A stretch of DNA of 64,000 bases from Flaccisagitta enflata (taxonomy: Eukaryota): NCBI GenBank assembly GCA_965153355.1, contig OZ231126.1:39680001-39744000 (forward strand). Direction: 5' to 3'. The notes beneath the pieces are model-generated. The model did not search any database, was not told the DNA's origin, and was given only the letters and a program-made list of their open reading frames with translations. This document shows, piece by piece, positions 1-64,000 of the stretch (its first letter is position 1; every line of letters starts with the position of its first letter). The position numbers were made by a program, and so were the translations under genes.

Positions 1-258
1 TGTGGAACATGGAGCAAATGTTTGCTCCCAAGGCAAAACCTTCCCTCTCCAGTAAACTTTGGATGGATTGAGGTCAATGATCCCACTGTGAAATGGGAGC
101 CTCTGTGGATGACAAAAAGTCAGGCAATCAAGGAAATGAGAGAGTTTGTCAAGTGCGGTTGCAAACAGCCATGTACCAGATGCAAGTGCAAAGATGCACA
201 GCTCATTTGCACACTCCTCTGCGGATGTAACTGTGATAAGAAGGATTCCTATGAGTGA
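1..258 (+). CDS. C-terminal fragment of an Academ(X)-like transposase (Cys-rich 'Cys8'/Tesmin-TSO1-like CXC tail); 5' part lies outside the window
   Basis: Frame is open from base 1 (CGTWSKCLLPRQNLPSPVNFGW...WEPLW...KCGCKQPCTRCKCKDAQLICTLLCGCNC*). The LPSPxxxGW...WxPxW...KCGCKxxCxxCxC...LxCTxLCxC pattern matches my recollection of the C-terminus of Academ XPG/Cys8 proteins. Confidence 0.7.
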   Translation, partial: CGTWSKCLLPRQNLPSPVNFGWIEVNDPTVKWEPLWMTKSQAIKEMREFVKCGCKQPCTRCKCKDAQLICTLLCGCNCDKKDSYE

Positions 259-3200
259 ATTGTCGTTATGGTGATTGAATGTTTCTTTGTCAAGAAAAAG
301 ACACTCCTGACACTCAGTATTCACGTATAGCTGTGGCCATGAATTTATATGACCTTGCAGTAGAATTCTATATAATAACAGGTTTCTCTGTTGGTTTGCA
401 CTATTCACAATTAAAATCTTAAGGTTAAAGTTGAGTAATTGAGCTTGAGGCATAGTGACAATTTTGGGATTTCTATTTTTACCATCATTTCAAAATCATT
501 ATCTAAAATAGTATAATCATTATCCAATTTTTCAGTACAGGTCTTGAAGATTAAACTGTAGTTTTACAATTGTTGTCTTAGTCATATTTTTGATACATAG
601 TGAAAAATGAAAAAAAATCTAAAAAATGCTAAACTTGCTAGAAATTCTAAAAAATAGTATGGATGGACCAACCAACCAAACAACCAACCAATGGACTAAC
701 AGACCAAGGTGTAGACTCGTGTGCATGCGACTAAAAACAATGCAACACTGAAGATGATTAGATTTTTAGGTTTCCAAAATACACAATACTGAGTCTATTT
801 TCTGAAGCTATGAACACAGTCTTATGATTTCATCCTTATTTTTTTTATTTGGTGTTTAAATTTTATAATGCTTGTTTTTGTCCCCTAGTAGTCATCATGT
901 TTTTTATGTTTAAAATGTTTGATGTGTTAATGTTTAATGTCTTTATATTTAGATAAGTCAATGTTTGATATTTACTTACTTTGTTATTTTGATGCTTTGA
1001 AATTCTATTATGTTTACTATTTTAATGTTCTGATAATTAGATTCTAATTATCTATTGTGTTGATGTTTTAATGTTTATTTGTTTTCATATTGTGTCAACC
1101 AAGTGTAATCACTTTTTTGTGTTTGGTCAATTAGTTTCATTGATTCTTATTGTTAAATATCACTAATTTTCCTGACTTTTCCCATACCCATTTGTCCCAG
1201 ACATTTGCTTCTGCTTTTCTTTTTTTTTTGTTTTTATCTCATCTTTTTAAGTTGCTTGCTACGCAACTCTATACCCCACTTTGTCCATCAGTTGGTTGGT
1301 TGGTCGGTTGGGGCTTTGGGGCTTTTTAACTCATTGCCCCTTTTAAATACCTGAGTGACTTTCTCCACTGCCCCTGCCCACCCACATGCAAATGGGGTAG
1401 CCGTGTATCTGGTCTTGTTTATCAACAAAGCAGCACATCTTCCTAAGATAAAGAAAACTAACAATGGGGTATTTATAAACCATGAAAATTTTTCTGCAAA
1501 TAATGATACAATTGTCCTTTTATCACCCAGCTTAGAAACTAAGAAGGAACAAAGAACAGAAAACAAAGACAAAAGAACAAAGAATGAAGAACAATTAGAA
1601 AAGAACAAAGATCAAAGAACAATGATCAAGGATCAAAGAACAAAGAACAAAGATCAAAGAACCAAGAACCAAGAACCAAGAACCAAAAACCAAAAACCAA
1701 AAACCAAAAACCAAAAACCAAAAACCAAGAACAAAGAACAAAGAACAAAGAACAAAGATTTTCTTCATGATACTGTCTCACAAATACAAATACAATTTTG
1801 TGTTTTTGTGTCAAATACATGTTTCCTCATTGCTTACGTTGGGTAGACAGAATGACATTTGAAAAATTTCCAAAGTTAGAGAAAATCTCATACCAATTTA
1901 AAGTTGTATTCCAAGAAAACAACAAATTTCAGCAGTGGAAAATCTTATATAGTTAAAGATTGTTTACTTTACCAGTTTTTTCTCGTATTAAGAAGTCTCT
2001 ATAGGTTGAGAACAACTGGTTTGGGTCTGGCGGTTGAAATTTTCCCAAAATATGATCAATGGTACCCAGTGTTCCTAGGTTAGTGTATGTGAAGATAAGA
2101 TGAAAAAAATATATGCCCTAATTTAGTGTCTCTGGTCTCATTTTTGGAGATTTTTTTTTCATTAAAATCATAGTAAGAATTTTAGCTAGAGACCGAAATT
2201 ATGCATGGATATTTTCCCATAACTTGAGAATTGTACGTAAAATTTCAGGAGGATAGCTAGAGATTTGAGCTATTCAGGGCTGATACTGGAAAATTGAACT
2301 GCAGGCTGAAATTTCCCAGGAAACTTTTCCCATCGCTAATGACTTTGTGTGCAAGTTTTACCCATGTAGCCTCAATAATAAGCTCTTTAAAGCCCCTCCC
2401 CCAAAAAAAAAGAACGCTAAAAATTTTTTTTCTAGGGCTATTTTTGAGATTTTTTGGTAAAAAAGTCACACTCACAGTTTCATGGCAGGAAATTTTGCAT
2501 ATAAATTTTTTTTTACACTTGGGTACTTGCATGCAAAATCTTAGGTGCTTAATCCAGAAATTGAGTGATTTGCAGCCTAAAAAAGCCATAATTTTGTATT
2601 CTTAAGCCATTTTACAGATTTTTTTTGTAAAAAACACACTAGAATATGAGCACTAGGTTGATATTTGGCATGGATAATTTACTGGTAGACTTACAGATAT
2701 GATTTCATCCGTGTAGCCTCAATGATAAGCTTTTTAAAGCCAAAAAATGCTAAAAATTTACCTTTTTAGGGCTATTTTTGAGATTTTTTGGCAAAAAGGT
2801 CTCACTTAGTATCCTGAAAGGAAGTTGAAATTTTGCTTGTATATTTTTTTTACACTAGGGTATTTGCATGCAAAATTTTAGGCAGTTTGTCTAAAAATTG
2901 AGTGATTTACGGCTTACAGAAGCCATAATTTTGTTGGAAAAAAGTCGAATTACGTAATTCGACTTTTTGAAACGTAGGGGAGAAATAAAATTTTCCATTT
3001 TCGGTTTGGGGCAATTTTAGAAAGTTGGGCCATTTTGGGGCTGGGATGATACTTTTTTTGATATTCTCAGCTAAGAAAGAGCTTATTTTTCTCTTTCAAA
3101 TGGCGCCAACCAGAAGTCTCTACGATCAATATTTTAGAAGTTATGAATTTTTGAATCTTTTTTTATTTTTTCGCATTTTCGCGAAAATCGATATTTTTCA

Positions 3201-3301
3201 TTGATCCCATTTTTTTGGTCTTATGTAACAATAGGGAAGAGTAAACATGTTACGCAAATTGACCCTGACTTTTATGACGCTAGCATTGATATTTTATTCT
3301 G

Positions 3302-3640
<339 letters not shown>

Positions 3641-3676
3641 CACACACACAAACTCAGACAAAGAAGATTGAAAGGA

Positions 3677-3880
3677 AACAAGGCCGGATACACGGCTACC
3701 CCAGTCGCGTGCGGGTGGGCAGGGGCCGTAATTGAGGTCACTTCATCATTTGGGCAGGTGCAGTGAGGCCAGAGACCGCAAAAACCCAAAAAAAGTAAAG
3801 TGTGACGGACGGACGGATGGACCGACGGTCTGACGGACCGACAAAGCGGGGTGTAGAGTCGCGTAGCACGCGACTAAAAA
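3677..3880 (-). mobile_element. Helentron/DINE-1-like non-autonomous element (HINE family 1), representative copy; other copies at ~1243-1420, 8822-9030, 11504-11731, 11970-12145, 33551-33717, 34763-34921, 35115-35410, 35926-36252, 43656-43875, 44269-44492, 57868-58058, 59195-59397, 62753-62920
   Basis: Conserved architecture: 5' TTTTTAGT(C/T)GCG...CGC(G/A)ACT palindrome/subTIR, (GTCC/GTCG)n microsatellite, 3' subTIR plus hairpin GCCGTGTATCCGGC, ending CTTGTT. Inserts in T-runs without a TSD. This is the established DINE-1/HINE layout. Confidence 0.75.
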
Positions 3881-6701
3881 CGCACAGATTGAATAACAAA
3901 ACCAGACAATCAACCAGACATCATGAAATGCACACACAGAAGAACAAGCATTGAAAAAAGAGACTTCCATTTACGACTTTTTTCCGGTCGGCGATTTAGC
4001 CGCCTTTATTGGTATTTTTAAGCCATTTTATTGAATTTTTGGTAAAAAAAAAACACTTAGAATTTGAGCACTAGGTCAATATTTGGCATGGGTAATTTCC
4101 TATTACTGGTAGACTTACAGACAAAATTTCAGGGGTGTAGCCCAAAAATTGAATGTTTTACGGCCAAAAACTGTTTTAAATCAAACTTTTAAGGGCTATT
4201 TTTGAGATTTTTTGGCAAAAAAATCACATTTAGAATCCTAGCAGGAAGTTGAAATTATGCATGCATATTTTTTTTTACACTTGGGTACTTGCATGCAAAA
4301 TTTTAGACGCTCAGTCCAGAAATTGAGTGATTTATGGCCTAAAAAAGCCATAAATTTGTATTTTTAAGCTATTATATGGAATTTTTTGTAAAAAAAACAC
4401 ACCTAGAATTTGAGCACTAGGTTGATATTTGGCATGGGTAATTTCCCATTACTGGTAGACTTACAGACAAAATTTCAGGCATGTAGCCCAAAAATTGAGT
4501 GTTTTACGGCCAAAAAACGCTTTAAATTTGCATTTTTTTGCTCTTTTTGAGGAAAATATAGCTTAAAATTTGTATTCAAAATTTGATTTGGAGGCTGAAA
4601 TTTGGCATGGAGACTCTCTTAGTAGTTGAGAACTAGTGTGCAAAATTTTGTGCAGGTGGGTTAAGGCGTTTGGCCATAGCGGTACAAAATGTACCCAGGT
4701 ACCCAAAAACGAAGAATTTTTTGACCTATTTTTCAAGATTTTTAAGGTATTTTTCATGTCTTTCAGTTGGAGGAGTGCCATAAAATTTGACATACAAGTA
4801 AATATGTGTATGTTGATTTGTTCCCAATAGTGTTTGGATTTTTTTGAAATTTTTTCCAAGAAATAGCCATGTTTTATGATTTTTGCAAATTTTTGAAAAA
4901 TGATTTTTTAAACTTTTGCCCATTTCACCCAAATTGATTGAGAACTTGGTCAACTTTTTTTTTCCTCTTATGGGCAATCCTAAAGGGAGTCCCTGTGCAA
5001 AATTTCAGACATGTGACACAAAATTTGAGCGTTTTATGGCTAAAAAACCAAAATTTTGCCATTTTGGACCTTTTTTCTGGATTTTCAAGCCAAAAAATCA
5101 ATTTTGTTATTTGATTCAAAAGCTGAAATTTGGCACAGATATGCCCCTAACACATTGGGACTTGCATGCAAAATTTTAGGCAAATCGCTCAAAGCGTTTG
5201 GCCGTAGCGTTACCAAATGTCCCTGGGGGTCCAAAAATGCAAAATTTTGGGTCGCATTTTTTAAATATTTGAAATTAAATTTTGTCTTTTTGGGTTAATG
5301 TACCCCTCTGAAAGTTTGTGAATAAGTTGGTACACTTTATGACAATAGATTCCCTGAGTGGGCGCCAATGATTTCAATATTTTCCTTGCACTAGCCCTTT
5401 TTGAAAATCAGGCCAAAATTTTGAGACCTAATTTTGTGGTTTTTTTGCCATAAAATGGAAAAAACTTGGGATTTTTTCATTTTTTTTTTGTTTTTAGAGT
5501 AAATTAGGGTAATATATGCACGTGAAACCAATTTCAGACTTCCAGCTCAAAAAACACAATTTTACCCCAAAATTGAAATATAGCCCTTTTTTTGAAAATA
5601 GGCCTAAACTTTAAACGGCAATATCTTCGCTTCTACTGAACCGATTTTGCTGAAATTTTGCATGCAAGTAGAAAAAAGGCATATTTTTCTTCACGTAAAT
5701 TTTTATGGTCATCTGTCAACTGGTTTGGCGTCAGCGCCATTTCAAAGTGTTTTTTGGACAAAAAAACGCTTTTGAACGGGGTACACTTAAAAATCAGACG
5801 TGTACCCCGTCTAGTCTTGTTCGGCACGAAAAACTGACCCCGTATGCAAATTTTCACGCTTTGCCCCAAAAACGCCGAGTTCTTTTCCTTAAATCCTAGA
5901 CTATTAACGTCTTTATCAATTAGAGAAATGGAAGGTATGAAAGTATTCTTGACTTTTTGTGTCAAATGATGATGGTATTAGTGAGGTTGATTTTTATCTT
6001 TTTAGTGGTACACCCCAATGATAGTGGTGGTGGTCAGGTTGATGATGACGAGGTCGTTACGATTTTCTCTTGACAAAGATCTTTGCTCTTCATAAATAAA
6101 AAGATATTGTTTATTGAGACTAGTAAAAAGACTTGAGACACATCCGGCTTTTACGACGAAAGTTTATATTTGTCATTGCCTCGGGATGGCATGGCACGGC
6201 ACGGCATGCACTGCCAGAGCATGCCGTGGCGTAGCGTGGTAAAGCAAAAAATGGCTTGGCACTGCATGGTGTGGTATGGAGTGTCGTGATGACAAATAAC
6301 GTTGCGCAACGTTGCGTTTCGCCACTGCATGCAAATTGATTTGGTGCAACGTGACACTGAATGACATGCATGGCGCAACTTATTGAAGGATGGTGTTACT
6401 TTATTAGTTTACTAGCCTATACCCCATTCGATTGTTTGTGAGTGCATGCATAGTTTTGTCCTCCCTCAGACGCGAAACTTCGATATATTGAAAGAATGGC
6501 TAAAAAAAAAAAAGAAAAGAAAAAAAAATCGTTTGTTACTCTCTAAGGAAGGAGAATATTTCAGTTACCTTTAAAATGTTGACGTCCATATTTTCCTTCT
6601 CCTATTTTTTTAAGCCGGCCTAATGCATGAGTGATAAGCCGGCCTAATGCATGAGTGATAAGGCCCGCTATGCAAATACAGTAAATGATGGGAAAGAGAC
6701 G

Positions 6702-6843
<142 letters not shown>

Positions 6844-7162
6844 GTGCGTGTGTACGTTAATGTGTGAGTGTACTATAATTGATTTTAACCTTTGAACTTA
6901 TCGTTAGCGTGTTAAAAGAAATGATTGGAAGGAGACTTTGATTGATTTTAATTTTTACCTCCCACAAGAAAGAATTCAGATGTGGCAATTTTTTTTAACT
7001 GCAGGCACGATCCCTATCCGTAATGCCAATGACCCAACCCAATTTAGTGCCTGTCATTATCCTCATTAGGGTCACCAAGCCAAACTTCGTTGATGCGTAC
7101 TCATTCTAACTGAGATTTACAAGTTGTCAACTTGTTTTGCATCGCAGCTTCTCAGACTCGGG

Positions 7163-7256
<94 letters not shown>

Positions 7257-8768
7257 TAAACGACTTGCACAGAAACACGGACGCAGACAAACAGACAGAC
7301 AGACACGCACTCAAGAAAAAACAAGGCCGGATACACGGCAATCCAGTCGCGACTAAAAATACACACTCATACAGTAAAGTTTACTGTAAAGCTAAAAAAT
7401 ATCGGCAGGCGGAAGGACACTAACACAGACAGTAAAAGGAGCGACGGGCAAACAGACAGACGGTCCGGGATAGGCAAAAATGCTGTTTGCTATACAATAC
7501 ACACACGAAAACAGACGCTGGCAAAAAAAAAAAAAAAAAGGAAAAAAATTAAAAGAAAAAGGGCGATGGACCAGACAAAAGATGATAGAATTTCAGACGA
7601 GTACAAATCAACATTTTTTTAAAGAACAAAAAAGGAGTTTTTGTTTTTATTGCTTAATCTGGAATGCTGAAAGTAGGCCAGTAAGGTTGACGCGGCGAGT
7701 AAATAATTGTGAGATTGTGTCTTTAGGTGCACCAACGCACCTCTATAACCGTTCGTGTCCATAGGTTGGTCAGTCCGTCGGTCACACAAAACTTTGACAA
7801 TCCGCCTGGCGCACCTAGTTCGCCTTTTTAACATGAGAAAGCTGGGCAGCGATACCGAAGGGAACGAAGTCATGTACAACAAAGGAATAATTTAGTTAGT
7901 CCCTTTAAGGGTGGGGGGGCTGATAAGGCGCTGTAGAGGGCGGAGGGGCCTGATGGGCTCATTGTAAGCCTGCAGAGGCTGATAGGTGGAATTGGAAAGA
8001 CGGACGGACGGATGAACAGACCACGCTGCTAATGGATAGGTGAAATTGATGTGCCTCGCAGGCGCCAAAACTAAGGGCCGGGAAGACGATATGTTGAATA
8101 ATAAAATTTCCCTGCCTTAAAATGGCTCTAGATAGAATTGATGTTATTGAAAAGGGGCAAAAAAATGAAGATAAGCACGACATTCCACGCTTTCCTAATC
8201 GATTTTCATTAGTTCAAATTAACTTATACGTAAGCCAATACCATTATTAGAGTGAAAAAAAAAAATTGGCTCGTGAATAATTTGAGAATTGCTCTACTCA
8301 GGCGTAAGTACTTTTAAAAGATTGTTTTGGAATTATATTCCTAAATTAACGAACAAAAAAGAAAGAAAGAGATGAACGAAAGACTGTGCCGTGTCGAGTG
8401 AGTCGTCAAACGTTTATAAGTTACCAACCGACCGACGAACTGACGGAAGGACACAAACTGATATAGAGGTGCGTTGGCGCTCTTGATAAAGTAGAGAGAA
8501 TGAAAACTTTGAGGCACGACTTTAGAAAGGTTGTAAAGTCATAATCGATTTTTCTAGACGAAACTCTACAAGATGCATTGATGGTCAGCCCGTCTGTCCG
8601 TTGGTCGATCTGTCGCCCAATTGTATGTAAAGCATTTTTGTTTTCATTTCAAATCTGTCATAATTACTTTTTTCATTTTTCAAAGAGTTAGGACGCACGC
8701 GACGTTGTTGTCACGAGCTAGGCAATTTCCATGGGCATTTTTTCCTGACTGACTGACTGACTGACTGA

Positions 8769-8815
<47 letters not shown>

Positions 8816-9733
8816 GATTATAAACAAGGCCGGATACAAGGCAAGACAGTCGCACACGGTTGGGAAAGGGCCGTCATGCGAAAACCGATTCCAATTAAAA
8901 AAATATAGGGATGGACGGACGGACGGACGGACGGACGGACGGACGGACGGACGGACGGACGGACGGACGGACGGACGGACGGACGGACGGACCGACACGG
9001 CAAGTTGTAGAGTCGCGTGTCCGCGACTAACAATCATTGAGCCGCTAGGTGGCCTCCGCTTCCTTCGCCTCGCTCGCTGCTAGGCAAATGATATATGTGA
9101 TATTCTGGTTTTAACTGATCACGAGATATTTTTTCACCTAAGATGTAATATGGTTCATTCATAGTAAAAAAAGTCACAAGCCTTGTTAAGTGGTCATGAG
9201 AGAAATGAAAGAAAAATCAATCTAAAAAAATCAATTAAATTCAAACAAGCATTTTTAATACTTCTACTGTTTTGGTTATGGTGGAAAAATAAAAGACGCT
9301 GCTCGGGTATCCGTAATGGAGGAAAATCAATGACACTGCTTTGGTAATGGTGGAAAATTAAATATCATCCCTTTGGTAATGGTGGGAAAAAATGACGCTG
9401 CTTTGATAATGGTGTAAAAATGAATGATGCTGCTTGGGTAACGGGTAAAGATAATAAACGCTTTGCTGTACTGAAAATAAGAAAGAAGCAAAAAGAAAAA
9501 ATACGAAGCTACGAAAACTTTCTAAAAGTATGACAAAGCTCGTCCGTCGGTCGGTTCATCATGCATTAGCTACTAGACATTTAAGACAATCCCCTCAGCG
9601 TTAGTTTTACTTTCAACATTCCCAATTAAATGAATTTCTGAGAGACACAAGTCGCAACTGATTCATGAATCGCGTCGTGATCCTCAGCATGCACGGCGTT
9701 CACTTGGGCTTCTTTCTATACTACAGGCCTTCT

Positions 9734-11472
<1,739 letters not shown>

Positions 11473-12208
11473 CTGTACGTAAAAATAAATGAATGACGCA
11501 TTTAAACAAGTGACGCGGGGTCACAATATTGTTGCGGACGGGTGGGCAGGGGCAGCCAACCCCCATCCACACCCAGTGCCCCACCCAACCCCCTTCCAAC
11601 ACAGACACACACACAAAAAGCTTCTAAAATGTTTATTTTCCCACTTTCCGACTTGTGCTCATCAACGGTCCGACGGACCGACGGACCAACGGACAAAGCC
11701 TCTTATAGAGTTGCGTGTCCGCAACTAAAAACGAAAAAAAAATGCTAGTTTTGGATGAACTGACGAACCGATACAATGCCTTTCTCCACTAGACCAAATG
11801 CTAAACAACAAGTGACGCGGGGTTTACATTGTAAACTTTACAATATCATCGCGGACGGGTGGGCAGAGGCATACAACCCCCCGACGGACAAAGCCACTTA
11901 TAGAGTTGCGCGCAAATGGGTGTCCGCGATTAAAAAATTGCAGAAATATTTCTGCTCGCTCTAAATGACAAAACAAGGCCGGATACACGGCCACCAGTTG
12001 CGGACAGGTGGGCAGGGGCGGAAATGCGCGTTTTCATACTTTTCGACTCGTGCTCACGGAACGACGGACGGACCGACAGACGGACCGACGGACGGAACGA
12101 CGGACGGACAAAGGCTCTAAAAGAGTTGCGTGTCCGCAACTAAAAAGTTGAAAACCGATGGAAACAAGGCAAGAGCACTTAAATGAAATGGTTGGCGTCA
12201 AACCAATA

Positions 12209-12560
12209 CCGTATTTTTTCTAATTAGCGCCCCGGGCGCTTTCGAAATTGGAAAAAGATATTGTCATTTTACCCTCCAATTAGCGCCCCCTTTTGATGTA
12301 TGAGCAAGCTCTTTTCCTTTGTTTTTTATAATGAATGCTATTTAGAATATCAGAAATGTGAAATCAAATGTATCAAAGTAATATTTTTTGCTTGTTTTCT
12401 AATCAAGCCCTGATAAAGGACACTGAAATAAGCAAAATCATTCCTCTTTCAATGATTATTTTAATTTGTTTACTTTTTCATCTTCTCTCAAAACATTGTT
12501 CTGGGGAGCAAAAAGGGGGGGGCGTTAATTGGAGGGGGGCGATAAATGGAAAAAATACGG
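12209..12560. mobile_element. pogo/Tigger-like MITE in the zinc-finger gene intron
   Basis: TA|CCGTATTTTTTC ... GAAAAAATACGG|TA: terminal inverted repeats with TA duplication. Confidence 0.75.
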
Positions 12561-12586
12561 TATGCACGAATACATTTACACCCACC

Positions 12587-12685
<99 letters not shown>

Positions 12686-12689
12686 CTAC

Positions 12690-13071
12690 CTTTTGTAACG
12701 AAGGTCTTGGTGCACATTCTGCATTTCTCCAAATGTCTGACAGCGTTGTGCCTTTCGCGCCGATGGTATTCATACCCGAGCTGAGACAGAAATTCTTTCT
12801 TACAGATGGCGCATCGCAGTTTCGATCTTTCTGCGCCCGCGTGTACTTTGGTCACATGGTACTCCTGACCCTTCCGCGTCGTCTGAGTTTTACCGCAGAT
12901 TTTGCATGAAAATAGTCGACGTCGTTTTGGCGCAATTTTATTTCGCTTCTTCGTTTGAACGTGGCTTGTTTCGGATTCTGCTAAGGCAACATTGTCTTGT
13001 AACGCAGTTTCGTTCGTCGTCTTGAAAGCTTCCACAAAAGTCGCTTCTGACTTGATCGCTGCCGGCTCCAT
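12690..13071 (-). CDS. C2H2 zinc-finger protein, first coding exon (fingers 1-2 and start of finger 3); spliced product ~706 aa
   Basis: ATG at 13071 with an upstream in-frame stop. Fingers CKICGKTQTTRKGQEYHVTKVH and CAICKKEFLSQLGYEYHRRERH. Donor AAAG|GTAGAG at 12690/12689; the phase-1 join rebuilds CRMCTKTFVTKGGLEYHEKNVH. Additional upstream exons cannot be excluded. Confidence 0.85.
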
Positions 13072-13445
13072 CGCTTCCGCTTCGTATCGTTCGTTTTATA
13101 TCACCAGTAATTGATTTTTGCCAACCGGACAATGAAAGAAGTGCAACTAATTAAGAGATGAGAAAGGAAAGTAACGTCAACACGATTGTTGTATAAAATG
13201 AGATACACGAGCCGACAAAAAATGAGCTTTGTGAATAATACGGCCAATCTGAGAATATACCCAACACAGACAAGAGGGTCAGCCGGAGATCCGGGGATCG
13301 GCGATTGCTGATCGAGAATTGGCTTGTCTCCCACTACTGATATGAACCAAGTAACAGGTGACGCGACGGTCTGGTTCTCATCTTTAACGAAAAGAATTCC
13401 CACCACCTGACTTATCTATAAGAGAGAAAGAGAGAAAGAGAGAGA

Positions 13446-13477
<32 letters not shown>

Positions 13478-13570
13478 AAAGAGAGAGACAAGAGAGAGGG
13501 AGAGAGAGAGCATGATGATGATGACCACGACGATGACCACGACGATGACGACGACGACGATGACAATGAC

Positions 13571-13642
<72 letters not shown>

Positions 13643-14611
13643 TAGATGATGATTTTGACGAGAATTCAATATGTTAAATAATCTTATCGACATACGGATG
13701 GTCAAAGCCACTTTCACGCTTTTCATTTTATAAGAACATGGATTTATTAAGTGAGCCTCAACGTTCTTATTTTTAGCCTCTTTTTAAAGCTCAAGCATTC
13801 TTAACATGTTCTTATTTTCGAATAAGATAATTTCTTTATAATCAGTTGTATATATTATTACAATAGTATATTTTAAGCAATTGTTAAAAAAAATTATTTT
13901 GTTATGAAAAATAAGATTGATATTTGATGAATAGTAAATTATCAATATAAAAATTATCATCAAAATATCAATCATTAAGGGTTTTTCATCTAATTTTATT
14001 AGTTTTTTTGATAAATCATATTTTAATCTTCATATTTGAGGTTCAGCATGTTCATATAATGTTCCTATTTTTTGCAAATTTCGGGACTATAAGAGTAATG
14101 TGAACGCGATGCGCGCGCGGCAGCGCAGAGACCGCATTGAATTGCCCGATTGGGCTTGTCAAAGGCCACTGATCTTACTGGCTCGAGAGGATTTTTTTTC
14201 TGCTTGAGAAGATGGACATGAAGGCATTTACATAAAGTTCTGTTAAGAGAAAGAAGCAAAAGTTATTGTAACGATTCGCGAAACAATTAATGACAAAACA
14301 ACGGGATCTTAAAAGTTGTTTTTTTTTTCTGTAAAAAGAAGAGAAAGACATACAAGCAAATAATGTGAGAAACGATATTGCAAATGGCAGAAATGAAGTA
14401 TCAGTGCAGTAGGTTTTGTTTTTTTTAAAACTAAATTGACACATTATCACAAAAGACAGGGGGGAAAGTATAATTTATACTTGTGGACAGAATTTTCTGT
14501 CTTTTATTTGTCTCAGGTTCCTCTTTTGCTCGATCTCTACTTCCTACTGCGTTTTTCCATCTCCTACCTTACTTTCTTGCTCTTCTTCCTCATCCACCCT
14601 TCCCCTTCCCC

Positions 14612-18062
<3,451 letters not shown>

Positions 18063-18360
18063 GTGAGACAGTTTGTCAATTGTTTGTTTCACTTTTTCTT
18101 TATCTACTCATTCGTTTTCTTTCCTTTCTTCTTTTCTTTCCTTTCTTCTTTTCTTTCATTCTGTCTTTCTTTCTTCCTCATTATCTGTCTTTCTTTGTCT
18201 TTCTTTCTGTCTTTCTTTCCGTCTTTCCTCCTTTCTCTCTTTCCTTCTTTCCTTGTTTCCTTGTTTCCTTTCTTTCTTTCTTTTTCTCTTTCTTTCTTTC
18301 TTTCTTTCTTTTCTTTCTTTTCTTTCTTTTCTTTCTTTTCTTTCTTTTCTTTCTTTCTTT

Positions 18361-18395
<35 letters not shown>

Positions 18396-18807
18396 GTCTT
18401 TCTTTCTGTCTTTCATTCTTTTCTTTCTTTCTTTCTGTCTTTTTTTCTTCTTTTCTTTCTTCCTTCCTTCTTTTCTTTCTTCCTTCCTTCCTTCCTTTTT
18501 TTCTTTCTTCCTTCCTTTCTTTCTTTCTATATTCCTTTTTCTTGTTTATATATTTTTTTCTTTCTTTCTTTCATATTTGTCTCTCTCTCTCTCTCTCTCT
18601 CTCTCGCGCGCTTGAGCGCGGTTAAAGTTGTTTCTTCTACTTATTCTTTTTTTCACATTTTTGCAATGCTTGTATCACTATCCCTGGCTCATTTTTTATG
18701 AAGGGGGTAGTCGTTATTTACTCCCTCTTGTAAGCGTTGAAAGAATAGCACAATATTACATTCAATTTAAATCTCCTAAAAAAATATGAAATTTACTTTT
18801 CTCTCAG

Positions 18808-19925
18808 ATTTCCGGACGATCGAGCCGAAGACTATGAAGCAGCTGCCGGTTACGAATCTCGCCGCGGAAAATTCTTTCGGGTCAATTGACATCGCCCTCC
18901 GTCGTCTTCTCACAACGAGCGTTCGCTGCGTCTCCGACCGTCTGATGATTCGGAGCGCCGGTCACGCCGTCTTTGGGACTTCTGCAGCAAGGGAAGTTAA
19001 GAAACTGCTACCTGAGGTTGAGGCAATTCAGAAACAATTTGACGATGACCAGAAGCAACAGAAAATTGCATCCATGACTGCCCTGACCGGAAAAGTTAGT
19101 CTGTACGAGAAAAAAAAGCTAGAGATTCTTGATGCTTGCAAGGAACGTGGAGGACCTTTTACTAAACCTGAAGATATTGACCAATTTCAGGCTAGATGCA
19201 TCGCGGAAGGAAGAAGTGTTGCGTACCAGAAAAAAGCTTACAAGGCCGAGGTCGTGCACAAGCGGGAGACGTTTACCAAATGTCCGAAGACCAACAACAA
19301 CTTCAGGATTCGATGTCAAACGACTAAAAAGGATTTGACTCCCCAACAGTTAGCCACTAATCTTAAGAGCCTTTTAAGCAACATTATGGCAATAGCCGAG
19401 GTACCCAACGCTGTAGTTAAAGATGCTATTCAGAAAGCCGTAGATGCTGCTGGAATTGATTTTATTTCAAACGAAAATATAGAGTCTGAAGCACAACCCA
19501 CAGTGGATGTGCAAGCACAGCCCTCAGTGGCCGTGCAACAAGCAGTAGCGGGTTTAACTAATACAACATGCTTAGTTGACAGTCCAAATCTTAAGGTTAT
19601 TAATGACCAATTTCTTTTAAACGATTTTGTTGCAATTGCAACGGTTGACTCCCAGGCCAAGAAAACCTGGAGTCTTGGTATGATTGATGATTACAATGGC
19701 AAAGACATCGCCTCCGTCAGTTTTTTTAAACCTGTACCTGGACGAATGGGCGAAAACCGAGTTGCTTTTTTTGGGCCCGAGGAAGAGGAGGAAATTGATG
19801 TCCCCACTAATTCTATTTTACCTCTTGCCCCAAGTGTTAATGAGAGTGTCCTCAATGGTGAACAGGTTTTCATCATTGAAAATCATGAGGAAATTGATGA
19901 GTTGGTTGAAAAAATTGAGGTGTAA
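18808..19925 (+). CDS. hAT-like transposase copy 1, exon 2 (putative catalytic Glu and C-terminal domains)
   Basis: Acceptor tttactttttctctcag|AT; phase-1 join gives NSIS-DFRT...PVTNLAAENSFGSID; stop at 19923-19925. Confidence 0.8.
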
Positions 19926-19942
19926 TCATCAATTATTGCATA

Positions 19943-20351
19943 CTACTCGACTCAATAAAAAAGCTGCATTTTCAAATGGCAAATTGTCATACTGAATTTC
20001 AAAAAAATAATCAAAAATCTTAGATCTTTAGAAAGCTCTTGAAAAGATCTTTTATTTGGCTCCAATCTGGCAATTCTAGCTTTATTCATTTAGAAATGGC
20101 ATGAGATTGAGTAGAAACATTGCCATAATCAGTTTGCAATCCCATTAAAAACTGAGCATTTTTACACATTAAAATATAACTTTGACAAGTTTTAGCTCCT
20201 AAACCATTTGAGATACAGATCTGGGATTGGTCTAAAATGAAAGAAAATTTAAAAACCTTTCACATCACTTCAATAGAATAATGTTCAAACAATTTCTTTT
20301 TCTTTTTTATCAACTCAAAATAGGGTGCGGCTTTTTTTTTGTGTCGCGTAG
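19943..20351. mobile_element. Tc1/mariner-type MITE nested just downstream of the transposase stop (duplicate at 28783-29191)
   Basis: TA|CTACTCGACTCAATAAAAAAGCTGCA ... TGCGGCTTTTTTTTTGTGTCGCGTAG|TA. Confidence 0.75.
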
Positions 20352-20883
20352 TATGTGATGGAATTTTGCATACAGGGTCAATAACTTTTTTCGGATTTGA
20401 TTTGCCAGTTTGATTTGCCAGATTAATTCGCCAGTTTTATTCACCAGTTATATTCACCAGCTTTATTCGCCAGTTATATTCGCTGGTTTGATCACTGGTT
20501 TGATTCACCAGTTTGAGTTGCTGGCTTGAGTAGATGGTTTGAGTCGCTGGTTTGAGTCACTGGTTTGAGTTGCTGGTTTGAATCACTGTCATTGATGTTT
20601 GTGAACGAATAATATTCATATCTTTGGCTAACTGAAATTTTTTAAATCTTTATCTCAGTCTCAGTCGTTTTTTCATGAAATTTTTCTTTCCTGATTTTTT
20701 TTTTGCAATTCAATTCAATTTTTTTTGCAATTCAATTCAAATTTTTTGCAATTATTCGAATCTTTGATTTTCAATTATTTTTTTTTGACTTGTCAATTTT
20801 TGATTTTCCCTAATATGTAATCATTCTTTAAATCCAATTTATAAGATTATTCGAATTTTTCAATTTTTTTTAATCTTGTGTAA

Positions 20884-21134
20884 TAAGCAGATGCGTAAGC
20901 GGTGAGAAGCGGTAATTCCACCGTGGATATCTCCCTGTGAATCCTCCTTACGGCTGCAGCTTGGGGGGCCATCTGTCTTAACAGTTTTTAGTTCTTAATT
21001 TTTTGTATCATGTATAGAAATTATAACAGATGCGTAAGCGGTAGGAGAGTGGTAACTACTACCGTGGATTTCCCCACTATTATTCCCTCTTATGGTTGCC
21101 ACCGGGAGGGCCATCTGTATTGAATATAATTTCT
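20884..21134 (+). ncRNA. Candidate structured RNA: two paralogous ~95-120-nt motifs (A 20884-20980, B 21016-21134) inside hAT copy 1
   Basis: Shared scaffold CAGATGCGTAAGCGGT...ACCGTGGAT...CTTAYGG...GGGCCATCTGT. Helices CAGATG/CATCTG, CGTAAG/CTTAYG and CGGTR/YACCG; G-U wobbles favour the + strand. No known family recognised. Confidence 0.4.
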
Positions 21135-21638
21135 TTGTGTGACCTAATCTTTTTTTCTCCCTCTAGTTGGTTCCAGAAGGTTCCGGATGATTCCGGAAAG
21201 TTCCTGGTGGTTCAGTATTTTCTTTACTTTATTCCAATTCCTTTTTGTTCTGGTTCACATCAACCTTATTGGTGATGGGGGTCTGCTGCAAAAGAATCTA
21301 TATCTATAAAGCAGATTTTTAGTGGTTCAGAAAATAAGTGAAGGTTGGTTTTTACGTTCTTTTAAAATTAGCCTTCACAAATTGTCTGCCTATTTGTTAT
21401 CATTTTTAGCTGTAGTTGCAGGCAATCAGCGACCCTAAACCGGTGGCCTTCAGCTAGCGGTCCAAACCCCGCAACATTAATTGGCTATCACCAAATGTTT
21501 TCAACTGTTTCAACCTTTTTTTCTATTCATCAGATAAAAACGTCTGGCTTGTGGAACCAATTTGGAATCGATCGATCGGTACGACATGACGCGATGTTCA
21601 TTCATTCTGGTTGAAAATCTCTAAAGCGTGCGGCCGCA

Positions 21639-21718
<80 letters not shown>

Positions 21719-24125
21719 TGATACTTTTACTGTGAAAGAATAGATGCCAAAATTTTTAATGCATGATACACTGAATCCCTTTAAATACTTCTAATCCCGA
21801 TTCATTCTGTGACTTGTCTAATTTAGGGTCTTTGGATCCATGCTTGTGGTCATCAGCTGCCGGGCGTACGACTATGCAAGAGTAACATGCGATCTAAAGA
21901 AAAACTGTCTCGGCCGAACATCTCTATCCACGTTGGCATCCTCAAAGCACAAAAAAAAAAAAAAAAAAAAAAAAATGGGCTCATTTCCCCGTAAATCAGT
22001 CTTTTCAGGGCAGTGTTACATTGAGTCTAAAGAATAACACATTTTCCGTTTTTCAAATTTGTGTTTGTTGGAATTTTACCTATCTTCGTCACTTTCCATT
22101 TTCTAGTCTCAGTTTGTAACAATCGCGTTAAAAAGTGTTAGGATACATATCTTTACCAATTCTTCTATCCGGATATGGTAACACCAGGTTCATTGTTGTC
22201 ATGCTATTAGCCTGCTTTGCTATTTCTCTGCTTGTCAGACTGATAAACATACTATTAATGTGTTTATGTACACTTAACGATAGAAATGCTTTGTTCAACT
22301 CAGTATCAGTTTTCATAAAAATGTTTTACTTCTTTTGCCGTGTAAATGCCAGATAGACACTCTGATTCACCAATCATGACATATAGAATTGCGTGCATAC
22401 TGTAAATAGGAACAAGTGACGCGGGGTCACAATATTGTTGTAGATGGGTCCCCATGACACACACATTCAAACACACAGACAATCACAACTGCAGCAAAAA
22501 AAATGCGCGTTTTTGCACGTTTTAACTCAATCTTCACGGACCAATGGACGGACTGACCGACCAATGGATGGATGGACAAAGCCTCCTACAGATTTGCGTG
22601 TCTGCAATTTTAAACAATATTAACTTAACAATTTTGATGAGCACATTATTAGCTAATCAAGTTAAACAAACGGAGCTTGCATCTCCACCCATTAGTTTGA
22701 TAGTTGTTGACGAAAAGCTCATTTGCATATTGCAGTAAATCGCAATTTCGTTTATTTACGCGTAGGATTAAATTTAGAAGTAAAAAGTCCAGTTGTGAAT
22801 GTCTAAGAATGCAATTGCCGATCGATTAGTACTATTCTTTTCAGGTTTGATTTTTAATTTTTTATTTCATTGACATTTGCAGTTATATTTTTTGAGCTCT
22901 TTTCACCCCTCGGTTGAAAACGGCCCATGTTTATAGACTACAATTTTTGAGTCATCCGGACGCATGCACACCTTGACTTTATCAGTCCTGACCAGCCTGG
23001 GTTTTTGTTAAAATGCAGTTTTTTTGTGTCAAACATCTAGCAAAAGGGCTTAGGTCGTCGTATTACCTCTGATATGGGGGCTAGGACCCCGATTACACTC
23101 TCATGGGCTATTACTAATAGTTATAGCCCATGAGGAGTGTAGCGTCCATATCAGGGTAAAAAAAGCGACATTGGTGTATTTTCTGTCTGTTTAGACAAAA
23201 AAAAGTGCATATTTAGCTAGGGCCATGCTGGTCAAGCACAATTTGTGTAATGGGTGTAACCCAATTTTTCTCCTTCGGCTCCGACGGAACCGCGATGCTC
23301 TTTTGTTGAAACCGAACTAGAAATCCAGGTGGCGAAGTGATGATTCATCCTTCTGTTTTCGTCTGGCCTCGATAATGTAAGTACCTCTTGCTGTTTTATT
23401 ACTATTATTTGTTGTAACAGATTAGTTTTGCGATATTTTTTTGCGTAAATGCGTCTAAATGTTATAGGAGACAATGTTAACTTTATCTTCAATAGTCATA
23501 ATCCGAGTTTTCTAACAATTTTACGCGTCTGTAAACAAGTGTTTAAAGGAAGATTGATACAATACAATACAATACAAAAAGAGCGTCGTTGCCCCTGCTC
23601 ACCCCAACATAGCTCCCTACTACCCATATGACTGCCCCTGCCCACATCACATTGTATTTGAGCCGGGGTTTTTGGGGCTTTTTTTTATGTTACTCAAGAA
23701 AGTTATGTGCAAAAATTTACATATGTGTGACTGAGTGCTGACTTTTCTGTCGCGTGTACGCAACTTTATAACCTGTTTTGTCGGTTGGTTGGTTGTTCCG
23801 TCCAAAATGCTTTTATGGGCGTTTCTTGCCATAGTACTTCTGCCATAGTTCTTGATTAGCCTATTCAATCACCGCACCTGCCCTTGAGTAGCCGTGTATC
23901 TGGGCAACACCTATAGAATTTTGTATTACCATTGGATGGTAAAATGCCTGATGAGTATTGTTACTATCTCATGATTTATCCCCCCCCCCCGTTTTTGTGG
24001 ACAGAATTTTCTGTCTTTTATTTGTCTCAGGTTCCTCTTTTGCTCGATCTCTACTTCCTACTGCGTTTTTCCATCTCCTACCTTACTTTCTTGCTCTTCT
24101 TCCTCATCCACCCTTCCCCTTCCCC

Positions 24126-26892
24126 ATGTCCTCCACCTCTCGGTTGGAGGCCCCCCCCTCCCCAGGGGAGCCTCTTCCTAACTTATCTTACCCTCCTTCC
24201 TCATCTCCCCCTCCTCCTTTCTCATCTCCCCCTCCTCCTGACTCATCTCCTCCTCCTCCCGACTCATCTCCCCCTCCTCCCGACTCATCTCCCCCTCCTC
24301 CCAACTCATCCCCCCCTCCTCTCAACTCATCCCCCCCTCCTCCCGACTCATCTCCCCCTCCCGCCTCATCTTCCTCTTCTCCTGACTCATCTCCCCCTCC
24401 TCTTGACTCATCTTCTCCTCTTCCTGACTCATCTCCTCCTGCTCCTGACTCGTCTCCTCTATCGCCGTCTTCCCAATCACCATCAACGCCGTCGCCATCG
24501 CCCAATCTTCCATCCAACGCCTCCAACGCCGGTCTTCAACTCCGCACTCGTGTCCTGGAAGCCGTGGATCCGCCAACGTCAGTCGCCCCACCAACAAAGA
24601 AGATCAAATCGCTGCGTGAGACTAAGGCAAGTTCAGTACACTCTTTATTGGAATTATCTTTCACTGAGCTAGATAGTTTTACCTTTCAACCGCCAGTCAG
24701 AAATGTTTTACCATTAATTCATCAAGTTGTGGGTCGATATCTTCATTTGTTACGTAAAAATGATGATCAACAGTATTACTCTGTTGAAGATGCGGCCCTC
24801 ACAATCCAAAACGAGATTTCTGATATTTGGAAAATGGCAAATATCCCAACAGTCTCTGTCAATACCCAAAAAAAAAAGGTTTTGGATTTACTTAAAGATT
24901 TCAAAAAAATGAATGGACACCAGACATCAGAGCATGCAACACGCAAATGGTTTCAAAATTCATACCAAAAGTTAGCCAAAGATATGAACAACATTTTTGA
25001 CATAAAGGCCGATGACAAAGTCATTGCGGCAAATTCACACTCTTTTCCTGTGCCATATGGTGAAAATGAACGGGAATTTTATCTTGACCAAAAAAATAAA
25101 ACGTTTTTGATGACTGTTGCTGGGGTAGATAGGAGGTGGGTACAGGAGGCCGAGGAGAAACGCGCAAAACAACTTCGAACCGAGGTCAAACGTCAACGGG
25201 AACGGGAACGACAACAGGAGTGGGAGCGTGAGAAGGCAGCACCGTCAACGGCAACGTCAGCGGAAATTGACGCCGCTATAGGACAAGATAAGTCTGAATT
25301 TGTGTGTGATGAAGGAGACAGTCGGAATGTTGATGTGGCTGATGATGACGATAATGGCATTGATTTTCAGCGATACACTTTGACAAGAAGTCGAAAGCGG
25401 CAGTTAGATAATGGTGAGGTTGAGGCACCTAAAAAGGTGTTGAATATCAGAGTTCGTGACTCATATACCATGATTCGTGACTGTGTTTATGATTTTCTTA
25501 TTGATTTTATGGCTAAAGGCACTGCCTCTAACCATCAAGCGGTCTTAGCAGCAAAGTTATTTGCCAAACATATGCTAGGTCAAGATTGGTTACTTCAAGA
25601 GGAAGCTAAAGAGAAGAGAGAGCAAGCAAAAAATAACAATGTTGATTTACCCGAAGATTTTTCTCTTTATGTTTTGCCATCAGACACCGCATTAAACCGG
25701 ATGCGTATTCAATATGCCCGCGCCGCCCAAAAAAACATCGGTGAAACCATTCTCAATCTTCCCGAAGGTGAAGCGGTGACAATGCACGGTGATTCTACAA
25801 CACGCAGCCATGTTGGTAAAATATTTACATCGCCGCTGACTGTTGGCAATCGTCTTCAGTTATCATTACCAGTACAAAAGTTAAATTTTGAAACAAAAAA
25901 CGATGTTGCGAAGGTGTATCAATGTCAATTTGGCATGTTAGGGGCACTCACAAAACAGCCTGCAAGGGCTCTTTTTGAAAAAATCCCTTTTTTCATGGGC
26001 GATTCTGCCAAAGAGATGAACGATTTCCTTGCGATCGTTGGCCAAAATTTACAGTCAACGCATTTACCGTATCGTTTGAAATGCGTTCTTCATACAATAC
26101 TTGGGTGGACTGAGACTGAGATAAAGGTAATTTCTGCTCTTGAACAGTCTATTGGTCCAGATAAACTGTATGGAGAATCCCGGTGTCACGATGCCTCAAA
26201 CGTTTCAAAATCTACTATCAATGCCATTTTGAAACTTATCTCTCCCCAATTCCAGCATAAACCATACAATTTAAAAAAAGAATTCGATATTTTACTTGTG
26301 GAATTGGGTGGGAATACAAAAAATCTTGCTTTTCCATTACGATCTCATCGGTTTGGTGCTCTTGAAATGGCCGCTGCTATAGTCATCCACCACTGGGATG
26401 AAATTGTCATCCTATGCGAAAAAGCAGAGAACCGAAATGATCTGATCATTTTTTGCAGGACCACCATGGAGTGTGTATTTGTCAAGATAGTCATTCTTAG
26501 TTTTGCTTTGATTGGCCTTTTTCTCATTGAGCCATATCGCGAATTGGTCTCATCATCAAATCATCTTGACTTATGCCAGTCCTTCCCCAATCTCTTTTCA
26601 GATTTGGCGAGAAGCAAGGTGGTCGCGAACGGAATCATCAACTTTTCGCCAGACGCCATACCAACATTAGCACCATCATTCAAAAAAGTAATCGAAAAAA
26701 AGGTTTATGCTAATCAAGTTGTTGAGTCTTTGCAGGTTACCGTAGACAGTTTGGACGACAACAGTTTGGAGATGCTGCGCAACATTCTCGGACTCATCAG
26801 CCACTACTGCGCCATCACCTTGCAACGCCAACGGGGGGAGGAGTACGATTTCGCCGCCAACAAAGAACCCAACTCTTCAAATTCTATCTCGG
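24126..26892 (+). CDS. hAT-like DDE transposase copy 2, exon 1 (Pro/Ser-rich N-terminus, helical N-domain, first two catalytic Asp and CxxH motif); spliced product ~1294 aa
   Basis: Uninterrupted frame. N-terminal LP..QV...IW.MANIP...FDI...FYLDQ pattern as I recall from hATm/hATx transposases. Motifs HGDSTT (D1), MGDSA (D2), CVLH (CxxH), SHRFG. Donor G|GTGAGA at 26892/26893. Confidence 0.85.
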
Positions 26893-27260
26893 GTGAGACA
26901 GTTTGTCAATTGTTTGTTTCACTTTTTCTTTATCTACTCATTCGTTTTCTCTCCTTTCTTCTTTTCTTTCCTTTCTTCTTTTCTTTCATTCTGTCTTTCT
27001 TTCTTCCTCATTATCTGTCTTTCTTTGTCTTTCTTTCTGTCTTTCTTTCCGTCTTTCCTCCTTTCTCTCTTTCCTTCTTTCCTTCTTTCCTTCTTTCTTT
27101 CTTTCCTTCTTTCCTTCTTTCTTTCTTTCTTCTTTTCTTTCCTTCTTTCTTTCTTTCCTTCTTTCCTTCTTTCTTTCTTTCCTTCTTTCCTTCTTTCCTT
27201 CTTTCTTTCTTTCTTTCTTTCTTTTCTTTCTTTTCTTTCTTTTCTTTCTTTTCTTTCTTT

Positions 27261-27311
<51 letters not shown>

Positions 27312-27401
27312 GTCTTTCTTTCTGTCTTTCTTCCTTCCTTTCTTTCTTTCTATATTCCTTTTTCTTGTTTATATATTTTTTTCTTTCTTTCTTTCATATT
27401 T

Positions 27402-27447
<46 letters not shown>

Positions 27448-27647
27448 GCGCTTGAGCGCGGTTAAAGTTGTTTCTTCTACTTATTCTTTTTTTCACATTT
27501 TTGCAATGCTTGTATCACTATCCCTGGCTCATTTTTTATGAAGGGGGTAGTCGTTATTTACTCCCTCTTGTAAGCGTTGAAAGAATAGCACAATATTACA
27601 TTCAATTTAAATCTCCTAAAAAAATATGAAATTTACTTTTCTCTCAG

Positions 27648-28765
27648 ATTTCCGGACGATCGAGCCGAAGACTATGAAGCAGCTGCCGGTTACAAATCTC
27701 GCCGCGGAAAATTCTTTCGGGTCAATTGACATCGCCCTCCGTCGTCTTCTCACAACGAGCGTTCGCTGCGTCTCCGACCGTCTGATGATTCGGAGCGCCG
27801 GTCACGCCGTCTTTGGGACTTCTGCAGCAAGGGAAGTTAAGAAACTGCTACCTGAGGTTGAGGCAATTCAGAAACAATTTGACGATGACCAGAAGCAACA
27901 GAAAATTGCATCCATGACTGCCCTGACCGGAAAAGTTAGTCTGTACGAGAAAAAAAAGCTAGAGATTCTTGATGCTTGCAAGGAACATGGAGGGCCCTTC
28001 ACTAAACCTGAAGACATTGACCATTTTCAGGCTAGATGCATCGCTGAGGGACGAAGTGTTGCGTACCAGAAAAAAGCTTACAAGGCCGAGGTCGTGCACA
28101 AGCGGGAGACATTTACCAAATGTCCGAAGACCAACAACAACTTCAGGATTCGTTGTCAAACGACTAAAAAGGATTTGACTCCCCAACAGTTAGCTACTAA
28201 TCTTAAGAGCCTTTTAAGCAACATTATGGCAATAGCCGAGGTACCCAACGCTGTAGTTAAAGATGCTATTCAGAAAGCCGTAGATGCTGCTGGAATTGAT
28301 TTTATTTCAAACGAAAATATAGAGTCTGAAGCACAACCCACAGTGGATGTGCAAGCACAGCCCTCAGTGGCTGTGCAACAAGCAGTAGCGGGTTTAACTA
28401 ATACAACATGCTTAGTTGACAGTCCAAATCTTAAGGTTATTAATGACCAATTTCTTTTAAACGATTTTGTTGCAATTGCAACGGTTGACTCCCAGGCCAA
28501 GAAAACCTGGAGTCTTGGTATGATTGATGATTACAATGGCAAAGACATCGCCTCCGTCAGTTTTTTTAAACCTGTACCTGGACGAATGGGCGAAAACCGA
28601 GTTGCTTTTTTTGGGCCCGAGGAAGAGGAGGAAATTGATGTCCCCACTAATTCTATTTTACCTCTTGCCCCAAGTGTTAATGAGAGTGTCCTCAATGGTG
28701 AACAGGTTTTCATCATTGAAAATCATGAGGAAATTGATGAGTTGGTTGAAAAAATTGAGGTGTAA
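27648..28765 (+). CDS. hAT-like DDE transposase copy 2, exon 2
   Basis: Acceptor ctctcag|AT at 27647/27648; TNLAAENSFG (catalytic E motif of TNxxxExxFG type); GGPF region; beta-rich C-terminal domain; exon lengths 2767+1118 nt = 1295 codons. Confidence 0.85.
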
Positions 28766-29714
28766 TCATCAATTATTGCATACTACTCGACTCAATAAAA
28801 AAGCTGCATTTTCAAATGGCAAATTGTCATACTGAATTTCAAAAAAATAATCAAAAATCTTAGATCTTTAGAAAGCTCTTGAAAAGATCTTTTATTTGGC
28901 TCCAATCTGGCAATTCTAGCTTTATTCATTTAGAAATGGCATGAGATTGAGTAGAAACATTGCCATAATCAGTTTGCAATCCCATTAAAAAATGAGCATT
29001 TTTACACATTAAAACATAACTTTGACAAGTTTTAGCTCCTAAACCATTTGAGATACAGATCTGGGATTGGTCTAAAATGAAAGAAAATTTAAAAACCTTT
29101 CACATCACTTCAATAGAATAATGTTCAAACAATTTCTTTTTCTTTTTTATCAACTCAAAATAGGGTGCGGCTTTTTTTTTGTGTCGCGTAGTATGTGATG
29201 GAATTTTGCATACAGGGTCAATAACTTTTTTCGGATTTGATTTGCCAGTTTGATTTGCCAGATTAATTCGCCAGTTTTATTCACCAGTTATATTCACCAG
29301 CTTTATTCGCCAGTTATATTCGCTGGTTTGATCACTGGTTTGATTCACCAGTTTGAGTTGCTGGCTTGAGTAGATGGTTTGAGTCGCTGGTTTGAGTCAC
29401 TGGTTTGAGTTGCTGGTTTGAATCACTGTCATTGATGTTTGTGAACGAATAATATTCATATCTTTGGCTAACTGAAATTTTTTAAATCTTTATCTCAGTC
29501 TCAGTCGTTTTTTCATGAAATTTTTCTTTCCTGATTTTTTTTTTGCAATTCAATTCAATTTTTTTTGCAATTCAATTCAAATTTTTTGTAATTATTCGAA
29601 TCTTTGAATTTCAATTATTTTTTGTTCACTTGTCAATTTTTGATTTTCCCTAATATGTAATCATTCTAATTTATAAAATTTTTCGAATTTTTCAATTTTT
29701 TTTAATCTTGTGTA

Positions 29715-29966
29715 TTAAGCAGATGCGTAAGCGGTGAGAAGCGGTAATTCCACCGTGGATATCTCCCTGTGAATCCTCCTTACGGCTGCAGCTTGGGGGG
29801 CCATCTGTCTTAACAGTTTTTAGTTCTTAATTTTTTGTATCATGTATAGAAATTATAACAGATGCGTAAGCGGTAGGAGAGTGGTAACTACTACCGTGGA
29901 TTTCCCTACTATTATTCCCTCTTATGGTTGCCACCGGGAGGGCCATCTGTATTGAATATAATTTCT
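29715..29966 (+). ncRNA. Candidate structured RNA pair (A' 29715-29813, B' 29848-29966) inside hAT copy 2
   Basis: Same motifs as in copy 1. The changes relative to copy 1 preserve or extend pairing: CCAC->CTAC gives G-U, and TTAAG extends the closing stem. Confidence 0.4.
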
Positions 29967-30470
29967 TTGTGTGACCTAATCTTTTTTTCTCCCTCTAGTT
30001 GGTTCCAGAAGGTTCCGGATGATTCCGGAAAGTTCCTGGTGGTTCAGTATTTTCTTTACTTTATTCCAATTCCTTTTTGTTCTGGTTCACATCAACCTTA
30101 TTGGTGATGGGGGTCTGCTGCAAAAGAATCTATATCTATAAAGCAGATTTTTAGTGGTTCAGAAAATAAGTGAAGGTTGGTTTTTACGTTCTTTTAAAAT
30201 TAGCCTTCACAAATTGTCTGCCTATTTGTTATTATTGTTAGCTGTAGTTGCAGGCAATCAGCGACCCTTAACCGGTGGCCTTCAGCTAGCGGTCCAAACC
30301 CCGCAACATTAATTGGCTATCACCAAATGTTTTCAACTGTTTCAACCTTTTTTTCTATTCATCAGATAAAAACGTCTGGCTTGTGGAACCAATTTGGAAT
30401 CGATCGATCGGTACGACATGACGCGATGTTCATTCATTCTGGTTGAAAATCTCTAAAGCGTGCGGCCGCA

Positions 30471-30548
<78 letters not shown>

Positions 30549-32211
30549 TGATACTTTTACTGTGAAAGAATAGATGCCAAAGTTTTTAATGCATGATACA
30601 CTGAATCCCTTTAAATACTTCTAATCCCGATTCATTCTGTGACTTGTCTAATTTAGGGTCTTTGGATCCATGCTTGTGGTCATCAGCTGCCGGGCGTACG
30701 ACTATGCAAGAGTAACATGCGATCTAAAGAAAAACTGTCTCGGCCGAACATCTCTATCCACGTTGGCATCCTCAAAGCACAAAAAAAAAAAAAAAAAAAA
30801 AATGGGCTCATTTCCCCGTAAATCAGTCTTTTCAGGGCAGTGTTACATTGAGTCTAAAGAATAACACATTTTCCGTTTTTCAAATTTGTGTTTGTTGGAA
30901 TTTTACCTATCTTCGTCACTTTCCATTTTCTAGTCTCAGTTTGTAACAATTGCGTTAAAAAGTGTTAGGATACATATCTTTACCAATTCTTCTATCCGGA
31001 TATGGTAACACCAGGTTCATTGTTGTCATGCTATTAGCTTGCTTTGCTATTTCTCTGATTGTCAGACTGATAAACATACTATTAATGTGTTTATGTACAC
31101 TTAACGATAGAAATGCTTTGTTCAACTCAGTATCAGTTTTCATAAAAATGTTTTACTTCTTTTGCCGTGTAAATGCCAGATAGACACTCTGATTCACCAA
31201 TCATGACATATAGAATTGCGTGCATACTGTAAATAGGAACAAGTGACGCGGGGTCACAATATTGTTGTAGATGGGTCCCCATGACACACACATTCAAACA
31301 CACAGACAATCACAACTGCAGCAAAAAAAATGCGCGTTTTTGCACGTTTTAACTCAATCTTCACGGACCAATGGACGGACTGACCGACCAATGGATGGAT
31401 GGACAAAGCCTCCTACAGATTTGCGTGTCTGCAATTTTAAACAATATTAACTTAACAATTTTGATGAGCACATTATTAGCTAATCAAGTTAAACAAACGG
31501 TGCTTGCATCTCCACCCATTAGTTTGATAGTTGTTGACGAAAAGCTCATTTGCATATTGCAGTAAATCGCAATTTCGTTTATTTACGCGTAGGATTAAAT
31601 TTAGAAGTAAAAAGTCCAGTTGTGAATGTCTAAGAATGCAATTGCCGATCGATTAGTACTATTCTTTTCAGGTTTGATTTTTAATTTTTTATTTCATTGA
31701 CATTTGCAGTTATATTTTTTGAGCTCTTTTCACCCCTCGGTTGAAAACGGCCCATGTTTATAGACTACAATTTTTGAGTCATCCGGACGCATGCACACCT
31801 TGACTTTATCAGTCCTGACCAGCCTGGGTTTTTGTTAAAATGCAGTTTTTTTGTGTCAAACATCTAGCAAAAGGGCTTAGGTCGTCGTATTACCTCTGAT
31901 ATGGGGGCTAGGACCCCGATTACACTCTCATGGGCTATTACTAGTATAAAGTATAAAAGTATAAACACCTTACTGCTGCTCTTGAAAAGCCATCGGGTTG
32001 AAGTTTCGAGGTGTCACTGTACTTTTGTTAGATCTGTAGGACTTCATTGTTGCATGATGTCGCTTCCAACGAGCGTTGCAAAAGCGCAAACGATTTTCAA
32101 AACAAAAGACGTGGCCATACAGGAGTAAGTTGTGTTTGGCATTGTCAAATGACCCAGATCGCTCGGGGATGTAGAGTGATAACCGTGACCGAGAGACCGA
32201 CCGACTTCAGT

Positions 32212-32703
32212 TTTTGGGCAGCGGCCCCGAAGGGCCGATGTCCTGTAAGACACAGGGGTGAATTTCCAGACGTCCGTACATCCGTATGTACGTACATACG
32301 TATGACCCTCCCGAATCTTCTCAAAACTCAAATTCCCATTGAATAACATGGGTAATTGAAAAAAATACAAACTTTCCATTGAATAACATGGGAAATTTAC
32401 AAAAAAGTAAAAAAATGCATGTTTCCCATTGAATAATATAAAATATTGATGGAAATTGAGAAAAATATAAGATTCCCATTGAATAACATAGTAAATTGAC
32501 GAGAAATTGAAAAAATGCAAAATTCCTATTGAATAACAGAAAGTTGCCACCAAGGCCTTAAATAGGCCCTCTCAGTATGTCTAGAAATTCAGGACATTGG
32601 CCCTTTGGGGCCACTGCCCTGCACTCACTCCAATTCTTCAGCTAATCATTCCAAGCAGGGCATCGGGCACCGCTGACCATGTGCGATCCTTGGATGTCTT
32701 GTT
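32212..32703 (+). mobile_element. HINE family 2 element (TTTTTGGGCAGCGGCCCC start) with internal ~40-bp TTCCCATTGAATAACA repeats
   Basis: 5' TTTTTGGGCAGCGGCCCCGAAGGGCCGATGTCC; inverted copy GGACATTGGCCCTTTGGGGCCACTGCCC near the 3' end; end ...ACCGCTGACCAT...CTTGTT. Confidence 0.6.
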
Positions 32704-32906
32704 TTATATGAGAATTAAATTTTTTTTCTGAAGCCTTCAAAATAGATAGAGATAGAGATAGAGATAGCTGCTAGAACATTAACTAGGACGTTCCTAATTT
32801 TAGAGCCATTTCAAGTCTTGATGATGTTCCTATAGATAGTATGGGGTAGCGAAAATTTTGTATCATGTCAATTATCATTTTCATGCGGAAATCCCTTCAT
32901 AAGCTA

Positions 32907-33506
32907 CAGTACGATGGGGGCAATGATAACCTAGACTGGAGGATAGATTTTAAGTACCTTAATTTTGTTTGTATCATAAAATATTTGAGATCTAGGGTAA
33001 TTAAAGGTTGCTTTATTAAGTGAAAATGTTTGCGTCTCTTAAACTTCAACTTGCGACTTGACCTTATCAAGACTTCATTTTTCATAGTTCTAACCTATCT
33101 CAATAGATCAGGTGGAAAATTTTTTAAGATTTTGAAAAAAAGATCAGCTCAATCGGTCAATTTTTACGGGTTTTATGGCCATTTTAAGTTTTGCCCAAAA
33201 ATTAATTTGCATAACTTTTGTTTATAAAACATAGCCATAAAATCTATAATAATAGTCCGATTGTGTTTATTTTTTTTTTTAAATTATATAAAATTTTTTG
33301 CCTGATCTAATGAAAATGGTTAGAACCATGAAAAATGAAGTCTTGATAAAGTAAAGTCAGAAGTTGAAGTTTAAGAGTCGCAAATGCATTCACTCAATAG
33401 AGCAACCTTTAACTAGCCTAGATCTCAAATATTTCATGATATAAATGAAATTAAGATACCTAAATTCTATCCTCCAGTCTAGGTCGTCATTGCTTCCATC
33501 TTACTG
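32907..33506. mobile_element. Tc1/pogo-type foldback MITE with ~220-bp TIRs
   Basis: TA|CAGTACGATGG...CCTAGACTGGAGGATAGA ... TCTATCCTCCAGTCTAGG...CCATCTTACTG|TA. Confidence 0.85.
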
Positions 33507-34296
33507 TATACATAATACTATTTGTAAAAAAAGATTTTAGCCATGACCCATTTTTAGTTGCGGACACGCAACTCTATAAGAGGCTTTGTCCGTCCGTCCG
33601 TCCGTCAGTCGGTCGGTCCGTTGGTCCGTCGGTGAGCACGAGTCGAAATGTGTAAAAACGCACATTTCCGCTCCTGCCCACCCGTCCGCAACTGGTGGCC
33701 GTGTATTCGGCCTTGTTCTACAAACCATGGTATTGTAGAAAAGATCGTTTTCTGCGCAAACCTATTTTCTGCAGTTCAAAACCGAATCTGCGGATTTCTT
33801 TATTTTCATGCTTTACCTTCCCTTAAAGAAATAATGATTACAGTGAGTTACATCGGAGAAAATTTCTAACAAAAACAGTTTCAGATAGCGGTTTTACTCC
33901 TCTACAATATATCTCGGAAACTCGATGAAACCTCAATTATAAATACCCATTCAATCAAGTCAAAATTGTGTTGATATTTGAATATTCATAGGTGAGGAGC
34001 ATGTCGTTTTTTCTGGCTTTTTTTTCTCACTGTAAGGCCACCTGCCCACAAGGAAGGTTTGTAAAGGTGTCTTTTTAAGTAAGTTCACTTATATCACTAA
34101 AAAATTTATAATGATTTTTGTATATAACCCTTGTTCCGCAAGCAGAAAATGTCAAAATCTAACTACAATATTTGAGCACTGTGACGGAGCTCAGGTTCGC
34201 TTGCTACTATAAACAAGGTGCCTATATAAGAAATGAAGGCCAGATCAAAGGCCAATAAGTACTCTTTTTTTAAGAACCTAGTTAAGTAGTTTTTAA

Positions 34297-34651
34297 CACC
34301 TCTCACATGATTAGGCGAACTAGTAAAATATTTCGAGTTGAAAGTAAAAATGCATTGAGTGGGCTGAAATTTGACAGGGAGGAAGCTCAGTTATAGCAAA
34401 AAGTAACAAAAAACCACTATCCAAAAAAAATTAGCAGTTGATTTGGAACTAACACCAACTTTGCACGTCCAATGGAAGTCTTCCATGATATCATTTTAAT
34501 AGCTATAATTACCTGTTGGTTTGTGATAGTTTGAATATTTTTTGCCAAACACCAAACCAAGTAACATGTTTCAAAATTATCAGAAGCTTTAACTCCTTTC
34601 TGAAATTCTAAACACATTCATGGACAGGTTCGCCTAATTTTGTGAGAGGTG
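34297..34651. mobile_element. piggyBac-like MITE; related copy at 43448-44249 (carrying a nested HINE)
   Basis: TTAA|CACCTCTCACATGATTAGGCGAAC ... GTTCGCCTAATTTTGTGAGAGGTG|TTTA. Confidence 0.7.
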
Positions 34652-35412
34652 TTTAGAACATCAAGGCTTCAAAATGCCCTAAAATTAAGAATGTTGTATT
34701 TATTTTATTAGTAGCTATGTTTATCTCTTTTGAAGGCTTCGAAAAAAATGACGTTCTTACAAAAACAAGGCCGGATACACGGCCACCAGTTGCGGACGGG
34801 TGGGCAGGGGCGGAAATGCGCGTTTTCCCACATTTCGACTCGATCAGTACGGACGGACGGACGGACGGGCGGATGGACGGACGGACGGACCGACGGACCG
34901 ACGGACAAGGCCTCTTATAGAGAGGGTAGTCGCTGGCGGGTGGGCATGGGCAGAAATGCAGTTCGATCAATAAGCAGCCTCGACTTTGCGAACGGGTGGC
35001 TAAGTGGGCCAATGTTGCAGTTGGAGTTTCAAAAGCAAGCGTTGACAAAGGTGCTATTGGAATGCAGTTCTAATTGGAGCGTAGTAGAATCAATGGAAAT
35101 GACAGTTAAAGCTGTTTTTAGTCACGAGCTACGCGACTCTACACCCCGCTTTGTTGGTCTGTCAGTCGGTTGGTCGGTCTATCCCCTCTTTACTTTTTTG
35201 GAGTTTTTAAGCTTTTTGGGCTCACAGCTCCTTCACATATGCCATTATATCTATAAGTCATCAGCCATTATTAGTCATTCTAAGTCATTTTACGTCATAT
35301 AGAGTTATATTAAGTCACTTAAGTCAATAGTCATTTAAGTCATTTTAGGTCAATTTAATTCATCTTAAGTAATTTATGTCCCGCACGCGACTTATAGGTG
35401 TTGGCCTTGTGT

Positions 35413-35509
<97 letters not shown>

Positions 35510-35589
35510 TCACTGTGGGAGTGGCAGTTGCAGTTGGACTAGAAGCCGAATTGGCAGGCCGAGTAGCAGTTGAAGACTTTAATAAGTAA

Positions 35590-36560
35590 AACGTGGATCG
35601 AATTCATTTACTGCCTCTCTTGACTGTAGCAAGGGATTCGACAAAATTAATCATAGTGGAATTTTCATCAAATTAATGCAGCGTAAAATTCCTTTTTGCT
35701 TCTTGAACATTCTTATATATTGGTACTCTAATCTGACGAGCACTGTTAAATGGAATGGTACGTATAGTCGGTCATTTATGGTACGTTCTGGAGTGCGTCA
35801 AGGTGGCGTTTTAAGCCCCCATTTGTTTACCATCTATGTTGACGACCTGATTGTTATACTTTGAAAACTCAAAGTAGGATGTCACATTCTTGATGATATT
35901 TTAGCGGCATTAGTATATGGACATGATTTTTAGTCGCGTGCATGCGACTACCCCTTGGTCTGTCGGTCGGTCCGTTGGTCGGTCCGTTCATCCCGTAACA
36001 TTTCTAAATTTTCTACGTTTTTCATCATTTTATAACATTTTTTAGCATTTTTAGACATTTTTTAACATTTTTTAACATTTTCTGACAGTTTTTGGGGTTT
36101 AAAATTTTTTAACCTTTTTTAACATTTTTCAATATTTTTTAACATTTTTGACATTTTTTAACATCTTTTAACATTTCTTAACATTTTTCAACATTTCTAA
36201 ACATTTTTTTGTCATTTCCAGACGCACGCGACTGTTGCCCTTTTGGGCTTGTTGTCTTTTAGCACCGTGCAGATCAGCTTTACAGCTACTTCTTGACACA
36301 TGTGTGAAATATGATAATAAGTGGTGTCTTTCATACAACCCCGGTAAAACTAAAGTAAAGTGATGCTTTTTGGAAAGATTACTTCTGCAAAAAGTGTTTC
36401 ATTGAAAATGTATTCTAAAGACTTAGATGTTGTAAAAGAGTACATATACCTTGGAGTTACTGTCGTTGGAGGTGATACGATTACTTTTTCTACACTAAAA
36501 CCTCTTATGCGATTCAGATGTTCTGCAAATACGATTTTGAATGCACCAACTATTGTATAG
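35590..36560 (+). pseudogene. Decayed non-LTR retrotransposon reverse transcriptase (RTEX/L2-like, clade tentative)
   Basis: LDCSKGFDKINH...GVRQGGVLSPHLFTIYVDDL, in-frame TGA at 35862, degenerate YADD (YGHD) split by a HINE at 35926-36252, then LLAPCRSALQLLLDTC...YNPGKT and EYIYLG after a frameshift. Confidence 0.88.
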
Positions 36561-38461
36561 TATAGAATGATGTATTTTTAGTATTAAATACAGTGAAGAA
36601 TGTATTTTGCATAAGAAATATAAGGTGTCTCTTACTGACATATTAACCATAGGATAGGATTAGTATCTTTATTTGATATAAACTGTGTAAAGATTTTTTA
36701 GTGTTATCTAATACGATGATATATAATTCCTTTTTAGAGCTCTTTTATACTTTGTAAAGTGATAAATTCTCATTAACAATAATTTTTTTAGATATTAATT
36801 TTGTTAAATATTTTTAGAACAAGGCCAACCCCTTACAGTCGCGTGCGATTGTTAAGACCATTAGACAAAAAGACTAAGAGACTAAAAGATTAGGAACTTA
36901 ATGAAAATTGACTTAAATAAACTTTGATTAACTCAAAATGACTTAAGATGACTTCAAATGCACTGCTCCGTATCTCCACCGTGTACTTCAAACTAGGAGA
37001 ACTGCCACTTTTATGACGGTTTCTGGTGGTCCAGCCCATGTGTGATCCATGGCAAATGAGTGCAAAAAAATTCCCAGAGCGCTTTTTGAAATATTCACAT
37101 TTTTTACCTTCATGAAGTACAGGTCATTGAATTTTCCCATTTTTTTGACAATCAACCTTGTTTTGCTTGTAACTTTTAAACGAATCGAGCTAAAAATGCC
37201 AGATTGGTCCCATTTTAAAGATCTTTTCAAGATCTTTCCACCTGTCACCAATTTTTTGTAAATCCGTCCAAAAATAACTGAGATATAACCTGTCAAACAT
37301 GAGCAATTTCATGGGGATTTTGGACAATTTTCCAGGTTATGGAATTTTTCCTATTTTGGGACAATTTACTTGTTTTGCTTGTAACTTTTAAACGAATCAA
37401 GCTAGAAATGCCAGATTGGTCCCATTTTAAAGATTTTTTGAAGCTCTTTCAAACCGTCACAAATTTTTTGTGAATCCGTTAAAAAATGACTTAGTTATGA
37501 CTTGTCAAACACGAGCAATTTCATAGTGATCTGGAGCAATTTTCCCACCACCTTTTTTGTAGTCTGATTTCAACTTTAGATACCTCCTTGGCTCCTCACA
37601 TCTGTATAAGAGCTGTTATGTGTATGTCAGTCCATCTGTCAGTCTGTCAGTCTGTCAGTCTGTCTGTTGGCCTTTCAATCTGTGACCCTTATGTTTAAGG
37701 CATTGATTATGGCCTCACTGTAAGGATATGAGCCTAAAGACACGGGCTTCAGGATTGAAATCTGGTCTTTAAGCAAAATCTTTGTAAATGAGAGGAAGCA
37801 TTATATCATTATAATAAAACTGAAAAAAATCTATAGGGGTTTGAGGTTTAATCTCCTATTCTTTTGATATACTCTTAGTTTCCACAAAATCAAGGCTAAG
37901 ACGCGATAGCAGTCCAAAGGTAGTAAGAGGTCAGCGGTACCAGTGCTCTGCTTGAGTGGTATGTGATTTAGGTTGAGGAGGAGTAGGTCAGTGGCCTCAT
38001 AAAGGAGACAAGTCCTTTAGAACACGGGGAATCTGTCCATCCATCTGTCTGTCCCTATATCTGCCTTTCTTCTATCCAGGATGCCCTAATTTTCCCCCTA
38101 ATTTCATCCATTCTTTTCGGGCAGCAGCCCTGGAGGGGCATATGACCTATGAGGGCAGGGCGATTCTTTTCCAGTATTATGTTTCCCCCCCCCGCCCTAA
38201 ATCCATCCTCTAAGATCCTAAATCAGGCCTCCCAGATCCTATTGCAGGCCTCCCAGACCCCAAATAAGGCCTTCCAGACCTTAAATCAGACCTCCCAGAC
38301 CCCAAATCAGGACTCAAGGACCTCATATCAGGCCTCCCAGACCCCAAATCAGGCCTCAGATCCCAAATTAGGCCTCCCAGAGCTCATATCAGGCCTCTCT
38401 GAGCCTGAATCCGGCCATTCGACCTCAGATTGAGCCTCCTAGATCCCAAATCAGGCCTTAA

Positions 38462-39617
38462 CACCCTGAGCAGGAAATTTGGCACAAGTCCAATAAAACA
38501 ATTGATAACTGTTCAAAATAGATAAAATCTGTCCAAAATATGGCTGGAATGCAAAAATATTGTTATTATAAATACGTAAGAGTCAATAGTCGCAAAAGCG
38601 TTAGATGGTCAGCGGTACCCGTGCCCTGCCTAAGTAGGTTGTGGTTGAAGTTGAGGGGGGAGCAGGGCAGCGGCCCCGAAGGGGTCGATGACCTATGCTT
38701 TCACACATATGGGGGATTTTCTCCTTCTCCTTCTCCTCCTCCTCCGTCCCTCCCCCTTCAAATCCCAGTCTCGAGGCCCAAATTCCAGTCTTGAGGCCCA
38801 AATCCCAGTCTTGAGGCCCACATCCCAGCCTCAAGGCCCAAATCCTAGCCTCAAGGCCCAAATCCTAGCCTGGAGGCTGAGATTTGGGCCTCAAGGCGTG
38901 GATCTTGGCCTCTTGGCTGAGATTTTGACATTGAGGCTGAGATTTGGGCCTCAAGACTGAATCTGGGCCTCCAGGCTAGGATTTGGGCCTTGAGGCTAGG
39001 ATTTGGGCCTTGAGGCTGGGATTTGGGCCTCAAGACTGGGATTTGGGCCTCAAGACTGGAATTTGGGCCTCGAGACTGGGATTTGAGGGGGGGGACGTAG
39101 GAGAAGGAGAAGGAGAAGGAGAAAATCCCCCATATGTGTGAAAGCATAGGTCATCGACCCCTTCGGGGCCGCTGCCCAAAAAGCAGTAAATATCAATTTA
39201 TATAAGCCGCAGATTTGACGATTTTGTCTTTGATCAAGCAAAAAGATAGATGATAACTTGTCAGTCGATTTTGCAGATTTTGGCGTGGATCCGGTGCTGC
39301 ACAGCATTGAGGGACTCAACTTAGTAACCCCCTGCATACACTGCTTGCTTCAGACCACCCCAGTAGTTCTAAAATGGCCTCAAGTATAAGTGTTTCCCTT
39401 CATCAAATTTTGCCGGTAAAAACCCATCAAAATCTAACACCGCATTTCTTGTTTGAAGCTTTCTATGGCAGAGAGTGGTCGCATGACTGATCAACGGCGC
39501 ATTCTTACGTCCAGTAGAGCTAGTCAGGAGGTTATGTTTCAAATTTCAACTCACTGGGCCATCTAGAAATATCGTTTTTGTGTCAATACGTTTGTGCCAA
39601 ATTTCCTGCACAGGGTG
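38462..39617. mobile_element. piggyBac-like MITE nested in a HINE family 2 copy (38114-39980)
   Basis: TTAA|CACCCTGAGCAGGAAATTTGGCACAA ... TTGTGCCAAATTTCCTGCACAGGGTG|TTAC; the host's 21-bp repeats resume on both sides. Confidence 0.7.
38585..39182 (-). mobile_element. Young HINE family 2 copy with ~210-bp near-perfect foldback arms and 20-bp internal repeats
   Basis: GGGCAGCGGCCCCGAAGGGGTCGATGACCTATGCTTTCACACATATGGGGGATTTT and its reverse complement; (CCTCAAGGCCCAAATCCCAG)-type repeats in both orientations. Confidence 0.75.
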
Positions 39618-40970
39618 TTACTTTAGACCTCTCAGACCCTAAATTAGGCCTCTCAGATCCTAAATCAGGCCTCCTTGACTCCAAATCAGGCATCTCAGAT
39701 CCTAAATCAGGCCTCTCAGACCTCAAATCAAGTCTCCCAGACCCTCAATCAGTTCCCAAGGCACGCATCTTTTACCAAGCCTACCAAACCCTAAATCAAA
39801 ATTATCAGACCTCAGAATCTCAGGCCTCTTAGGACATGATCAGATAAATCGCCCCGTGTGGAATCATAGGTCATCTGCCTCCCCAGGGCTAAGGTCCCAT
39901 TACCTCAACACATCAAAATCAAATAAAGTCAAGGAGGCATTGGGTACCGATGACCATGATGACGCCTGAGCAACCTGTTCTTAATCAAATCTATATGTCC
40001 GACTTTTGAGCTTAGATCAAAGGCACAATGTGTCATATGTGCCCCTGTTTCAGCCATCCTGGGCAGAATCAATGGACAGAAAGTTCCCCTATTCTCTACA
40101 GGATTTTATCTCCTTCTGGGCCACTGCCCAAAAACAAAGGTCTTGTGTTTTACAGGCTGCCCAAAAAGAATGAGTACACACGCCCAGCGCATGATGGTCA
40201 TTAGTCCCATTGACCATTGCCCGTAAAAGGAAAGGTACTATCTTCAGGAAATTCCCAGATCCCTAGATTGGCACAACTTTACTGTCAAAACTCCATGAAA
40301 ACTTGAACAATTTAAGTCTTTCAGCTTTGCGGAAGCAGCCCCGGAGGGGTCGATGACCCATGCTTTCACACATATAGGGAATTCCGGTTACGCCACCAAA
40401 TAGCGCTGATTCTACGGCAAAGGAATCCAAGGCAAAGGAATTCATGGCGAAGGAATCCATGGCGATACCAAGTAAATGGCGATGTACTATCTAGGAAATA
40501 AATATACGGACACCTAACCATGACTATAGCAGCTAAACTTCAGTATCTATCAAAACAATGAAAGCAGATCAACAAACTATGACAAAAAATCTTCCATTCA
40601 AGATCAAGCAGAGCATAGTAGCTCAATCTGTTTGCAAATAACTGCGTTTTTCAAAAAAAAACTGCTGTCATTTACCAAAATCTAGTTCAGAGGTTTTCTG
40701 TTCAAATCTATAAAGGACAACCTGCATTGAAAGAGCTCTCATATCTGAATGGATTGAGCAAAATCATTTTGCTTGGTCTCAATAGATCACATCTTTGACA
40801 ATATTTTTGTTGAAAAAATTGACGACTGCAGTCTCACATAATGCTCTGAAATTATCTGATGATAAAAGAAAACAAAAGTGATTCAATGATTTTTTGTTGC
40901 TTTTTGAGAAGCAAAGGCTTTACTGATTCAGATTGAAAAATCATTGACCAATCCCATGGAAAGTTGAAAC

Positions 40971-41302
40971 CAGGCCTGTATATAGTTGAGTATTCCCCCC
41001 CCCCCCCCGGTGGGGGGGGGAATAAAATCAAAAGGTTTGGAGATGGGGAAAAAAATCAAAAGCTAGAAAAGAAGAAAAAAGAAAATTTTTGAAGATTTAA
41101 CACTTTTGGTAGTTCCAAATGGCAGTATCTGATTACTACAACACAGTTTAACTCTATTTAAACCTATAACATACTGTTTTATTGCTTTGTGGGGAAAAGA
41201 ATCATTGATTTTGTAACGCAACGCGATGCGTTGTGGGGAAGAAAATCAAAGGCAGGGGGGGGGGGAATAAAATCAAAAGCCGCTCAACTTTATACACCCC
41301 TG
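40971..41302. mobile_element. hAT MITE (332 bp)
   Basis: GTTGAAAC|CAGGCCTGTATATAGTTGAG ... CTCAACTTTATACACCCCTG|GTTGAAAC; 8-bp TSD. Confidence 0.88.
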
Positions 41303-44300
41303 GTTGAAACAGAAGCACTTGATAGATCAAAATACCACATAATGACTAAAATTTTTTTCATTTGGGCATTGACTTCTTTTAGTAAGTGAAAAGGCTAACT
41401 TTTTTCCAACTGTCCATATATTTATTTCCTAGGTAGTACCCATAGGAGAATTCTCAGAACACTCGTTGCTTAGGTGAAGCTTATATTATCCTAGTCTTAA
41501 CCAGATTTGATTTTTTTTTCAAGATAATTTCTTTCTTAATTGAAAATTAAAAAAGTCTGTCACTCCTTAGGCTGAGAAGAGAAAAAAATACTCTACTGGA
41601 ATCCTCATTAGATAACCCATTCAAACAAGTATTTTGACCAGCCAAAGCAGGAAAAGAAATTAATCAAAGGTAAATAAAACAATTGAAAGAGTGAGGTTCA
41701 TTATTTCAGATGTATGGCGATGGAATAAATAGCACCCCCTATATAAGCTATAAAAAATAGAATTTTCTCCTCCCCCTTCTCCTCCATACGTCCACCCCCA
41801 AATCCTAGCCTTAGAGCTGAAATCTCAGTCTTCAGGCCCAAATCTCAGCCTCGAGGCCCAAATATCAGCCTGGAGGCCCAAATCTCAGCCTCAAGGCCCT
41901 AATGTCAGCCTTGAAGCCCAAACCCCAGCCTTGAGGCCTATACCTCAGCCTGGAGGCCCAAACCCCAGTCTTTATGCCAAAACTCCAGCCTCTAGGCTTA
42001 AATCCCAGCCTCTGTGCCCAAACCCCAGCCTCAAGGCCTAATCCCCTGCCCTGCTTCCTCCCACTTACAAAGATTTTGCCTTAAGACCAGATTTCAATCC
42101 TGAAGCCCTTGTCTTAAGGCTCGGATCCATACAGTGAGGGCTGTGAGGCCATAATCAAGGCCTTGAGTCTTAAAACATGACAAGGGTTTCAGATTGAAAG
42201 GCCAACAGACAGACTGACAGACCAACAAATGGTATGACATACACATAACAGCTCCTATACAGATGTGAGGACCCAAGGAGGTATCTAAAGTCAAAATCAG
42301 ACTGCAAAAAAGGTGGTGGGAAAATCGCTCAAGATCACCATGAAATTGCTCGTGTTTGACAAGTCATATCTCAGCCATTTTTTAAAGGATTCACAAAAAA
42401 TTTGTGACGGTTTGAAAGAGCTTCAAAAATTCTTTAAAATGGGACCAATCTGGCATTTCTAGCTTGATTCGTTTGAAAGTTACAAGCAAAACAAGTAAAT
42501 TGTTCCAAAAAAAGGAAAAATTCCAAAACCTGGAAAATTGTCCAAAATCCCCATGAAATTGCTCATGTTTGACAGGTTATATCTCAGTTATTTTTGGACG
42601 GATTTACAAAAAATTGGTGACAGGTGGAAAGAACTTGAAAAGATCTTTAAAATGGGACCAATCTGGCATTTTTAGCTCGATTCGTTTAAAAGTTACAAGC
42701 AAAACAAGGTTGATTGTCCAAAAAATGGGAAAATTCATTGACCTGTACTTCATGAAGGTAAAAAATGTGAATATTTTAAAAAGCGCTCTGGGAATTTTTT
42801 TGCACTCATTTGCCATGGATTACACATGGGCTGGACCACCAGAAACCGTCATAAAAGTGGCAGTTCTCCTAGTTTGAAGTACACGGTGGAGATACAGAGC
42901 AGTGAATGGCGTAAAATGATTGAGAAAAGCTATGGGTTACTGACTGATCAACAGACAGACAGACAGACCAACCGACAGATGGACAGAGTGGGTTAGAGTC
43001 ATGTGCACGTGACTAAAAACGGTTATATCTATTAGTATCAAAATCTTGAATATACTGAAGGTTCAGCTTCATTACAGCAAATCAAAAATTTTCTCTACAC
43101 TGAACTTTGAGATTCAATACAGATCAAAATCATTCTTAATTCAAAATTTTCACCGGTTTTTCTGAAATTCCAATAAAAAATGTCAAAAATTAGGTATATT
43201 TTTGGAAATTCACCAAATTTTTATTTTCGAGTCAGAAATCTCAGCCTGGAGCTTAGCACTGTGCTTAGATTTTCCCAATATCTGAGGCTGGGCGTGCTTA
43301 TAAACGAGGCGCTTATTAAAAAAAAGAAGTGTATAGTGAGGGATATTGTTACACCTATCATATAAAATGAGAAAAAATCCCTTCAACACACTACACATAT
43401 CGTGTTATATGCCTCCTCAAACTGGATTAGTTTGTCCTGAATCCTAACACCTCTCACATAATTAGGCGAACTGGAAAAAAGATCAAAATCGATACTAAAA
43501 ATGCGTTCATTAGGCTGAAATTTGACATAGAGGGAGCTCAAATATAGTACTTACACAAACCAGGGCAAAATAGAGCTCCCACTAAAATATGTGGCCCTCA
43601 GAAATTGTTATGCTAAAAACGCAGTGGAAGATTATGTCTGATTTTGACATGGAAGTTTTTAGTCGCGTGCTACGCGACTCTACAACCCGCTATGTTGGTC
43701 CGTCGGTCAGTTGGTTGGTTGGTCGGTTGGTTGGTTGGTTGGTCCCCTTTTTACTTTTTCGGCGTTTTTAAGCTTTTTGAGCATACCGCTCCTGCCCAGA
43801 TGCCCTGGTGACCCTCTCCAGCACTGCTCCTGCCCACCCGCACGTGACTAGGGTAGCCGTGTATCCGGCCTTGTTTATGATACAACAACTTATACTTGTT
43901 GAAATTCTGACTTGTAAAATGCTAAAGAGCTCCCATTCTTAGGTTCTTTTATTACAAGAAGGCAAATATGAGTCAACGGTACCAAGAGACAGTCAGTGAC
44001 AGCCACAAAAAGTGACAAAACCCCTTGTCAGTAAGGACGGCTTCATCAGTAATGTTGGAAATATTACAACCTTACATCTGTACATGCTTGATAAAGCCAT
44101 CATTAGCTGTCGGTTGAATTTCTTTTTTGTGGAACCATTGTTGAAATAATATATTTTTGAGCCATCATTCATATCAACTCCTACTATAAACTTTAAAACG
44201 CAATCATTGACATTTTCTAATTCCAGTTCGCCTAATTTTGTGAAATGTGTTATACATGTACGTGTTTCAAACAAGGCCAACACCTATAAGTCGCATGCGA

Positions 44301-44910
44301 GACTTACATATAAAATGACTTCAAATGACTTTAAATGAATTAGTATACTCTTAAATGACCTAAAATGACTAATAAGAATAAAATTGATAAAAGAAGTAAA
44401 AGTGTGACGGACCGACAGACCAACAGACCGACCAATGGATGGACGGTCGGATGGACTAAGTGGGGTATAGAGTTGTGTGCACGCGACTGAAAATACTTGA
44501 CATTTTCTCCCATGAGTGAATAAAGTTACCAAGTTCGACCATGCCAAATTGGATGACTCTTTCATTTCAATCCTTAAAGCTTCCGGCCCTCACTCTTTGT
44601 CACATTTCAAATTTGTCATACCCGTCTACGCTATCTCCTCCATCCCGGTGCCACAAGACAGAACTCATCAAATTTTGATACCAGTGAGCCATTTTTTTTT
44701 CTTTTTTTACAAGATGGCAGCAGAAATCATTCTCGTCCAACTCAAATTCATCTAAGCCTCTGATTTTTCCGAATTCTTTCATTCAATCATTTATTCATTC
44801 ATTCATTCATTCCTTAATTCATTCATTCATTCATTCATAATCTTTTCCGATCACTCTAAGCAGGGCACCGGATACCGCTGACCATGCGCAATCTTTGGAT
44901 GACCATTGAG

Positions 44911-45219
44911 TAGGGTGGTCACGAAATAGGGTCAAATTTCAAAAAATTATATACTCTTGTTTTTTGCATAAATGCACCAAAAAAAAGAAGGTTTTCCCAC
45001 AAGTAGAGGTCTGAATTTGAAGATTAAACCATGTCGGCAAAACTATAGGCTTCCTATGGCAATAGAAAAATCCCCATAGCAACCCTATAGTTTTGCCGAC
45101 AAGGTTTCTTGTTTGATTTCACACCCCAACTTCTGAGAAATCCTTCTTTTATTGGACATTTGTGCAAAGGGGTCAAGTATATCAATATATGAAATTTGAC
45201 CCAATTCGGGACCACCCTA
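44911..45219. mobile_element. hATm-type MITE (309 bp)
   Basis: CCATTGAG|TAGGGTGGTCACGAAATAGGGTCAAATTTC ... GAAATTTGACCCAATTCGGGACCACCCTA|CCATTGAG; 8-bp TSD. Confidence 0.92.
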
Positions 45220-45252
45220 CCATTGAGTAGTTTCTTTCGTTTACTCAAGCCG

Positions 45253-46975
45253 TTTTTAGTCGCGTGCACGCGACTCTACAACCCGCTCCGTCGGTCCGTC
45301 GGTCGGTCGGTCCGTCGGTCCGTCCGTCCGTAACACTTTGCTTTTTTTCGTCTTTTTGGGTTGTCTGGAGTTATTTTGAGTCATTTTTTTGTTGTTTTTG
45401 GGAATTATTGGTTGCTTTTAGTCATTTTTTGTTATTTTTGGTCATTTTGGTCATTTTGGTCATTTTGGTCATTTTGGTCATTTTGGTCATTTTTGGTCAT
45501 TTTTGGTCATTTTTGATTATTTTTGATTATTTTTGGTCATTTTTGGTCATTTTTGGTCATTTTTGGTCATTTTTGGTCATTTTTGGTCATTTTTGGTCAT
45601 TTTTGGTCATTTTTGGTCATTTTTGGTCATTTTTGGTCATTTTGGTCATTTTGGTCATTTTGGTCATTTTTGGTCGTTTTTGGTCATTTTTGGTCATTTT
45701 TGGTCATTTTTGGTCATTTTGGTCATTTTTGGTCATTTTTGGTCATTTTTGGTCATTTTGATCATTTTGATCATTTTTGTTCATTTTTGGTCAATTTTGG
45801 TCAATTTTGGTTATTTTTGGTCATTTTGGTCATTTTGGTCATTTTGGTCATTTTTGATCATTTTTGGTCATTTTTGGTCATTTTTGGTCGTTTTCGGTCG
45901 TTTTTGGTCATTTTTGTCATTTTTGGTCATCTTTGGTCATAAAGTCTGCTGGTTAAAGTCTGCTGGGTAAAGTCTGATGGTGAAAGTCTGCTGGTTTAAA
46001 TCTGCTGGTTTAAATCTGCTGGTTTAAGTCTGCTGGTTTAAATCTAATGGGTTAAGTCTGCTGGTTAAAGTCTGCTGGTTTAAGTCTGCTGGGTTAAGTC
46101 TGCTGGTTTAAGTCTGCTGGTTTAAATCTAATGGTTTAAGTCTGCTGGTCTAATGGTTTAAGTCTGCTGGTTTAAGTCTGCTGGTTAAAATGATATTAAA
46201 GATAAGTATGGTTTAAGTCTGGTTTAAGTCTGGTTTAAGTCTGGTTGAAGTATGGTTTAAGCATGGTTTAAGTCTGGTTAAGTCTGGTTTAAGTCTGGTT
46301 TAAGTCTGGTTTAAGACTGGTTCATGTCTGATTTATGTCTGGTTTAGGTCTGGGTTAGGTCTGGTTTAGGTCTGGTGTATGTCTGGTTTTTGTCTGGTTT
46401 ATGTTTGATTTAGGTCTGATTTAGGTCTGGTTTTGGTCTGGTTTTGGTCTGGTTTTGGTTTGGTTTCATTCTGGTTTGAGTCTGGTTTGAGTCTGGTTTG
46501 AGTCTGGTTTGAGTCTGGTTTGAGTCTGGTTTGATTCTGGTTTGAGCCTGGTTTGAGCCTGGTTTGAGCCTGGTTTGAGCCTGGTTTGAGCCTGGTTTGA
46601 GCCTGGTTTAAGTCTGGTTTAAGTCTGGTTTGAGTCTGGTTTGAGTCTGGTTTAAGTCTGGTTTGAGACTGGTTTGAGTCTGGTTTGAGTCTGGATTGAG
46701 TCTGGTTTGAGTCTGGTTTGAGTCTGGCTTAAATCTGGTTTATGTCTGGTTTATGTCTGGTTTATGTCTGGTTTATGTCTGATTTAGGTCTGTTTTTGGT
46801 CTGGTTTAATTTTGGTTTGAGTCTCGTTTGAGTCTGGTTTAAGTCTTGTTTGAGTCTGGTTTCGGTCTGTTTTGGGTTGCGTTTAAGTCTGATTTTCGAT
46901 AAAAAGATACAATAAGGAGTCAGGTCAGTTCAGTTATTTTTGTCCTGCACGCGACTTATAGGTGTTGGCCTTGTT
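45253..46975 (+). mobile_element. HINE family 1 element with expanded internal satellite arrays (9/10-mer TTTT(T)GGTCA, 14-mer AAGTCTGCTGGTTT, 11-mer (A/G)AGTCTGGTTT)
   Basis: Intact HINE ends (TTTTTAGTCGCGTGCACGCGACT ... GCACGCGACTTATAGGTGTTGGCCTTGTT) enclose three consecutive arrays. Confidence 0.8.
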
Positions 46976-47610
46976 TGTTCTTAAATTCGTTTTCCACACA
47001 AAGTAAAAATATTTGTCCTTTCCAGTTGAAAACTTCATCACAAATTCTCCATTTTTTGGAAATCCCATTTAAAGTCCTTTTTTGGCTCTCTTTAGCTCTC
47101 TGTTGGCCTTTTTGCCGCGGATTTACTACTAATAACGACTGCGTGAAAAAGCTTTCAAAATCTTCAAAGCCTTTCCCTTTCCGTTGCACGTAGGACTCAA
47201 TATCACATAAGTTCGTAACGCACACTGGCATTACTTTTGGTGATATCTGTTGTTACGGAAATAAGTTGTAAAAGAATGAAACCTCGATGAAGATACTTAT
47301 GCGGGGATTTTGCGTGTTTGACTCGATGGGTGGCGGGACTGGACGAGTCCACTGAGGATAGAATATATATACTAGTTTACAGGTTATGTTCCGGGTGGTC
47401 AATAATCATGGTGGTGAGGGTGTCAACGTAAAGGGAGACAAACAAATATATCACTAAACACAGTACATTACATTCAAACTAAAAGTAGTCTCACTCTCTC
47501 TTTCTCTTTCTTTTTCTCTTTTTTCTTGCTCTTTCTCTTTCTCTCTTTGCTCATTCGCTTTCTCTTTCTCTTTCTCTCTCTCCCTCTCCCTCTCCCTCTC
47601 TAATGATGAC

Positions 47611-48050
<440 letters not shown>

Positions 48051-49027
48051 AATTTTTTTGAAAAATCAAAAGACTGCATCACGCTATCCCCACTTAAATT
48101 CACCTTTCTAGGGCTCAGTTTAACGACAATGAATTTATTACATGTTTCTGTGACTTTGTGTCTTTTCCCAGTCGACTCAAACTGTGAACAAAGATATCTA
48201 CTTCCACTACAGTGGAGCACCGTTACAGCCCACTCGTCGTTAAGACATGATTAACACGGATATTGGATGAGGTAGAAAATTTCGTTTACCTTTTGAGGTT
48301 TCCCATTCAAGACATGAGCAATGATAACCCATTCACACTCATCGTGATTATCCAGACACAATCTAAACACATTTATTGTGCTTCTCCAGACACAGTCCAA
48401 AAGCGTTTTCTTTCTTTCTTTCTGCCAACGTTGACTCGTTTTGAGTTTTCGCCTCATTTGGGGACGATTCATTAACTCACTCCACTTTATCACTCATCTG
48501 GGTTGTCACACTCCTCCTCCTCGGCCTCCTCTTACTCCTCCTCCTCATCCGTCCGGCGTCCACTTCTTCCGCCATCCTCATCTCCCGACTTCATCTATCA
48601 TCTCCGTTCTCATTCTCACAGAATCCCAGTCATTAAAGAATGAATATGAAAGTCATTATCATAGCAACGCTCGTTTATTTTCAACATCATTTAAGCTCTC
48701 TCTACAATTCCCTCCATTGACTTTGTTATTCCGCTGACACTCTTTTTCAGTCCCCTACATGCCATGTACATGGTATTCGCAAATTCTGCTCCATCACGTT
48801 CATCAATGATTTTCCATAGAATCGCCTAATCTAAAAACAAAACGCTATCGGTACTTAATTTTCTCTTTTTGGAAAAAGTTATTTTCCGCCTCACGTTCTA
48901 AACATCAAGGAATTTTTCTCGCTTTTGACAAAAGTTTCGTCGCCTGAAAACGCAAAAAAAAAAACAAAATACAAACAACAAAACAAAACAAAAAACAAAA
49001 AGAAAAAAATCAACAACAACAACAAGC

Positions 49028-49776
49028 ATGGCACCTTTTTTACTCGAGGACCAAATGTCTCTATCCATCGACTCTACCTTGGCCTTGCCCGTAAATGATT
49101 CAAAAGCGAAGAATACAGCTAGAAAAGTCACTTTTCTTGAATCTGCCATCGACAAAGAGATCCATCACGATAGCAAATCCGTCACTTCAAGCAATATTAC
49201 TGCAACCTCCGTCTCAAATGACGATTCTCCTTTCTTTACCCAACCACGAAAGGAAAAGGCCGTCGCAGGAACACCAGCAGCAGCAGCAACAACAGTAACA
49301 GCATCTGCAAGGGCCACAGCGAGAGGGATCAACGTTGCTTCCTCAACGCCGGGGACGAGAAAGCGGGAAGTTGCTGTTCCCCTAAGTTATGTGGCAAACG
49401 CCGTTGCCGGTCATAAGAAGTCTTCTTCTACCACTTCACCGCGAATATTCTCCACGTCGTTCTTCACGTCTGCAGCAACTTCAGCCGATTATGACGCCGC
49501 AGCGCAAAAAGCGAAAGCCATATTGACCGCGTTTAAGGGTGAACCGAATTATGGTCCGAAGAAAGAATGGAAAATGAAATCGAAGACGGAAGACGATGGC
49601 GTATCCTCCTCCGCGAGCGCGCTTACCATGGCGGCCTCCGCGGCTTTGAAATCGTTTGGTTTCGAAGCGGCTGCCGTAGAATCGAGGCCAATGCAAGAAG
49701 TGAAATCAGCTGCGTTGGACGAGACGCAGTTGGAAAGAAAAGCCGCATCCTTACTTTGGAGGCACGCTTACTTGGG
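49028..49776 (+). CDS. Probable first coding exon of an unidentified protein (Ser/Thr/Ala-rich, likely disordered)
   Basis: 250-codon non-repetitive GC-elevated ORF, ATG context AAGCATGG, ending at a consensus donor GG|GTAAGT (49776/49777). Downstream exons not identified. Confidence 0.6.
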
Positions 49777-50192
49777 GTAAGTTTTCTAACACGCCCTCTG
49801 AAATAAATGGAATAGGGCTATATAGGGCCTTTTGAATTCTAACCGACTGGTAAATACGCGTATCAGTCGTAGTTCTTAAAAAAAACACACTGAAAAACCG
49901 TCCTTGATTTAACCCAGATATCCATTTTACTTTAAACGTCAGAACTCTTTAACTTATAAATAGATGTTGTTGATGAACAGTTTAAGGGAATCATGGATGG
50001 ATGGATGGATGGATGGATGGATGGATGGATGGATAGATGGGCGGATGGATAGATGGTTGGAGAAGTGGATGGAGATTCATCTGCATCTTGCGACGCGTCT
50101 TCTCAAACACGTTTTGACGACTGAAACTTATTCCAACGTCGTAAAGCAGTTGGCGTTAATTCCTTTGGTCATTTGTTTTCATTTGTGGAGCG

Positions 50193-50271
<79 letters not shown>

Positions 50272-50401
50272 CGATACAGAGAATCAGAGAGGTAGAGTGA
50301 GAGTGAGACCAAGAATGAGAAGATTGAGTGGAGACAAAGAGGAGGAAGTCGAAAATGAGGATTTATGACGGCGCGAAATGGACGAGACGCGGACGGGAAG
50401 T

Positions 50402-51530
50402 TGTTCGCAGCATCTGCAGTCCCATGCTACACGACTTTACAAGTCACTTTCATCGTCCATCCGTCGCTCAGCCTACTCATATGGTTCACAGCATCTGCAG
50501 TACCAGGCTACACGACTATACAAGTCACTTTCATCGTCCATCCGTCAATCAGCCTACTCATATGGCTCGCAGCATCTGCAGTTCCATGCTACACGACTAC
50601 ACAAGTCACTTTCATCGTCCATCCGTCGATCAGCCTACTCACATGGTTCGCAGCATCTGCAGTCCCATGCTACACGACTACACAAGTCACTTTCATCGTC
50701 CATCCGTCGATCAGCCTACTCACATGGTTCGCAGCATCTGCAGTCCCATGCTACACGACTACACAAGTCACTTTCATCGTCCATCCGTCGATCAGCCTAC
50801 TCACATGGTTCGCAGCATCTGCAGTCCCATGCTACACGACTACACAAGTCACTTTCATCGTCCATCCGTCGATCAGCCTACTCACATGGTTCGCAGCATC
50901 TGCAGTCCCAGGCTACACGACTACACGAGTCACTTTCATCGTCCATCCATCGATCAGTCTACTCATATGGTTTGCAGCATCTGCAGTCCCAGGCTACCCG
51001 ACTTTACAAGTCACTTTCATCGTCCATCTGTCAATCAGTATACTCATATGGTTCGCAGCATCTGCAGTCCCAGGCTACACTACTTTACAAGTCACTTTCA
51101 TCGTCCATCCGTCAATCAGTCTACTCATATGGTTTGCAGCATCTGCAGTCCCAGGCTACCCGACTTTACAAGTCACTTTCATCGTCCATCTGTCAATCAG
51201 TCTACTCATATGGTTCGCAGCATCTGCAGTCCCAGGCTACACGACTTTACAAGTCACTTTCATCGTCCATCCGGCGATCAGCCTACTCATATGGTTCGCA
51301 GCATCTGCAGTCCCACGCTAAATGACTACACAAGTCACTTTCATCGTCCATCCGGCGATCAGCCTACTCATATGGTTCGCAGCATCTGCAGTCCCAGGCT
51401 ACACGACTTTACAAGTCACTTTCATCGTCCATCCGGCGATCAGCCTACTCATATGGTTCGCAGCATCTGCAGTCCCACGCTAAACGACTACACAAGTCAC
51501 TTTCATCGTCCATCCGGCGATCAGCCTACC
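50402..51530 (+). repeat. 81-bp minisatellite, ~14 copies
   Basis: Unit GGTTCGCAGCATCTGCAGTCCCA(T/G)GCTACACGACT...CAGCCTACTCA(C/T)AT; 27-aa periodicity in all three forward frames. Confidence 0.95.
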
Positions 51531-52275
51531 ATGTGTCTACTCATGTGGTAAATAGGTCTGTTGGTCAGTCCTTCGGCCCATTGGCCGGTCCAACAAAAAT
51601 GTTCGTCTTTCGAGTCGTTTGTTGTCCTGGTGCTGAGGACCACCGAATTTAGATTTTAAGGTCCACGTCCAACTACTGTCAAAATTGAATGCTTTAGTTT
51701 TATTTTTCGTCCTTTTATTTTTCTACTTATTAAGTTGTTTGGGTGAATTAAGGGCGTTGGTGACGAGCAGGGGAAATATACTTTTTCAACAGGCCAAGAT
51801 GAGAACTGTTTAGGTTGTCTAGGTGGATTTAGGGGGTTGTTGACGAGCTGGTGAAATAAACTTTGTCAAGAGGCCAAAATAAGAACTGTGTAGGTGGATT
51901 TAGGGGGTGTGTGACGAGCTGGTCAAATAAACCTCGTCGAGTGGCCAAAATAAGCACCGTGCGTGATATTGCCGCGCCTCTAATTCGGTAGGTGGGATGG
52001 CTCTGGTATTTGAATTGTAATTTGGAAGTGAGAGGGGAAGCGGAAGCGGAAGCGGAAGCAGAAGCGGAAGCGGAAGCGTGGCCCGTTGGAGCGACACAAA
52101 TAAACCACTTCCGCTTCCGCGGCTCAAGACATTGAAACGTTGAGAGTAACTTTTCTTTTAAGAAAATTCAAATCCATTCTTTTGTTAAAACTTTTCCCAT
52201 TTGCATCGAAAAGTAGTTAAACAAAACATCAAGAATAATCCGGCAGTAGTTTCAGCGCAACATTCGCGTCACCAC

Positions 52276-52467
<192 letters not shown>

Positions 52468-53490
52468 CCTAGTCAGTAGTCACGCGACTCGGTTTCATTC
52501 ACGCGGCGTTTGTTGAGAACTTTGGATCAGTTGGAAGACTCACAAGCTGCCATTCAAGCAAAAGAAACCATTTAGCCAAAATGATCTTCATATCTACCAA
52601 TCTCGATCTGTTTTTTTTTAGCTTACATTCTGCTCAACTGGTTTACTCATCTGCCAATCAAAAAATTTGATTTCATCTCATCTACTAAACTGGTTTCCTC
52701 AGCCAAATTGGTTTCTCATCTGCTGTTCAGTCCTAATAGTTTTTCCATTTGCCGTTTTTTTTCATCTTCCATGAAGCGTTGTTCTTACTCACTTGCTTGG
52801 ACGATTTTCTTTTTCTGTCTTTTTTCTATTCCTCTTTTTTCCTTTTTCCCGTTTTTAGATGCGTCCTCGCATCTCTATAAGAGGGTCTATCCGTCTGTCC
52901 GTCCGTCCATCGGTCGGTCCGTCCGTCCGTTACGCCTCCTTGAAAATCGCAGTTTTTGGCACTTTTCAGCCGCGAGGATATCATGTGACGCACTGAAAAT
53001 TACCATAGAATTCGCTACCCAAGCCAGATGAATCATGATTTTCATAACATCAAATATGATGCAATTTTTTGCTTGGGTGTCATCAATTAACATGTCAATA
53101 GATACATTTTGCATGAAATGACTTAAATAAGTCAGTTCAAGTCTTGAATCATGTATTTTCCGGTCGAAAAACTAGACAAAATACATTAAAAATCTCACTT
53201 TGTTAATGTACCATGACCTACACAGAATTCCAAATTTGCATAGAAAATCAAAATCTCAACAAAATAAGAACATAGCGCGATCCCTAACTCAGTTACTGAG
53301 CGCGCTATGTTCTTCTTTCAAGGAAATTTTGATTTTCTATGCAAATTTGGAATTCTGTGTAAGCTTAAAACAAGGACAACCCTTTACCCGCGTGCGGTTG
53401 TTAAGATCATTAGACCAAAAGACTAAAAGACCAAAAGACTAAGAGACCAAATGTAAATTGACCTAAATGTACATTTGATTACTTAAAATG

Positions 53491-54188
53491 GGGCATCCTC
53501 TTAATCACGAATTTCGTGCTTAAGTTAAAATTTTTTCCACTGAAGCACACCTTAGTGCTTCAGTGGAATGAAGATTAACTAGGGCTTTTTGCAATTCGAG
53601 CTTCAGTGGAAATGTAAGTAACTGATTTTGACACAGAAAAAAACTCCTTTCCTTTCATCTCTTTCTATTTCTCCTCTATTTTTTTCATCTCTCCCTTTTT
53701 CTCCTTTTGATATCAAAAAGAAAATCTTTTTTTTTACATTTTCATAGTTTTCATCATTTTGAAGAAAACACAGTGGCATGTAAGAAAACTTAATTTCCAA
53801 AAAAAAAAAAAAGAAATATCTATTGGAGAAGAATAAACATTGGAAAAGATTCTATGATAAAACAAAAAGAATAATCTGAAATAAAAAAATGTATAAAGAT
53901 ATTCATAGATGAAAATTTAGAAAAAGAAAAGAAAAGAACAATTCTGAATAAAAAAAAAAAAAAAAGTTCCTTATTCTACTAAAATGTTGCAACCAATCAA
54001 AAAAACCCTTAGTGACTTTTTATTTCATTGTGGTAAAAAAAGGTCAATTGCAGTATGAAAAGAGGTCAAGAGTCAATCCACTGAAGCACGAATTCCAATT
54101 CCACTGAAGCACGAGGTCGTGCTTCAGTGGAATGGGCCTTGACTGGCCTAATTTCCAGCCCAGAGTTCGTGCTTCAATGAATAGGCCC
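53491..54188. mobile_element. MITE with 8-9-bp TSD (Mutator/Merlin-like), inserted in a HINE (53368-54319)
   Basis: (C)TTAAAATG flanks both ends; GGGC...GCCC termini; palindromic CACTGAAGCAC...GTGCTTCAGTG blocks near both ends. Confidence 0.65.
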
Positions 54189-54948
54189 TTAAAATGACCT
54201 AAAATTGCGTAAATCGACAAAAAAAAGATAAGAGTTACGGACGGACGGACGGACGGACGGACGGACGGACCGACAGACGGACAGAGTAGGTTGTAGAGTC
54301 GGGTGCACGCGACTAAAAATCGATTGTCACTTATTTCTCCACTTCTTCTCAACTTCATGGTCGCATTTCCTTCATTCCTTTTTCCCATTCTATCATTTGG
54401 CAATAACAGACCATTTCTCTCATGTAATTAAACATACTAAAGTTTGAAAAAAATAATGCAGATATTGATAACATGGAGATACTAATGCAATTAGTTAGTT
54501 TGTCCTACGGGTAAAGTCTTCTATCTTTAGTTTCAATGCGTCATGTATCAAATCATTAGGATATTTTAAGAGCCTCCTTCGATACTATGTCTTCATCTGT
54601 CTGTCCGTCCAAGTCTAGCGCCAAAGTCAATACACGCAGAGACACAGTCAGGACGCATCGTTGCCTGATCGGGCTTGTTTTTATAAGCTTCAAAAATCAC
54701 ATTTCGTGTTGAATTTCTTTGGCAGACAATTCACCGAAACCTCTTTTTTTTTCATTTTTGACTGCCAATGATAAAGTCACTCATATTAAACTAGGCGTTG
54801 AATTTATAATCATAAAGTGTGTCGAATTTTTAATTGATGACGACATTTGAGGATGAGGTTAAAGGATTAATTGATGACGTAGGAGAATCCCAGTTGTGAG
54901 TTCAATCAATTACGTACAACGCAGAGGCGTCATTCAATCTTCAATTGG

Positions 54949-55037
<89 letters not shown>

Positions 55038-55182
55038 TGCCCATGAGAAAACCAAAAAGATTCGGCTCGTTTTCCGAAGCACTCTCCCACCATTTTTTCT
55101 CCCATTTTTCTTCTTTTTTTTCTTTTTGCACTAAAACATGATGGTAGGGCAAGCACAGTGATGCAACCTAGGCCGCACAATA

Positions 55183-55773
55183 CTATCTGGGCGGAAAAAA
55201 TCTTTCGGTATGTTTACATGCATATCTCAGTTTAGAATCAACAAATCATCAAAAAATTGGTAAGTCAATTAAAGCCCTTCAAATTTGCAAGAGATTAACG
55301 CTAACCGCATCCCTCTAGCTCTATGCGTTTAAGAGCTATTTAACTTTGACTGATATACTTCAGTTTCACTTTTGCCATTTCTACACAATCTTCTGATGTT
55401 ATCTTTTCACTCTTTTTTTAATTTATTCTGAACGCATTGAGCTAGACAGATGCGGTTTGCGTGGGCTGCTTGAAAATTTGAAGGGCTTCATTTATGTCAC
55501 CAATTTTTTGATGATTTGATGATTCTTTTGAAAGCTGTGTGTCTTAATGTAGCAAAAAAATAGATAAAAAAATTCACAAGAAAGGTTTGGCAAACCTTCA
55601 CTCCTGAGTACCTCGAACAGCTTTACATGTCGCTTCCAAAACAAATGGCTGCCCTGATTCAGTCCTAGGGAGCTTAAACTAATTATCTATGGATTTGCAA
55701 TTGATATGTATTCATCTTTACACCAATGAATACAATTTTGTTACAGGACGAAAGATTTTTTCCGCCTAGATAG
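55183..55773. mobile_element. Tc1/mariner-type MITE
   Basis: TA|CTATCTGGGCGGAAAAAATCTTTCG ... CGAAAGATTTTTTCCGCCTAGATAG|TA plus a second internal inverted repeat. Confidence 0.85.
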
Positions 55774-56574
55774 TAAGATTATCGATTCTTACATCGTTGG
55801 GTCATGAGAACTATGTATCTATTCATAAGCATTTTGTACGGCGCTTTTCTGGTCCAAACATTTATGACCATTAACCAACAATTCTATAAGTTTATTCAAC
55901 CAAAATCAATATCCAAAAAATATCTAGTTGCTTTATTTCTACGTTGTTGTTTATAGTTTTTGTTTCGGAAGGGGGGGGGTGGGAGGGGGAGGGGTGGAGC
56001 CCTTTTTAATGGCGATCCTTTTTTATGATAGAAGAAAAATGGCGATCCTTTTTTATGATAGAAGAAAAACTACCAAAATGACCAATAATTTATAAAAATC
56101 GCCTATGTTCCACCCGCCTGTGTCAAGCTTCGTCAGGGACTCAGGGTACAACACCTAATGTGAAATTGTCGAAGAGTGAAGTGGTCTGGAGCTCTGGAAT
56201 TTTGTCCCATACTTTTCCTTCGTGCGGATTTTCTTCCTTTTAGGGGACGAAGCAGCGCGAGCGTTCTGACCAATTTTCAATTTATGTATGGGACCAATCT
56301 TATTGGGTTCCGATGCTCTTAGTTTTGAAGGAAGAACCGTCTGCTGTATTCAGTTGAATCTCCGGCCTACTCCAGCCCTGTCTGAAGCACGATCCACCAC
56401 AATCCAGCACAATCTCAAGTCTACAGATCGACTTTGTCGAAGATACACTGAAGGCTTTGTAGCGAAAAAATTTCGTGAGAGCAAGTGCAAGAACAAGAAC
56501 GAGAAGATGTGAAGTGAAGAAGTTTGATTTTGATTCAATCTGCTCCGCCAAATATTTTACGAATCTTCGTCTCC

Positions 56575-56633
56575 AACAAAAACAAAAAACAAAAACAAAA
56601 ACAAAAACAAAAACAAAAACAAAAACAAAAACA

Positions 56634-56664
<31 letters not shown>

Positions 56665-56815
56665 CAAAACAAAACAAAAAACAAAAAACAAAAAACAAAA
56701 AACAAAAAACAAAAAACAAAAACAAAAACAAAAACACACAAAAACAAAAACAAAAACAAAAACAAAAACACAAAAACAAAAACAAAAACAAAAAAAAACA
56801 AAAACAAAAACAAAC
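56575..56815 (+). repeat. (CAAAA[A])n simple repeat
   Basis: Directly visible. Confidence 0.95.
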
Positions 56816-57039
56816 CTGAATTTTCCAACGAGCCGAAAATGCCTAGTCTCTGAGCGTTTTTTTATTGTGGCTGAAACATGTGCAGGATTTTGTACGTTTT
56901 ATTCACACTCGCTTTCATGCATGATCATATCTGTCCAATCTGTACAATTTTGATTCTCTACGTGTTCGTTCACAATCGGGCTATAAAAAGAGTGCTTGGA
57001 TTCCTTAACGCACAGGAAGGTGCACTTTCCAGCGCGTCT

Positions 57040-57520
57040 GAATGTGAGCTCTTGTGCGTGCTCTTTTGCATGCTTTTCAGCACGTGCTTTTTCATTCAGG
57101 ATCAAGTCTGTGCTTTTTTTCTTGCTCTTGGGCGTGTTTCACGTCAAGGCTCAATTTTTTTGCTCTTTTTCGTGCTCCTGTGCGTGTGCATCTAAGATCA
57201 AGTTTGTGCCCTAGTGCGCGTGCCTTCGCGTCTGGGCTCTTGTGCTCTTATGTGTGTGCATTGTGTCTAGGATCATGTTCGTGCTCTTGTATATGTGCTT
57301 TTGCGTTGAGGATCATGTTTGTGCTCTTGTACATGTGCTTTTGCATAGAGGATTATGTTTGTGCTCTTGTGCATGTGCTTTTGCATCTGGGATATAGTTT
57401 GTTATATGGTGCGTGTGCTTTCTCGTCGTGGATCAAGTTCATGCTCTTGTGCATGTGGCTTTGCGTCTAGGATAGAGTTCATGCTCTTGTGCGTGTGTTT
57501 TTGCGTCTAGGATCATGTTC
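57040..57520 (+). repeat. Degenerate 40-bp minisatellite (GATCATGTTCGTGCTCTTGT..ATGTGCTTTTGC.TCTAG)
   Basis: GTGCTCTTGT recurs with ~40-bp period (57241, 57281, 57321, 57361...). Confidence 0.85.
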
Positions 57521-57757
57521 ACCTAATTTTCTCTTTCAATTGATTTGTTTTATCCTGAAACTCATTGATCTGATTTCACCAGTGTCATATATTTTTTCCT
57601 ACCTTTCTTCCTCTTCATCTCGCTGGCGGCCTTTTAATCGTTTTCGTTTTCGAATTCTAATCATTCGTCTGACTTACATAAATTTTCTTTCACTCAGCGC
57701 TAACCGTCCTAATCACTGCACTTCATTGCGCAATTGAATGAATTTACAGTACATTTA

Positions 57758-59192
57758 AAACAAGGCCAACACCTATAAGTCGCGTGCGAGACATAAAAAA
57801 CTGAATTGACCTGACTGCTTATTATATTGTATCTTTTTAATCAACATGACTGAATAGGGAGAAATATAACAAGGCCGGATACACGGCCAATACCAGTTGC
57901 GGACGGGTGGGCAGGGGCGGAAATGCGCATTTTCACACTTTCCAACTCAATCACCACGGACCGACGGACCATCGGACAGACGGACGGACGGACCAACGGA
58001 CGGATGGACGAACGGACGGACAAAGCCTCTTATAGAGTTGCGTGTCCGCAACTAAAAAATTAATAAAATGATTTAGTTGACTAGATTGACATGAATGAAT
58101 TGATGAATAAATCAGCTTAATGAGGTATTGGAGGCCATGGAAACCCACCCAATTACAGGCCGGGACCACTAGAAAAAGTGGTGACTTGTAATTGAGTCAA
58201 ATTAATCAACTCTATCAACCCAATCAATGAAAAATGACTAAACCAGACTTTGACCAGCAGACTTTAACCAGCAGACCTTAACCAGCAGACTTTAACCAGC
58301 AGACTTAAACCAGCAGACTTAAACCAGCAGACTTAAACCAGCAGACTTAAACCAGCAGACTTAAACCAGCAGACTTAAACCAGCAGACTTAAACCAGCAG
58401 ACTTAAACCAGCAGACTTAAACCAGCAGACTTAAACCAACAGACTTAAACCAGCATACTTAAACCAGCAGACTTAAACCGGCAGACTTATATCAGCAAAC
58501 TTAAACCAGCAGATTTAAACCAGCAGACTTAAACCAGCAGACTTAAACCAGCCAACATAAACCAGCCGACTTAAACCAGCCGACTTAAACCAGCAGACTT
58601 AAACCAGCAGACTTAAACCAGCAGACTTAAACCAGCAGACTTAAACCAGCAGACTTAAACCAGCAGACTTAACCCAGCAGACTTGAAATGACATAAATGA
58701 CCAAAACATACCAAAAAACATAAATGACCAAAACATACCAAAAAACATAAATGACCACAAAACCAAAAAAAAAACAAAAAAAAACAAACCAAAAAACCAA
58801 AAAACCAAAAAACCAAAAACCAAAAACCAAGAAACCAACAAACATGAATGACCAAAACATACCAAAAAACCATGTTAAATGACCAAAAATGACCTGAAAT
58901 GTCACAAAATGACTTAAAATGACTTAAAACTACTTCAAATGCCCAAAAACGAAACAAATGACTTAAATGATCAAAGTGACGTAAATGATCAAAAATGACC
59001 AAAAATGACTAAAAGCAACCAAAAATGACCAAAAGCGACCAAGAACAACAAAACAACGACTCAAAATAACACCAGACGACCTTAAATGACCAAAAACGAC
59101 GCAAAATAGCAAAGTGTTACCGACAGACCGACCGATGGACGGATGGACCGACCGACGGAGCGGATTGTAGAGTCACGTGCACGCGACTAAAA
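57758..59192 (-). mobile_element. HINE of the same subfamily as 45253-46975, with a ~30-copy 14-mer array and a nested HINE at 57868-58058
   Basis: Its ends are reverse complements of those of the 45-47 kb copy; (AAACCAGCAGACTT)n at ~58250-58685. Confidence 0.78.
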
Positions 59193-59991
59193 AGCGGGCC
59201 GGATACACGGCCACCAAAGTCGCGTGCAGGTGGGTAGGGGCGGCAATGAAATAGGCCGACCAAATATTGGGGCAGGAGCAGTGATGAAAAAACTGCCAGT
59301 AAACACTAACAAAGCGAAGTGTTACCAACCGACTGACTGAATGACCTTGCGTCCGACAAACGAAGTGGGACATAGAGTCACGTGCACGCGACTAAAAGAT
59401 AAATATGCAAAATGTCTGTTTTTTTTTCATGCGGTTTACATGATGAAGATTCAAGGTTCAACTACAAACTGTCAAATATACAAGCACACAAACAAACAAA
59501 AAAATAATCAATCAAACAAACAAATAAATAAACAAACAAATAAAAAAAAAAACAAATAGCCAGTGGAAGTCTGGGTGGTAGTGCAGTGTTGTCCATCTTT
59601 CATTTTAACAAGCGAGTTTATCAATCAAGGTCTTATATGCTTTGTCCGCTTATCTGTTTGTCGTGGGTCCAAAATAATCGAGTAATAAAAGTGAAGAGTG
59701 AGGGTGTGGAGGGGGGTTGCACGCCTCTGCCCATCCATCCGCGAAGATGTTGTGACCCAGCGTTACTTGTTATAAAAAATAAAACTTCATCAAATCTAAC
59801 AAGTTCATGATTTGGTTATGAATGCTCGACCAAACATCAAAATATCGCAAGATCGCAAGATCGCAAAGAACAACAGTTTCAATGAAAGTTGACTTTTTAT
59901 TTGATTAAGAAAAGCAAAAACGACAAAAGAAATCTTGAAGAAAAGTCGTTTCACAAATTAACAAACAGAAGGCGAAAAAGGCTGAGCAGGG

Positions 59992-62900
59992 CACACTGTC
60001 CCCGTTAGCCCTATAAAGTCAGGCATCAATGTCCCCTCATCAGGCCATGTTGTTAGTGTTTTATGATGTGTTGGGACTTGAAATAGCATGCTGGCAAATT
60101 TTTTCTCACGCGGAGATTTTTTTAATCAGGAAAAAAGTCAGTCTTCAACTTTTTGACATATTCAAGAGAAACAGGGCTTTTATTTTTTGATGAGGAAGTT
60201 GGGGAACTCATAGGGCTAATTGCACCCTCAGATGAAATTGATAGGGTAAGTAAATTTGATAATTCTCTTTCATTTGGCGCCAAGCAGAATGCTCTACAGA
60301 AAATATTTTTGGCGTTATGAATTTTTAAAGATTTATTTACGAAAAATTCAAATTGAATTTTCTTTTGATTTTTCATGATTTTAAATAGAATCAATAAAGG
60401 AGTGTATTTGAGTTTTTTTGAGCATGCAAATACATGAAAACATGTTTATGAGCATAGCTGCTCATCTATGAGGGTGTTTTGGAACATTTTAGCTCATTTA
60501 GCTCAGTTTTTTTTCTTGATTTTAAATGCAACAAATGAATAAATATTTTGAAACATGTTTAAGAAAGCAGCTACAAGAAAGCATATCAGTGAGTAGACCA
60601 GCATTTTAGCATTTAGCTCATTTAGTTTATTTTTTTTTCTAACTTTTAGTAGGATGAATAAATGTTTTAATTAAGCATGCAAATACCAGAAAGCATTTCA
60701 GTGAGCATAGCTGGATATCTGGTTGAGTGATGTTGAGTATTTTTGCTCATCTAGCTTATTTGGCTCAGTTCTATTTTTCTTTGATTTTCAGTGCAATCAA
60801 CACATAAAATTGCTCTTAATTTGATCTAACAAATTAAAAAATGCAGGGACTGAAAATAAAAGCTTGGTAAAAAGTAACCAATGCTTACAACTTTTTTCCT
60901 CATGGCGACAGCCGCCATTACTGGTATGACATATTAGCGTTTGAGAATGAATGGGTGGTTGTAGTTCTAAAACAATGCTTAAGGTCTGCTTAAAGAATAA
61001 CTAGTAAACTTTAAAAAAAAATTAATCTACAATAAAATTACAAGATAAGTGCAATTTAGTGTTTGTAGCTAAAATTGTTTAGAAATGGGAGGCAAAAGGG
61101 TGAAAATATTCAATATCAAAATTGAAAAAAATTGAAGATCTTCAATTTCTTCCAACTATTCCTCAAATAGCATTGTAATTGTGGCCCAAAAAATTGAAGA
61201 TCTTCAATTTTTTCTAATTATTTCTGAAATAGCATTGAAATTGCGGCCCAGTCTCCCACTTGAAATGTTTTCAAGCTTCTAGGATCCCTAATTAGAAATG
61301 CTGCAGATGGCTGATTGAGGGCCTAAAGAGCCTGAAGGATTAAGGCTGTTTGTAGAGGCTGTTTGTAGGCTGATTTGAAGCCTGTGAGGGTTGATTTGAG
61401 GCCTGAAGGGGTGGATTTGATGCCTAAGGAAGCTGATTCAAGGTCTGTGAAGGCTGATGTGAGGCTTAAGAGGGCCAGTTTCATGCTTGAGAGAGCTGAT
61501 TTGAAGCTTGAAAGGTCTACTTGAGGCCTAAGAGGACTGAATAGAGGCCTGAAAGGCTATAAAGAACTGCTTTGAAGCCTGAAATAGCTTAGCTGGTTAG
61601 AGGCCTGAGAGGCCTAATTAGAGGCCTGAAAGGCCGGATTGGAGGTCTGAGGGGCCTGATTTGAGGCATAAGAGGCTTGATTTGACAACAGAGGCCTGAT
61701 TTGACAACAGAGGCCTGATTTGAGGCCTAAGAGTCTTGACCAAGGGGGTGATGGACAGACTGACAGACTAACAAAAAGACTGACAAGTAGACTGACAGAC
61801 TAATAAAAATAGTTGCAAAAGCGTCAGATGGACGGCGGTACCTGTTGCCCCTATGAGTGTATGTGGGTGTGGTGGTTAGAGGGGCAGCGGCGTCAAAAAG
61901 GCCGATGACCTATGCTGTTTTTATTTGAACTTCAAGGCTGGAATTACCGAATTAGGGCCTGGAGACTGGGATATGAGCCTTGTGGCTAGGATTTGAGCCT
62001 TGAGACTGGTATTTGAACCTCATGGCTGGGATGTGAGCCTCAAGGCTGGGATTTGAGTCTCAAGCTTGGGATTTGAGTCTCAAGCTTGGGATTTGAGCTT
62101 CGAGGCTAGGATTTGGGCCTCGAGGCTAGGATTTAGGCCTCCAGGCTAGGATTTGGGCCTAGAGACTAGGATTTGTGCCTTGAGACTAGGATTTGGGCCT
62201 CTAGCCTCAAGAGGCCCTCTAGGCTTGGGAGGGCAGATTCAAAGGCCTGAGAGGGCAGATTTTGGGCCTGAACTGGCACATTTCAGGCGTGAGAGGGCAG
62301 ATTCCAGGCCTGAGGAGGCCTGGGGGACAAAGGGATGGATGAATAAACAAATAAACAGACAAACAAAAGTTGCCCTGTGTTCCACAAGACTTTATCTCCT
62401 TTGAGGCCGCCGCTCAAAAAGGGATCCAAAAAGTTCATTTGGGGCCTGAAAGGTCAGATTTAGGATACAAGATGTCGCTGTTGCCGTGAGGAAAAAAATT
62501 GTAAGCATTGGTCACTTCTCACCAAGCTTTTATTTTCAGTCCCTGCATTTTTTACTTTGTTAGATCAAATTAAGAGCAAATTTATGTATTGATTGCACTG
62601 AAAATCAGAGAAAAATAGAACTGAGCCAAATCAGCTAGATAAGTAAAAATACTCAAAATCACTCAACCAGATATCCAGCTATGCTCACTGAAATGCTTTC
62701 TTGTATTTGCATGCTCAATTAAAACATTTATTCATCCCATTAAAAGTTAGGAAAACAAGGCCGGATACACAGCCAAAACCAGTTGCAGACAAGTGTGCAG
62801 GGGCGAAAATGTGTTTTCACATTTTTCAACTCGTGCTCACGGACCAACAGAGGGATGGATCAACGGACCGATGGACGGACGGACAAAGGCACTTTTAGAG

Positions 62901-63513
62901 TTGCGTGTCCGCAACTAAAAAGTGAGCTAAATGAGCTAAATGAGCTAAAATGCTGGTCTGCTCGCTGACATGCTCTCTTGTAGCTTCCTGCTCAAATGTA
63001 TTTCAAAATATTTATTCATTTGTTGCATTTAAAATCAAGAAAAAAAACTGAGCTAAATGAGCTAAATGAGCTAAAATGCTCCAAAACACCCTCAGAGATG
63101 AGCAGCTATGCTTGTAAACATGTTTTCATGTATTTGCGTGCTCAAACAAACTCAAATACACTTCTTTTATTGATCCGTTTCAAAATCATGAAAAATCAGA
63201 AAAAAATTCAATTTGAATTTTTCGTAAATAAATATTAAAAAATTCATAACGCGAAAAATATTTGCTGTAGAGCATTCTGCTTGGCGCCAGATGAAAGAGA
63301 ATTATCAAATTTACTTACCCTATCGATTTCGTCCAAGGGTGCAATCAGCCCTACGAGTGCCCCAACTTCCTTTTTCTGATTAAAAAAATCTCCGCGTGAC
63401 AAAAAATTTGCCAGCAAGCTATTTCAAGTCCCAACACATCATAAAACACTGGAAACATGGTCTGAGAAGGGGACATTGATGCCTGACTTTATAGGGCTAA
63501 CGGGGACAGTGTG
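59992..63513. mobile_element. Second non-autonomous Chapaev-like element with ~0.92-kb TIRs (59992-60915 / 62472-63513)
   Basis: AGGG|CACACTGTCCCCGTTAGCCCTATAAAGTCAGGC ... GCCTGACTTTATAGGGCTAACGGGGACAGTGTG|AGGG; 4-bp TSD; HINE inserted in the right arm only. Confidence 0.85.
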
Positions 63514-63600
63514 AGGGGAGAAGGGGGGCGAGGGGTTGAGTCGTTGACGACTAATGTTGATCAAGTAATACCACCCATTTCTCATCTGGGCTTTCAAAAT

Positions 63601-63671
<71 letters not shown>

Positions 63672-64000
63672 CGGATCGTCACAGGGAGACATTTCACACA
63701 TTTCGTTTTAACCTTTTTTCTACTTTGGGACATGACAGATTAGTTCCTCTCTCCCCCCCCACACTTATTTTTTCCCCTTCCTATCTGAGGATATGGGAAA
63801 GGAAGAGGCTTTTCTCCCAGACCACCCTTTCCCCCTTTCCCCTGTATTGCTCTACGGACTAACGACGGATTTTAAGAGAAGCGCAGTTTTTTGGAACTCC
63901 AAAATTGCCGGAATATTTTGGGCATAATGAGGCCCCGAGAATCCATTAGTGCTCTACCTTGAAAAGAGAACTCCGAGGAGGAAAAAAGGGGGAATGCGCA

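Follow-up and report, generated by a model that had tools for sequence, protein, structure and literature searches.

The Locus and Its Transposon

The stretch of DNA that we analyzed (64 kb; hereafter, the window) holds two copies of an hAT-like transposon lying tail to head and, within each copy, a pair of short GC-rich modules, A and B, which are the subject of this report (Table 1). Positions 15454-23116 match 24269-31943 at 97.7% identity, and 14481-14762 match 23995-24276. A 17-bp terminal inverted repeat of the pattern TAGTWATAGCCCATGAG is found at 23118 (+ strand), 23116 (- strand), and 31943 (- strand), compared with 0.13 occurrences expected by chance, and the inverted similarity of the element ends extends for ~90 nt. 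Because terminal repeats are present at both of its ends, copy 2 is full length.

At 23100-23134, a single base separates the right terminal repeat of copy 1 from the left one of copy 2, the two lying face to face. No 8-bp target-site duplication was seen at the full copy, which is flanked by different sequences on its two sides, on the left by the end of copy 1 and 1 extra nt and on the right by unrelated DNA. Such a tail-to-head arrangement of copies without a target duplication suggests aberrant transposition or recombination, not two clean insertions.

Table 1. Positions of the features discussed in the text, numbered from the first letter of the window.
Feature	Position	Strand	Remarks
Element copy 1	14481..23116	+	Without the first ~877 bp; right terminal repeat at 23100-23116
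Transposase exon 1	15401..18052	+	Open frame to 18625; alignment with P0006, an uninterrupted relative, stops at ~18052
Transposase exon 2	18840..19925	+	Open frame from 18786; homology starts at ~18840; stop at 19925
Nested very-high-copy repeat	19942..20330 (approximate ends)	.	Between the stop and the modules
13-nt minisatellite arrays	20396..20581	.	Upstream of the modules
Module A, element copy 1	20888..20976	+	89-nt GC-rich unit with CAGATG...CATCTG ends; 90.9 bits with covariance model R1
Module B plus flanking 10-bp AT-rich inverted repeat	21016..21134	+	21016-21025 pairs with 21125-21134 and lengthens the closing stem
Module B, element copy 1	21027..21116	+	90-nt paralogue of A, 78% identical; 117 bits with R1
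Full-length hAT-like transposon, copy 2	23118..31943	+	8826 bp; terminal inverted repeats at 23118-23134 and 31927-31943
Module A, element copy 2	29720..29808	+	Same as module A of copy 1, no difference
Module B, element copy 2	29859..29948	+	Single C-to-T difference, at the equivalent of 21075

Several other features of the window lie outside the two elements. On the - strand, open frames with C2H2 zinc-finger motifs occur at 9734-11623 and 12478-13095, interrupted by poly-Asn and (TG)n runs; the 12478-13095 frame matches Pfam zf-C2H2_4 (E 2.5e-5), and these frames are probably a host gene adjoining the transposon. At 50322-51593 lies an 81-nt tandem repeat of 13 copies that are 90 to 95% alike, open in three + frames and encoding a His-, Ser-, and Pro-rich repeat of 27 residues. 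Finally, the minisatellites at 45250-46319 and 58249-59197 (11-nt and 14-nt periods) are inverted related copies with 75 to 90% identity, ~12 kb apart.

A Transposase with a Predicted Hermes-Like Fold

The two long open frames of copy 1 align, in order, to one uninterrupted relative of 1130 amino acids: residues 136-884 of the first frame correspond to residues 19-768 of the relative, and residues 19-374 of the second correspond to its residues 779-1121. The frames are two exons of one intact transposase gene. The intron (18055-18835) is filled with a microsatellite of the CTT/TTTC type, which gives rise to long spurious open frames in several frames and strands.

No Pfam family matched either transposase open reading frame (ORF), no hAT-related Pfam family was found in any of six aligned members (five close relatives, all from metagenome assemblies, and the query), and Pfam returned nothing for the long distant relatives scanned (9 of 9). 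Sequence-profile searches of the PDB gave a single match at chance level (E 0.57), and a language-model atlas gave weak leads only (0.76 to 0.78), to FAM200-ZBED5, DUF4371, and DUF659, which are hAT-derived families. The family of the transposase (15848-19925) is nonetheless large, with 962 representatives at E<=1e-3; a search of JGI metagenome and viral contigs found no relative of the transposase. We conclude that the family is recognized by no Pfam model and seems to be without a curated profile.

AlphaFold run on the 6-sequence alignment gave an unusable model (pLDDT 49), and a 29-sequence alignment of the core gave an AF2 model with a pLDDT of 92.2. A Foldseek comparison of the latter with the PDB gave 12 matches (E<=0.001), of which all 11 that are listed are Hermes transposase chains (E 3e-5 to 2e-4; probability 1.0), with TM-scores of only 0.29 to 0.41. 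The predicted structure is consistent with membership in the hAT group, with an RNase-H-like DDE core carrying a large alpha-helical insertion, as in Hermes. When the carrier is set beside Hermes and other hAT elements, the predicted catalytic-core fold is the same and so are the short terminal inverted repeats, which begin with TAG; the carrier differs in having no Pfam hAT domain, no sequence-level match in the PDB, and no 8-bp target-site duplication that could be seen. A preliminary description of this DNA had assigned the modules to an hAT transposon, and the fold matches together with the 17-bp terminal inverted repeats support that assignment, even though the Pfam domains and the target duplication were not found.

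Two Diverged Modules Behind the Transposase Gene

A and B agree at 69 of 89/90 positions and are offset by three separate indels of 1 nt each. Their alignment score was not equaled in any of 500 shuffles (z 10.8), and their GC content is 52 to 57%, compared with 18 to 20% in the surroundings just upstream. These values bear out the earlier observation of two GC-rich islands that share a scaffold, and the strings quoted in the preliminary description are present in the sequence where it had placed them. Blocks of 16, 9, and 10 nt are conserved exactly, at the junction-proximal parts of the fold described below. The 16-mer that opens both modules occurs at exactly four sites in the window (20888, 21027, 29720, and 29859), with 0.21 occurrences expected by chance.

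The modules are present twice more because a unit of ~8.8 kb has been duplicated, so that the second pair is not independent of the first; around the modules, element copies 1 and 2 differ at 2 of 301 columns. The independent sequences for tests of structure are, as a consequence, two in number (A and B). At the site at which module B of copy 2 departs from that of copy 1, T is the letter in all three of the read runs that cover it (X2, X7, and X1).

How widespread are the modules? A covariance model of the modules (R1), a check that the preliminary description had proposed, recovered just the four known copies when the window was searched with filters off, the next best hit having an E value of 0.44, and blastn-short searches of the window with the modules returned 9- to 11-nt chance words only. 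The motif pattern was absent from the viral, JGI metagenome, and GTDB genome contigs searched, and a literature search with words of the module sequence gave only unrelated guide or primer matches. Coding on the - strand was also considered and rejected: one - frame is open in both modules, yet the peptides share only their ends, since the three 1-nt indels shift the frame, and the constraint is therefore not one of coding.

Upstream of the modules, the 50-nt flanks of A and B resemble each other weakly (35/50; P 0.046), so a plain tandem duplication of 139 nt is enough to account for the origin of the pair. Could the pair then be a neutral relic, that is, a segment of ~139 nt of the repeat-rich noncoding region duplicated in tandem, with a GC-rich, partly palindromic core that can still be aligned and no RNA function, the apparent conservation of which reflects chance and a choice of region made by eye? 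The flank likeness is in keeping with such an origin, as is the makeup of the region, which is a patchwork of tandem repeats: the 13-nt arrays, a 22-nt array just upstream of the modules, (GA)37 downstream, and period-like units at 21160-21215. Arguing against a neutral relic are the retention of the module GC content amid such AT-rich surroundings and the position of the exactly conserved blocks, right beside the junction.

The Modules in Their Surroundings

Module A begins 963 nt after the transposase stop, in agreement with the distance of about 1 kb given in the preliminary description, and ~390 nt of this interval is the nested high-copy repeat. The same repeat recurs in copy 2 at 28775-29165 and is strongly overrepresented in marine metagenome and metatranscriptome runs too; in run X2, the depth of its contig is ~1e6, compared with ~300 over the ORF. 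The repeat probably represents a SINE- or MITE-like element of the organism. The only AATAAA after the stop (19954) lies inside this repeat, ~930 nt before A. On the downstream side of the modules, a GC-rich island at 21400-21480 (52 to 55% GC) has an X2 depth ~3 times that of the neighboring bins.

Are A and B themselves insertions of this kind? Read depth in run X2 is 333 to 364 over A and up to 847 over B; because these values are close to those for the rest of the element, the modules belong to the element and not to a nested high-copy insertion. We likewise rejected a MITE or other nested small transposon as their source, given the absence of a direct repeat in the flanks, the host-like read depth, and the absence of further copies in the window.

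A different possibility is that the pairing of module arms is selected in DNA. The modules would then be palindromes bound by the transposase or by some protein of the host, or tiny foldback or MITE remnants, with arms that co-vary through the same bound protein. The inverted CAGATG/CATCTG ends and the repeated RGYGGTR/ACCG words of each module have the look of such sites, and B is enclosed by a 10-bp inverted repeat with the same symmetry on either strand. However, A and B lie outside the subterminal regions of the element (~2 kb from its right end and 6.6 kb from its left end), and the ends of the element show no enrichment of module words. Nor do target-site duplications flank the modules, the inverted ends of which are just 6 bp long, and there is no excess of copies by read depth, unlike the case for the adjoining nested repeat. 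The modules also contain G-U pairs that worsen the fold of the - strand, which would not be predicted for a double-stranded DNA site. For these reasons, we regard a DNA-level element as quite unlikely.

A Shared Four-Way Junction

When A, B, and the copy 2 version of B are folded jointly with RNAalifold, the result is a nested four-way junction of 26 pairs in which 97.4% of the cells are paired and 3 of the 26 pairs have changed on both sides. Its closing stem is 5 to 6 bp long (CAGAUG/CAUCUG) and encloses three hairpins: the first is CGGUG.../...CACCG, the second is weak, and the third joins a C-rich strand to the 3' G-run, with a small inner stem-loop between them. Substitutions affect 20 columns (including column 49, which differs only in B of copy 2), 12 of them in stems. 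Six of these 12 form three compensatory pairs (17/34, 62/81, and 70/75), four stay paired through G-U, and the remaining two fall where the pair is missing in A only; no pair formed in both modules is broken by substitution. Two of the changes had been singled out in the preliminary description, one from G-C to A-U (CGGTG/CACCG versus CGGTAG/CTACCG) and one from G-C to G-U (CTTACG versus CTTATG), and both are real.

Is this more pairing than two diverging copies would be expected to keep? When the alignment columns were shuffled, 1.2% of 1000 + strand shuffles folded as well (z -2.62), and three or more compensations appeared in 4.9% of them; the signal on the - strand is weaker (z -1.75), and it is because of the G-U pairs that the fold favors the + strand. 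In simulations of neutral mutation that reproduced the observed 19 substitutions (14 of them transitions) and 3 indels, with 1000 runs per direction, the consensus energy had P values of 0.012 and 0.017, and the structure conservation index of 0.84 exceeded null means of 0.58 and 0.57 (P 0.008 and 0.014). Taken singly, the modules behave differently: A is no more stable than its shuffles (z -1.11), and B has z-scores of -3.16 on the + strand and -3.96 on the - strand. That B does equally well on the - strand is explained by its symmetric flank inverted repeat, which supplies most of the stability. The P values of ~0.01 are inflated, because the region was picked by eye for its foldability, and the fold was derived from the same two sequences on which it was tested. 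A and B have retained their shared fold to a somewhat greater degree than would be predicted from neutral divergence (P ~0.01 to 0.05), a result that is suggestive and not decisive.

This result bears directly on the neutral relic. The ordinary stability of A when folded alone speaks for a duplication free of function, as does statistical support at only P 0.01 to 0.05, uncorrected for the choice of region. Such a duplication accounts less readily for the fact that none of the 12 stem substitutions disrupts a pair formed in both modules, for three pairs being compensated on both sides, and for a structure conservation index well above the neutral mean. On balance, we consider a neutral relic to be a serious possibility, although one that we would not call probable.

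Outer Stems and the Question of a Pseudoknot

The preliminary description had proposed two additions to this scaffold. The first was a set of outer stems, unrelated in sequence, pairing in both modules. For B, this proposal is upheld: its 10-bp flank inverted repeat has a P value of 0.003 (5000 shuffles), and none of 2680 local control positions reached even 9 bp. For A, it is not, the 4-bp flank pairing TAAG/CTTA being at chance level (P 0.77 or more). The flank stem of B is unrelated in sequence to the flanks of A.

The second was a pseudoknot. The model of that description (P1, CGUAAG/CUUACG, the first hairpin, and pairing of the G-run with an upstream C-rich strand) can indeed be drawn, with 97.1% of cells paired and 3 pairs changed on both sides. 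The nested hairpin explains the same G-run, however, and is energetically better for B, for which the RNAalifold nested fold has an energy of -25.9 kcal/mol, compared with -8.9 kcal/mol for the nested part of the pseudoknot model; for A, the corresponding values are similar (-14.7 and -13.4 kcal/mol). At position 81 of the G-run (G in A and A in B), the partner is a U at column 62, as the nested model has it, and position 81 is also matched by the U at column 49 in B of copy 2. Since position 81 is matched at both columns, alternative pairings are possible. We conclude that a pseudoknot between the C-rich strand and the G-run is possible but not required, as the nested hairpin accounts for the G-run.

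Comparison with Known RNA Classes

A search of the Rfam 15 covariance models, which had been suggested as a check on the modules, returned no family at gathering score anywhere in the window. At E values up to 10, there were five weak, unrelated matches in 20700-21300 and one in 29680-29990, and the searches of these stretches (601 nt and 311 nt) gave no ribozyme, tRNA, or snRNA family. The hammerhead, HDV-like, twister, twister-sister, pistol, hatchet, and hairpin ribozymes were all without a match at the same threshold. Fitting the modules by eye to the patterns of HDV-like and hammerhead ribozymes, C/D boxes, SECIS elements, spliced leaders, and group II domain V also yielded nothing.

A four-way junction of ~90 nt, built from a closing stem plus three hairpins, invites comparison with tRNA-like and mascRNA molecules and with the tRNA-derived heads of SINEs, and the loop of the first hairpin of B contains what we take to be an A-box-like word. 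The junction linkers of the modules differ in length from those of tRNA, no T-loop motif is present, and neither a tRNA nor a mascRNA family of Rfam matches. A tRNA or tRNA-derived origin was rejected after ARAGORN reported 0 genes in the window at default thresholds; relaxed to 60%, it gave just a pseudo-hit of 33% GC in the spacer at 20955-21027, off A and B. The preliminary description had found no fit to ribozyme or tRNA consensus sequences, and the Rfam and ARAGORN searches concur for both modules.

Self-cleaving ribozymes of mobile elements, which are known mostly from retroelements and satellites, offer a second comparison. Like A and B, they are small and structured, with conserved junction nucleotides, and they are sometimes pseudoknotted; A and B differ from them in having no covariance-model match at E up to 10. 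A literature search turned up no report of a ribozyme or comparable RNA carried by hAT elements.

Do A and B represent small RNAs in their own right? As stand-alone molecules, they would be carried as cargo and made from a unit of their own or as a processed product, for example, as Pol III-type transcripts or as self-cleaving ribozymes of an undescribed class. The sharp, identical borders of the modules fit this proposal, and their conserved, unpaired junction nucleotides and variable stems would be the pattern of catalytic or protein-bound RNAs. T-runs follow A (at 20985, 9 nt beyond its end) and B (at 21150), although such runs are common in the surrounding AT-rich DNA. Against the proposal stand the searches: no Rfam family reached its gathering score in the window, neither ribozymes nor tRNAs or snRNAs were among the matches to the two stretches at E up to 10, and ARAGORN gave nothing beyond the poor spacer match at relaxed thresholds. 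We think it unlikely that the modules are stand-alone RNAs.

A third comparison concerns ENE triple-helix elements, which sit behind the transposase gene; the rice hAT element TWIFB1 has a double ENE, according to a review (PMC13541005). TWIFB1 and the present element are alike in having a structured element behind an hAT transposase gene, and a tandem two-domain arrangement is possible in both. The statement in the preliminary description that hAT elements are not known to carry such RNAs was accordingly too strong, and its claim to novelty was overstated, in light of what that review records for TWIFB1. What defines an ENE is an internal loop of two U-rich strands, set around a stem, by which an A-rich tract or poly(A) tail is clamped, whereas A and B are GC-rich four-way junctions. 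No T-run of 4 or more falls inside 20888-20976 or 21027-21116, and no A-run of 4 or more is present in 20801-21200. We rejected an ENE identity for A and B because they are without U-rich loops and have no ENE-type Rfam match.

Transcription Data

In polyA RNA sequencing of the organism (run X24, of which ~6% was read), neither the modules nor the transposase ORF received any reads (0 each), and all 3 reads that mapped were in the nested repeat; polyA libraries would miss small RNAs. In a metatranscriptome, one contig of 175 nt spans 20904-21078 (depth 6; 2 differences), and a second covers 21141-21569. The depths of these contigs are close to those in the DNA metagenome run X1, so they could be DNA carry-over. 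The lack of polyA reads on the modules and the ambiguity of the metatranscriptome contig are both in line with a neutral relic.

A Proposed Model

The observations outlined above are compatible with a model in which an old tandem duplication of a module of ~90 nt gave rise to A and B, which have since diverged; the module would have been kept able to fold as a four-way junction on the + (transposase-sense) strand. We posit that the molecule that folds would be RNA and that the module would belong to the sense transcript of the noncoding 3' region of the element. There, it would act in cis, after transcription. Judging from structured elements that lie behind the transposase genes of other transposons, such a module would most likely help to form the 3' end of the transposon transcript, to stabilize that transcript, or to export it. 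The preliminary description had likewise proposed a selected, structured RNA. What has stood is the fold, kept beyond the neutral expectation at P ~0.01; the pseudoknot has turned out to be unneeded, and no known ribozyme family matches. As candidates for a structured RNA, A and B have a moderate standing, and we tentatively favor a selected structure that acts in cis on the transcript of the element, while rating it at somewhat less than an even chance.

A more far-reaching version of the idea can also be entertained. Could A and B represent an undescribed class of four-way-junction RNA of ~90 nt, carried in tandem and serving as a ribozyme, a processing signal, or an RNA bound by the transposase? 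Such an RNA might switch between nested and pseudoknotted states, a thought prompted by position 81 of the G-run, which co-varies with both of the C-rich strands (columns 49 and 62), and its carrier would be a Pfam-less family with a Hermes fold and hundreds of uncharacterized relatives. We consider a new class of this sort improbable.

Implications

Independently of the RNA question, a transposase family with a predicted Hermes fold that lies outside Pfam is useful for transposon annotation. As for the modules, if their fold is not under selection, then what we see is an ordinary tandem duplication internal to the noncoding region of a transposon. If the fold is selected, then A and B would be a second kind of RNA element behind an hAT transposase gene, structurally unrelated to the ENE triple helices and standing beside them, and the first such element in a marine planktonic eukaryote. 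Were this true, DNA transposons would lean on posttranscriptional RNA structures more widely than thought.
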